Shown here: positions 1-43,938 of the stretch, piece by piece
Layout of the letters: each line of letters opens with the position of its first letter
How positions within the stretch are numbered: position 1 is the stretch's first letter
Assembly: GCA_964552285.1 (NCBI GenBank)
Contig: CAZKGT010000001.1
Location: 1 to 43,938 of the forward strand
Origin: an uncultured Pseudobdellovibrionaceae bacterium
GTDB taxonomy: Bacteria; Pseudomonadota; Alphaproteobacteria; Micavibrionales; Micavibrionaceae
Length of the DNA: 43,938 nucleotides
Direction: 5' to 3'
The notes under the pieces: generated by a model
Database searches by the model: none
Seen by the model: only the letters and a program-made list of their open reading frames with translations
What the model was told of the DNA's origin: nothing
Translations under genes and position numbers: made by a program

Positions 1-2
1 GC

Positions 3-1250
3 GTGAAAGTGGGCAACTCATATGAGCCCGCCGACGGCAAGATTGCCAAGGTCGCCGAGAATATCACAGACGCTGCCGACGAAACCATCGACGCGAAGGG
101 CCTGACCGTTACGCCCGGCCTGATCGACCTTCAGGTCCATGTGCGCGAGCCGGGGCGGGAGGATAAGGAAACGATTGAAACGGCGTCGCGGGCAGCGCTC
201 GCGGGCGGCATCACCTCCATCGTGGCCATGCCGAACACCGCGCCAACGGCGGACAACCAGACGGTAATCGAATTCGTCATCAAGCGGGCAAAAGAACTGG
301 ACCTTATCACTGTCTATCCGTCCGGCGCGATCAGCAAGGGCCAGCACGGGAAAAAACTCGCCGAGATCAACGAGATGAAAAATTCCGGCGCTGTCGCCGT
401 GACCGATGACGGGGTGGACGTGCAGGATGAAGGCCTGCTGCGCCGGGCGATGGAATATGCGAAGACCTGCGGCATCTTGCTGATGAGTCACTGCGAGACG
501 GAAACGCTCACCGGCGGCGGGGTGATGCATGAGGGCTGGGTGTCCACGCAGCTCGGCCTGCCCGGGGTGCCTGCGGAAAGCGAAGATTTCGCCGTGCGCA
601 AAAACATCATGCTGGGCAAAATGTGCGACGCCCGCCTGCACCTGCTGCACAATTCCTCGGCAGGCGCGGTCAAGGCCATTGCCGAGGCAAAGGCGGAGGG
701 CTACGAAAACCTCACGGCGGAAGTATCGGTTCAGCATTTTTCTCTGACCGACGAGGAATGCTTCGGCTATAACACCAACGCCAAGATGTACCCGCCCCTG
801 CGTTCCCGCGATCATGTAGAGGCGATTATCGAGGGCATAAAGAACGACGTCTTCGACGCCTTCACCACCGACCACGCGCCGCATATCGAACCGGAAAAGC
901 TGGAGCCGTTCGTTGATGCTGCTTTCGGCTCAACGGGTCTGGAGACAAGCTTTGCGGTGATGAACACTTATCTCGTGAAGGCCGGGCATATTCCGCTCGC
1001 TAAAGGCATTTCCAAAATGAGCGCGGAACCGGCCCGGATTATCGGCGTGGACAAAGGCACGCTCTCACCCGGCGCGGATGCCGACATTGCCATCTTCGAT
1101 ACGGACAAGGAATGGACCGTCGATGCCGCCAAAGGCTTTTCCAAAGGCCGGAACTGCATCTTTGACGGTAAGACGCTCACCGGAAAAGCCGTGTGCACAA
1201 TTGTCAGCGGCAGGGTGAAATACCGGGACGGGGAAATTGTAAAGCCGTAA
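3..1250 (+). CDS. pyrC: Dihydroorotase (5' end truncated by window edge)
   Basis: The translation contains 'PGLIDLQVHVREPGREDKETIETASRAALAGGITSIVAMPNTAP' and 'DHAPH', typical of amidohydrolase-type dihydroorotase. About 15-20 N-terminal residues seem to be missing. The stop codon is at 1248-1250. Confidence 0.9.
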   Translation: MKVGNSYEPADGKIAKVAENITDAADETIDAKGLTVTPGLIDLQVHVREPGREDKETIETASRAALAGGITSIVAMPNTAPTADNQTVIEFVIKRAKELDLITVYPSGAISKGQHGKKLAEINEMKNSGAVAVTDDGVDVQDEGLLRRAMEYAKTCGILLMSHCETETLTGGGVMHEGWVSTQLGLPGVPAESEDFAVRKNIMLGKMCDARLHLLHNSSAGAVKAIAEAKAEGYENLTAEVSVQHFSLTDEECFGYNTNAKMYPPLRSRDHVEAIIEGIKNDVFDAFTTDHAPHIEPEKLEPFVDAAFGSTGLETSFAVMNTYLVKAGHIPLAKGISKMSAEPARIIGVDKGTLSPGADADIAIFDTDKEWTVDAAKGFSKGRNCIFDGKTLTGKAVCTIVSGRVKYRDGEIVKP

Positions 1251-1259
1251 TGCTTTGTT

Positions 1260-4200
1260 CTATACGATCGTCGACATGTTGCTGGAGTTAAACAGAGCCA
1301 TGTCTATATAGAGATCCTTGCCACCTATTTCAAAGTGCTCAAATCCGCTGCCACTGCCCAAATGCTCTGCGCCCAGATAATCTTCGAAATCAGCTTTAGA
1401 GACAGAACCGGTTGGTGTGCCCGTGGCTAGCTGAACGTGATTATCCGCCAAGTTTCCAACCACATCAATTTTCAGGCTGCCGTCATCTGAGGATTCCAGA
1501 AGACTGAAGATATCATTGATGCCAAGAACAAGCGTATGCATGTTGCCGCCGGAACCCAGCATTTCAATGACTTCGATACGGCTGACATCTTCTGCGCCGA
1601 CATTCCTGAAATCAAGCGTCGAGGCAGCGCCGCTCATGAATTTCAGGGTATCCATATGGCCGCCGCCGTCGATGCTCTTGAACTGATCATCGGATACCAC
1701 GAAATCATCGTCTCCCGCACCGCCGAGGAACGTTATGCCCATATGACCGCCGTCATCCAAAACATTGTTCACGTCACCGCCAACCAGAATCTGGTTGTCC
1801 GCACCCGCCGTTATATTGTCCATTGCCGGATCCTGATCCGGAATTTCGTCGACAGGATTGTTGAACAGATGATCTATTTCCTCATGATGCAGGGACTTGT
1901 GGTAAATCCGCAGATCATCCATGGCGCCGTCGAAATAGTTCATCGATGCACTGAAGTGGGCTCCAATATTGAATGAAGCTCCTGCCGGAGAATGGCTGAT
2001 CCCGTTGCTGTTTTGAACAGCGACCTCATCTCCATTAATGAACAGCATGTATTCACCCATCGCCATGTCGTAAGAAACAGCAACATGTTCCCAGGCTCCC
2101 GTTGCAATCGTCTCTGCTGAGGTAACGGTAAGCATGGAGCTGTTGTCATCGATAACCAGTTCCAGCTGGCCCACGGCGTTAATGCCAAAGAAGAAATCCG
2201 TTTCCGAGCCGTGTTGCTCACTAATGATGGCCTGCCGCACCCCTGTGCTGTTCAGATTGATCCATGTTGAAACCGTAAAGTCCGTTGCGATGCCTGTTGA
2301 CTGAGCGGTGGAAATGTAATCATCCGAGCCATCGAACTGAAGGGCGCCGCCAACGATCTGGTCAGTAGCCGCGGCAACCTCACTTGCACCTCCGTTCCAC
2401 GTACCATCCGGATTTCCACCGACGGCATTCGTTACCGTGGTTCCCGAGGTTTCATCCATCTTCCACATGGCGAACATGCCGTCATAAACATAATCGTTCG
2501 CACCTCCCGGATGGCCGTAAACAACCATGGAAGCACCGGCATTGCTCGTTCCGCCGTCGTCAAGATCCGGCAGGCCGATGACAATATCGCCAAAACCGTC
2601 GCCATTGAGATCGCCAGCGCTGGAAACCTCGAAATCGAAATTTGACGGTGACGTATCATCGCCAAACGGGATGTCATACGTCATCTTGAAGGCTATGGAA
2701 GGATCATCCAGATCATTCGGACCCCCGGCCCGGTAATCACCGCCCGGTCCGCCGCCATAAACGACATAGATATCGACTTCGTGCTCTGAACCGCCAGCCG
2801 TGTTGCGTGTCACGATAATCGCATCATCAATACCGTCACCGTTAAAGTCACCAGCAGCTCCGGCAGAAACCAGCTCAAAACCGGCTGCAGCCGTAACCGT
2901 CATTATGTTCGTCGTATCATTGACGGCTGTTGCGCCACCCGCACCGACAACGTTTAAATCATCGCCGGAAAGAATACGCAGAGCACCCGCGCCTGCCGTT
3001 TCTGCAATAGCGATATCACTGACGCCGTCGCCATTGATGTCACCCATATTGAAGACGGGAATTTCCGGCATCGCACCGTCAACATCGATCATATCGATCG
3101 TGATTGCGTCCGCGGCAAGAGAAATATCCGCCTGCCCGGCAATGACTGAAGACAGGATCAGGTGAACTTCCCCGACATCTGTGCCCCCTCCGTTTGTCGG
3201 CACGGCAATCATGAAATCGCCATGACCGTCACCGTCAATATCACCGGCGCCTGCCACAGTGTGGCCGAGCAAATCATTCATGTTTAAGCCATCAATTTGA
3301 AGGCCGTCCAGGAATGTATCAACCGCCTGCACATTGCCGGCACCGTTAACCGTCACAGGCACAAGATCTGCGCCTGTACCGGCAAGAGCCATATCCACAG
3401 CGCCAAACAAGGATGGCTCGACCGTATCGCTTATGAATTCCGGATTGCTCGGATTCGTGAAGATATCGAATGTCAGGATATGCCCGTCAATCCCGTCATC
3501 GCCCTTCACCACCAGCATATTGCCGCGCACGTCAATGGCCGTAAGATTGATATCAAGCTCCGGCACCATCCCCACGGAAACGCTCCCTAATGATCCACCT
3601 CCATTGCTATAAATACGAATGCTCCGGAAGCCGCCATCCTCCACCAGGACATACATATTCCCGCCGGGCTCAACGGCAATGTCAACCGCACCCTTTAAAA
3701 AACTGGTGGCAGCAACAACGTTTTGGGGCAGGTTCGTCAGTGTTGCCGTATTGATCCGCATGATGCCGCCCTGGGCACCATCGTCGTAAAGCACAAAGAT
3801 ATCGCCAAACGCTCCTTCGAAAATTTGTAATGCGCCGGTAATCGCGGTCGTATCCGTCTGGTTGATTGTCCCACCGTCGGCAATCGTCGTATCAATGTTG
3901 TTTGCAACGACAACCTTATTATTGGCCGTCAGGATATAAGCTGTTGTTCCTAAGCTATCGACAACGATATCCTTGCCGCCGCCATTGCTGGCCACCGCTG
4001 TAATTGATAGCGCTTCAGCCAGTACCGGGGCCCCGCCACCGTAATCCACCCGCGCCAGAATACCCGGGCCGGTAATCGTGTAGACAAACTGGTTCGTGCT
4101 GTCGATATCGGCCGCAACAACGCCTTCCAAATCCGGATCATCAAGCTGGCCGTCGGACGAGAGGAACCCTGCCCCTGTGTTGAAGCGCATCACCTCGAGT

Positions 4201-7200
4201 TGCCCGTTGGGACCGACAGCATCGGAAATGACGAAGAACCTGTCCCCGACACCGTTTGCGGATTCTATGGCGACCGCATTGCCGATCGTACCCATATCAT
4301 CGATAATGCCTGTCCCCAGACCATCGATATGCTGGGAAAGCGGCATATTGTCACCACCGAAAAGCAGATAGGCAGAACCGTTATTACTGAAACCTTCATC
4401 TCTTCCCGGCGCACCGACCAGAACATCGGCAAAACCGTCTCCGTTGACGTCACCGACCCCGGCCACGGACATCCCGGTCATATCGCTGGCAAACATGCCG
4501 TTCAGATCCATAATCAGGGTTCCGTCTTCGGCAATGATCTTCGCATTCCCGGCACTTGAATTCTCGGACGGCGTGCCGACGATGTAATCCGTCATTCCGT
4601 CACCGTCGAAATCGCCGACGGCGGAAACGCTCTCGGCATTCGAGGTATCACCGTCCGGAGGAAGAATGAAAGAGCCGCTCAGGCTTGATAGAACGGTATC
4701 TGCCGGCAACGGCTCCTTTCCGCCGGCGTCATCCGTGTTCAGATCAAATAATGGGACACCGCTGCCGTTACCCATGCCGAAGGCGAGGTTGTCATAGCCG
4801 TCACCATCCAGATCACCGAGCGCCGCAACAAAATCACCAAAGCCCGAGTTGGCGATTGTCCCGTCATCAACAATGATAAATCCTTCATCATGCTCCAGAC
4901 CGGCAGCAATAACGTTCAGGTCCAGCACGCCGGGGTTTCCAAGGCCGTACACATCAAACAGGCCGTTAAACGCGCCGCCGAAATCGACATTTACGGTTCG
5001 CGTTCCATCGGAGAACGTAATCGTGTTACCTGCCGCAACCGTTCCGGAAACATAGTCATACCCGGCATCCATAAAATCGAGCACCAGATCGTCGGCATCA
5101 TCGATCTGGATCGTTAACGTCTGGCCGCTATTGCTGTCGAGCATGAAGTTGCGGATGCTGACATCTATAACATCGTTTTGCGCGTTCGAGCCAAAATCGT
5201 AGATTTCCACGCCTTCGATCCTGTCCTCGGTGCCTTCTGGTTCGATGATAAAATCGCCGGCTCCCGCATTGGTGAATTTCAGCGTGTCGTTTCCGCCGCT
5301 GCCCAGCAAATGGAACTCCACAGAGTCACCGTCTTCCACATCGAATAATGCGGCAGATATTTCAAAAACATCGTCACCGGCCGAACCGACAAATTTCTCA
5401 AATCCGGAAATTGTTTGCGTTGCGCCAGAATTTACGATAACCGAGCCGCCGACAATATCGACATTCACATTGTTCCCGGAACCGTAGGCCGAATAATCAA
5501 GCGTATCAAATCCGCCCGCGGCATTCAGCGTGTAACCGCTGTTCACACTGGAAGACAGCATATTGAATGTGTCGTTGCCGGTGCCGGCATCGAATGTTTC
5601 GACCTGCGCGACAGACTCGTTCTGGTCTGAGCCGGCCTGATCCACCAGCGTCGTCCCTGCGAAGGAAGACATGTCCAGATTCATATCATAGGTAACGCCG
5701 GTTGCATCATATGTGTCCAGACCGGCACCACCTGTAATGTTATCCTGACCGTCATCGTTGTTAATCGTAAACGTATCGTTCCCGGCACCCGCCGTAATCA
5801 TGTCAGCGCCGCCGCCACCGTCATAAACGTTGTCCCCGTCATCGCCGGAGAGAACATCAGCTCCCGCTCCGCCCGTGATGTTGTCAACATCGCCGATGTC
5901 CGCAAGAACCTCTATATCGATCGTGTCAAATCCTGACGAGAAAGCATCGCCAATAGTTGTGTCTTCAATGCCATACTGGCTTCCCACGGACTGGTCCCAT
6001 GCAACGTAATCAAAGCTTGCCGTTCCACTGAAGTCGGCATTGGGAACAAAACGCACGAGATCGGTGCCAAGCAGCAGCAGGGCATTTGTACTGGACACGC
6101 CGGAAATCGCCTGCCATGTTCCGTCAAAATATTCCCACTGACCGTTGGAATCATCGACATCTGTAATGGCAATACCGACGCCGGGTGTCTCCGCATCACC
6201 ATAGTTTGCGCCCATAAGCGTATCGAGATCTTCCCCTGGCGATGAAAAGTCATCCTCGTTTATATTCGTCATGGACGGGAATGTGTTTGCCAAAGTCGGC
6301 GCATCGTTTATCGCCAAGACATCAACTGTTGCCGTATCTGAATTATCTGAAAAGGCTGTGCCACCTGTCGTTGTATCCCAGGTACTTCCGGAACCCCCGA
6401 CTGTCTGATCCCATGCCTTAAAATTGAAGGTCGCGCTACCGTCAAAATCGGCATTGGGAACAAAGCGTATAAGATCATTCGAATCCAGAAGCAGGGCCGT
6501 AGCCGGGGCAGGCGTGCCGATCGCCGTCCAGCCACTACCGTTATCATACTCCCAATAACCATTCCCTGCATCCACGCCTATCACTGCAATGCCATTGACC
6601 GCGCTGTCAACGTCAGTGATCGAGCCACTCACAATATCGAACACTGTATCACCGGCATTTCCTGTATCATCCTCATTCACGTTCGTCATGTTTGGCGACA
6701 GTGGCGTCAGGTCCGGCTTGTCGTTTACTCCTGCAACAGTAACCGTACTAACAGCGACATTACTGTCGTTCACGCCATCATTAACTGTGATTTCGATGGT
6801 ACGGTCTGTTGTATCCGGGTTTTGTGACGTATTGTTGTAAAGAACTTTCTGCAACAAGGACTCATACTGAGCCAGCGTTGCTGTTCCTGAAATTGTAATT
6901 GAATGCGTTCCCGGCGTCAGAGCGAGTGACCATGCTCCTATATTACTCAATCCTCCTGCCGTCATTGACAGGCTCTCCGCGCCGCCATCCTGTGGGTTTG
7001 TAATCTGTATCGTTACGGACTGTATGTTGCCATTGTCATCGTCTAATATTTCGACATCAGCATCAGTAATGGCAATATAACCACCATCTTCGGTGAAAGA
7101 TGCGTTATAGCCGGTTCCGGCCGTATTGCTGTCATTCTGGTCGAGATCAAGCGTCGGCGTCTCATCATTTACCTCATTGATGCCAATATTGAACGTATAT

Positions 7201-9800
7201 GATGATCCGACATTGGTGCCATCTGTCAGGGTAAAATCAAAGTCATCTGAAAAATTCTCGGAATCGTCGTGATGGTATGTCACGTTGCCGTCGATAATAT
7301 CCTGAACACTAAAGGTGTCCGTAGGGGCAAGCGTAACACCGCTCAACTTGAGAACGCCATGCCCTGGCAGCGTATCAATCTGGAACAATGTACCAGAATC
7401 GCCGGTATCGACATCTGACGCCTCGAGCATTGAGAGCGTGAGCGGAATAAAACCGCCCTCATCCAGACTGTCAGAGAGCTGGATTCCGTCATTTGCAACC
7501 AGTCCCGGCGCATTGTCGTTCACATCGCCGATATTGACCGTAATTGTCGCCGTATCGCTGCCGCCATTCCCATCATCAACCTGAATAACAAGGTCGTATT
7601 GCTGGGTGCCCTCATAATCGAGATTTGTATCATCACCGATTGTAATTTCACCTGAAGTTAACCCTATGTCGAAAATACTGTCTGTGTTTCCGCTAAGAAT
7701 ACTATAGCTCAGAGTGTCGCCCGGCAGATCCTGATCTGTTGCCGCAATTGTCCCGACTGAAAACCCGTTTGAAAAGTCCTCATCCACAGTCGTTGCCATG
7801 ATCTGATCGTTCAGCACCGGCGCTTCGTTGACATCGTTGATATCAATTGTAATCGTCGCCGTATCGCTGTAATTTCCGGGGCCGTTGTCAGTAACTTTCA
7901 CCGTCAGAACGTATTGCCCGGTCGCCTCGTGATCGAGCGTGCCGTTGACGGTAATTTCGCCGGTTGCGCTGTCTATATCAAAGACACTGCCCGTGTTGCC
8001 CGCCGTGATGGCATAGGTCAGGACCTGCCCGGCATCCGGGTCGCTGGCCGTTACCGTTCCGACGGACGCACTGGCCGCCGAATTTTCATCTATATTGAAT
8101 GTGCCGTCATTTGCCGTGGGCGCATCGTTCAGGTTTGATATTCCGACCAGGAAAAATTCCGTTACCGAGCGTCCGTCCGGCAATGTCGCCCGGACATCAA
8201 CATCCAGAACATCGCCACTGGTTAAAGCGCCCGATATCAGCTTTACAAAAGCCTGATCTCCCGGACCGTCAACGATTCCCAGCATTCCGCCATTATCATT
8301 CAGCAATGTATAGGAAACATCGGGAAAATCGCCGGTCGTCTCAATAACCGCAATCACGTCGCCAACGGCCAGATTGTCATCGATCAACTGGCGGCTGATC
8401 GTAAGCTCAAGTGGCAGAAGCGGCGGTGGCGGGGGTTCCGCATTACTGCCGGTACTATCCGAATCCTGGCTATTTGACGTTATGCTGGTATCGCCAGTGC
8501 CTCCGGTACTGCCCGTATCCGTCGTTCCTGCCGGATCGCCAGCGGCACCCGACGTGCTGCCCGTATTGGTTGAACCCGAGCTTCCGGTCGTTGTACTGCC
8601 AAATACATTTTCTCCTGACGGAGTTGGAGACGGAGGCGGTGGTGGAGGCAAAGCTCCTTCTTCGCCGCCCTCTGCCGTTTGTGCCGGTTCGGTACCCGGC
8701 TCCGTCTCCGCCTGTTGTTCGGGTGCGGTCTCTTCAGAGCCGGCTTCTTCGGTACCCTCTTCACCAGCTTCATCCGTAGCGTTTTCCTCCGCTGCGCCCT
8801 CTGTCCGGCCTTCTTCAGCGGCGCCTTCCCGCGTCCCTTCCTCTCCGGTAGCGCCTTCGCCCTCGTTACCGCCTTCCTGTACTTCATTGCCCAGAGCGTT
8901 AAAGAAGGTCGGCGTAACGCCGCCGATAGCGGCAAACTTTGCGCCCATGCTTTGGGCGTCCATCTGCCCCATATGCGTAATTTCCCCGGTCTGCGGGTTG
9001 AACATACCGGTCTCGAACTGCAGGGCCAACGTCATTTCCTCGCCTGTGTGCGAGCGCAGGACAATCGCACCGTCCACCACGGTAATCTCACCGGTATCAA
9101 CATTACCGGCAATGGTCGTGCCGCGAATACCGATGGAACCGACCGGCGTGTCGATCTCGACATCATCGGGATCGTCACGGCCAATCAGGCCGCTCGTGAA
9201 AACAAAAACACCGCGCAGCATGGAGAAATTCGAAGACCCGCTCTCCGTCGCGGGATCAAAGACATATTCGTCGATGGCAAGGCGGGCATTATCGGAGACG
9301 GCAAAGCTGGTTTCGTCGATAAAGATAATATTGACCGCGCCGTCGCCTTCTGTTTCAACGATATCACCCTGAAAAATGGGCATGCCGATGCTGATGGTCT
9401 CAACTGTGCCGTCCGTGCGTGTGACGGTTGCACTTCCGGATGCTTCCTCAATTACACCAACCGGGCTGACATCGTCCATCGTCCCGGCCTGTGCGAATTC
9501 GGGGGCCGAGCGGGCAAAGGAATTCACAAGCTCGGGTGTTAAAACCTGACCGTCTTCGGCCATAATCTGGGGCTGGGGAATAGCGGAAAAATAACCGTCA
9601 ATGATGAGAACCGTGCCGTCCGGCGCCTCAAGCACCAGATCCTGTCCGTCTCTTGTGAGCTCAAGATCGCGCAGATCGCCGAGCGTATCCGGCAAATCTA
9701 CCGTCTCACCTTGATGTGCCGAAATTACCTTTTGCGCACCATCTTTAACGATCTCAGAATCGCCCTTATGGCCGTCTACACCCTTGCCTGATCGAATCAT
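1260..9800 (-). CDS. Giant (2,846 aa) secreted adhesin with a FecR-like N-terminal module, cadherin repeats, RTX nonapeptides, FG-GAP repeats and a LamG domain; probable type I secretion substrate
   Basis: A single uninterrupted ORF. Motifs read by eye: 'DLVLEAPDGTVLIIDGYF'; cadherin repeat ends 'DINDVNEAP' and 'GDVNDNAP'; 'GGAGADVLSGDDGDNVYDGGGGAD'; multiple 'GDxDGDGxxD' FG-GAP loops; a LamG-like 'FDGSDDYI...FDGAMDDLRIYHKSL'; and a Gly/Asp-rich C-terminal block with no cleaved signal peptide. Confidence 0.9.
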   Translation of the reverse strand: MIRSGKGVDGHKGDSEIVKDGAQKVISAHQGETVDLPDTLGDLRDLELTRDGQDLVLEAPDGTVLIIDGYFSAIPQPQIMAEDGQVLTPELVNSFARSAPEFAQAGTMDDVSPVGVIEEASGSATVTRTDGTVETISIGMPIFQGDIVETEGDGAVNIIFIDETSFAVSDNARLAIDEYVFDPATESGSSNFSMLRGVFVFTSGLIGRDDPDDVEIDTPVGSIGIRGTTIAGNVDTGEITVVDGAIVLRSHTGEEMTLALQFETGMFNPQTGEITHMGQMDAQSMGAKFAAIGGVTPTFFNALGNEVQEGGNEGEGATGEEGTREGAAEEGRTEGAAEENATDEAGEEGTEEAGSEETAPEQQAETEPGTEPAQTAEGGEEGALPPPPPPSPTPSGENVFGSTTTGSSGSTNTGSTSGAAGDPAGTTDTGSTGGTGDTSITSNSQDSDSTGSNAEPPPPPLLPLELTISRQLIDDNLAVGDVIAVIETTGDFPDVSYTLLNDNGGMLGIVDGPGDQAFVKLISGALTSGDVLDVDVRATLPDGRSVTEFFLVGISNLNDAPTANDGTFNIDENSAASASVGTVTASDPDAGQVLTYAITAGNTGSVFDIDSATGEITVNGTLDHEATGQYVLTVKVTDNGPGNYSDTATITIDINDVNEAPVLNDQIMATTVDEDFSNGFSVGTIAATDQDLPGDTLSYSILSGNTDSIFDIGLTSGEITIGDDTNLDYEGTQQYDLVIQVDDGNGGSDTATITVNIGDVNDNAPGLVANDGIQLSDSLDEGGFIPLTLSMLEASDVDTGDSGTLFQIDTLPGHGVLKLSGVTLAPTDTFSVQDIIDGNVTYHHDDSENFSDDFDFTLTDGTNVGSSYTFNIGINEVNDETPTLDLDQNDSNTAGTGYNASFTEDGGYIAITDADVEILDDDNGNIQSVTIQITNPQDGGAESLSMTAGGLSNIGAWSLALTPGTHSITISGTATLAQYESLLQKVLYNNTSQNPDTTDRTIEITVNDGVNDSNVAVSTVTVAGVNDKPDLTPLSPNMTNVNEDDTGNAGDTVFDIVSGSITDVDSAVNGIAVIGVDAGNGYWEYDNGSGWTAIGTPAPATALLLDSNDLIRFVPNADFDGSATFNFKAWDQTVGGSGSTWDTTTGGTAFSDNSDTATVDVLAINDAPTLANTFPSMTNINEDDFSSPGEDLDTLMGANYGDAETPGVGIAITDVDDSNGQWEYFDGTWQAISGVSSTNALLLLGTDLVRFVPNADFSGTASFDYVAWDQSVGSQYGIEDTTIGDAFSSGFDTIDIEVLADIGDVDNITGGAGADVLSGDDGDNVYDGGGGADMITAGAGNDTFTINNDDGQDNITGGAGLDTYDATGVTYDMNLDMSSFAGTTLVDQAGSDQNESVAQVETFDAGTGNDTFNMLSSSVNSGYTLNAAGGFDTLDYSAYGSGNNVNVDIVGGSVIVNSGATQTISGFEKFVGSAGDDVFEISAALFDVEDGDSVEFHLLGSGGNDTLKFTNAGAGDFIIEPEGTEDRIEGVEIYDFGSNAQNDVIDVSIRNFMLDSNSGQTLTIQIDDADDLVLDFMDAGYDYVSGTVAAGNTITFSDGTRTVNVDFGGAFNGLFDVYGLGNPGVLDLNVIAAGLEHDEGFIIVDDGTIANSGFGDFVAALGDLDGDGYDNLAFGMGNGSGVPLFDLNTDDAGGKEPLPADTVLSSLSGSFILPPDGDTSNAESVSAVGDFDGDGMTDYIVGTPSENSSAGNAKIIAEDGTLIMDLNGMFASDMTGMSVAGVGDVNGDGFADVLVGAPGRDEGFSNNGSAYLLFGGDNMPLSQHIDGLGTGIIDDMGTIGNAVAIESANGVGDRFFVISDAVGPNGQLEVMRFNTGAGFLSSDGQLDDPDLEGVVAADIDSTNQFVYTITGPGILARVDYGGGAPVLAEALSITAVASNGGGKDIVVDSLGTTAYILTANNKVVVANNIDTTIADGGTINQTDTTAITGALQIFEGAFGDIFVLYDDGAQGGIMRINTATLTNLPQNVVAATSFLKGAVDIAVEPGGNMYVLVEDGGFRSIRIYSNGGGSLGSVSVGMVPELDINLTAIDVRGNMLVVKGDDGIDGHILTFDIFTNPSNPEFISDTVEPSLFGAVDMALAGTGADLVPVTVNGAGNVQAVDTFLDGLQIDGLNMNDLLGHTVAGAGDIDGDGHGDFMIAVPTNGGGTDVGEVHLILSSVIAGQADISLAADAITIDMIDVDGAMPEIPVFNMGDINGDGVSDIAIAETAGAGALRILSGDDLNVVGAGGATAVNDTTNIMTVTAAAGFELVSAGAAGDFNGDGIDDAIIVTRNTAGGSEHEVDIYVVYGGGPGGDYRAGGPNDLDDPSIAFKMTYDIPFGDDTSPSNFDFEVSSAGDLNGDGFGDIVIGLPDLDDGGTSNAGASMVVYGHPGGANDYVYDGMFAMWKMDETSGTTVTNAVGGNPDGTWNGGASEVAAATDQIVGGALQFDGSDDYISTAQSTGIATDFTVSTWINLNSTGVRQAIISEQHGSETDFFFGINAVGQLELVIDDNSSMLTVTSAETIATGAWEHVAVSYDMAMGEYMLFINGDEVAVQNSNGISHSPAGASFNIGAHFSASMNYFDGAMDDLRIYHKSLHHEEIDHLFNNPVDEIPDQDPAMDNITAGADNQILVGGDVNNVLDDGGHMGITFLGGAGDDDFVVSDDQFKSIDGGGHMDTLKFMSGAASTLDFRNVGAEDVSRIEVIEMLGSGGNMHTLVLGINDIFSLLESSDDGSLKIDVVGNLADNHVQLATGTPTGSVSKADFEDYLGAEHLGSGSGFEHFEIGGKDLYIDMALFNSSNMSTIV

Positions 9801-10020
9801 ACCGCTCCAATCCGTTATATACCCGTATATGCACTTATTGGCTGTTTAACTCTCGTGCTTCCAACCTTCTTACAGGGTATCGAAATAAGGTTTACAGAAT
9901 CCTAATTTCAGGCCAAAAAAATGGTGACTTTTTTCAACAAAATCCGCTAATCAGATGACTTTCGTACGGTTTAGGCGGGCATGTCCGTACGAGCCATTTT
10001 GACAAGGGAACGATAACGCC

Positions 10021-11067
10021 TTGAAACGTCAGGATTTCAGCTTCGATTTGCCGGAAGATCTTATCGCAGATCAACCCTGCGCGCGGCGCAGCGATAGCCG
10101 TCTGCTGTGCCTGAACGGAGCCAGCGGTCAAATTGTTCATAAAAGATTTATTGATCTGCCCGATCTCCTGCAACCCGGCGACCTGCTGGTCTTTAACAAC
10201 ACGAAAGTTATTCCGGCACGGCTTTACGGGGCCAAACCAACGGGCGGCAAGGCGGAAATCCTGGCCGAACGCATCCTGTCCCCGCAAACCATACTGGCCC
10301 ATGTCAAGGCCAGCAAAGCACCGGGGGAGGGCTCGTCCATCCTTCTGCCAGATGAAACAGAAATACTGGTGGAGGGCCGGCAGGATAATTTCTTTATTCT
10401 TTCGCTTCCTGAGGGCAGGAACTGGCCGGAACTGCTGGAAAAGCACGGGCAGATGCCCCTGCCTCACTACATGCAGCGCGAGGAAAAGGCGATCGACCGC
10501 GAGCGTTACCAGACCGTTTACGCAGAAAAACCGGGCGCCGTGGCCGCACCGACGGCAGGCCTGCATTTCGACGAAGCCCTGCTGGAAACGCTTAAGGCCA
10601 AAGGCATTGAAACCGCTTTCGTCACCCTGCATGTCGGAGCGGGAACGTTCCAGCCGGTTCGCACGGACGATATCCGCGAGCATAAAATGCACGCCGAATA
10701 TCTTGAGGTAGACGAAAATACCTGCGCAAAAGTCATGGAAACGCGCCGCGGGGGAGGACGCATAATCGCTGTTGGCACGACAAGTGTCCGGTGTCTTGAG
10801 ACAGCCTGGAAAGATGATAAATTGCACCCCTTTATGGGTGATACAAATATCTTTATCTATCCCGGCTACCGTTTTCAGTGTGTCGATGCGCTTGTCACGA
10901 ACTTCCACCTGCCGGAATCCACCCTGCTGATGCTGGTCTGCGCCTTTGCCGGTTTTGAGAATATCATGACGGCCTATAAGGCCGCCGTTACAGAAAATTA
11001 TCGCTTTTTCAGCTACGGGGATGCTATGTTCATAACGCAAAATCCGGATGCGGACGGTCCGGATTAG
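10021..11067 (+). CDS. queA: S-adenosylmethionine:tRNA ribosyltransferase-isomerase
   Basis: The N-terminus '(M)[18 protein letters not shown]' parallels E. coli QueA 'MRVTDFSFELPESLIAHYP'. Other matches are '[12 protein letters not shown]' and 'VGTTSVR'. The start codon is TTG at 10021. Confidence 0.92.
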
Positions 11068-11086
11068 ACAGGATACAGGTGACGTC

Positions 11087-11755
11087 ATGACCGACAGACA
11101 ACAACTCGTTCCACCCGAAGGCGAAAAAAAGGTACTGCTGCACAGCTGCTGTGCGCCGTGTTCGGGCGATGTAATCGAGAGCATGGTGGAATCCGGGCTG
11201 GATGTGACCGTATTTTTCTACAATCCGAATATCCATCCGAAAAAGGAATATGAACTGCGCAAAAGCGAGAATATCCGCTATGCGGAAAAGTTCGGCATTC
11301 CCTTCGTTGACGCCGATTACGATGTGCAGAACTGGTTCTCCCGCGCCAAAGGGATGGAATTCGAGCCAGAACGCGGCATTCGCTGCACGATGTGTTTCGA
11401 TATGCGGTTCGAGCGCACCGCCCTGCACGCCCACGAGAACGGATTTAAGGTCTTTACCAGTTCGCTCGGCATTTCCCGCTGGAAGAACATGGACCAGATT
11501 AACGACTGCGGAACGCGGGCCGCCGGGCATTATCCGGGGGTAACCTACTGGACCTACAACTGGCGCAAAGGGGGCGGGGCAAACCGGATGTACGAGATTG
11601 CCAAGGAAGAAAATTTCTACGCCCAGCAATATTGCGGCTGCATATACTCCTTGCGCGATTCCAACGAATGGCGGGTCAAACAGGGCCGCGAGGAAATCGA
11701 GATCGGCGAGACGTTCTATGAGGACAAACTGGCCCCTTTCAAACGAAATTCTTAA
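11087..11755 (+). CDS. queH: Epoxyqueuosine reductase QueH (DUF208 family)
   Basis: '[15 protein letters not shown]...[13 protein letters not shown]...CTMCFDMRF...YCGCIYS' is the Cys pattern of DUF208/QueH. I prefer the ATG at 11087 over the track start at 11048, which overlaps the end of queA. Confidence 0.85.
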
Positions 11756-11771
11756 GCTCCTTTCTAACCCG

Positions 11772-11801
11772 CCGTCATCAGGGCTTTTTCTGAGATGACG
11801 G
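11772..11801 (+). terminator. Imperfect hairpin in the queH-ubiT spacer (possible terminator, no clear U-tract)
   Basis: 'ccgtcatcag' at 11772-11781 pairs with 'ctgagatgacgg' at 11790-11801, with a 2-nt bulge. It begins 17 nt after the queH stop. Confidence 0.3.
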
Positions 11802-11899
11802 AAAGATGAAGAAATGTGTGTGAACATGGAGTCTGCGACATTTTGCCGCATGCCCGGCCCGTTGCCCTGTATGCGCCATCTCCTCTATGAAATAGAGAT

Positions 11900-12421
11900 A
11901 TGGCTGCGGGAAATTCACAATCAATATTGCAAAATCTGCCGAAACTGGTACTGGCGCCGGTTCCGTTACCTGTTCTAAGGCCAATGCTGGCCCGCATCGT
12001 CAGCGGTGTGGCGCGGCGGCATCCGGAGCTTTTTGCAAGGCTTGGTGACAACAAAGATAAACGCATTCTCATTGATCCGGTGAACATGCCCTTTGTCCTG
12101 CTTTTGCAGCCTCATCCGGACCGGCCGCGCCTCAAAGCTTTCCGGCGCAGGCAAAACATCCCCCATGATGCCCGTATCACCGGAACTTTCCTGACATTGC
12201 TGGAGATGATTGACGGACAGACCGACAGCGATGCCCTGTTCTTCAGCCGCGACCTGCTGATTGAGGGCGATACCGAGGCCGTGGTTGCGCTGCGCAACGC
12301 GCTGGATGATATGGACGTAACGCTGGCCGAAGACCTTGTTTCCTCGTCCGGCCTCCTTTCCGGCCCAGCGCGCCGATCCCTCAAGTTTCTTCGCAAGGTA
12401 AAAAGCCATGAACGACAATGA
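11900..12421 (+). CDS. ubiT: SCP2-domain accessory factor UbiT for O2-independent ubiquinone biosynthesis
   Basis: 'FFSRDLLIEGDTEAVVALRNALDDMD' matches the YhbT/UbiT SCP2 signature 'FFQRRLVIEGDTELGL'. The gene lies directly upstream of ubiU and ubiV and overlaps ubiU. Confidence 0.8.
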   Translation: MAAGNSQSILQNLPKLVLAPVPLPVLRPMLARIVSGVARRHPELFARLGDNKDKRILIDPVNMPFVLLLQPHPDRPRLKAFRRRQNIPHDARITGTFLTLLEMIDGQTDSDALFFSRDLLIEGDTEAVVALRNALDDMDVTLAEDLVSSSGLLSGPARRSLKFLRKVKSHERQ

Positions 12422-13418
12422 AATGCAGCGCCCGGAAATCGTCTGCCCGGCGGGCACCCCGGCGGCCTTGCGTACGGCTGTGAATGCCGGGGCGGACGCC
12501 GTCTATTGCGGCTTTCAGGGGCCCACCAACGCCCGTAATTTTCCCGGCCTGAACTTCACACCGCAGGAGCTGGAGCAGGCCATCCCGTATGCCCATGAGC
12601 GCGGGGCAAAGGTACTGGTAGCGCTGAACTCATTTCCACCGGCGGGGCAGATGCAACGCTGGAAAGACGATGCAGACTGTGCTGTCAGGGTGGGAGTGGA
12701 TGCCGTGATTGTGGCCGATATCGGCATGGCCGATTATATGGCCCGCACGCATCCACAGCACAGGCTGCATCTGTCAGTTCAGGCCGGCGCTTCATCGCCG
12801 GAAGCGGTGAAGTTTTATTGCAGGGAATTCGGCGTGAAACGCGTTGTTCTGCCGCGTATCATGACCGTGGCGGAGATTAAGGACCTCAACGAACAGATCC
12901 CCTGCGAGGTGGAGGCGTTTATCTTCGGCAATATCGGCATGATGGCCGAGGGACGGTGCAGTCTTTCCTCTTACGCGACAGGCCACTCGACCAATATGGA
13001 CGGCGTCTGTTCCCCGGCCAGCCATGTACGCTATGAGCATGACGGCGAAGGCAATCTCGCCACGCGGCTCGGCGCCTTTGTCACCGATTGTTATTCCTGC
13101 GGGGAAAAGGCCGGTTACCCGACGATCTGCAAGGGCCGATACAACGCCGCCGATAAAACCGGTTATTACGCTTTTGAAGAGCCTGTCAGCCTTAACCTCA
13201 CGGCGCTTTTGCCGGAAATGATGAAAGCGGGCGTCTGCGCGCTCAAGATCGAGGGACGCCAGCGCAGCTGCGCCTATGTGAAGGCTGTTGTTTCCGCTTT
13301 CCGCAAGGCGGTGGACGACCTGATGGAAGGACGAGAGATCGCCATGGCCGACCTGCTGGCGCTTACCGAAGGACAGCGCGAAACGCAGGGTGTGTTCGGC
13401 AGCAAGACCTGGAGATAA
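12408..13418 (+). CDS. ubiU: U32-family ubiquinone hydroxylase subunit UbiU
   Basis: Collinear with E. coli YhbU: 'CPAG...ADAVY', 'TNARNFPGLNFT', 'GRCSLSSY', 'AGYPTICKGRY', 'LKIEGRQRS'. Confidence 0.9.
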   Translation: MNDNEMQRPEIVCPAGTPAALRTAVNAGADAVYCGFQGPTNARNFPGLNFTPQELEQAIPYAHERGAKVLVALNSFPPAGQMQRWKDDADCAVRVGVDAVIVADIGMADYMARTHPQHRLHLSVQAGASSPEAVKFYCREFGVKRVVLPRIMTVAEIKDLNEQIPCEVEAFIFGNIGMMAEGRCSLSSYATGHSTNMDGVCSPASHVRYEHDGEGNLATRLGAFVTDCYSCGEKAGYPTICKGRYNAADKTGYYAFEEPVSLNLTALLPEMMKAGVCALKIEGRQRSCAYVKAVVSAFRKAVDDLMEGREIAMADLLALTEGQRETQGVFGSKTWR

Positions 13419-13421
13419 CGC

Positions 13422-14330
13422 ATGGAAAAAGAGCTTACCCTTGGCCCGATCCTGTTTAACTGGCCGGCTGAAACATGGCGGGATTTTTATTTCCGCATTG
13501 CCGACGAAGCGCCGGTGAATACGGTCTATATCGGCGAAGTCGTCTGCTCCAAACGCACGCCTTTTATCGAACCCTATTACGAAGAAGTGGCAAAACGCCT
13601 GACGGACGCCGGAAAAACAGCCGTCTTTTCAACGCTGGCCGAAGTTGTCAGCAAACGCGACCGTCAGCTCTCGGAAGCGCTGTGCGCCCTGGAAGATTAT
13701 CCGGTTGAAATCAACGATGTGTCCGGCCTGTGGTTTATGGATAGCAAGCCCTGCCGCATCGGGCCGTTCGTCAATGTTTATAATGAACAGACGCTCGATG
13801 TGCTGGCACGGCACAATGTCACTCACATCTGCCTGCCGCCGGAGATTCCCGCAGAAACAATCGAATGCCTGGGAGCAAAAGCCAAAGCGCTGGGGATCAC
13901 GCTGGAGGTTCAGGTTTACGGACGTATTCCGCTGGCCCTGTCGGCGCGCTGCTATCATGCCCGCGCTCACGGCAAGACGAAGGACAGCTGCCAGTACGTC
14001 TGCGAGGAAAGCCCGGACGGGATGGATTTACGCACGCTCGAGGAACAGCCTTTTCTGGCCATTAACGGGATACAGACGCTCTCCTACACCTGCCTCAACC
14101 TTGCCCATGAGATGGCGGCAATGTCAAAGACCGGGATCAACGCCTTCCGGCTATCCCCGCACAGTCATGACATGGTGGATGTCGCCAGAACCTATCGCTC
14201 TATTCTGGATGGTACGATGGATGCAGATGAAGGAACGGCGTATCTTTCTGACAACGGCCTCGGAGTACCCTTCTCAAATGGCTTCTATTACAAATCCGAA
14301 GGACATCAGTGGATTGACAAACGCGCCTGA
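13422..14330 (+). CDS. ubiV: U32-family ubiquinone hydroxylase subunit UbiV
   Basis: Collinear with E. coli YhbV: 'LGPILFNWP', 'YIGEVVCSKR', 'PLALSARC', 'NGIQTLSY', 'RLSPH'. Confidence 0.9.
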   Translation: MEKELTLGPILFNWPAETWRDFYFRIADEAPVNTVYIGEVVCSKRTPFIEPYYEEVAKRLTDAGKTAVFSTLAEVVSKRDRQLSEALCALEDYPVEINDVSGLWFMDSKPCRIGPFVNVYNEQTLDVLARHNVTHICLPPEIPAETIECLGAKAKALGITLEVQVYGRIPLALSARCYHARAHGKTKDSCQYVCEESPDGMDLRTLEEQPFLAINGIQTLSYTCLNLAHEMAAMSKTGINAFRLSPHSHDMVDVARTYRSILDGTMDADEGTAYLSDNGLGVPFSNGFYYKSEGHQWIDKRA

Positions 14331-14346
14331 ACGGCACGTCTTTTTT
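14321..14346 (+). terminator. Putative intrinsic terminator after ubiV
   Basis: A 7-bp stem, 'acgcgcc' with 'ggcacgt' (one mismatch), and a loop 'tgaac' that contains the ubiV stop codon. It is followed by 'cTTTTTT'. Confidence 0.5.
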
Positions 14347-14432
14347 CCATGACCGCACACTAAATCCCAGCCTTTCCATACCCTGCAGAACCCCGGCATA
14401 AATCCTGCTTGGTTTAGAGGTAGTATGCTTTT

Positions 14433-14460
14433 GCTTTTTTATTATGAAAAATAAAAAAGC
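14433..14460. repeat. AT-rich perfect 10-bp inverted repeat upstream of the flagellin gene
   Basis: 'gcttttttat' at 14433-14442 and 'ataaaaaagc' at 14451-14460, separated by 8 nt. Confidence 0.7.
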
Positions 14461-14614
14461 TGGCATGCATTGTCTTGAAACAAGCGCGGAGGGCCCATGT
14501 GAGGCACCGATCGATGTTCCGGGACGGGCATTACTGGACTGTAGGAACCGGGCATATTTTGCCCGGCAGGGATGGTTTTGCCTTTAACGGAATAATTAAA
14601 CGGAAGCGGGGAAG

Positions 14615-16183
14615 ATGACGGACAGCGTTTCCCTCGGACCGGTCTTTATGAAGAATTTATTGGCCATCAGCAATGCGCAGAGCATTGTTGACAAGACGAC
14701 GTTGCGCCTGTCCACCAGCAAACGCGTCAACAGCGCGCTCGACAATCCGCAGAATTTCTTTGCCTCCGAAGCCTTGAGCAGCCGGTCGAGCGACCTGCAA
14801 CGCCTTCTCGACGGGATTGGTAAAAACATCCAGACCATCAAGGAAGCGCTGGCTGGTGTCGAGGCCATTGAAAAACTACTTAATCAGGCTGATGCTATTG
14901 CAACTGCCTCGCAGGAACTCTTCAATCTCGGAGATGTAGACCCTGAAATATACGAAGAAATTATTGATTTCAGCCCCACAGCGCTCAGCGCGCAAATTCT
15001 CGACAGGAACCCGGAGGCCTACTGGCGGCTGAATGATGCGGCTGGGCCTGCCGTGAACCTCGGAAGCATCGGCGCGGCTGTAGACGGCACCTACGTAAAC
15101 GGCGTAACCCTTGGCCAACCAGCCCTGTACAGCAACGGCGGCGATGTCAGCGCCTCCTTTAGCGGCGCAAACCAGTTCGTCGATATCCCCGATCACAACA
15201 GCATCAACCTGCAAATTCAGGCAGAAAGAACCATCGAGCTTGTCTTCAATGCCAATACGACCGCGGGGCGACAGGTGCTCTATGAAGAAGGCGCCACCGT
15301 TAACAGCCTGACGATCTACATCGATAACGGATCTCTTTACATTACAGGCCGCGATGCCGGTGCATGGGGGCCGTTCAATATCAATGCGCCCGTTGTCGCC
15401 GGACAGACCTATCATATGGCGCTGGTCTTCGATCAGCCGAACGGAGAATTCCGCGGTTATCTCGATGGGACAGAGATCGGCAACGGGGCGGTGGGGCCTG
15501 CATTCCCGGCACACTCCGGCGATATCGGCATCGGCGGAATGAACGAAAGCGCCTGGTTCCATGACGGCGCGGTCAGCGGTAACGGGTTATATTTCAATGG
15601 CCGGATTTCAGATGTCGCGCTTTATAACGACGTTCTGAGCGATAATGAAATCGCCAGCCACGCCAACGCCCTGAACACGTCCACGACCACGCAATACCTG
15701 CACAGGCAGTTCGAAAATGTGATGGAGCAGATCGATCAACTGGTCAGCGATGCCACGCACCGCGGGATCGGGCTGCTGATTGAACAGGATTTGCGCACCG
15801 ACTTTAACGAGCTTCGCTCCAGCTACCTGATTACCCAAGGAATTGATTTCACATCGGCGGGGCTCGGTATTGTCCGGAATGATTTCAACAACGGCGATGA
15901 TCTTGAGGATGTGATTGAGAGCGTGCGTGCCGCCCTTATCGACGTTAGAAATTACGGCTCCTCACTCGTTAATGATCTTAATATCATCGAAACACGAGAG
16001 GATTTCATTGAGAGCTTTGCCAACACGCTGGAAGAAGGATCCTCCGATCTGACCATTGCAGATATGAACGAGGAAGGGGCCAATCTTCTGGCCGCGCAAA
16101 CACGGCTTTCGCTGGCCGTTACGGCGCTCAGCCTTGCCAATATTTTCAGCGCGTCAATTCTGGATCTGTTTTCAGGACAATAG
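14615..16183 (+). CDS. Flagellin with a LamG/ConA-like domain in place of the variable D2/D3 region
   Basis: The N-terminal part, 'RLSTSKRVNSALDNPQNFFASEA...LQRLLDGIGKNIQTIK', and the C-terminal part, 'ANLLAAQTRLSLAVTALSLAN', look like flagellin D0/D1 helices. Residues ~134-350 carry 'AYWRLND...FSGANQFVDIP...TIELVFNA...GQTYHMALVFD...FNGRISDVALYNDVLSDNEI', which resembles Laminin_G_3. An alternative start is the ATG at 14648. Confidence 0.85.
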   Translation: MTDSVSLGPVFMKNLLAISNAQSIVDKTTLRLSTSKRVNSALDNPQNFFASEALSSRSSDLQRLLDGIGKNIQTIKEALAGVEAIEKLLNQADAIATASQELFNLGDVDPEIYEEIIDFSPTALSAQILDRNPEAYWRLNDAAGPAVNLGSIGAAVDGTYVNGVTLGQPALYSNGGDVSASFSGANQFVDIPDHNSINLQIQAERTIELVFNANTTAGRQVLYEEGATVNSLTIYIDNGSLYITGRDAGAWGPFNINAPVVAGQTYHMALVFDQPNGEFRGYLDGTEIGNGAVGPAFPAHSGDIGIGGMNESAWFHDGAVSGNGLYFNGRISDVALYNDVLSDNEIASHANALNTSTTTQYLHRQFENVMEQIDQLVSDATHRGIGLLIEQDLRTDFNELRSSYLITQGIDFTSAGLGIVRNDFNNGDDLEDVIESVRAALIDVRNYGSSLVNDLNIIETREDFIESFANTLEEGSSDLTIADMNEEGANLLAAQTRLSLAVTALSLANIFSASILDLFSGQ

Positions 16184-16187
16184 CGTA

Positions 16188-16640
16188 TCAGGCAGAGTCT
16201 TCTTTCGCCGCTTCACCGTCTTCATCATCGCTGTCACTTTTTGCGCCGGGACGGGTTTGCCAGAGTTCACGGATCTTGCCCGGCAGCTCTTTCGGGCTGA
16301 AAGGTTTGTGAATAACACCGATAACACCAAGACGCTTATAATCGTCCAGCATTTCGACCTTTTCCTTGCCGGTCAGAAAAATAATGGACGGATTATCGTA
16401 ATCCGGAGACTTCAGCAGCCATTTAATCATTTCCGGCCCGTCCATTTTTGGCATGCTCAAATCCATGATGATCAGTTCCGGCGTAAGTTCACGGATCCGG
16501 GTCAGAAGCTCATTGCCGTCAGGGCAGGAAACAATGACAAAATCCTCGTCATCAACCGCCCGCATCAGCGACATTTTCACTATATCTCTCATGTCCGGAT
16601 CGTCATCGACGTGTACGATCCGCATCGGAAAATCAGACAT
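16188..16640 (-). CDS. Single-domain CheY-like response regulator with an acidic C-terminal tail
   Basis: The receiver signature is complete: 'VDDDPD', the phospho-acceptor in 'IIMDLSMPKMDG', 'IFLTGK' and 'HKPF'. An SD-like 'ggaagagg' lies upstream of the ATG. Confidence 0.9.
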   Translation of the reverse strand: MSDFPMRIVHVDDDPDMRDIVKMSLMRAVDDEDFVIVSCPDGNELLTRIRELTPELIIMDLSMPKMDGPEMIKWLLKSPDYDNPSIIFLTGKEKVEMLDDYKRLGVIGVIHKPFSPKELPGKIRELWQTRPGAKSDSDDEDGEAAKEDSA

Positions 16641-16708
16641 TTTTGAAACCTCTTCCGACCATTATCCCTTAAAATCCTAAAAAAGGGAAAACAGGCATAC
16701 TCTTGTCC

Positions 16709-19423
16709 TCAGGCAACCTTGCGCTTGCCCTGCTTCAGACAAACGAGAAGCTTCTGCGGATCTTCATGGTCATGCTCCACAGCAAAGCCGAGTTTGCGGC
16801 ACATGCTGAGCATTTCCGTGTTCTCCGCCAGGACATTCCCCCAAAGCTCGGAAATCCCCTGATCGGCGGTATAATCGATAAGCTCTTCCATCAAAACCGT
16901 GCCGATCCCCTTGTTCTTCATGTCAGAGCGGACAATCACGCCGAATTCTGCGCGCACAAGATCGGGATCTGAAGCCAGACGCGAAACGCCAAGAAGCTCG
17001 CCGTTTTTGATATCAAGCGCAACAAACGCCATCGCCCGCGCATAGTCGATCTGGGTCAGGCGGGCAATAAATTCGCGGGGGAGTTTTTTGACCGGCTTGA
17101 ACAGGCGCATGCGCTGATCTTCCGGATCGGTTTTTTCGGTGAAGGTGTCATACAGCACTTCGTCTTCCGGCCGTATAGGCCGGATGAAGACCTCGCCGCC
17201 ACTTTTGAGTTTTCTGTATTCTTCCAGTTCCTTCGGATAGGGGCGGATGGACAGGCGCGGATTTTCACCGGTACGCGGTCCCTTGACCTTCTTGGCCAGA
17301 ATACGGGCATCGAGAGCAATAACCCCCTTGTCATCAGCCATCAGCGGATTGATATCCAGTTCATGTATCTCCGGATTATCAACGATCATCTGCGATATCC
17401 TGACCAAAGTAAGCGCGATAGCCTCCATATTGGCAGGCGGGCGATCACGGTAGCCCAGAAGCAGCTTGTAGATATTGGTCTTGCCGATCAGGTCTTCTGC
17501 CAGCTTGAGATCAAGCGGCGGCAGGGTCACGGCACGGTCGGCAATCACCTCCACAGCCGTCCCGCCGGCGCCGAACAGGAGAACGGGTCCGAACGTCCGG
17601 TCCTCGCTGACGCCGACGATAAGCTCATGCGCATTGGTGCGGCGGATCATCGGCTGGACGGTAAAGCCGTCGATTTTGGCCTTGGGAAACATCTTGGTGA
17701 TGCGCTCCAGCATGGCATGCGCTTCTTCCTGCGCCGCCTGCGCACTCGGCAGGTCAAGGGCAACGCCGCCCGCATCCGACTTGTGGGAAATATCTTCGGA
17801 CAGGATCTTGATAACCACTTCGGAATAAGGACCGTCCTTCAGGATAGCGCCGGCTGCATCGTAAACCGCTTCGGGACTGTCGACTTTGAAGGTCGGGACA
17901 ACCGGAATACCGTAGGCTTCCATGACCGACTTGGCTTCCGGCTCGGTCAGCATTTGCCTGTTCTGATCCAGAACCTCGGAGATAATTCTCTGCGCGGCTT
18001 TTGAGTCCGTCACATAATCTTCCGGCAGGCTTGGCGGGGCGCGCATGAGTTTTTCCTGCGCCTTAACGTGACGGGTGAGATAGCTGAAACCGCGAATGGC
18101 ATCGGCCGGGGTGTTGAATGTCGGGATATTGTTCTCGGAGAACAGGGCGCGGGCCTCGCGGGCCGTCACCTCGCCCAGCCAGTTGGTCAAAACGATTTTC
18201 TGGCGGTCGTGCTTCTTATTATAGGACTCGACGGCCTTGATTGTGGACCTGGCGGCATCGAGGCTGTCGGCCAGCGCCGTCGGACAGTTCATCACAAGCA
18301 CGGCATCGACGTTTGGATCGGCCAGCGTCAGCTCAATGGATTCCTCATAGCGCTCTGCCGGAGCGTCCCCGATAATATCGACCGGGTTCATGTGCGACCA
18401 GGAGTCGGGAAGAACCTTGTTCAGGGCCTCGACCGTCTCCGGCTCCAGGGCGGACAGGTTGCCATTATAGTCCTCCAGACGGTCAACGGCGAGAACACCC
18501 GCTCCGCCGCCGTTTGTAACAATCGCCAGATGATCGCCGCTGACCGGTTTCTGACGGCTCAGGATCTCGGCAGCGTGGAACAGTTCTTCCAGATCCGTCA
18601 CACGCAGGATACCCGAGCGCTCGAACGCAGCGCCGTAAACATTGTCGGCCCCGGCCAGCGCTCCTGTATGAGAAGCGGCCGCAGCGGCACCGGCCTCATG
18701 GCGGCCCGACTTAATAACGACGATCGGCTTGATCCGTGCAGCCGCCTTGGCGGCGGACATGAATTTTTTTGCATCCGATATCTGCTCAATATACATCAGG
18801 ATCGCGCTGGTTTTGTGGTCGGAGGCCATGTAATCCAGCGTGTCCGCAATATCGACGTCCGACATGTCGCCCAGCGAAACCATATAGGAAAAACCGATCC
18901 CGCGCCCGTTGGCCCAGTCGAGAACGGAGGTGATAATCGCCCCGGACTGGGAGACAAAGGCAAGGTTGCCGGCCAGCGGCGTTTTATGCGCGAAGCTCGC
19001 ATTCAGGCCTATACCCGGGATCATAAGGCCGATACAGTTCGGCCCCTGGATGCGTATCTGGTTCTTGCGGGCGATGGACTGCATCTTGTTGTCCAGCGCC
19101 TTGTCGTTGCGAATGCCCGCTGTAATGATGACGGTTGCCTTGGTCCCCTTTTTCGCCAGGTCCTCCATAACGCCGGGAACCGTTGCAGGCGGCGTTGCGA
19201 TCACAGCCAGGTCCGGGGCCAGCGGCAGCTCTTCTGCGCTTTTATAACTCTGAATCCCCTCGATCTCGCCGCCTTTCGGGTTGACCAGCCAGACAGAGCC
19301 CTCGAACCCGCTTTCCAGCAGGTTCCTGGTCAGGACGTTACCCACCGAGCCGGGCCGCGCGCTGGCACCAAACAATGCCACCGAACGCGGGGCAAACATT
19401 TTATTGAGATTAAAGATTGTCAT
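16709..19423 (-). CDS. pat: Pat-type bifunctional protein: acyl-CoA synthetase (NDP-forming) domains fused to a C-terminal GNAT protein acetyltransferase
   Basis: An N-terminal CoA-binding region ('PRSVALFGAS...GSVG'), succinyl-CoA-synthetase-like and ATP-grasp regions, and a C-terminal GNAT region ('VRSDMKNKGIGTVLM'). Length is 904 aa. Confidence 0.88.
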   Translation of the reverse strand: MTIFNLNKMFAPRSVALFGASARPGSVGNVLTRNLLESGFEGSVWLVNPKGGEIEGIQSYKSAEELPLAPDLAVIATPPATVPGVMEDLAKKGTKATVIITAGIRNDKALDNKMQSIARKNQIRIQGPNCIGLMIPGIGLNASFAHKTPLAGNLAFVSQSGAIITSVLDWANGRGIGFSYMVSLGDMSDVDIADTLDYMASDHKTSAILMYIEQISDAKKFMSAAKAAARIKPIVVIKSGRHEAGAAAAASHTGALAGADNVYGAAFERSGILRVTDLEELFHAAEILSRQKPVSGDHLAIVTNGGGAGVLAVDRLEDYNGNLSALEPETVEALNKVLPDSWSHMNPVDIIGDAPAERYEESIELTLADPNVDAVLVMNCPTALADSLDAARSTIKAVESYNKKHDRQKIVLTNWLGEVTAREARALFSENNIPTFNTPADAIRGFSYLTRHVKAQEKLMRAPPSLPEDYVTDSKAAQRIISEVLDQNRQMLTEPEAKSVMEAYGIPVVPTFKVDSPEAVYDAAGAILKDGPYSEVVIKILSEDISHKSDAGGVALDLPSAQAAQEEAHAMLERITKMFPKAKIDGFTVQPMIRRTNAHELIVGVSEDRTFGPVLLFGAGGTAVEVIADRAVTLPPLDLKLAEDLIGKTNIYKLLLGYRDRPPANMEAIALTLVRISQMIVDNPEIHELDINPLMADDKGVIALDARILAKKVKGPRTGENPRLSIRPYPKELEEYRKLKSGGEVFIRPIRPEDEVLYDTFTEKTDPEDQRMRLFKPVKKLPREFIARLTQIDYARAMAFVALDIKNGELLGVSRLASDPDLVRAEFGVIVRSDMKNKGIGTVLMEELIDYTADQGISELWGNVLAENTEMLSMCRKLGFAVEHDHEDPQKLLVCLKQGKRKVA

Positions 19424-19705
19424 GACCGCCTTGCCATTCTTGATTTACGCAAAATTGTATCACACGAATTCTCTCTGACGATCATAAGCTATCCGGACCA
19501 TAAATGAAGCGATAAAATGACGCGTTTTCCCTATTTTTTCCGCCCCCAATCAGGACGAAAGATGTTTTATTTTCAATGTTTTCGCGTGATTTCATAGACA
19601 TAGTGCGTCACCTTTACGCACCCGCCTGAAAAGCCTTGAAGCATTGGCCGGAGCCTGCGAAAATACCTGACGAAAAAATGAATAGACAAGACCAGCGGGT
19701 ATAAA

Positions 19706-20866
19706 ATGACTGACACACAGCCATCGCTTTGTATCGAGCGCAGCGAGATCGATTCCCTCTTTTCTGCACTGAAGCAGCGCGGATACCAGATTGTCGGGCC
19801 GACAGTCCAAAATGAGTCCATCGTTTTTGACGAACTTGACGAAGTGGAAGACCTGCCAATTGGCTGGACGGACGAACAGGAAGCCGGGAAGTACAGCATC
19901 AAGCGCCGCGACGATCAGGCGCTGTTCGGCTACAATAACGGCCCGCATTCATGGAAAAAATTCCTGTACCCTTCCAGGGTCAAGCTCTGGTCGGCAAACA
20001 AGACGGATGACGGGTTTTCCGTCGAGGAACTGGAACCTAGCCCCCCGCAATACGCCTTTATCGGTGTCCATTCCTGCGATCTGAATGCCATCGAGATCCA
20101 GGACAAGATTTTTATGAGCCCGGAAACTGCCGACCCGAGATACGGACGCAAGCGCGAAAAAGCCTTTATTATTGTTGCCCAGTGCGGGCAGGCCTGCGCC
20201 ACGTGTTTTTGTGATTCCATGGGCACGGGACCGCGGGCCGAAAAAGGCTTCGACCTTGCCCTCAACGAAATTATTGACGGGGACAGGCATTATTTCGTCA
20301 TCGAGACCGGCTCCGAGCGAGGCGCGGAGGTACTGGCCGACCTTAAAACGCAGGAAGCCGGGGAAACCGACACGGCCGCCGCGCAGGCGAGAACCGAAAA
20401 AGCGCGTTCCATGCAGATCCGTGGTATCAACAATGAAGGCATCAAGGAAATGCTCTTCGGCAGCTACGAAAACCCGCACTGGGAAAAAGTGGCCGAGAAG
20501 TGCCTGTCCTGCGCCAACTGCACACTGGCCTGCCCGACCTGTTTTTGTTCGAAGACCGAAGACCAGCTATCGCTGGACGGCACGCATGCCGAGCGCTGGC
20601 GGGAATGGGATTCCTGCTTCACGCTGGACTTTTCCTATATTCACGGCGGCACGATCCGCCAGAATGTCAGCTCACGCTACCGTCAGTGGATGACCCACAA
20701 GCTGGGCGCATGGATCGACCAGTTCGGCACCTCGGGCTGTGTTGGCTGCGGACGCTGCATCACATGGTGCCCTGTCGGCATCGACATTACAGAGGAAGTG
20801 GCGACACTTCGGGCCAGTGAAGAAATGGGTAAAGAAGCATCACCGAGTAAAGAGGAAGCAGCATAA
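19706..20866 (+). CDS. 4Fe-4S dicluster subunit of the hydrogenase (sulfhydrogenase beta/AsrA-like)
   Basis: Ferredoxin-type motifs '[16 protein letters not shown]' and '[15 protein letters not shown]', plus the position as first gene of the hydrogenase operon. Confidence 0.85.
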
Positions 20867-21354
20867 TGAAAATCGAAGAGATCAAAGACATTCTGGGCGG
20901 CAATCCGTTCTTTGAAGGTATGGACCCCGGGCAGGTGGAATTTGTCGCTGGATGCGGCAAGCTGGTGCATTTTGAGGCCGGTGAATTCCTGCTCAAGGAA
21001 GGCGACGAAGCCAACAAGTTTTTCATCGTCCGTCACGGCGATGTCGCGATCGAGAGCTATGTCCCGACCAGCGGTCCGCTCACCACAATGACGATCAGGG
21101 AAAAAGGGATCGTCGGTTATTCCTGGCTGTATCCGCCCTACCGCAACGGGTTCGACGCGCGGGCCATGAACTCGGTCAGCGCCATTGAAATGGACGGCGA
21201 GTGCCTGCGTAAAAAAGGAGAGAACGACCACGAGCTTGGTTACGAGCTGATGAAGCGCTTTGCGCATGTCGTTCTCGACCGCCTGCAGGCCACGCGCCGC
21301 CAGATGCTCGATGTTTATGCCACGCAGATGGAGAACAAAGCCGATGCCGCTTGA
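20866..21354 (+). CDS. Stand-alone cyclic-nucleotide-binding-like domain protein (no HTH) embedded in the hydrogenase operon
   Basis: '[49 protein letters not shown]' is a typical cNMP-binding beta-barrel start. The protein is only 162 aa. It has a TAATG overlap with the upstream gene and an 11-nt overlap with the downstream gene. Confidence 0.85.
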
Positions 21355-22240
21355 TAATGCGCACAAAACATCTCATGTCGCTCTGAAGTCCGAAGAGGCA
21401 GCTGTCGCCGCCGACCCGATGGCGCCGGAACCGTTTCGCGTCGTCAAGGTCAAAGAGGAAATCGAAGGCTGTGCAACCCTGACCGTCCAGCCGGAAACGG
21501 ACGAAGGGAAAAAGCTCTGCTTCTTTTCCCCCGGCCAGTTTCACATGATCTATGTTTTCGGGCAGGGTGAAATTCCGATCTCGATCTCGGGCGATCCGAA
21601 CAATCCGGGCCAGCTTGTCTTTACCATCATGGGCGTCGGCGCGGTCAGCAAGGCTCTGGCCAAACTGAAAGAAGGAGATCAGGTCGGCCTGCGCGGTCCT
21701 TACGGCAACACATGGCCGGTGGAAAAGGGCGCAGGCAAGGATGTGATGCTGATTGCCGGCGGCCTCGGGCTTGCCCCGCTACGCCCCGCGATTTACTCCA
21801 TTCTGGCCGGACGCGACCTCTATAGCCGCGTGATGCTGCTTTACGGATCAAGACGCCCGGAAAACATCCTGTTCCACGATCAGCTTGAGCAATGGAACAA
21901 GCGAATGGAGATGAATGTCGGAATTACGGTCGATGCCGCCGGGCGCGACTGGGACGGCAATGTCGGCGTGGTCACAGAACTGATCGAGGAAACCAGCTTT
22001 TCGCCGACCCGGACGATTGCCATGATCTGCGGACCGGAAGTGATGATGCGCTTTTCGGCAAACGCGCTGATCACCCGCGGCATGGATCCGAAAAACATAT
22101 ATGTATCGATGGAACGGAACATGAAATGCGCGGTCGGCCTTTGCGGGCGCTGCCAGTACGGTCCGTTCTTCATGTGCAAGGACGGCCCGGTCTTCTCGTT
22201 CGATCAGGTCGAAAAGCTCTATAAGGTAAGGGAGGTCTAA
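21344..22240 (+). CDS. FAD/NAD(P)-binding, 2Fe-2S oxidoreductase subunit (sulfhydrogenase gamma/AsrB/PyrK-like)
   Basis: '[19 protein letters not shown]', '[14 protein letters not shown]' and a C-terminal '[23 protein letters not shown]' cluster motif. The start is uncertain: ATG 21344 is preferred and ATG 21419 is possible. Confidence 0.85.
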
Positions 22241-23019
22241 TGAGCGGAAAACCAAAGCTTGCTGTCTGGAAGTTTTCTTCCTGCGACGGATGCCAGCTTA
22301 CCCTTCTCGACTGTGAAGATGAACTGCTGACAGTTTGCGGCGCGGTTGACGTTGCCTATTTTGTCGAAGCCTCGCGGGAAATGCTCCCCGGGCCCTATGA
22401 CGTATCGCTGGTGGAAGGCTCGATTACGACGCCGCATGAAGCCGAATTGATACAGGAAGTCCGGGCGCTGTCCCGCTATCTGGTGTCCATTGGCGCCTGC
22501 GCGACGGCGGGCGGCATCCAGTCCCTCAAGAACTTCGCCAATGTCGATGATTACATCAACACGGTTTACGCGCATCCCGAATATATCAAAACGCTCGATA
22601 CGGCCACGCCCATTGCCGATCACGTGGACGTGGATTTCGAATTGCGCGGCTGCCCGATTGACAAGGGACAACTGCTGGAGCTGGTCAACGCCCTGCTCTA
22701 TAACCGTAAACCCAATATTCCGACGCACAGCGTGTGCGTGGACTGCAAGCGGCGCGGCACCCCTTGCGTTCTGGTCAAGGGCATTCCCTGCATGGGTGCG
22801 GTCACGCACACAGGCTGCGGGGCGATCTGTCCGGCGCATAACCGCGGCTGTTACGGCTGCTTCGGGCCGATGGAAACGCCGAACGGGAAATCCCTGGGTG
22901 ACTGGCTTGTTGAAAACGGCATGTCCAGCGAAGACGATGTTGTGCGCATGTTCCGTACTTTCAACGCCGGCGCACCGGACTTCCGGGAAGCTGGCAACAA
23001 ATACGCGGAAGAGAAATAG
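22240..23019 (+). CDS. [NiFe]-hydrogenase small (delta, NuoB-like) subunit
   Basis: '[19 protein letters not shown]', '[10 protein letters not shown]' and the distal cluster cysteines '[11 protein letters not shown]...[15 protein letters not shown]'. It has a TAATG overlap with the preceding gene. Confidence 0.9.
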
Positions 23020-23030
23020 TTTTATTTTCA

Positions 23031-23113
23031 AACCACAGATGGACACAAATATACACAGATAAAGATGAATGATTATGAAAAATATTTGTGTTAATCCGGG
23101 TTCATCTGTGGTT
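23031..23113. repeat. Palindromic element, family A copy 1 (CACAGA[T/G] heptad-type hairpin) between the hydrogenase small and large subunit genes
   Basis: 'aaccacagatg' at 23031-23041 is the exact reverse complement of 'catctgtggtt' at 23103-23113. An inner pair, 'cacaaatat' with 'atatttgtg', is also complementary. Confidence 0.8.
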
Positions 23114-23138
23114 AAAAAATTCCTTCGGAGAAGAAAAG

Positions 23139-24443
23139 ATGGCTGATACGAACAGAACGACGAAGATCCAGGTGGACTACCTTGCCCGCGTCGAGGGCGA
23201 AGGGAACATGACCATTGAGGTCGACAAAGGTGAACTGAAAGAGATTTACTTCGGCATTCACGAGCCGCCGCGTTTCTTCGAGGCCTTCCTGCGCGGGCGA
23301 AAATTCACCGAGGCCCCGGACATTACGGCACGGATCTGCGGTATCTGTCCGGTTGCTTACCAGATGAGTTCCGTGCATGCGATGGAAGATGCCATCGGCG
23401 CAAAAATCACGCCGTGGGTGCGCGACATGCGCCGCTTCCTTTATTGCGGCGAGCACATCCAGAGCCACGTTTTGCACGCCTACCTGCTGCACGCCCCGGA
23501 TTTTCTCGGTTATGAAAGCTCGATCCACATGGCGGCCGACCACCCGAATGAGGTGGAGCATGGTCTGCAACTGAAAAAGGTCGGCAACGATATCATGGAA
23601 CTGATCGGCGGGCGCGCCGTGCACCCGATCAATGTCAAGGTCGGCGGTTTCTACTCCGCACCGACGAAAAAGCAAATGCGTGACATCATTCCGGTGCTGG
23701 AAAAAGCGCGGGACATGGCCTATGAGGCCACCAAGTGGGTTTCCACCCTGCCGTTCCCGGAATTCGAGCGCGACTATATTTATACCTCGCTGCGTCATCC
23801 GGACGAGTATCCGTTTAACGAAGGCAACCTGATATCCAACCGCGGCCTTGATATGCCGCCGGCGGACTTCAACAAGGTGTTTGAAGAAGTTCATGTGAAA
23901 TACTCGAACGCCCTGCATTGCCGCTTCCGGGACACGCAGGAATGCTACCTGTCCGGCCCGATGGCGCGCTGGGTGCTGAACCACGACCGCCTGCCGGACG
24001 ACGTGCTGTCACTGGCTGACGAGGTCGGGCTCGACAAGAACTGCATGAACCCGTTCAAGAGCATTATCGCCCGTTGTCTCGAAACCTTCTATTGCTGCGG
24101 CGAAGCGCTCAGGATCGCCCAGAATTACGACCTGCCCGACGCCCCGTCCATTGAATTGGAAGTCAAAGCCGGCGAGGGTCACGCCATCACCGAGGCCCCG
24201 CGCGGTACGCTTTATCACCGCTACAAGGTTAACGATGAGGGCCTGATCGAGGATGCTCAGCTCGTCATCCCGACCTCGCAGAACCAGGCGATGATCAACG
24301 ACGATCTTTATGACTTCGTTCCGCAGTTCCTGCATCTTGACGATGACAAGCTGCAATGGCACTGCGAACAACTGATCCGCAATTACGACCCGTGCATTTC
24401 CTGCGCCACGCACTTCCTGAATTTGACGGTGAAGCGGACTTGA
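23139..24443 (+). CDS. [NiFe]-hydrogenase large (alpha) subunit, group 3b-like
   Basis: N-terminal Ni-binding motif 'RICGICPVAY' and C-terminal 'DPCISCATH'. I prefer the start ATG at 23139, preceded by 'ggag'. The track start at 23088 reads through repeat A1. Confidence 0.92.
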   Translation: MADTNRTTKIQVDYLARVEGEGNMTIEVDKGELKEIYFGIHEPPRFFEAFLRGRKFTEAPDITARICGICPVAYQMSSVHAMEDAIGAKITPWVRDMRRFLYCGEHIQSHVLHAYLLHAPDFLGYESSIHMAADHPNEVEHGLQLKKVGNDIMELIGGRAVHPINVKVGGFYSAPTKKQMRDIIPVLEKARDMAYEATKWVSTLPFPEFERDYIYTSLRHPDEYPFNEGNLISNRGLDMPPADFNKVFEEVHVKYSNALHCRFRDTQECYLSGPMARWVLNHDRLPDDVLSLADEVGLDKNCMNPFKSIIARCLETFYCCGEALRIAQNYDLPDAPSIELEVKAGEGHAITEAPRGTLYHRYKVNDEGLIEDAQLVIPTSQNQAMINDDLYDFVPQFLHLDDDKLQWHCEQLIRNYDPCISCATHFLNLTVKRT

Positions 24444-24907
24444 CCGGTACACTCATCATCGGCATAGGAAACCGCTTTCGCGGTGACGATGCGCTGGGGT
24501 GTATTCTGGCCGACCAGTTGAAAGAGCACGGCTTCAATGCCATGGAGCATAGTGGAGAGCCTGCCTCGCTGATGGATGCCTGGCAGGGGTATGATCCGGT
24601 GATCCTGATTGATTGCGTGTTTTCGGGTGCCGCGCCCGGGACCATCCACCATTTCGATCTCCAGCAGGACAAGCTGCCCGCCGATTTTGCCAAGCCGACC
24701 ACGCATGCGGTGGGGATTGCCGAAGCGGTTGAATTCGCCCGCGTGCTTGGTAAACTGCCCCCGCATATTGAATTTTACGGTGTCGAAGGGGCGGCTTATG
24801 AATCCGGGGAAAGCCTCACTCCAGCGGTGAAAAAGGCGGCGGAAGAGTTGAAAGAAAAAATATTAACCACAGAGATCACGGAGAACACAGAGAGATCACA
24901 GAGTTAA
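24440..24907 (+). CDS. Hydrogenase maturation endopeptidase (HoxW/HybD family)
   Basis: 'LIIGIGNRFRGDDALG' signature. TTG start at 24440, overlapping the large-subunit stop (TTGA). The last 13 codons ('TTEITENTERSQS') and the stop codon lie inside repeat A2. Confidence 0.85.
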   Translation: MTGTLIIGIGNRFRGDDALGCILADQLKEHGFNAMEHSGEPASLMDAWQGYDPVILIDCVFSGAAPGTIHHFDLQQDKLPADFAKPTTHAVGIAEAVEFARVLGKLPPHIEFYGVEGAAYESGESLTPAVKKAAEELKEKILTTEITENTERSQS

Positions 24908-24944
24908 ATAGAGCTTTTCTCTGTGATCTCTGTGCACTCTGTGG
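24865..24944. repeat. Palindromic element, family A copy 2
   Basis: The left arm is 'aaccacagagatcacggagaacacagagagatcacagag' and the right arm is 'ctctgtgatctctgtgcactctgtgg'. A perfect 13-bp core stem pairs 'agagatcacagag' with 'ctctgtgatctct'. Confidence 0.8.
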
Positions 24945-24964
24945 CGAATAAGAAAGGAAAGCCA

Positions 24965-25234
24965 ATGCATGAATTCAGCCTGATGCGCGATTTGCTGCGC
25001 AAGATCAAAGTCATTTCCGACGATAACGGCGGCGCGAAAGTGGTCGGCGTTTCGGTCTGGCTGGGAGCTCTCTCGCATATCACGCCGGAGCATTTCGCCG
25101 AGCATTTCGAGGAGGAAACCAAGGGCACGATCGCCGAAGGGGCCAAGCTTGACGTCATGCAGGATAACGACGAAAAACACGAGAACGCGCAGGATATCCT
25201 GCTCAAAGAAGTTGAAATCGAAAACGCCGCGTAA
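24965..25234 (+). CDS. hypA: HypA-like nickel metallochaperone lacking the zinc-finger domain
   Basis: 'MHEFSL' is the N-terminal Ni-binding motif. 'GAKVVGVSVWLGALSHITPEHFAEHFEE...GTIAEGAKLDV' is collinear with E. coli HypA. The 89-aa product contains no cysteine at all, so both CxxC pairs are absent. Confidence 0.7.
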   Translation: MHEFSLMRDLLRKIKVISDDNGGAKVVGVSVWLGALSHITPEHFAEHFEEETKGTIAEGAKLDVMQDNDEKHENAQDILLKEVEIENAA

Positions 25235-25284
25235 GAATTTTACCGCTAAAGGTTACGAAGGCTACCAAGATAAAACGCGCGAAA

Positions 25285-25361
25285 TTGTCATCCCGACTGA
25301 AATGGAGGGATCTTCCCCGTTATCAGCTTGGTAAGATCCCTCGCTTTGCTCGGGATGACAA
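25285..25361. repeat. Palindromic element, family B copy 1 (GTCATCCCG...CGGGATGAC type)
   Basis: 'ttgtcatcccgac...gagggatctt' pairs with 'aagatccctc...tcgggatgacaa'. It ends 2 nt before the hypF ATG. Confidence 0.85.
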
Positions 25362-25363
25362 TT

Positions 25364-27700
25364 ATGTTCAGTGGTAAAAAAACAAGACAAAGAATTATCG
25401 TCACCGGCGCTGTGCAGGGCGTGGGATTTCGGCCTTTCGTTTACAGGATCGCCTGCGAACAAAATCTGGCCGGATGGGTGCAAAACACACCGGAGGGTGT
25501 GATTATTGAAGTTGAAGGGGAAGAGGCCGCGCTCACCCGTTTTGACCAAACCCTGAAAAATGACCTGCCGCCAGTGGCTTCAATCCGATCCCTGAATGTT
25601 GAAGTCATCCCGCCCGAACAGGCGACTGAATTTGAAATTATCCATAGCGATACGGCGCAAAACCCGTCAGCAACCGTGCTGGCCGACCTAGCGTTGTGCG
25701 AGGACTGCCTGCGGGAGATGAACGATCCGACGGACCGGCGCTACCGCTATCCTTTCATCACCTGCACCAATTGCGGGCCGCGCTTTACGATCATGGCCGG
25801 CCTGCCCTATGACCGGCCGCAGACGAGCATGGCAGCCTTCCCTTTATGTGATAAATGCACAGAAGAGTATGAAAATCCCCTCGACCGGCGCTTCCACGCC
25901 CAGCCGCTGGCCTGCCCGGATTGCGGGCCGCAACTGGCATTGCGGGATGCGGACGGGGCCGTTGTTGCAGAAAAAGAGAGCGCACTTCAGAGATCCGCCG
26001 CAGCCATCCGTGAAGGGAAAATACTGGCGATGAAAGGGCTTGGCGGCTTTCATCTCGTGTGCGATGCGAGAAACGAGGATGCCGTTCGGCAGCTTAGGGA
26101 GCGTAAATACCGCCCGGCCAAGCCGTTTGCCGTGATGGTCCCCTCACTGGAAGCCGCGCAGGCGATCTGTGAGGTATCGGAAACGGAGGCCGGATTGCTG
26201 GCATCCGCGCAGGCCCCGATTGTCTTGCTACAAAGAAAGCCCTCTCCCCTGCGGGGAGAGGGTTGGGTGAGGGGGGGAAGAAGTCCAAAGGTCGATATTG
26301 ATTGCCCTTCGGAATTATCCCCCCCCTCACCCAACCCTCTCCCCGCAGGGGAGAGGGCTTTATCCGCTCTGGCTGATGACGTCGCCCCCGGCAATCCCAA
26401 TCTCGGCGTGATGCTGCCCTATACACCGCTGCATCATTTGCTGATGCAGGAGCTGCAATGCCCCGTCGTCGCCACCAGCGGCAACCGGGCGAGCGAGCCG
26501 ATCTGCACGGATGAGAATGAAGCGCTGGAACGGCTGTCCGGCATTGCCGACCTGTTCCTAATCCATAACCGCCCCATCGTCCACCGGGCAGACGATTCCA
26601 TCGTCCGGGTTATGGGCGGGCGGCCCGTGATGTTGCGCAGGGGGCGGGGCTATGCGCCGATGCCGTTCTTTATAGAAGACAGTACAGATAAAAATATTCT
26701 TGCCGCCGGCGGCCATCTGAAAAACACCGTGGCCCTTGCCGTAGGCGGCCAGATCGTCGCCAGCCCGCATATCGGTGATCTCGATACGCCGGAAGCATGC
26801 CGCGGCCATGAGCAGGCGATTGACACGCTCTGTGATCTTTACCGTACACAGCCCGATCTTGTAGTCCATGACCTGCACCCGGATTACATGTCAACGAAAA
26901 TGGCGCAGGAGCGCTTTGCGCAATGCGAACCGGTCCAGCATCATTACGCGCATGCGCTGGCCTGCATGGCCGATAACAGGCTGGAAGGCGGAGCGCTGGC
27001 CGTGGTCTGGGACGGTACAGGGTACGGTACGGACGGCACGATCTGGGGCGGGGAATTTCTGACAATTACAGAAGATGGGTTTGAGCGTACTGCTCACCTC
27101 CTGCCCTTCCCGTTACCCGGCGGGGATGCGGCAGCGAAAGAGCCACAGCGGACAGCGCTCGGAATGCTCTTCGCGATGGGTCGCAGCGATGCATGGGAAG
27201 GAGAGAACAAAGACCTGCTGCTGCAAACACTGAACAAAAACATAAACTGCCCCCTGACCTCCAGCGCAGGGCGCTTGTTCGACGGCGCGGCGGCACTGCT
27301 GGGCCTTTGCCAGAAGAACACATTTGAGGGGCAAGCTGCTATGGCCCTTGAATTTTCTGCCACCACTGAAACGGAAGACATCTATCCTTACGAGATTTCC
27401 GGTAACGTCATCGACTGGCGGCCGATGATTGCCGCTTTAATGGAAGACAACAAAGCGCTGGCTCCTACCAAATTCCACAACACGCTGGCTGCAATTATCA
27501 CCGACATTGCAAAAAGGTCAGGCCAGAAAAAAACCCTGCTCACCGGCGGCTGCTTCCAGAATAAAACGCTGCTGGAAAAAACCATTACACGGCTCTATGA
27601 TGCGGGTCTGGAACCATACTGGCACCGCGACATCCCGCCCAACGACGGCGGCCTTGCCGTAGGCCAGATCATTGCTGCCACGAAAAAGCGTGCAAAATGA
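25364..27700 (+). CDS. hypF: Carbamoyltransferase HypF
   Basis: Acylphosphatase motif 'VQGVGFRPFVYRIA'. Two zinc-finger pairs, 'CEDCLREMNDPTDRRYRYPFITCTNCGPRF' and 'CDKCTEEYENPLDRRFHAQPLACPDCGP'. YrdC-like 'GLGGFHL' and Kae1-like C-terminal 'NDGGLAVGQ'. The start at 25364 avoids repeat B1. Confidence 0.92.
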   Translation: MFSGKKTRQRIIVTGAVQGVGFRPFVYRIACEQNLAGWVQNTPEGVIIEVEGEEAALTRFDQTLKNDLPPVASIRSLNVEVIPPEQATEFEIIHSDTAQNPSATVLADLALCEDCLREMNDPTDRRYRYPFITCTNCGPRFTIMAGLPYDRPQTSMAAFPLCDKCTEEYENPLDRRFHAQPLACPDCGPQLALRDADGAVVAEKESALQRSAAAIREGKILAMKGLGGFHLVCDARNEDAVRQLRERKYRPAKPFAVMVPSLEAAQAICEVSETEAGLLASAQAPIVLLQRKPSPLRGEGWVRGGRSPKVDIDCPSELSPPSPNPLPAGERALSALADDVAPGNPNLGVMLPYTPLHHLLMQELQCPVVATSGNRASEPICTDENEALERLSGIADLFLIHNRPIVHRADDSIVRVMGGRPVMLRRGRGYAPMPFFIEDSTDKNILAAGGHLKNTVALAVGGQIVASPHIGDLDTPEACRGHEQAIDTLCDLYRTQPDLVVHDLHPDYMSTKMAQERFAQCEPVQHHYAHALACMADNRLEGGALAVVWDGTGYGTDGTIWGGEFLTITEDGFERTAHLLPFPLPGGDAAAKEPQRTALGMLFAMGRSDAWEGENKDLLLQTLNKNINCPLTSSAGRLFDGAAALLGLCQKNTFEGQAAMALEFSATTETEDIYPYEISGNVIDWRPMIAALMEDNKALAPTKFHNTLAAIITDIAKRSGQKKTLLTGGCFQNKTLLEKTITRLYDAGLEPYWHRDIPPNDGGLAVGQIIAATKKRAK
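26236..26361. repeat. Palindromic element, family C, inserted in frame inside hypF
   Basis: 26236-26277 ('aaagccctctcccctgcggggagagggttgggtgaggggggg') is the perfect reverse complement of 26320-26361. The total is 126 bp, or 42 codons. Each arm also contains the sub-palindrome 'ctctcccc-tgcg-gggagag'. Confidence 0.9.
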
Positions 27701-28416
27701 ACAAGGTAAGCGCTATCATCTTCGATCTGGACGGGGTCCTGATAAAGGGATCAAACGAGAGCTATTATGATGCCTACGACAAGGCCCTGAAATCCGTGGG
27801 GCTGGACATCCCGCGTGAAACGCAGATTGAAGGCTACCTCGCGCACTGGAGCAAACCCCATCACGTACTGCTCGGCCTTTTTATCGACGATCCCGATACT
27901 CTGCGCGAGGCCTGCGAAGTGTACGAACGGGAAGTCCTGTCCGAACAGTTCTTTGACAAAGTGCAGGCCGTTCCCGGTATAAAAGAAGCGCTTTTGTCCC
28001 TGCACGCGGCCGGGATTAAGATGGGGATCGCCACCGGCATGCACCACGATCAGGTGCCCTTCGCGCTCAAGAAAATCGGCGTCAGCGAAGATATTTTCGG
28101 CGCCGTCATGAGCGGTTATCAGGTTCAAGATCCGGCCCACCAGAAACCCGACCGCTATATGGTCGATGTCATTCTGGCGGATCTTGAAAGACCCCATGGC
28201 GAAACGCTCTTCGTCGGGGACAGCAAAACCGATATCCAGATGGGTCATAATGCCGGAAACCGCACCGTGGCCGTCCTGACAGGTAATATGAACCGGCAGG
28301 ACGCACAGGCGCAAAATGCCGACCATATTCTTGAAACGGCGTCAGAACTGACGGGCCTTTTAGGTCTCGCGCCACCCCACCTTTCCAGACCTATGGAGAA
28401 TGTACCATGTGCCTAG
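27697..28416 (+). CDS. HAD-superfamily (subfamily IA) phosphatase
   Basis: Motif I 'IIFDLDGVL', motif II 'IATG', motif III 'QKPD' and motif IV 'VGDSKTD'. It has an ATGA overlap with the hypF stop and a 10-nt overlap with the hypC start. Confidence 0.85.
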   Translation: MNKVSAIIFDLDGVLIKGSNESYYDAYDKALKSVGLDIPRETQIEGYLAHWSKPHHVLLGLFIDDPDTLREACEVYEREVLSEQFFDKVQAVPGIKEALLSLHAAGIKMGIATGMHHDQVPFALKKIGVSEDIFGAVMSGYQVQDPAHQKPDRYMVDVILADLERPHGETLFVGDSKTDIQMGHNAGNRTVAVLTGNMNRQDAQAQNADHILETASELTGLLGLAPPHLSRPMENVPCA

Positions 28417-28649
28417 CCGTACCCGGACAAATCGTCAGCATTGAAGGTGAAGGGATGGAACGCCTTGCCCGCGTCCGGTTCTGCCAGATCGTGAAGGAAG
28501 CCAACGTGTCCTTCGTGCCAGAAGCGGGCATAGGCGATTACATCCTCGTCCATGCGGGCGTGGCGATTTCGCGCGTTAACGAAGATGAAGCGCAAAAGAC
28601 ATTCGCGTATCTGGATGAAATCGGCGAAGTGCAGGAGCAGCTTGGATGA
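28407..28649 (+). CDS. hypC: Hydrogenase assembly chaperone HypC
   Basis: 'MCLAVPGQIVSI' with the essential Cys2. The protein is 80 aa. Confidence 0.9.
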   Translation: MCLAVPGQIVSIEGEGMERLARVRFCQIVKEANVSFVPEAGIGDYILVHAGVAISRVNEDEAQKTFAYLDEIGEVQEQLG

Positions 28650-29227
28650 GCGCTGCCGGACAGAACGATATTATTCTGGATTTTCCGGAGGAGCGCCTTT
28701 TGCCCTCCCTGATTGAGGCGCTCAGGGAAGGGTTCTTCGAAGTCCCTCCCGGCGCGGTGACGGAAGAGGAAGTCTCCAAAATTGAGGCCGATCCGGAAGC
28801 CTATCTTGCAAGCCTGAATGACAATACACCCGGAGAAATAGAACTCCTCGACGGAACAAAGGTCCCAAAAGTGCCGCAGGAGTGTTTATGGCTCTCGCAA
28901 GGCGACGAGTTCATCGGCACGTTCAATATCCGGACGGAACTCTCCCCCAATCTTTTAGAAAACGGAGGCAATCTGGGCTATACGATCCGCCCGTCTTACC
29001 GGGACCGAGGCATGGCCACGCTGGGCACAAAGCTGAGCAAGGATTACGCCCGGGAAAAACACGGCATGAGCCGCTTGCTGGTGACCTGTCTGGTCGAAAA
29101 TGCTGCTTCGGAGCGCGTCATTATCAAGAATGGCGGCATCTACGAGGACACGGTTGAAAAACCCGTTGGCGGCTTCGGCCCGACAAAACGGTTCTGGATT
29201 GATTTAACCGCAGGCGAGGAAAAATGA
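28646..29227 (+). CDS. GNAT-family N-acetyltransferase (COG3981-like)
   Basis: '[23 protein letters not shown]...[21 protein letters not shown]' resembles the acetyl-CoA-binding core of GNATs. It has ATGA overlaps with both hypC and hypD. Confidence 0.75.
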
Positions 29228-30321
29228 AATACGTAGACGAATTCCGCGATCCCGAAGCTGCCCGCAAATATGCGGAAGAGCTTCGCAAAATCACCACGCA
29301 GCCCTGGACGATCATGGAGGTCTGCGGCGGGCAGACGCATGCGATTGTCCGGTTCGGGATTCAGGATTTGCTGCCGCCGGAAATCAACCTCGTGCACGGG
29401 CCGGGCTGTCCGGTTTGTGTGACGCCGCTGGAACAGATCGACAAGGCGCTTGAGATTGCGGCGCGGCCTGATGTGATCTTTACCTCTTTTGGTGACATGC
29501 TGCGCGTGCCGGGAAGCAACAAGGACCTGCTTTCGGTGAAGGCGGAAGGCGGGGATGTCAGGATCGTCTATTCGCCGCTTGATGCCGTGAAGATTGCGCA
29601 GGACAATCCGGATAAGGAAGTTGTGTTCTTTGCCGTCGGGTTCGAAACCACTGCGCCCGCCAACGGCATGGCTGTGTACAGGGCCGCGCAGATGGGCCTC
29701 ACAAATTTCTCTGTTCTGGTTTCCCATGTGCTGGTACCGCCGGCGATTGAGGCAATCCTTTCCTCACCGGAAAACCGGGTGCAGGGCTTTCTGGCCGCCG
29801 GGCATGTGTGTACCGTGATGGGCTATACCGAATACCCGCCGCTCAGCGAAAAATATAACGTGCCAATTGTCGTCACCGGGTTCGAACCGCTCGATATCCT
29901 GCAAGGCGTTTATATGTGCGTGAAGCAACTTGAGGAAGGCCGCGCCGAAGTGGAAAACCAGTACACCCGCGCCGTGGCCAAGCGCGGCAACACCCCGGCG
30001 CAGGATCTCGTTTCGAAAATCTTCAAAATTTCCCCGCGCAAATGGCGCGGTATCGGGGAAATTCCGCAAAGCGGGCTGGCGCTCGCCGACGAATACGCGG
30101 CCTTTGATGCCGAAACCAAATTCGGCGTTGCGGACAACAGTGTCGAGGAACCGGAGGAATGCATCTCCGGACTCATCCTGCAGGGCCTCAAAAAGCCGCA
30201 CGAATGCCCGGCCTTTGGAACAAAATGCACGCCGGAAAAACCGCTCGGGGCCACGATGGTTTCCGGCGAAGGGGCCTGTTCGGCCTATTATCGCTATCAG
30301 CGTGTGGAAGCGGCGGAATAG
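29224..30321 (+). CDS. hypD: Hydrogenase maturation factor HypD
   Basis: 'MKYVDEFRD', '[11 protein letters not shown]', '[10 protein letters not shown]', 'GFETTAP' and the C-terminal Cys motif '[18 protein letters not shown]'. Confidence 0.92.
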
Positions 30322-30336
30322 GCTTTTGACCTTAAA

Positions 30337-30368
30337 CTGTCATCCCTCACATGCGTTCGGGATGACAG
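30337..30368. repeat. Palindromic element, family B short copy (may double as an operon-end hairpin)
   Basis: 'ctgtcatccc' at 30337-30346 pairs with 'gggatgacag' at 30359-30368, with a 12-nt loop. It lies 16 nt after the hypD stop. Confidence 0.7.
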
Positions 30369-30423
30369 CTGAAAAGGTTTGCTGTAAATTGTCCGGCGCA
30401 CATAAAAAAACAGGAAAAAAACA

Positions 30424-31422
30424 ATGATACTTCTTACCGGCGCGGCCGGCTTTATTGGATTTCATACGACACAGGCTTTGCTGGCGCGCGGAGAGACCGT
30501 GATCGGCGTCGACAGCCTCAACGATTACTACGACCCGGCACTGAAACAGGCCCGCCTCAAGCAGCTTGAAGGACGCAACGGTTTTACCTTTTACAAGGCC
30601 GATATTGCCGATAAGGAGGCCATTGCCGAGATCATGGAAAAGCATCCGGGGATCGACCGGATCATTCATCTCGCCGCGCAGGCCGGGGTGCGGTACAGCC
30701 TTGAAAACCCGCACGCCTATGCGCAGAGCAATCTCGACGGGCATCTGGTGATGCTGGAGGCCGCGCGGAACAAGGGAAATGACCTGAAGCATTTTGTCTA
30801 TGCATCCTCCTCTTCCGTGTACGGAGCCAACACCAAACAGCCCTTTTCCATTGACGATCCGGTCTGCCAGCCGGTCTCGCTTTACGCTGCGACCAAGCGT
30901 GCGGGCGAGTTGATGGCCCAAAGCTATGCGCATCTCTACCGCTTTCCAGCAACGGGGCTGCGGTTTTTCACCGTTTACGGACCGTGGGGACGCCCGGATA
31001 TGGCATATTTTTCCTTCACCAAGGCGATCAGTGAAGGCAAGCCGATCACCGTTTTCAACAACGGTGACATGAAGCGCGATTTTACCTGGATCGACGATAT
31101 CGTGGCGGGCATTCTCGGCGCGCTCGACACGGTTCCGAAGGCAGACGATCCGTACACGATCGGCGGCGCGCCGCACCGGGTCTTTAACCTCGGCAACCAC
31201 AAATCCGAAGGGCTGCTGGAATTCATCGAAACCATCGAAAAATCGCTTGGCAAGGAAACCAAAAAGGTGATGGCACCGATGCAGCCCGGCGATGTCTACG
31301 AAACCTACGCCGATATCGACGCCACGCGCGAGGTGCTGGGCTTCGAACCTTCCACCCCGATCAGCGAAGGCATTCCGAAGTTTGTCGAATGGTACAAGGA
31401 ATTTTACAAGGACGCGGCATGA
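30424..31422 (+). CDS. NAD-dependent nucleotide-sugar epimerase (UDP-glucuronate 4-epimerase-like SDR)
   Basis: 'ILLTGAAGFIGFH...VIGVDSLNDYYDPALKQARL', the catalytic 'YAATK', and 'RFFTVYGPWGRPDMA'. Confidence 0.82.
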   Translation: MILLTGAAGFIGFHTTQALLARGETVIGVDSLNDYYDPALKQARLKQLEGRNGFTFYKADIADKEAIAEIMEKHPGIDRIIHLAAQAGVRYSLENPHAYAQSNLDGHLVMLEAARNKGNDLKHFVYASSSSVYGANTKQPFSIDDPVCQPVSLYAATKRAGELMAQSYAHLYRFPATGLRFFTVYGPWGRPDMAYFSFTKAISEGKPITVFNNGDMKRDFTWIDDIVAGILGALDTVPKADDPYTIGGAPHRVFNLGNHKSEGLLEFIETIEKSLGKETKKVMAPMQPGDVYETYADIDATREVLGFEPSTPISEGIPKFVEWYKEFYKDAA

Positions 31423-32363
31423 AAATAGCCATCACAGGCGGAAGCGGGTTTATCGGCGGGCGGCTGGCGGCGCTGCTCGGCGCGCAGGGACACCAGGTCG
31501 TTATTCTGGATACGCAGGCGCCGGAACCGGTTGATGTTACGGACCGGGGGGCCGTGATCGCTGCGCTGAAGGGCGTGGACGTGATTTATCATCTGGCCGC
31601 CGCGCACCGGGACGATGTAAAGCCGGTGGAGAAATATTACGAGGTTAATGTCGGCGGGGCGGAAAATATCGTAGCTGCCGCCGAAAAGCACAACATAAAA
31701 ACCATCATCTTCACCAGCACGGTTGCCGTGTACGGTCTTGATGCCGGGGAATCGCGGGAGGACAGCCCCGCCGCCCCGTTCAACGATTACGGGCGCAGCA
31801 AGCGCCAGTCCGAGGACGTCTTTCAGGCCTGGGCCGAGTCAAACCCGCTCAACACGCTGACCATGATCCGGCTGGTGGCCACGTTCGGGCCGGGCAACCG
31901 GGGCAATATCTATAACCTGATGAACCAGATCTACCGCGGGCGCTTTGTGATGATCGGCCGCGGGGAAAACCGCAAGTCCATCGCCTATGTCGAAAACGTT
32001 TCGGCCTTTCTGGCGCACTGCCTTGGCTTCAGGCCGGGCGTGCATCTCTACAACTACGCCGACAAGCCGGACCTTACCATGCATGAGCTTGTGCACGACG
32101 TCCGTCATGCGATGGGAAGGAAGGGACCGGGGCCGAAACTGCCTTATCCTTTGGGAATAGCCGGCGGTAAAGTGTTCGATGCGCTGGCAAACGTCACAGG
32201 CAAGACCTTCCCCGTCAGCGAAATCCGCGTGCGTAAATTCTGCGCCAATACGGTAGTCAATGCCGACAAACTTAAGGAAACCGGTTTCGTTGCGCCCTAC
32301 ACCCTGCAACAGGGTTTTGCTGAGATGGTCAGCGCAGAGTTCGAGACACGGGAAGCCGCCTGA
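31419..32363 (+). CDS. NAD-dependent epimerase/dehydratase family protein (extended SDR)
   Basis: 'MKIAITGGSGFIGG' Rossmann motif and 'YGRSK' catalytic motif. It has an ATGA overlap with the upstream epimerase. Confidence 0.8.
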   Translation: MKIAITGGSGFIGGRLAALLGAQGHQVVILDTQAPEPVDVTDRGAVIAALKGVDVIYHLAAAHRDDVKPVEKYYEVNVGGAENIVAAAEKHNIKTIIFTSTVAVYGLDAGESREDSPAAPFNDYGRSKRQSEDVFQAWAESNPLNTLTMIRLVATFGPGNRGNIYNLMNQIYRGRFVMIGRGENRKSIAYVENVSAFLAHCLGFRPGVHLYNYADKPDLTMHELVHDVRHAMGRKGPGPKLPYPLGIAGGKVFDALANVTGKTFPVSEIRVRKFCANTVVNADKLKETGFVAPYTLQQGFAEMVSAEFETREAA

Positions 32364-32370
32364 TTTTTTT

Positions 32371-32518
32371 AACACAGAGATCACGGAGTAAAATATCCCA
32401 CCGCTGTCATCCCGAGCGAAGCCGAGGGACCTTACCCGCTATCCGCATCTAAGATCCCTCGGCTTCGCCCGGGATGACAGGAATAGGCAATCTCTGTGAA
32501 ACTCTGTGTTCTCTGTGG
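32371..32518. repeat. Composite palindrome: a family B element (32404-32480) nested between the two arms of a family A element
   Basis: The A arms are 'aacacagagatcacggag' at 32371-32388 and 'tctctgtgaaactctgtgttctctgtgg' at 32491-32518. The B arms are 'ctgtcatcccgagcgaagccgagggacctta' and 'taagatccctcggcttcgcccgggatgacag', which are near-perfect complements. Confidence 0.85.
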
Positions 32519-32529
32519 TAAAAGAGCAT

Positions 32530-33648
32530 ATGGCCAAAAAACTTCTCTACATCATCAATCATATGGACTGGTTCTGGTCGCACAGGCTGCCGCTGGCGGC
32601 GGGGGCGCGGAAGGCGGGATGGCAGGTGAGCGTGGCCTGCGAAGGTGCGGGCGGTGATGAGAAATTAGCGGCGCACGGATTTGAAGGGGTGGAGCTTCCT
32701 CCCGCGCAAAATGCACTTTCCTTGCTGAAAGCTATCTTTGCCATTCGTCAAATCCTGCAGGAACACAAGCCCGATCTTGTCCATGCGATTACTCTGAAAT
32801 ACGCCTTCATGCTGGGTCTTGCCGCACGGATGAGCGGGAAGACGCGCCTTGTCTATACGATTGCCGGGCTCGGCTACCTGTTCTCCGGGGAGGGATGGAA
32901 GCCGCGCCTGCTGCGGCTGGCCGTGGGGCCGCTTTTGAAACTTGCCTTGCGCCATAAAAACGCGGTGCTGATCTTCCAGAACCCCGATGACCAGAAGCTG
33001 CTCATTGACCGCGGCTTCGCGCGGGAAGAACAAACGGTCCTGATCCGTGGCTCCGGAGTGGATATGGAAGACTTTCCGTTCGTCCCTGAACCGGAAGATG
33101 AGATGCCGCTTGTTGTCATGCCGACGCGGCTTGTCCATGACAAGGGCGTGGCCGTGTTTGTCGAGGCGGCAAGGCTGCTGAAAGATAAGGGCGTAAAGGC
33201 CCGCTTTGTCGTTGCGGGAGGCCTTAGCGCCCATAACCCACTTGCCATCACCGAGGCTGAGATGAAAACGATGGTGGCAGACGGCGCCGCCGAATGGGCA
33301 GGGAAAGTCGATAATATGCCTGCGCTCTATGCCGCCTCAACCCTCATTGTCTACCCTTCCTACTACAAGGAGGGCGTGCCCAAAGTCCTGCTGGAGGCGG
33401 CCGCCACAGGCCGGGCGATCGTCACAACCGATCATCCGGGCTGCCGCGAGGCCGTGAAAAATGGTGAGAACGGACTGCTGGTGCCGGTTAAGGATGCACA
33501 GGCCACGGCGGAAGCCGTGCGCAAACTGCTTGAAGATAAAACACTTCGGCAGCAAATGGGCAAGGCCAGCCGGACACTGGCGGAAGAAGAGTTTGAGGTA
33601 AAACTGGTGGTGAAAAAGACTCTGAACGTTTACCGGCTTCCGTCCTGA
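32530..33648 (+). CDS. Family 4 (GT-B) glycosyltransferase
   Basis: C-terminal 'PSYYKEGVPKVLLEAAATGRAIVTTDHPGCREAV...GENGLLV' is the E-x7-E type GT4 motif. The start at 32530 avoids the repeat read-through seen in the track start at 32506. Confidence 0.85.
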   Translation: MAKKLLYIINHMDWFWSHRLPLAAGARKAGWQVSVACEGAGGDEKLAAHGFEGVELPPAQNALSLLKAIFAIRQILQEHKPDLVHAITLKYAFMLGLAARMSGKTRLVYTIAGLGYLFSGEGWKPRLLRLAVGPLLKLALRHKNAVLIFQNPDDQKLLIDRGFAREEQTVLIRGSGVDMEDFPFVPEPEDEMPLVVMPTRLVHDKGVAVFVEAARLLKDKGVKARFVVAGGLSAHNPLAITEAEMKTMVADGAAEWAGKVDNMPALYAASTLIVYPSYYKEGVPKVLLEAAATGRAIVTTDHPGCREAVKNGENGLLVPVKDAQATAEAVRKLLEDKTLRQQMGKASRTLAEEEFEVKLVVKKTLNVYRLPS

Positions 33649-33756
33649 TATATTGTCTTCAAGGTATTTTCCCGAGACTTTCCTGTTGCAATGCCCCTAA
33701 TTTTCATGCAGGAATGTACGTCTTAAATAAGAAAACTATTTTAACAGGGAAAAGTT

Positions 33757-35247
33757 ATGCTTGTTGTGGGGGACAAGGCAGAGGATTCCTTTGTGCATGG
33801 CCGCACACAGGGATTTGCCGAAATAAGATCGCTCATCGCGTTCCGTAAAAAGTTTTTTACCGAATATGATCTTTCCGATTATTCGGAGACGTCTATCCAT
33901 CCGGAAATGTTCAACTATTCAGAAGACGCGCACAGGGCGCATTTTCTGGATTCCCTGCCCCACATTCTGGAACAACTGGAACAACTGGAGCGAACAGGCA
34001 AAAAAGACAGCTACAAGGAAGGCCGTCTTTCTGCCCTCCTGGACTTTCAGGCATGTCTTCATCCCGATCATTTCCCTTTGCACTCCTATTTACTGCCCGT
34101 TCCACAATCCATAGCCGAGTCCGGTAAAAAAGACGCCATGACGGACCGGATGAAAGCAATCCTGTTCGAGGTATGGCTGGATGTTTATTTCCGCGTGCGC
34201 GCCATGGCAGAACTGGGGTTCAGTCTACAAGGAGCGCACGATGGAGACTTGCCCGTGTACGTCGTGGGGTTTAGTGACTTGCGCCCTCCGAAGAAACCAA
34301 AATGGCCCAAAGATCATGACGTTGGCGTTCTGCAGCGTATACAGGAAACGCCGCATCCGGCAGACATGCTAAGCGCCATGGGATTAAATTCTGACGCCAT
34401 TACCTCTTACCTGTCAGAAAATGTTGAGGATGCGCATCCCGAATTTGCCGATATGTTCAAAAGCGTACATGAGGATCCCAGGGCCAGAGCCCTGATGGAA
34501 ATTCATACGCTGCTCAGCAATTACAAGGTGATGCTCGCCAAAGATGATTTCAAGGACAGTCTTCCCGTAGATTCAAAAGGCAAGAACGAATACCAACAAT
34601 TTTGCCGGGAAATATCCAAAGAGATAGCGGATATATATAAAGCCATTGCTCTCGCGCTTCTTGACGGAAAAACGCCGGAAGAATTGCTGAGCACTTCTCA
34701 TGGCTGGTTCGATCTCGGCATAAACAGCTTTCGCGGTGCGGAGCCTGACGAGCGCTGGATGAGCGGCTTTAACGACATGAACACCATGGTCATGTCCGTC
34801 GATACGCGCAAACTGTTTGCGCATTCCGCCGAAACGTTCCGGAAACAGTTCGGCAGTGATTTTGCCAGCTACCTGCAGGAGAATATCATTGCAAAAAGGA
34901 TGGCGGTTCATATTAGCAGTCTTATCGCCAGACATGCCGAAACGGCGGCAAGCACCCTGAACGAGTCACCCGTCGTCAGCCGGAATGTCCGTAATACCGC
35001 AGAACATATTCCATCGCTGAAAAATGCCTTTGTTCGCAGCAAAAGCCGCGTCGGCGAGGACGCCTATGCGCAAGCGATGGAAGAGGCCGGAAATGATCGA
35101 AGATCGATATGGGGAGAACCGGTCAGGCTTCTTGCCGCCTATACACGCGCTGTCCTCTGGGGAACAGGACGAAAGGCAGCGTCTCAAAATAACGGCAATC
35201 AGGCAACGGACAAAAAAGAGCCGCCGGGAGATACGCCCCGACCTTAG
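33757..35247 (+). CDS. Hypothetical 496-aa soluble, apparently helical protein with no motif I can recognise
   Basis: A long ORF with an SD-like 'aggga' 7 nt upstream and no competing ORF. Hand counts on three 60-nt lines in or beside this ORF gave 40-45% GC, against 63% on the one ubiU line counted. I found no Walker, HExxH or transmembrane motifs. Confidence 0.7.
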   Translation: MLVVGDKAEDSFVHGRTQGFAEIRSLIAFRKKFFTEYDLSDYSETSIHPEMFNYSEDAHRAHFLDSLPHILEQLEQLERTGKKDSYKEGRLSALLDFQACLHPDHFPLHSYLLPVPQSIAESGKKDAMTDRMKAILFEVWLDVYFRVRAMAELGFSLQGAHDGDLPVYVVGFSDLRPPKKPKWPKDHDVGVLQRIQETPHPADMLSAMGLNSDAITSYLSENVEDAHPEFADMFKSVHEDPRARALMEIHTLLSNYKVMLAKDDFKDSLPVDSKGKNEYQQFCREISKEIADIYKAIALALLDGKTPEELLSTSHGWFDLGINSFRGAEPDERWMSGFNDMNTMVMSVDTRKLFAHSAETFRKQFGSDFASYLQENIIAKRMAVHISSLIARHAETAASTLNESPVVSRNVRNTAEHIPSLKNAFVRSKSRVGEDAYAQAMEEAGNDRRSIWGEPVRLLAAYTRAVLWGTGRKAASQNNGNQATDKKEPPGDTPRP

Positions 35248-35296
35248 CAATCAACACCACATAAAAACAGTCATGGGATAAAGGGAAGACAGCGAC

Positions 35297-37567
35297 ATGG
35301 GTACAAGCCAGGAAAAAACACAAGATTCAGGCGCACCGGAGGACCGGAAGGAGAAATTGAAAAATCACCTCCGTAAACACTGGAGGAAATACGCCATAGG
35401 AACCGCGGCGGCGGCTGGACTTGGCGGCTATATGTGGTGGCAATCGCCTGCTGAGGAGCAGAATAACAGCCCAACGCCGTCCCACGCCGAGTTTAACTGG
35501 GTTGCCATGCAGCATAAATCCGAAAAAGCCTGCCCTTTCCAGATCATAGAAGACCCCCCACCGCAGGAACAAGAAACATATGAAAGTGACGGGCCAGACG
35601 TTGGCTTCGTCGATGCTATGGGTACCGGTGATATCGAAGCAGCGCCAATGGGACCTGAGCAGATTGCCTGCATCGTTGCGACGTCCAAATTCGTTCAGTT
35701 AATGAGAAATGACCGTTTCGATCTGAAGAGCATCATAAAAACCCAGACAGGCGATGATACTTTCCGGGTTTCAGGAAGAACAAACGATGGGGTACGCGTT
35801 ACCACGAATATGGGCGCAAACGATTGGAATACAATGCTGGCTGCACAGGAAGAAAAAATGGAGCCAGTCTGGTACCATCAGACCGATCCTCAAATTCCCG
35901 GCGGTTCCGGTGGTGGTAACACTGGTGGTGGCGGATCAACCTTAATGATGTTACTCGTCGGCATTATTGGTGCATCGGTCATTTTCCAAATCTGGAACTC
36001 AATCAAACAACGACGCATGATGCAGAACGGTGATGCCAATCCGTTTGGAAAGATGGGCAAGTCGCCGCTGAAGCTTGAAAAACAATCCCCTGTAAGGTTT
36101 TCGGACATTGCCGGTGCCCACGAAGCAAAAGATAAGGCAAGGCGCATTGTCGAATACATTAAAAACCCCGAGAAGTACCAACGTCTGGGATCTGAAATCT
36201 CGCGCGGTACGTTGCTGGTTGGTGCGCCCGGCAACGGTAAAACTCTCCTGGCAAAAGCCATCGCCGGGGAATCAGGTGTCAATTTCTTCTATACGTCCGG
36301 GGCAGAGTTCACGGAAATGCTGAAGGGGGTGGGCGCCAGCCGGGTTCGCAATATGTTCGAAGAAGCCCGTAAGAATGCTCCCTGTATCGTCTTTATCGAT
36401 GAGATTGATGCGCTTGTGAAAAGCCGCGGCAACCCCATGGGAGATGGCGATGACCAGACCCTGACCCAACTTCTGGCGGAAATGGACGGCATTGCCGATA
36501 ATGAGGGTGTTTATTTCATCGCAGCAACCAACAGGCCGGATATCATGGATGAGGCGGCCAAACGTTCAGGGCGTTTTGGCCATCAGATTGAAGTGCCTTC
36601 ACCTAACCTGCTGGAACGTGAAGAAGTTATTCGGCTCTACATGAAAAAACACCCGCTGGCCCCCGGCATCGATCCCAGGGCGATTGCAAAAGGGACTCCC
36701 GGATTTTCGTGCTCTGATCTCCGGCAACTGATGAACGATGCCGGCCTTATTGCCGCCGACAAGGATCATAATGTCATTACCAAGGAAGATATTTATGAGG
36801 CCAAATATCAGGTCATGATCGGCGAGCGGCGCCAGTCGATGGTCGTTACCGAAGATGAAAGACGGAACACCGCTTATCATGAAGCCGGGCACGCCCTGAT
36901 CGGAATTTTTCATGATCCGCCGTATTACGACCTTCACGGAGTTACGATTTTACCGCGCGGTCGGGCCATGGGCGTGACAATCAACCATCCGGACACCGAC
37001 AGGCCGATGAGGGACTTTGGCAAAATGGAAGCCTATCTCGCCATGCTGACGGGCGGGCGGATTGCAGAGGAAATGATTTTTGACCGAAAGGAAGTCACTT
37101 TCGGCGCCTACGGCGATATTCAGATGGCCACCGACCAGATCCGGAAAATGGTTATGACGATGGGGTACGATGAGGATCTTGGTTTTATGAGCTACAACGA
37201 ACAGCCGCAAACGATCATAGGACATAAGTCCGGCGGAGCAACCCTCTCCGATGAAACAAGAAGGGAGATAGAGGCCGCGTGCCGAAAACACCTGAAAGCA
37301 GCCAAGGAGCGAGGGGAGAAAATACTCCATGAGCATAGGGGCAAACTGGAGTTGCTGGCTAAAGCCCTGTTGAAATTTGAGGAGCTTAACGGCGAAGAAG
37401 TGATGCAGGTGATAAACGGTGAGGAAATATCCCGGCCCGGGTTTGACGACGTTTCCGATGAGTTTACCGGTGATCCGGAACCACCGCCAAAACGAGGCTC
37501 AGTTCCCAGTGCAGGAAATATAAACCCTGCTGGTCTTTCTGGACCATCCGCATCTTTGAGCATGTAG
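35297..37567 (+). CDS. Divergent FtsH-family AAA+ zinc metalloprotease paralog
   Basis: Two TM segments ('YAIGTAAAAGLGGYMWW' and 'LMMLLVGIIGASVIFQIW'). Walker A 'GAPGNGKT', Walker B 'IVFIDEIDA', 'ATNRPD', 'HEAGHAL' and 'GGRIAEE'. The pore-loop position reads 'EMLKG' instead of the canonical 'EMFVG'. Confidence 0.9.
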   Translation: MGTSQEKTQDSGAPEDRKEKLKNHLRKHWRKYAIGTAAAAGLGGYMWWQSPAEEQNNSPTPSHAEFNWVAMQHKSEKACPFQIIEDPPPQEQETYESDGPDVGFVDAMGTGDIEAAPMGPEQIACIVATSKFVQLMRNDRFDLKSIIKTQTGDDTFRVSGRTNDGVRVTTNMGANDWNTMLAAQEEKMEPVWYHQTDPQIPGGSGGGNTGGGGSTLMMLLVGIIGASVIFQIWNSIKQRRMMQNGDANPFGKMGKSPLKLEKQSPVRFSDIAGAHEAKDKARRIVEYIKNPEKYQRLGSEISRGTLLVGAPGNGKTLLAKAIAGESGVNFFYTSGAEFTEMLKGVGASRVRNMFEEARKNAPCIVFIDEIDALVKSRGNPMGDGDDQTLTQLLAEMDGIADNEGVYFIAATNRPDIMDEAAKRSGRFGHQIEVPSPNLLEREEVIRLYMKKHPLAPGIDPRAIAKGTPGFSCSDLRQLMNDAGLIAADKDHNVITKEDIYEAKYQVMIGERRQSMVVTEDERRNTAYHEAGHALIGIFHDPPYYDLHGVTILPRGRAMGVTINHPDTDRPMRDFGKMEAYLAMLTGGRIAEEMIFDRKEVTFGAYGDIQMATDQIRKMVMTMGYDEDLGFMSYNEQPQTIIGHKSGGATLSDETRREIEAACRKHLKAAKERGEKILHEHRGKLELLAKALLKFEELNGEEVMQVINGEEISRPGFDDVSDEFTGDPEPPPKRGSVPSAGNINPAGLSGPSASLSM

Positions 37568-37640
37568 GAAAACCATGCCAAAGAGACGATAATTCAGAAA
37601 GAAGCGCTTTGACCGTTCATGTTGGGGAACCGTGTTGGAT

Positions 37641-37715
37641 TGGAGCGGGTGAAGGGATTCGAACCCTCGACTTCAACCTTGGCAAGGTTGCGCTCTACCC
37701 CTGAGCTACACCCGC
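37641..37715 (-). tRNA. tRNA-Gly (anticodon GCC), CCA encoded
   Basis: The reverse complement 'GCGGGTGTAGCTCAGGGGTAGAGCGCAACCTTGCCAAGGTTGAAGTCGAGGGTTCGAATCCCTTCACCCGCTCCA' folds into a 75-nt cloverleaf. The acceptor stem pairs 7/7, the anticodon loop is CTTGCCAA-type and the T-loop is TTCGAAT. Confidence 0.95.
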
Positions 37716-37738
37716 GTCTCATATCCAAGAGTATCAGC

Positions 37739-37766
37739 ACTATAGAAATTTTTCGGCAGAATGCAA
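37739..37766 (-). promoter_or_regulatory. Candidate sigma70-type promoter for tRNA-Gly
   Basis: On the minus strand, 'TTGCAT'-N16-'TATAGT'. The -10 element ends 23 nt upstream of the mature tRNA 5' end. Confidence 0.4.
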
Positions 37767-37782
37767 GAGGATAAAAGCGTTC

Positions 37783-38058
37783 TTAGTGGACGGTGACAAG
37801 CGGGACATCATATCCGCGCAGTTCTTCGCCGGGAACAGCCGTCAGAATATGCATGCTGGGGCTGCCGGATATGCATTCGGAGGCCTGATCGGTTAGCTCA
37901 TAATCCATGAGATCGCCCTCATGCTCCGGGTCGTCATAAACCAGCATTACAAGTTTTTGATCCTTGTAAAATTCTATTCTTTTCACCATATGGGGGAACG
38001 GCGTGTCCGTTACCACGACCATCGTGCCATTGGGAAGCTTTCCAAGCTCAACATTCAT
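37783..38058 (-). CDS. Hypothetical small acidic protein (91 aa)
   Basis: An ORF in the track with no recognisable motif. It starts 14 nt downstream of the stop of the 57-aa ORF on the same strand. Confidence 0.5.
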   Translation of the reverse strand: MNVELGKLPNGTMVVVTDTPFPHMVKRIEFYKDQKLVMLVYDDPEHEGDLMDYELTDQASECISGSPSMHILTAVPGEELRGYDVPLVTVH

Positions 38059-38072
38059 AGTTTATGTACCTA

Positions 38073-38246
38073 CTACCCGTTACCTATCCCAGGTAAAAAT
38101 TGCGGGACCAGCGTTGCGTTCATATCCGCAGCCTGTTCAAAACCGCAGGATTCTATGACTTTTCCCACGGGGTTACCTGCAAGAGGGCCCATAGAAACCA
38201 TCCCCGCATATTCTGCTGCCGAACAAACCGGACCACTATTACTCAT
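38073..38246 (-). CDS. Hypothetical small ORF (57 aa, too short to appear in the supplied ORF track)
   Basis: Hand translation gives MSNSGPVCSAAEYAGMVSMGPLAGNPVGKVIESCGFEQAADMNATLVPQFLPGIGNG. A strong SD-like 'ggggg' (38256-38260, minus strand) lies 9 nt upstream of the ATG at 38246. Confidence 0.35.
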   Translation of the reverse strand: MSNSGPVCSAAEYAGMVSMGPLAGNPVGKVIESCGFEQAADMNATLVPQFLPGIGNG

Positions 38247-38386
38247 ATAAACAATCCCCCTTTTTCTATGATTACATAACCAGAAAAAAATTAAAAATTA
38301 TTAAAATTCCGGCGTTCGGGGGTTGTTTTGTTGTGTTTTTTGCGTTTAGGTCGATCCCGTTGATATTATAAGGAGTTTTGAGCCCT

Positions 38387-38932
38387 ATGTCCGGGACGCC
38401 TGATTTGCAAGCCCCCCTGCCGGATATTCCAACATCGCCGGAGGATTTGTTCGCACAATTCGAATCGCTGGGAATTTCCTGTGAACTCCACCATCACGAG
38501 CCAATCTTCACGGTCGCCGAGGGGCTGCACCTGAAAGAGAACATCCCGGGACTGCACTGCCGGAACCTGTTCGTGCGGGACAAGAAAGGAACCATGTTCC
38601 TGGTCGTGGCCGCCAATGAAACGCAGATTGACCTCAAGAAGCTGCCAAATCTTCTTGGCTGCGGACGGCTGTCGTTCGGCTCACCGGAAAGGCTATGGAC
38701 GTATCTCGGTATCCGCCCCGGCTCGGTGTGCCCGTTCTGCATTGTCAACGATACGGAAGGGCAGGTTCAGGTTATTCTCGACAGATATATGATGGGCGCG
38801 GAAATTGTCTGCTATCACCCGCTTGACAACGCCATGACGATCGGCCTGACCCCCGCCGACCTCATCCGCTATATCGAAAGCACGGGACACGAAGCGCAGG
38901 TTGTCGATCTGGAAGATGCCGCGCCGGATTGA
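38387..38932 (+). CDS. YbaK/ProX-type aminoacyl-tRNA trans-editing deacylase
   Basis: 'HHHEPIFTVAEG...LHCRNLFVRDKKGTMFLVVA...IDLKKL...RLSFGSPERL...LGIRPGSVCPF' fits the prolyl-tRNA-synthetase-associated (ProX) family. I prefer the ATG at 38387, 11 nt after 'aggag'; the TTG at 38378 is too close to it. Confidence 0.82.
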   Translation: MSGTPDLQAPLPDIPTSPEDLFAQFESLGISCELHHHEPIFTVAEGLHLKENIPGLHCRNLFVRDKKGTMFLVVAANETQIDLKKLPNLLGCGRLSFGSPERLWTYLGIRPGSVCPFCIVNDTEGQVQVILDRYMMGAEIVCYHPLDNAMTIGLTPADLIRYIESTGHEAQVVDLEDAAPD

Positions 38933-38987
38933 TTTTTCAAGGAAAGCCCTTAAGTTAAGGCATACAATCAAGAGAATGGAGACTTTT

Positions 38988-39911
38988 ATGCTGATCGGAG
39001 CAAATGATCAGGGCCCGGACGCCGCACAGGATAATCTTATTTTCGATGTCACCGGGCCGGAATTCGAACAGAAAGTCCTGCATGCCTCAATGGAGGCGCC
39101 TGTTATCGTTGATTTCTGGGCGCCGTGGTGCGGGCCGTGCAAACAGCTCGGTCCTGTGCTGGAAGCTGCCGTTATGGCTGCGGGCGGGCAGGTTACCATG
39201 GCCAAGGTCAATCTTGATGAAAACCAGGAACTGGCGCAGGCGCTGCGCATCCAGTCCGTGCCGACGGTATTTGCCTTCTTTCAGGGCCGCCCGGTCGACG
39301 CCTTTCAGGGCGCCAAGCCGGAAAGCGAAGTAAAAGCATTCGTCGCCCAGCTGGTCAAGCTGGCAAAATCGTCCGCGCCGGATGCGATCGACATCCCGGA
39401 AGCGCTGGCCATGGCCGCGCAGGCGCTGGCCGATGAGGATTTTGGGGCGGCGCAGGCGATCTACGCACAGGTATTATCGCAGGACGAGACCAACGCCGAC
39501 GCCTATGCCGGGCTTATCCGTACCTATATTGCCGCGGGCGTAAACGAACAGGCACAAGCGCTCATAGAAAACGCGCCGCCGGAGATTGCAAAATCGTCCG
39601 CTTTCGAAGCCGCAAAGTCTGCGCTGGAACTTGCCGAAGCCTCTCCGTCCGGTTCCCTTGAAGATCTTGCCATCAAGGTCACGAGAGCCCCGGACGATCA
39701 CGAGGCGCGCTTTGATCTCGCAATGGCCGAGTTTACAGGCGGGCGCAAGGAAGAGGCGATCGATAACCTGATTGAGATCATCCGGCGCGAGCGGGAATGG
39801 GAGGATGAAAAGGCGCGCAAGCAGCTATTGAAGTTTTTCGAGGCGCTCGGGCCGTCCGATCCGCTGTCAATCAAAGGGCGCCGAAAGCTTTCCTCGGTTC
39901 TTTTTTCTTAA
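38988..39911 (+). CDS. Thioredoxin-domain plus TPR co-chaperone (YbbN/CnoX-like)
   Basis: 'VIVDFWAPWCGPCKQLGPVLE' is an intact WCGPC thioredoxin motif. The C-terminal region is helical, Ala-rich and TPR-like. The start at 38988 lies 6 nt after 'ggag'; the ATG at 38976 is also possible. Confidence 0.85.
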   Translation: MLIGANDQGPDAAQDNLIFDVTGPEFEQKVLHASMEAPVIVDFWAPWCGPCKQLGPVLEAAVMAAGGQVTMAKVNLDENQELAQALRIQSVPTVFAFFQGRPVDAFQGAKPESEVKAFVAQLVKLAKSSAPDAIDIPEALAMAAQALADEDFGAAQAIYAQVLSQDETNADAYAGLIRTYIAAGVNEQAQALIENAPPEIAKSSAFEAAKSALELAEASPSGSLEDLAIKVTRAPDDHEARFDLAMAEFTGGRKEEAIDNLIEIIRREREWEDEKARKQLLKFFEALGPSDPLSIKGRRKLSSVLFS

Positions 39912-39934
39912 GGAATTTGCTCTAAATTAGTGTC

Positions 39935-40579
39935 ATGGCAAGCAACCCTTTCGCACCGGATTTTCAAGACCTGCCGCAGACGCTGCCAATTTTTCCGCTG
40001 CCGGGCGTACTCCTTTTGCCCCGCGGACAACTGCCGCTGAACATTTTCGAGCCGCGCCACCTCAACATGGTCGAGGACGCCATGCGCAGCGATCGCCTGA
40101 TCGGCATGATCCAGCCCCAGGAAGACGGTGAAATCTATAAAACCGGCTGTGCTGGCAAAATAACAAGTTTCGACGAACAGGATGACGGGCGCTTCCTGAT
40201 TACGCTTACCGGCATCTGCCGTTTTGATGTGGCCGAAGAGCTGGATGTTATCCGTGAATACCGCCGTGTCAGCCCGGACTGGGGGCCCTACCAGGAGGAC
40301 ATTGACGGCAAAGATTGTCTGGCACTTGACCGGGAAAGGCTGCTGCCCCTGCTGAAGACTTTCTTCGACATGCACGATCTGACCTGTAGCTGGGAGCATA
40401 TCGAACAGGCGCCGGACCAGAAACTGATTACCTGCCTGTCGATGATATGCCCGCTGGACCCCGGTGAAAAACAGGCACTGCTGGAATCGCCCTGCTGCAC
40501 CGCGCGGGCAAAACTCTTCACCACCATGCTGGAGATGGCCGTCAAGGGCCGCGACTGCTGTTCCGGCAAATGTCATTGA
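39935..40579 (+). CDS. LON substrate-binding (LonN) domain protein
   Basis: 'LPIFPLPGVLLLPRGQLPLNIFEPRHLNMV' is the classic Lon N-terminal domain start. No AAA or protease domain is present. Confidence 0.85.
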   Translation: MASNPFAPDFQDLPQTLPIFPLPGVLLLPRGQLPLNIFEPRHLNMVEDAMRSDRLIGMIQPQEDGEIYKTGCAGKITSFDEQDDGRFLITLTGICRFDVAEELDVIREYRRVSPDWGPYQEDIDGKDCLALDRERLLPLLKTFFDMHDLTCSWEHIEQAPDQKLITCLSMICPLDPGEKQALLESPCCTARAKLFTTMLEMAVKGRDCCSGKCH

Positions 40580-40609
40580 TTGCCGCCCAAAGCCCGCTAT
40601 AATGCCGCC

Positions 40610-40804
40610 ATGACCAACGAAGTCGATCCAAAGCTGCTCGAGATTCTGGTGTGCCCGCTCACCAAGGCGCCCCTGCGCTATGACAAGGAAAAGCAGGAGC
40701 TTCTCTCCGACAGTGCGCGCCTTGCCTATCCAATCCGTGACGGCATTCCGATAATGCTGGTGGAAGAAGCCCGTGAGCTTGAAGGCCGGGAAGTGAAGAA
40801 ATAG
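40610..40804 (+). CDS. Trm112/UPF0434 family small protein
   Basis: '[46 protein letters not shown]'. I prefer the ATG at 40610. Confidence 0.8.
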
Positions 40805-40857
40805 CAGGCACTGCCTTCCCGCGATTCCAGTTCCATTCAATCCATTCTTGTTTTTTG

Positions 40858-40890
40858 CTTCCGGAGCAACAGTTCCGGGAGGTTTTGTTG
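40858..40890 (+). terminator. Possible intrinsic terminator after the Trm112-like gene
   Basis: 'cttccgga' pairs with 'tccgggag' (one mismatch), with an 8-nt loop. It is followed by 'gttttgttg'. Confidence 0.35.
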
Positions 40891-41061
40891 CAAGGATACA
40901 ACACACCATTTCCTTTCTTATCAATCCTTTAGACAGGCATGACAAATTTATGCCCTGCAAATTACAAATATCAGCCATTCGTCTATTGCATATCTAAAAA
41001 AACGGTTTTATAAGGGGCTCTTCAGTCATATGAAACGCAGCAAAGATAAGGGAACAAGGAT

Positions 41062-41793
41062 ATGCGTAATAAACTACTTCTTACGGGGGCCGTGGTTGCC
41101 TCTCTCGGGGCGGCAGCCCCGGCAATGGCTGCCGAGCCGTTCGGTGAAGGATTCGGAGAACTTTCCGCCAATGTCGCCTTTACCAATAACTATGTCTTCC
41201 GGGGGATAACCCAGTCCGATGAGCAGTTTGCACTGCAGGGCGGCTTTGATTACAGCCATGATCTGGGCATCTATCTTGGTATCTGGGGCTCATCCATCGA
41301 CTTTAATGACGGTGATGAAGGCGAACTGGAAGTCGATTTTTACGGCGGATGGGCCGGTTCCTACAACGATATCGGCATCGATCTCGGTGTGATCTATTAC
41401 TGGTACCCGGGTGCAGACGATGCGCTTGACTATGACTATGTCGAACTGGCCGGTAGCCTGAGCTATGATTTCGACATGTTCAGCGTCGCAGCAGGTCTGA
41501 ACTACTCGCCGAACTATTTTGCGAACTCCGATACCTTCTGGTATCCGCATGCCAGCATCGAATTCGGCCTGCCTTACGAGTTCACGCTGGGCGCCTCTAT
41601 CGGTCATAACGACATTGATGACGAAGCGTCCTTCGGTGTCGAGGACTACACCGACTACAGCATCAGCCTCGGCTACGAGTTCTACGGCTTTGACCTGTCA
41701 CTGGCCTGGATCGACACCGATCTGGACGAGCCGACGGAATGCGCCGACGGCTGCGAAGATCATATCGTCTTCACGGTTGCCCGGAGCTTCTAA
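41062..41793 (+). CDS. TorF-family (TIGR02001-like) outer-membrane beta-barrel protein
   Basis: Signal peptide 'MRNKLLLTGAVVASLGAAAPAMA', then 'NVAFTNNYVFRGITQSDEQFALQGGFDY', alternating aromatic beta-strand patterns and a C-terminal Phe. Confidence 0.8.
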   Translation: MRNKLLLTGAVVASLGAAAPAMAAEPFGEGFGELSANVAFTNNYVFRGITQSDEQFALQGGFDYSHDLGIYLGIWGSSIDFNDGDEGELEVDFYGGWAGSYNDIGIDLGVIYYWYPGADDALDYDYVELAGSLSYDFDMFSVAAGLNYSPNYFANSDTFWYPHASIEFGLPYEFTLGASIGHNDIDDEASFGVEDYTDYSISLGYEFYGFDLSLAWIDTDLDEPTECADGCEDHIVFTVARSF

Positions 41794-41855
41794 GGAGAGC
41801 TTTTTAAAAATCTTGTCAAATCCCTCCACCTCCATGTCCACCTAAGAGGGTTCAG

Positions 41856-41890
41856 CCGGCGTCCTGATATTTCAGGGCGCCGGTTTGATT
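41856..41890 (+). terminator. Intrinsic terminator after the porin gene
   Basis: A 12-bp stem pairs 'ccggcgtcctga' with 'tcagggcgccgg' (one G-U pair on the plus-strand RNA), with a 4-nt loop. It is followed by 'tttgattt'. Confidence 0.6.
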
Positions 41891-42529
41891 TCAGGACATT
41901 TGCTGGCGGATATTAACAAAAACATCCTCGAACATCCAGGTTGTGAGGCGCTTGGTCTGGGTGTTGTAGCGTGAACAGTGATAGCTGTCTGCCAGAATGA
42001 TGCCGTTTGAAAGAGTGTGAAACGCGCCGTGCGAGAATTTAAAGGCGGACTGTTTTTCCCCGCAGGTCTTCAGGACAGAATTATGCGCGATCAGGCCGAG
42101 CACAAGAATCACCTTTAAGTACGGCATCGATTCAATTTCCGTTTTCAGAAACGGGCGGCATTTGCCGATTTCCGGCCCTGTCGGCTTGTTCTCCGGCGGA
42201 ACGCAGCGCACGGCATTGGTGATACGGCAGTTTACAAGCGCCAGCCCGTCATTCGCACGGGCGCCATAAGAGCCACTGGCAAAACCGAACTTAAGCAAGG
42301 TTGCGTACAGCAGGTCGCCCGCATAGTCCCCGGTAAAGGGCCGCCCGGAAAAATTCGCCCCCTTCAGGCCGGGGGCCAGTCCGACAATCAAAAGCCCCGC
42401 ATCCGCCGGGCCGAACGAGGGAACGGGCGCATTGAACTTATCCGGGAAAGATACACGGTTTTTCTCCCGGAACGCCGTCAGGCGCGGGCAGAGAGAACAA
42501 TCCGGTTCCGGTGCTGAGAATGCCGACAT
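41891..42529 (-). CDS. Uracil-DNA glycosylase superfamily protein (family 5/UDGb-like)
   Basis: 'CSLCPRL', 'GLAPGLKGANFSGRPFTGDYAGDLLY' and 'HCSRYNTQT' resemble the family 4/5 Fe-S UDG motifs. The GLAPG motif in place of GEAPG points to family 5. Confidence 0.8.
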   Translation of the reverse strand: MSAFSAPEPDCSLCPRLTAFREKNRVSFPDKFNAPVPSFGPADAGLLIVGLAPGLKGANFSGRPFTGDYAGDLLYATLLKFGFASGSYGARANDGLALVNCRITNAVRCVPPENKPTGPEIGKCRPFLKTEIESMPYLKVILVLGLIAHNSVLKTCGEKQSAFKFSHGAFHTLSNGIILADSYHCSRYNTQTKRLTTWMFEDVFVNIRQQMS

Positions 42530-42574
42530 GGCGTCATCATTTCAGAGCGTGCGCTTTCAGGCAAGAGAGCCGGA

Positions 42575-43222
42575 TCAGCCGGCGGCAAATTCCGGCTGAC
42601 GCTCGTCATCTTCAAGGACCTCATCATCCGGATAATCGTCATAGGCGGGGCGCTCCGCACCAGCACGGGCGATCTCCTCGGCCAGCGTATTCAGATCCAG
42701 AAAATGATCGGCCTGGCGGCGCAGTTCATCGGCCACCATCGGCGGCGTGGATTTGATGGTACTGACCACGGTCACGCGCACACCCTTGCGCTGGATGGCC
42801 TCGATCAGCCGGCGGAAGTCGCCGTCACCGGAAAACAGCATGATATGGTCGACATGATCAGCCATTTCCATCACGTCAATGGCAAGCTCGATATCCATGT
42901 TGCCCTTGATCTTGCGGCGGCCTTGGGAGTCGACGAATTCCTTGGTTGGTTTTGTCACCATCGTGTAGCCGTTGTAATCCAGCCAGTCGACCAGCGGACG
43001 GATCGGTGAATATTCCTGGTCCTCCAGCAGCGCCGTATAGTAAAAAGCCCGCACAAGACGGCCCTGTCCGGCAGCCCATTCAAGCAGCAGCTTGTAGTCT
43101 ATATCGAATTCAAGAGACTTGGCAGCGGCGTAAAGGTTTGATCCGTCAATAAACAGCGCAAGCTTTTCTTCCGCGTAGAATGGGATGTGCGCCGCTTTCT
43201 TCTGCTGTCTTTGTGCGTTCAT
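42575..43222 (-). CDS. NYN/LabA-like (DUF88) domain protein
   Basis: 'LALFIDGSNLYAAAKSLEFDIDYKLLL...MLFSGDGDFRRLIEAIQRKGVRVTVVS'. Confidence 0.85.
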   Translation of the reverse strand: MNAQRQQKKAAHIPFYAEEKLALFIDGSNLYAAAKSLEFDIDYKLLLEWAAGQGRLVRAFYYTALLEDQEYSPIRPLVDWLDYNGYTMVTKPTKEFVDSQGRRKIKGNMDIELAIDVMEMADHVDHIMLFSGDGDFRRLIEAIQRKGVRVTVVSTIKSTPPMVADELRRQADHFLDLNTLAEEIARAGAERPAYDDYPDDEVLEDDERQPEFAAG

Positions 43223-43475
43223 AATTATTTTGTTTCCTTATGGTTGTGTATTCTACGAAAAAGACTACTTTCTATATTCATCCTTCAATGAAAGAGTACA
43301 TTAGTATATTTTAATATAAAAACATTCAACCACTTTTCCAGTTCCTCATAAAATTATTTGTGTGAAACGGCAGGACAAGCCCGGAGGCCAATATGTTTTT
43401 TGTGATCCCGCTTGCTTTTGCGCAGGAAACCTCCTATAAATTCGCCTGCTTGATTTTTATTGATGAGGATATGCC

Positions 43476-43871
43476 ATGGCCCGCGTGACCATTGAGGATT
43501 GTATAGACAAACTGGATAACCGCTTCGAGCTTGTGATGGTTGCCGCGCAGCGCGCCCGCAAGATAGGCTCCGGCTCGCCGCTGACAATCGAACGCGACAA
43601 CGATAAAAACCCTGTCGTCTCCCTGCGCGAGATCGCCGATGAAACGGTTTCGATCGACGAGTACAAGGAAGAACTTGTCCGCAACCACCAGAGAATCATC
43701 GAATCCGACGATGAAGATGATGAAGTCATCGACCTGATGGAGGGCGAGGAAGAGTGGAACGCTATTGTCTCCCGCAATGCCGATGCCGACATGGACAATG
43801 ACGATAACGACGAGGACGATTCAGAGCCGTCGCTGGAAGATCTTGCCGGAATTTCCGCAGAGGAAGAATAA
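43476..43871 (+). CDS. rpoZ: DNA-directed RNA polymerase omega subunit with an acidic C-terminal extension
   Basis: '[30 protein letters not shown]' is the canonical RpoZ N-terminus. Confidence 0.92.
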
Positions 43872-43938
43872 TATCGAATAAAGTGTAAAAGTCACAATTT
43901 GATCTGACGGTTACGAATTATCGGCCAGCTACACTTTG

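Follow-up and report, generated by a model that had tools for sequence, protein, structure and literature searches.

A palindromic element within the hypF reading frame

The locus encodes the carbamoyltransferase HypF within an intact hydrogenase/hyp operon, as identified by a Pfam scan of the open reading frames in the window (the whole 43,938-nucleotide stretch of DNA analysed here). The window also encodes an FtsH-like protein that is ~50% identical to its counterparts in many Alphaproteobacteria, a match that does not by itself place the window. Its assignment to the Alphaproteobacteria is based on synteny with one relative (L001, below) and on the taxonomy of the genomes that carry related doublets. 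The HypF reading frame (25328/25364..27700, + strand) runs through a palindromic element built of two arms and a central spacer.

25364..27700, + strand: hypF, carbamoyltransferase HypF (778 aa from the ATG at 25364), with five HypF Pfam domains
26236..26277, + strand: left arm; AAAG, hairpin CCCTCTCCC (26240-26248)-CTGCG-GGGAGAGGG (26254-26262), TT, GGGTGAGGG (26265-26273), GGGG; matches one BoxC/PIT/TM-type triplex motif, with the G-rich strand on the + strand
26278..26319, + strand: central spacer, 42 bp; AAGAAGTCCAAAGGTCGATATTGATTGCCCTTCGGAATTATC; partly self-complementary; encodes ...RSPKVDIDCPSELS...
26320..26361, + strand: right arm; CCCC-CCCTCACCC-AA-CCCTCTCCC-CGCAG-GGGAGAGGG-CTTT; exact reverse complement of the left arm, hence the same triplex motif with the C-rich strand on the + strand

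Direct comparison of the window sequence confirmed that 26236-26277 and 26320-26361 are exact reverse complements (42/42), as an earlier reading of the sequence alone (the sequence-only reading) had reported. That reading described the whole 126-bp unit (26236-26361) as a perfect palindrome, which is true of the 42-nt arms but not of the centre. Self-complementarity is broken at 16/126 positions, all of them in the central 42 bp, and an inverted-repeat search renders the element as 61-nt arms with 90% complementarity around a 4-nt centre. The palindrome is far beyond chance. Arm sub-patterns found no match in 100 shuffles, and the predicted RNA fold of the 126-bp unit reaches -114.6 kcal/mol compared with -54 +/- 4.3 in shuffles (z = -14.2); the corresponding DNA fold reaches -64.9 kcal/mol (z = -13.9). 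These energies come from ViennaRNA, whose model does not include triplexes. Together, the two arms could pair as a 42-bp hairpin or cruciform.

The element begins with AAAGCCC and finishes with GGGCTTT, and ends of the form AAG-CCC and GGG-CTT recur in other copies described below. Within the 44-kb window, this is the only doublet: no additional copy was found when allowing up to 3 mismatches or a relaxed motif. An Rfam scan of the whole window returned one tRNA and no match at the element. Comparing the flanks, ...CTACAAAG and ATCCGCTC..., reveals no direct repeat, so no target-site duplication is visible, and a Pfam scan of the 30 window ORFs detected no transposase or RAYT (Y1 transposase) gene.

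Each arm matches a known intrastrand-triplex motif

What the sequence-only reading overlooked is the identity of the arms. BoxC, PIT and TMECO are names for an intrastrand-triplex motif that has already been described (Bachellier et al. 1999; Hoyne & Maher 2000, 2002; Holder et al. 2015, PMC4666352), a small, structured, non-coding and G/C-rich repeat widespread in Proteobacteria. These motifs have been known since the 1990s as strictly intergenic sequences linked solely to local genome instability, and their function and origin are given as unknown. The E. coli K-12 copies are "always" intergenic according to the literature and lie without nearby mobility genes; no transposase is known for the family.

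Judged arm by arm from its sequence, the hypF element is an inverted doublet of this motif. The published design consists of three blocks, CCCTCNCCC, loop, GGGNGAGGG, loop, GGGNGAGGG, and each hypF arm follows it as a CCCTCTCCC-loop-GGGAGAGGG hairpin and then a GGGTGAGGG third strand. The stem with its first loop (CCCTCNCCC, 3-6 nt, GGGNGAGGG) lies at 26240-26262 and is mirrored at 26335-26357. For the third strand, which the pattern gives as GGGNGAGGG, placing GGGTGAGGG antiparallel to GGGAGAGGG yields 9/9 purine-motif triads (G*G, A*A, T*A). The second loop departs from the published 3 nt, having only TT (2 nt) in the hypF arms. The strict TMECO regular expression therefore has no match in the window, but both arms match when a second loop of 2-3 nt is allowed, and the hypF arm is best read as a variant of the strict pattern. 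Each 42-nt arm would comprise a 9-10 bp hairpin and an adjoining purine tract predicted to be able to fold back as the third strand of a triplex. The element is also intragenic, with the hypF frame continuing through it; an intergenic location is something reported for the E. coli copies and not part of the family's structural definition.

HypF accommodates the element as a predicted disordered loop

The codon phase of HypF begins at 26237, one base inside the palindrome, and follows the sole stop-free forward frame of the element, giving KPSPLRGEGWVRGGRSPKVDIDCPSELSPPSPNPLPAGERAL at HypF residues of about 292-333. The encoded peptides include GEGWVR and VDIDCPSELSPPSPNPLPAGER. The sequence-only reading was right that the frame stays open through all 42 codons of the unit and that the opposite strand, in the minus-strand ORF 26094..26426, yields a near-identical peptide. 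It misstated the HypF sequence directly past the insert, which is SALADDVAPGNP. An intein, an intron and a translational bypass are ruled out by the open frame, the 42-codon size and the absence of splicing signs in the sequence.

The remainder of HypF is intact. All five HypF Pfam domains were found, the best homologues are 58-60% identical, and every invariant column of a 70-sequence HypF alignment is kept. At the insert site, the loop measures 50 aa in the window HypF compared with 11 aa in 89/120 homologues and 10 aa in a further 10/120. This ortholog comparison, which had been proposed as a check on the insertion, bears out the placement made earlier by eye: the alignment reads the 42 codons as an insertion in a short, length-variable loop (10-11 residues in 99/120) of the YrdC-like part of HypF. 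Structure prediction had been suggested as well. The AlphaFold2 model has a mean pLDDT of 92 and matches full-length HypF 3VTH_A with a TM-score of 0.93. The one stretch with pLDDT below 50 spans residues 300-331 and is modelled as a coil that connects strands 286-291 and 346-350. The insert is thus predicted to be the sole disordered segment of an otherwise confident fold.

Related copies occur in frame in other housekeeping genes

We found 30 doublets with the same arm cores in 29 genome stretches, with at least two doublets in several of these related genomes. All stretches with a class name are from Alphaproteobacteria, and the doublet-bearing relatives are free-living, for example Sphingomonas, Caulobacter and Roseomonas. 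Twenty-five metagenome contigs contain the exact 34-nt arm with its loop, in surroundings that are unrelated, and the general triplex motif was found in more than 120 IMG/VR contigs. Copies related to the hypF element, which the sequence-only reading had proposed looking for, do exist elsewhere. Among the doublets found elsewhere, one in a Caulobacterales MAG (L133) is alone in having a centre that resembles that of the hypF element. A metagenome scan for the arm together with the element's own centre gave no matches, and a search of the 50-aa insert peptide against a protein database gave no candidate sharing enough words.

Several related copies lie in frame within genes whose identity was verified with Pfam:

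valS: one site in three MAGs, plus a second site
glyS-beta, ileS and uvrD
Lhr helicase (two copies) and an E2 acyltransferase linker

All of these come from MAGs or metagenome contigs, with no isolate genomes among them. Long ORFs spanning doublets that had no Pfam domain (L137, L138, L140, L142 and L143), together with one exact-arm ORF (L176), were left out of this gene count. The in-frame copies read the motif in differing frames, as KPSPLRGEGWVRG or KALSPAGRGLGEG, a variation that speaks against the peptide being under selection. The valS insert persists in three MAGs with diverged flanks. Within the collection of papers covered, literature searches turned up no in-frame BoxC/PIT/TM copies, and in-frame copies inside housekeeping genes would be new for this repeat family.

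The HypF loop itself has been occupied repeatedly. HypF orthologues that are 84-88% identical differ in the presence or absence of a triplex-motif insert at the insert-site loop, and such inserts occur there in at least three lineages, varying in sequence, length (18-50 aa), orientation and reading frame. A comparison of filled and empty HypF loops in another clade revealed no target-site duplication. For the hypF copy in the window, we found no empty-site allele.

Origin and persistence of the hypF element

We think it probable that the hypF element is a BoxC/PIT/TM inverted doublet that was inserted in frame and is carried as a tolerated passenger. A single copy, or two of the variant common in the family, would have become inserted in hypF. 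Three features would explain why it persisted. The unit lengthens HypF by exactly 42 codons, it is read in the one forward frame free of stops, and it falls in a permissive loop, where a Pro/Gly/Ser-rich disordered peptide would leave the fold undisturbed. Most likely it has no function for HypF. Mobility, neutrality and translation of the insert are what we infer from these patterns. The repeat is probably mobile and has no known transposase; the term "selfish element" in the sequence-only reading went a step beyond this, with no transposase known for the family and none in the window. Strict neutrality might be doubted, as a perfect 42-bp RNA stem of -115 kcal/mol in an essential mRNA might be expected to be costly.

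The doublet could instead have originated in place. Template switching or snap-back replication would have turned a single triplex-motif unit already present in the HypF loop into a perfect inverted doublet, or hairpin-templated repair would have homogenised the arms, with no ready-made doublet ever inserted. An alphaproteobacterial relative with the same operon order (L001; HypF 60-63% identical) carries one unit at the same loop, in the orientation and reading frame of the window's right arm. Moreover, the perfect arm in hypF extends for 42 nt, through the hairpin loops, compared with a median of 22 and a maximum of 30 nt in the 30 other doublets, and the part that would have been added (left arm plus centre) is 84 bp, a multiple of three. 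The TGCG-loop arm is nevertheless common, being exact in the 25 unrelated metagenome contigs, so two copies need no local duplication. A neighbour-joining tree does not place the insert-bearing L001 protein (P0005) as specific sister of the window HypF, and the other four clade members lack any insert. The partial relative of the centre in L133 further suggests a pre-formed doublet subfamily. We consider an origin in place unlikely. A palindromic chimera made by the assembler, or a sequencing artefact, is very improbable. Perfect palindromes can arise in this way and the window is a metagenome-type contig seen once, but the element is internal to the contig, measures exactly 42 codons and has the HypF frame and conserved motifs on both flanks. 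Its arms are a known natural motif, and comparable in-frame doublets occur in independent assemblies, as in the three valS MAGs with their diverged flanks.

The element could have been co-opted, with the 42-bp RNA stem serving as an RNase III site or as a translational brake on HypF or the downstream hypCDE, or with the flexible Pro/Gly-rich loop serving HypF-HypE or HypC interplay. The extreme stability of the mRNA hairpin, the filling of one HypF loop in at least three lineages and the retention of the valS insert in three MAGs are consistent with such a role. Against it, the inserts in that loop are unlike one another in sequence, length, orientation and frame, about 100/120 HypFs have no insert, the insert peptide is predicted to be disordered, and PIT motifs had neither promoter nor terminator activity in E. 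coli in earlier work; we judge co-option improbable. A bolder reading would be that BoxC/TM doublets are active, horizontally spreading mobile repeats with an undiscovered mobilisation mechanism, routinely colonising genes for large housekeeping enzymes (HypF, ValRS, IleRS, GlyRS-beta, UvrD, Lhr and E2) in Alphaproteobacteria and some other lineages. We hold this to be a speculative proposal, more likely wrong than right by a wide measure. If it were true, BoxC/TM doublets would be a free-living counterpart of the Rickettsia palindromic elements (RPEs), and repeated occupation of the HypF loop would point to site preference or to an RNA- or protein-level benefit beyond tolerance alone. Least probable of all is true homology to the RPE families. 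The shared behaviour, a palindromic repeat of ~100-150 bp in frame in an enzyme loop, makes the analogy drawn in the sequence-only reading a fair one as behaviour, but the arms match BoxC/PIT/TMECO instead and the relatives are found in free-living Alphaproteobacteria.

Comparison with known repeat families

With a perfect inverted pair in an essential maturation enzyme, and with sister copies in genes for aminoacyl-tRNA synthetases, helicases and dehydrogenases, "protein-coding palindromes" are no longer confined to Rickettsia RPEs and tagged REPs. Together these copies provide natural test cases for repeat spread, for hairpin and triplex formation in vivo, and for the uptake of 40-residue disordered loops by enzymes. 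For annotation, peptides like PSPLRGEGWVRG and ALSPAGRGLGEG in predicted proteins can be taken as a signature of a BoxC/TM-type DNA repeat.

RPEs are in-frame palindromic repeats in unrelated enzymes (Ogata et al. 2000, 2002), and the hypF element resembles them in adding a peptide at a fold-compatible position. It appears to differ in sequence family and host group. Some REPs are intragenic, notably in genes for tRNA synthetases and DNA repair, where they add 20-80 residues to the product (Di Nocera et al. 2013, PMC3733652). The hypF element shares with REP/REPIN sequences (GTAG-/CGTC-tagged, RAYT) an inverted dimer folding into a larger hairpin, here with a 42-bp stem, and its relatives occupy similar host genes (valS, ileS, glyS, uvrD and Lhr). 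Its arm ends, in contrast, lack the GTAG or CGTC tag, the Pfam scan of the 30 window ORFs showed no RAYT gene, and its third-strand tract has no counterpart in REPs. The element therefore behaves like RPEs and intragenic REPs, and we found no evidence for membership in either family. Like bacterial MITEs (among them ERIC, NEMIS/Correia and Nezha), it is small and non-coding in type, with terminal inverted repeats (42 bp here), and such elements sometimes form in-frame fusions; unlike them, it has no visible target-site duplication and no known parent IS.

The closest match is the BoxC/PIT/TMECO family. The hypF spacer is 42 bp, compared with about 16 bp in the E. coli pairs, its arms are identical where those pairs combine type A with type B, and its second loop is a nucleotide shorter. 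It is coding and in frame, unlike the E. coli copies, for which an exclusively intergenic location is reported. Both lack an associated transposase and are absent from Rfam and from genome annotation; the E. coli K-12 BoxC pair between hrpB and mrcB, for instance, has no feature in the RefSeq annotation. The three-block order is shared, the hypF arm is nearly identical to E. coli type A (GGGAGAGGGTTAGGGTGAGGG), and the pair is inverted with hairpins outside and third strands inside, just as in the E. coli TMECO pairs.

Palindromic structure and reading frame

The following parts of the element are on the forward strand, in frame within hypF.
26236–26277, left arm
26278–26319, centre
26320–26361, right arm

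The sequence-only reading described the unit as a perfect palindrome. This holds for the 42-nt arms, in which 26236–26277 matches the reverse complement of 26320–26361 at 42/42 positions, but not for the whole 126 bp. There are 16 mismatches to self-complementarity, every one within the middle 42 bp, and a repeat finder described the full element as a 4-nt centre between 61-nt arms that are 90% complementary. Arm sub-patterns were absent from shuffled sequence. Folded as RNA, the 126 nt reach −114.6 kcal/mol (z = −14.2); folded as DNA, they reach −64.9 kcal/mol (z = −13.9). As proposed, the ORF of HypF stays open across the element, which it encodes as KPSPLRGEGWVRGGRSPKVDIDCPSELSPPSPNPLPAGERAL, and a minus-strand ORF gives a near-identical peptide. 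The other two forward frames are closed across the element, by a TGA in GGGTGAGGG and a stop in the centre; the frame in use is the only viable forward frame.

HypF and its operon

The closest HypF homologues of the window protein share just 58–60% identity with it (BLASTP). Alignment bore out the proposal that the segment is an insertion: the loop between PIVLL and VAPGNP spans 50 residues here versus 10–11 in 99/120 homologues (11 in 89, 10 in 10). In an AlphaFold2 model (mean pLDDT 92, pTM 0.91), the single segment with pLDDT <50 is residues 300–331, a coil between two strands, which supports the expected loop location of the insert. The model superimposes on full-length HypF 3VTH_A with TM 0.93 and rmsd 2.5 Å, and alignments to PDB sequences leave out precisely the insert. 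All invariant columns of a 70-sequence HypF alignment are kept, and the operon is intact (Fe-S, cNMP-binding and NAD-binding subunits; hydrogenase small and large subunits; HycI, HypA, HypF, HypC and HypD). Judged by invariant columns, fold model and operon context, HypF looks intact despite the insert.

Within this region, the HypA-like ORF (24923–25234) has only 103 aa, matches positions 1–66 of the 112-position Pfam HypA profile and contains no CxxC pair, its C-terminal zinc-binding part seemingly being absent. Genes for a HAD-family hydrolase and a GNAT acetyltransferase (27697–28416, 28646–29227) are interleaved with hypF, hypC and hypD and are missing from the syntenic operon of an alphaproteobacterial MAG (L001). 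Elsewhere, a 2846-aa ORF occupies 1260–9800 on the minus strand.

The window holds other small repeats. A second palindromic family has two intergenic copies, 25285–25365 and 32404–32480 (GTCATCCCGA...GAGGGATCTTA / TAAGATCCCTC...TCGGGATGAC); the former reaches the hypF ATG (25364) and creates a spurious N-terminal extension from TTG-25328, 'MVRSLALLGMTI'. What looks like a third kind, a 38-nt inverted repeat at 23024–23120 (CCACAGATGGACACAAATA... / ...TATTTGTGTTAATCCGGGTTCATCTGTGG), lies between the hydrogenase small- and large-subunit genes. Short CACAGAG/ATCACAGAG-type repeats (24866–24930) extend across the point where the hycI-like protease gene ends; they code for the C-terminal tail of the protease, TTEITENTERSQS, and may have lengthened the ORF.

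Identity of the arm

Each arm consists of AAAG, a hairpin (CCCTCTCCC-CTGCG-GGGAGAGGG), TT, the block GGGTGAGGG and a short G run. With this block running antiparallel to the hairpin's purine strand, purine-motif triads are allowed at 9/9 positions. A search of the literature for GGGAGAGGG pointed to Holder et al. 2015 (PMC4666352), where the same design is the 'TMECO' triplex motif, earlier named BoxC and PIT, with the pattern CCCTCNCCC N3-6 GGGNGAGGG N3 GGGNGAGGG. E. coli K-12 has 23 copies, always intergenic, ten of them forming five inverted pairs, and the pattern matches 3610 times across 262 proteobacterial genomes (PMC4666352). TMECO single-stranded DNA forms a stable triplex in vitro that was not detected in vivo; the motif has no promoter or terminator activity, is linked with local sequence instability and was never found near a transposase (PMC4666352). 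The window arm falls outside the strict published pattern, its second loop being 2 nt rather than 3 nt, which is also its chief difference from E. coli type A. The element matches the BoxC/PIT/TM architecture with two departures, the 2-nt second loop and the coding location.

Relatives of the doublet

The 44-kb window contains this one doublet and no other. Related copies do occur elsewhere. A scan of representative genomes recovered 30 doublets with the same arm cores in 29 stretches, several genomes contributing two copies each. Stretches with a class-level name were all Alphaproteobacteria (Sphingomonas, Caulobacter, Phenylobacterium, Roseomonas/Falsiroseomonas, Acetobacteraceae); the remainder were MAGs labelled just 'Proteobacteria bacterium'. 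The exact 34-nt arm CCCTCTCCCCTGCGGGGAGAGGGTTGGGTGAGGG, TGCG loop included, was present in 25 metagenome contigs (L153–L177) with unrelated flanks, mostly partnered by a second arm of TT-loop or CCG-loop type. At least 120 IMG/VR contigs carry the general motif.

AAG-CCC and GGG-CTT ends recur in most copies, so they are part of the unit itself rather than a duplicated target. Spacers differ among doublets: a centre like the window's was found only in a Caulobacterales MAG (L133), and a metagenome scan specific to it returned 0 matches. The perfect arm of the window element, 42 nt through the hairpin loops, is exceptional: perfect arms in the other 30 doublets reach 30 nt at most (median 22 nt). 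It would suit a young copy built from the variant that is common in the family, or arms that were homogenised in place.

In-frame copies in other genes

A copy was counted as in frame where Pfam domains of real proteins flank or enclose it. By this measure, between about one fifth and one third of the distinct copies in the sample are in frame. Every such case is in a MAG or a metagenome contig; in isolate genomes, the long ORFs that cross doublets lacked Pfam support and were left out.

In-frame doublets in retrieved relatives, with Pfam support
valS, one site: L135 7187–7267, L144 5799–5871, L147 7603–7683 (three MAGs, diverged flanks)
valS, second site: L163
glyS-beta: L159, L162
ileS: L175
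uvrD: L166
Lhr-type helicase, two doublets: L136 843–929 and 2004–2083
E2 acyltransferase linker: L165

The frame in which the motif is read differs among these copies; this points to lack of stop codons, and not peptide sequence, as what matters.

Recurrent inserts in the HypF loop

The HypF loop reaches at least 18 residues in 15/120 proteins, the window's included. DNA was read for five others. The L001 loop holds a single triplex-motif unit in the orientation and frame of the window's right arm, and those of L002, L003, L180 and L181 hold one or two units in frames other than the window's. These four belong to one clade, the closest named members being Bipolaricaulota MAGs; within it, HypF orthologues at 84–88% identity differ in insert presence, and filled and empty loops show no visible duplication at the junctions. 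The 823-aa HypF of L003 (JGI metagenome 3300071268) carries three separate G/C-rich hairpin-pair inserts.
10892–10944, in the window's loop
11275–11324, further downstream
12426–12450, at the C-terminus

In a neighbour-joining tree, the window HypF clusters with five proteins, L001's alone among them having an insert, a topology compatible with both independent gain and early gain followed by losses. The recurrence of inserts here is probably due mainly to loop permissiveness, with site preference as a possible alternative.

Origin of the element

We favour, as the probable account, entry into hypF of a BoxC/TM-type inverted doublet by some route; the doublet would then have stayed as a disordered HypF loop because it keeps the frame, has no stop and occupies a site that tolerates it. 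An alternative, that the doublet arose in place from a single ancestral unit, is compatible with most observations on the element, its relatives and the HypF loop, and homogenisation would suit the exceptional arm, as a young copy equally would; we consider it unlikely. Recruitment as a protein linker, or as a signal for RNA processing or translation, is a doubtful further reading. A 42-bp perfect RNA duplex would be expected to be a good RNase III substrate. An assembly artefact is very improbable.

Comparison with known palindromic repeats

In-frame palindromic repeats are already known as Rickettsia palindromic elements (RPEs) and GTAG- or CGTC-tagged REPs, including cases in tRNA synthetase and repair genes, and the window element resembles both in lying in frame within a gene. 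The suggested RPE analogy stands for this way of working; true RPE membership is scarcely credible, the architecture being BoxC/PIT/TM. Unlike REPs, the element has no GTAG/CGTC tag, and unlike MITEs, it has no target-site duplication. As in E. coli inverted pairs, its hairpins lie outside and its third strands inside, but its spacer is longer and its two arms are identical; several metagenome doublets join the 34-nt arm with a CCG-loop arm, like E. coli type A and type B pairs. The literature searched held no earlier report of translated BoxC/TM copies, and a doublet in a coding location, presumably translated, is apparently new for the family known as BoxC/PIT/TM.

Follow-up and report, generated by a model that had tools for sequence, protein, structure and literature searches.

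A divergent second FtsH encoded beside an orphan gene at a variable tRNA-Gly site

The locus and its composition

The window (the whole stretch of 43,938 nucleotides that was analysed) contains a module of two genes, orf496 and ftsH2 (Table 1), with epimerase and GT4 glycosyltransferase genes on one side and tRNA-Gly, a YbaK-like deacylase and a Trx-TPR protein on the other. An earlier note on this DNA had placed two open reading frames on one strand, 49 bp apart, each with its own SD-like sequence, with a distance of 73 bp between the end of the module and the tRNA-Gly(GCC) 3' end. The coordinates and lengths agree with this, the distance to the tRNA is indeed 73 bp and AGGGAA-type sequences precede the ATGs of both genes (at 8-13 nt 5' of the ATG for orf496). 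A scan for the sigma-70 consensus found no + strand match in the AT-rich spacer upstream of orf496, and the promoter there is thus a presumed one. A terminator scan of the spacer between the genes found no + strand terminator-like hairpin; the common strand, the short gap and the absence of such a site suggest that orf496 and ftsH2 are probably co-transcribed. The genome is a MAG of 298 contigs with an estimated contamination of 4.6%, from a species that has been sampled a single time. At 90% identity the housekeeping proteins encoded in the window are singletons too; the genus is thus unsampled, and any gene confined to the lineage would pass for an orphan.

Table 1. Features of the orf496-ftsH2 module and its immediate flanks
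Feature	Position	Strand	Description	Basis
AT-rich spacer, GT4 glycosyltransferase gene to orf496	33649-33756	+	34% GC; presumed promoter and RBS	
orf496	33757-35247	+	496 aa	ORF listing
Intergenic spacer, orf496 to ftsH2	35248-35296	+	49 bp, SD-like AAGGGAAG	
ftsH2	35297-37567	+	756 aa, divergent FtsH-family AAA+/M41 zinc metalloprotease	Pfam, NCBIfam, alignments, AF2 model
ftsH2 N-terminal part	35297-35941	+	215 residues	
ftsH2 TM2	35927-36004	+	residues about 211-236	hydropathy, AF2 helix
ftsH2 pore-1 loop codons	36320-36328	+	L342-K343-G344	alignments
tRNA-Gly(GCC)	37641-37715	-	3' end points toward module	ARAGORN; Rfam 71.6 bits

The composition of the module is a mild dip inside the normal range of the genome, with no island signature. 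Module GC is 51.6% against a genome mean of 54.4% (sd 2.2 over all 3.8-kb genome windows), which corresponds to z = -1.29 and the 10.5th percentile. The earlier note had counted by hand about 40-48% GC across the module and 43% in the upstream spacer, with 63% on a ubiU line for comparison, whereas the measured values are 51.2% for orf496, 52.1% for ftsH2, 34% for the spacer and 56-58% for the flanking genes; windowed GC and codon usage thus show no significant deviation, and hand counting had exaggerated an 'island'. GC3 is nearly equal in the two genes (55.2% and 55.8%), at the 10th-12th percentile of the genome (mean 63.9%, sd 7.4), their synonymous-codon scores are near-identical (z of -0.7 to -0.8) and tetranucleotide usage is more deviant in 35% of genome windows than in the module. 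The dicodon coding scores per codon, +0.77 for orf496 and +0.82 for ftsH2, give a strong in-frame signal and fall at the 20th-24th percentile of native long genes, with orf496 at the 20th. Native-like GC, GC3, codon, dicodon and tetranucleotide usage speak against the low-GC, horizontally acquired module that had been proposed; this composition does not support a recent low-GC import, and the module has no integrase or att repeat.

tRNA-Gly is the left edge of a conserved block (tRNA-Gly, orf91, ybaK-like, Trx-TPR and orf356) that is syntenic in five of six relatives. The module sits at a synteny breakpoint, and the ancestral neighbours of both of its flanks are found on other, short contigs. 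The slot at the 3' flank of tRNA-Gly(GCC) varies in content across this bacterial family, with a P4-type integrase island in G007, an RTX protein with small ORFs that are genome-specific in G009, orphan genes (one of 1173 aa) in G015, four extra genes in G011 and PBP1a directly at the tRNA in G002. The suggestion that tRNA-Gly is an integration target is supported for the slot, which is variable and carries an integrase in G007, but not for the module: none of the ORFs scanned between 28.6 and 41.8 kb has an integrase domain, and the 24-nt 3' end of tRNA-Gly has no second copy in the window with up to 3 mismatches allowed. A repeat scan found nothing relevant to att. The homologue of the G007 integrase in this genome lies at tRNA-Met on contig C10.

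FtsH2 keeps its catalytic sites and differs elsewhere

The ftsH2 product matches Peptidase_M41 (2.8e-46 over the full profile), AAA (1.2e-39) and AAA_lid_3 (5.5e-09) in Pfam and scores about 550 bits (550.3) with TIGR01241, under the equivalog cut-off of 600; these family matches bear out its earlier assignment as FtsH-like. The genome has two FtsH genes, and the other one, the canonical ftsH, lies on contig C7 (G000:C7) with a TIGR01241 score of 883.5 bits. FtsH2 aligns to E. coli FtsH (7vhp) with an E of 2.9e-125, and Foldseek with an AF2 model of FtsH2, built with an MSA, gave the full-length E. coli FtsH model 9a2p as the best match (E 3.6e-48 over 657 columns). These matches indicate that ftsH2 encodes a genuine extra FtsH beside the canonical copy on another contig.

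Like the housekeeping enzyme (MEROPS M41, TIGR01241; structures 7vhp and 7wi4 from E. coli and 2ce7 and 3kds from Thermotoga), FtsH2 has an N-terminal membrane part followed by AAA+, AAA lid and M41 regions. Walker A (GAPGNGKT), Walker B (IVFIDEID) and the sensor-1 Asn (in ATNRPD) are kept, as are both arginine fingers of the SRH (R423 and R426, in KRSGRF). The HEXXH motif HEAGH (528-532) and GGRIAEE (586-592), which holds the third zinc ligand, are invariant with the 29 canonical FtsH sequences aligned, and FtsH2 also retains 'SVPS', a C-terminal tail motif that alphaproteobacterial FtsH proteins typically carry.

Unlike the housekeeping enzyme, FtsH2 has changed at 83 of the 252 columns at which all 29 canonical sequences agree. 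The pore-1 loop is L342-K343-G344, non-aromatic, where the canonical loop is F-V-G (F342L and V343K, with both the F and the V invariant across the 29 sequences), the pore-2 loop is three residues shorter and the DR that follows the arginine fingers in the SRH is GH. The alignment gives about 3 glycines in 32 residues of the linker between TM2 and the ATPase, against 8 in 29 in the canonical FtsH of the genome. Residues 1-215 have no homologue at E <= 10, and residues 65-240 have no FtsH_ext (PF06480) match at E <= 10, whereas the canonical FtsH of the genome matches at 4e-12. The model begins with a cytoplasmic tail and a helix (15-48), and the presumed TM1 is a weakly hydrophobic Ala/Gly-rich helix at about residues 32-48 (17-residue mean <= 0.74). 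After this helix the model has about 75 residues of disordered acidic/Pro-rich sequence (47-122), then a small α+β domain (123-187) and a linker rich in Gly (186-214); the extracytoplasmic region would be about 165 residues long. TM2 is the sole strongly hydrophobic segment (Kyte-Doolittle 19-residue windows of 1.7-2.1; model helix 215-243), and the topology is uncertain because TM1 is so weakly hydrophobic.

In a tree of the core, FtsH2 falls within alphaproteobacterial FtsH (100/100 against Babeliales) on an end branch some 36 times as long as the median (2.85 against 0.078). Core identity is 48% to the FtsH of its own genome and 50-52% to distant alphaproteobacterial housekeeping FtsH. The unconstrained tree places FtsH2 outside the canonical clade of the family, weakly, and an AU test leaves its grouping with that clade neither supported nor rejected (p 0.095). 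No orthologue of orf496 or ftsH2 was found in protein collections or family genomes, nor did plasmids, phage families or a total of 15 billion proteins yield a donor-like relative; where other genera of the family carry an extra FtsH, its neighbours differ and none is like orf496.

PaFtsH2, the FtsH xenologue of the PACGI-1/TLPQC-1 island in Pseudomonas aeruginosa clone C (PMC6629908, PMC10850787), is likewise a second FtsH besides a core-genome copy, with about 45% identity to the housekeeping enzyme, a divergent N-terminal region and a glycine-poor membrane-cytoplasm linker, which in P. aeruginosa confines it to fewer substrates (PMC10850787). Unlike FtsH2, PaFtsH2 keeps the FVG pore motif, and the module here has neither a compositional island signal nor the sHsp20, ClpG, heat-shock or disaggregase neighbours of that island, with a glycosyltransferase gene, an orphan gene and a tRNA instead. 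Members of the PaFtsH2-like clade are more than 61% identical to each other (PMC10850787). A tblastn search of 72,556 plasmids, including many from Klebsiella, Pseudomonas and Enterobacter, gave 2064 matches to FtsH2, all under 60% identity and the best at about 46%; this comparison, made through plasmid-borne FtsH only, goes against a relation to the clone C island FtsH, which the earlier note had cited as an example of an accessory copy. Paralogous FtsH subunits with altered functional loops can specialize or form hetero-oligomers (PMC6629908). FtsH2 resembles the multi-copy systems (cyanobacterial FtsH1-4; plastid FtsHi and Ycf2-FtsHi, 8xku/8xqw) in being a paralogue with altered loops, and its model also matches FtsHi chains in Foldseek; the zinc site is lost in plastid FtsHi, whereas FtsH2 keeps HEAGH.

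The orf496 product

orf496 appears to be a real, native-looking gene for a cytoplasmic protein. The predicted product is acidic (pI 5.8), soluble and probably all-helical; its last 30 residues or so (466-496) form a C-terminal tail prone to disorder. It has no TM segment (the highest Kyte-Doolittle 19-residue mean is 0.94) and no family in Pfam, NCBIfam, PADLOC or PHROGs, in agreement with the earlier statement that it has no placeable motif; the best Pfam or NCBIfam score at E <= 1, to DUF6604, is insignificant (E 0.074). A word-indexed search of 5.8 billion clusters returned orf496 itself alone, and exhaustive phmmer against 1.84 billion representatives gave only repeat-inflated matches of 40 residues to two giant repetitive proteins. 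No homologue was found among PDB sequences (E >= 0.12), a six-frame search of 237 family genomes gave chance matches only (including an SMC/RecN-type ATPase coiled coil) and, overall, no relative was found among 15 billion known proteins. AF2 gave no confident fold (pLDDT 35). A 496-codon ORF would be expected by chance about 4e-11 times per start at the GC of the module (from 61/64 sense codons). On these searches orf496 is a true orphan, a claim that is weaker than it looks because the species has a single sampling. The locus had been described as an accessory FtsH beside a large unrecognizable protein, and this has held up, with the canonical copy on C7 and orf496 free of detected homologues.

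The known partners of FtsH (the HflK/HflC SPFH cage, the LapB/YciM TPR adaptor and YccA) are membrane-anchored. They offer the same idea of a modulator or feeder encoded near FtsH, but the orf496 product differs from them in having no membrane segment, and Pfam and NCBIfam found no SPFH, TPR-plus-rubredoxin or Bax-inhibitor domain in it.

Origin and possible function of the pair

We favour, with about even confidence, an accessory, lineage-restricted and specialized FtsH2 with orf496 directly upstream and probably co-transcribed, the whole being native in its composition and not a recent import. FtsH2 would keep the ATP-driven zinc protease chemistry, through the Walker A lysine, DEID, the sensor-1 Asn, the SRH arginines, HEAGH and the GGRIAEE glutamate, while the parts that select and pull substrates (pore-1, pore-2, the linker, the extracytoplasmic region and a weak first membrane helix) would have been rebuilt. 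It would most likely be a narrow-substrate or conditionally active protease that adds to the housekeeping FtsH on C7 and does not replace it. Relaxed selection toward decay could also explain why the branch is very long and one third of the invariant positions are lost. Adjacency suggests a functional link between the two genes, in which the orf496 product may be a dedicated partner of FtsH2 (a substrate, adaptor or modulator), and its disorder-prone C-terminal tail would suit entry to an FtsH pore; conserved linkage does not back a functional pair, because neither gene has any orthologue.

The native codon, dicodon and oligonucleotide usage implies that the module would be a fast-diverged duplicate from within the lineage or else would have come long ago from another alphaproteobacterium and have fully ameliorated since. 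It is possible, if on the unlikely side, that ftsH was duplicated in the lineage and then accelerated extremely, by neofunctionalization or relaxed selection, with orf496 as a neighbour, fast-evolving or newly arisen, that has no functional tie to the protease. Grouping FtsH2 with the canonical clade of the family is compatible with the AU test (p 0.095), the 'SVPS' tail motif is retained, the composition is native and, with the genus unsampled (housekeeping singletons at 90% identity), genes specific to the lineage would look like orphans; yet FtsH2 is no closer to its own FtsH (48% core) than to distant ones (50-52%), the free tree puts it elsewhere, weakly, and the tight spacing and matching codon statistics favour a single unit over an unrelated neighbour. 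A recently acquired genomic islet at tRNA-Gly(GCC), consisting of a foreign FtsH xenologue and a cargo protein, we judge quite improbable, since GC, GC3, codon, dicodon and tetranucleotide statistics all lie at the 10th-35th percentile of native sequence, the ORFs from 28.6 to 41.8 kb hold no integrase, the tRNA 3' end has no repeat within 3 mismatches and plasmids, phage families and 15 billion proteins hold no donor-like relative. Such an islet would nevertheless sit well with a module that abuts the tRNA-Gly 3' end, at a site that varies (the integrase island of G007, the genome-specific genes of G009 and G015 and PBP1a in G002), with GC 3 points below that of the genome and with an AU test (p 0.095) that neither supports nor rejects a tie to the family's canonical FtsH.

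Two further explanations deny the pair a function or a place. A decaying or non-functional remnant, that is an FtsH under relaxed constraint and a long ORF with no functional protein, would account for the change of one third of the invariant FtsH positions, including the pore loops and SRH-adjacent residues, for the very long branch and for an orphan product with no confident fold (pLDDT 35). It is nonetheless highly improbable, as the two reading frames run uninterrupted for 1.5 and 2.3 kb with all catalytic residues retained, the in-frame dicodon signal is strong (+0.77 and +0.82 per codon) and a 496-codon ORF is expected by chance about 4e-11 times per start. We give least credence, close to none, to an assembly artefact, be it a chimeric join in the 298-contig MAG or a contaminating contig: the MAG is fragmented, with 4.6% estimated contamination, and the ancestral neighbours of the module's two flanks sit on other, short contigs, but these flanks have orthologues in the family at 57-70% identity and keep synteny in small blocks, the module matches the genome in composition and no other contig end overlaps the junctions.

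Beyond the specialized FtsH2 that we favour, it is conceivable, though unlikely, that orf496 and FtsH2 form an undescribed dedicated two-component proteolytic device, in which a membrane FtsH with altered pore loops, linker and outer domain works on or through one private cytoplasmic partner. That partner might recruit one target as an adaptor, or it might itself be a regulated substrate and switch a response when degraded, and both parts would co-evolve too fast for detectable relatives to remain.

The orphan status of orf496 also carries a lesson, as single sampling of a genus inflates such a status. Accessory FtsH copies are already known; to our knowledge, how they differ in substrate choice is little understood. 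FtsH2 has kept its catalytic sites while nearly all the elements that would control substrate entry (both pore loops, the linker from membrane to cytoplasm and the outer domain) are altered, and it would thus be a natural experiment on what sets FtsH specificity; if the orphan is its private partner, the pair would offer a small model system for a membrane protease with a client of its own.

Gene anatomy and composition of the module

The source genome is metagenome-assembled (2.44 Mb in 298 contigs, 97% complete, 4.6% contamination) and the window is its entire contig C1. As the earlier note had described, orf496 and ftsH2 lie on the same strand, separated by 49 bp, each with its own Shine–Dalgarno-like sequence (of the AGGGAA type) upstream, and the module ends 73 bp from the 3' end of tRNA-Gly(GCC); the measured ORF coordinates and the sequence agree with this description throughout. 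No terminator-like hairpin was found on the plus strand between the two genes, and the tRNA was the sole match in an Rfam scan.

Coordinates of the features in the window and in related loci
Feature	Sequence	Coordinates	Strand	Description
HypD gene	window	29224-30321		
Epimerase gene	window	30424-31422		
GT4	window	32506-33648		glycosyltransferase gene
orf496	window	33757-35247	+	496-codon ORF
ftsH2	window	35297-37567	+	756-codon ORF
tRNA-Gly(GCC)	window	37641-37715	minus	
91-aa ORF	window	37783-38058	minus	between tRNA-Gly and YbaK-like gene
Gcw_chp protein gene	window	41062-41793		
Left-side block homologues	contig C53, same genome	6752-12406		
Tyrosine integrase	L032 (G007:C26)	3904-5382		P4-type
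Extra ftsH	L018	2661-4898		
Extra ftsH	L048			
Extra ftsH	L055/L071	7188-9290		
Extra ftsH	L019	7318-9390		

The module had also been taken for a lower-GC island, and this part of the earlier observation falls while the genes themselves stand. The hand-counted GC values were too low: orf496 has 51.2% GC and ftsH2 52.1%, with 34% in the upstream spacer and 54.6% in the genome. The note had allowed that window statistics could refute the island, and they do so; compared with every 3.8-kb window of the genome (mean 54.4%, s.d. 2.2), the module has a z score of -1.29 and ranks at the 10.5th percentile. Its genes have a GC3 of 55-56% (genome mean 63.9%, s.d. 7.4) and stand at the 10th-12th percentile among 1473 long ORFs. 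Their synonymous-codon likelihood scores have z values of -0.83 and -0.73, and 35% of genome windows exceed the module in tetranucleotide distance from the genome. With 1145 other long ORFs as its training set, an in-frame dicodon model gives orf496 +0.77 per codon and ftsH2 +0.82, which correspond to the 20th and 24th percentiles, respectively, among native genes. By these statistics orf496 and ftsH2 are real, coding-like genes that are indistinguishable from native DNA.

Features and relatives of FtsH2

A canonical ftsH, for which the note had advised a check, is present on contig C7 and scores 883 bits against TIGR01241, so the copy in the window is an extra one; FtsH2 scores 551 bits, which is under the 600-bit equivalog cut-off. 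FtsH2 retains the Walker A lysine (GAPGNGKT), Walker B (IVFIDEID) and sensor-1 (ATNRPD) motifs, both arginines of the SRH (KRSGRF), HEAGH and GGRIAEE. The pore-1 loop is LKG in place of the invariant FVG, the pore-2 loop is three residues shorter (GDGDD-QT versus GNDEREQT), the DR following the arginine fingers is replaced by GH and the sensor-2 region is changed; in total, FtsH2 departs at 83 of the 252 columns that are invariant among canonical alphaproteobacterial FtsH (n = 29). Hydrophobic replacement of the pore phenylalanine can leave E. coli FtsH active, and we therefore read LKG as an altered grip and not as a dead pore. The linker joining TM2 to the ATPase contains about three glycines in 32 residues, compared with eight in 29 in the canonical FtsH of the same genome; in P. 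aeruginosa FtsH2 a glycine-poor linker leads to fewer substrates being degraded (PMC10850787).

No homologue of the N-terminal 215 residues was found, and FtsH_ext is not recognised in the extracytoplasmic region (residues 65-240), whereas it is in the genome's canonical FtsH. The AlphaFold2 model (30-sequence alignment, mean pLDDT 66.5) has a helix at residues 15-48, a disordered stretch at 47-122, a small α+β domain at 123-187 and then a Gly-rich stretch, followed by TM2 at 215-243; the AAA+ and M41 domains are well modelled. The first helix is weakly hydrophobic and is a putative membrane span. According to Foldseek, the model is most similar to that of full-length E. coli FtsH (657 columns aligned).

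The core of FtsH2 is 50-52% identical to diverse alphaproteobacterial FtsH and 48% identical to its own genome's copy. The core-domain tree places it among the alphaproteobacterial FtsH (100/100 against Babeliales), with no support for its exact position; its terminal branch is 2.85 substitutions per site long (median 0.078). A grouping with the canonical clade of its family was not rejected by an AU test (p = 0.095). FtsH2 is thus either an old horizontal acquisition from another alphaproteobacterium or an in-lineage duplicate that has undergone extreme acceleration, and the data fit both.

We found no orthologue of FtsH2, and a lookup of contigs encoding it gave no match. Babeliales (Dependentiae) proteins of ~880 aa were considered as orthologues and rejected at a core identity of 42%; their high scores are due solely to a second AAA module. 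These proteins (P0005, P0006, P0008, P0009, P0012 and P0013) have the tandem AAA+ modules before M41, and their Walker A motif, GxPGNGKT, shares an unusual Asn with FtsH2. Some other genera of the family also have extra FtsH copies (690-745 aa), with a sporadic distribution and at least two additional independent origins: the G013/G062/G247 clade, whose members have a long N-terminal region, and the G019 copy, which groups with Rhodobacterales-type FtsH. A tie between these and FtsH2 was rejected, as they form separate clades with unrelated neighbours. The loose association of an epimerase with the G013 copy was put down to coincidence, given its different orientation and gene order.

The accessory FtsH of the P. 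aeruginosa clone C island had been offered as a comparison. Plasmid-borne FtsH, among which this type (TLPQC) should be found, are all <60% identical to FtsH2, while the members of the Pseudomonas FtsH2 xenologue clade have a mutual identity of >61% (PMC10850787). The FtsH2 of the window is therefore not a member of that clade.

The orphan product of orf496

The product of orf496 has a pI of 5.8, a disorder-prone tail of ~30 residues at its C-terminus and no transmembrane segment. It has no family match in Pfam, NCBIfam, PADLOC or PHROGs and no significant match among PDB sequences; its reported lack of any recognisable motif is thus upheld. A word-indexed search of 5.8 billion clusters returned only the protein itself, and exhaustive phmmer against 1.84 billion representatives returned only two giant repetitive proteins, which we rejected as homologues since the matches are repeat-inflated and involve one 40-residue stretch. 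Forty relatives and 237 same-family genomes, searched in six frames, gave chance matches only; those examined in the family, to a coiled-coil stretch of an SMC/RecN-type ATPase and to another unrelated protein, were rejected, and no homologue was accepted within the genome itself. Single-sequence AlphaFold2 (pLDDT 35) suggests a helical protein.

The HypD, epimerase and Gcw_chp proteins of the window are each the lone member of their 90%-identity cluster among ~15 billion proteins, and no second genome of the genus was met with in the same 40 relatives and 237 family genomes; this points to a species that has so far been sequenced a single time. A protein that evolves fast and is confined to the genus would give an orphan picture identical to that of orf496.

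The tRNA-Gly slot and the reading of the pair

The block to the right of the module (tRNA-Gly, the 91-aa ORF, a YbaK-like deacylase, Trx-TPR and orf356) is syntenic in five of the six relatives examined. The 91-aa ORF has no Pfam or PHROGs match. Five relatives carry it at the corresponding place with 40-44% identity, and it is thus a real family gene and not an orphan. What lies on the opposite side of the tRNA differs between relatives: PBP1a follows directly in G002 and after four additional genes in G011, G009 has an RTX protein and small ORFs, G015 has orphan genes, and G007, from a related genus, has an island with a P4-type tyrosine integrase (Arm-DNA-bind_3, Phage_int_M, Phage_integrase). 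The integrase starts 170 bp past the tRNA-Gly(GCC) orthologue, counted from its 3' end, with a second integrase-family gene 2 kb further, and the tRNA is thus a real integration site in the family.

On the left the epimerase–GT4 pair is conserved, after which three relatives have a block with homologues on contig C53 of this genome. GT4 orthologues in G239:C101, G163:C22, G105:C39, G205:C5 and G096:C12 each have a single in-frame stop, which may reflect recurrent inactivation or sequencing errors. The ancestral neighbours of GT4 and of tRNA-Gly are on other, partly very short contigs: for GT4 the block on C53, and for tRNA-Gly PBP1a on the 3-kb C218 and two genes on C286. With the right block conserved, the far side of the tRNA variable and the ancestral neighbours elsewhere, the module marks the exact point at which synteny breaks, and it occupies a slot used by the family for accessory DNA. 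Either the genome was rearranged at the module or the assembly breaks at strain-variable joints.

That the breakpoint is itself an assembly artefact is extremely improbable, as no other contig end overlaps the module junctions to offer an alternative path. The slot would suit a recent island at tRNA-Gly; this genome, however, has neither an integrase near the module nor an att repeat at it, and the composition is native-like, which makes such an origin improbable. Decay of the module genes, both of which score as coding-like, is very improbable. An in-lineage ftsH duplicate that merely has orf496 as an unrelated neighbour, a history with which the AU test is compatible, is somewhat unlikely. 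A link between the two genes, rated less likely than not, is put forward on the basis of their adjacency, shared strand, near-identical codon statistics and the lack of a terminator between them.

The second gene of the module, next to the orphan orf496, is an accessory FtsH paralogue, a kind already known. The best-supported reading is that FtsH2 is an accessory FtsH that is catalytically equipped, re-specialised and long resident, and that it is probably co-transcribed with a private orphan.
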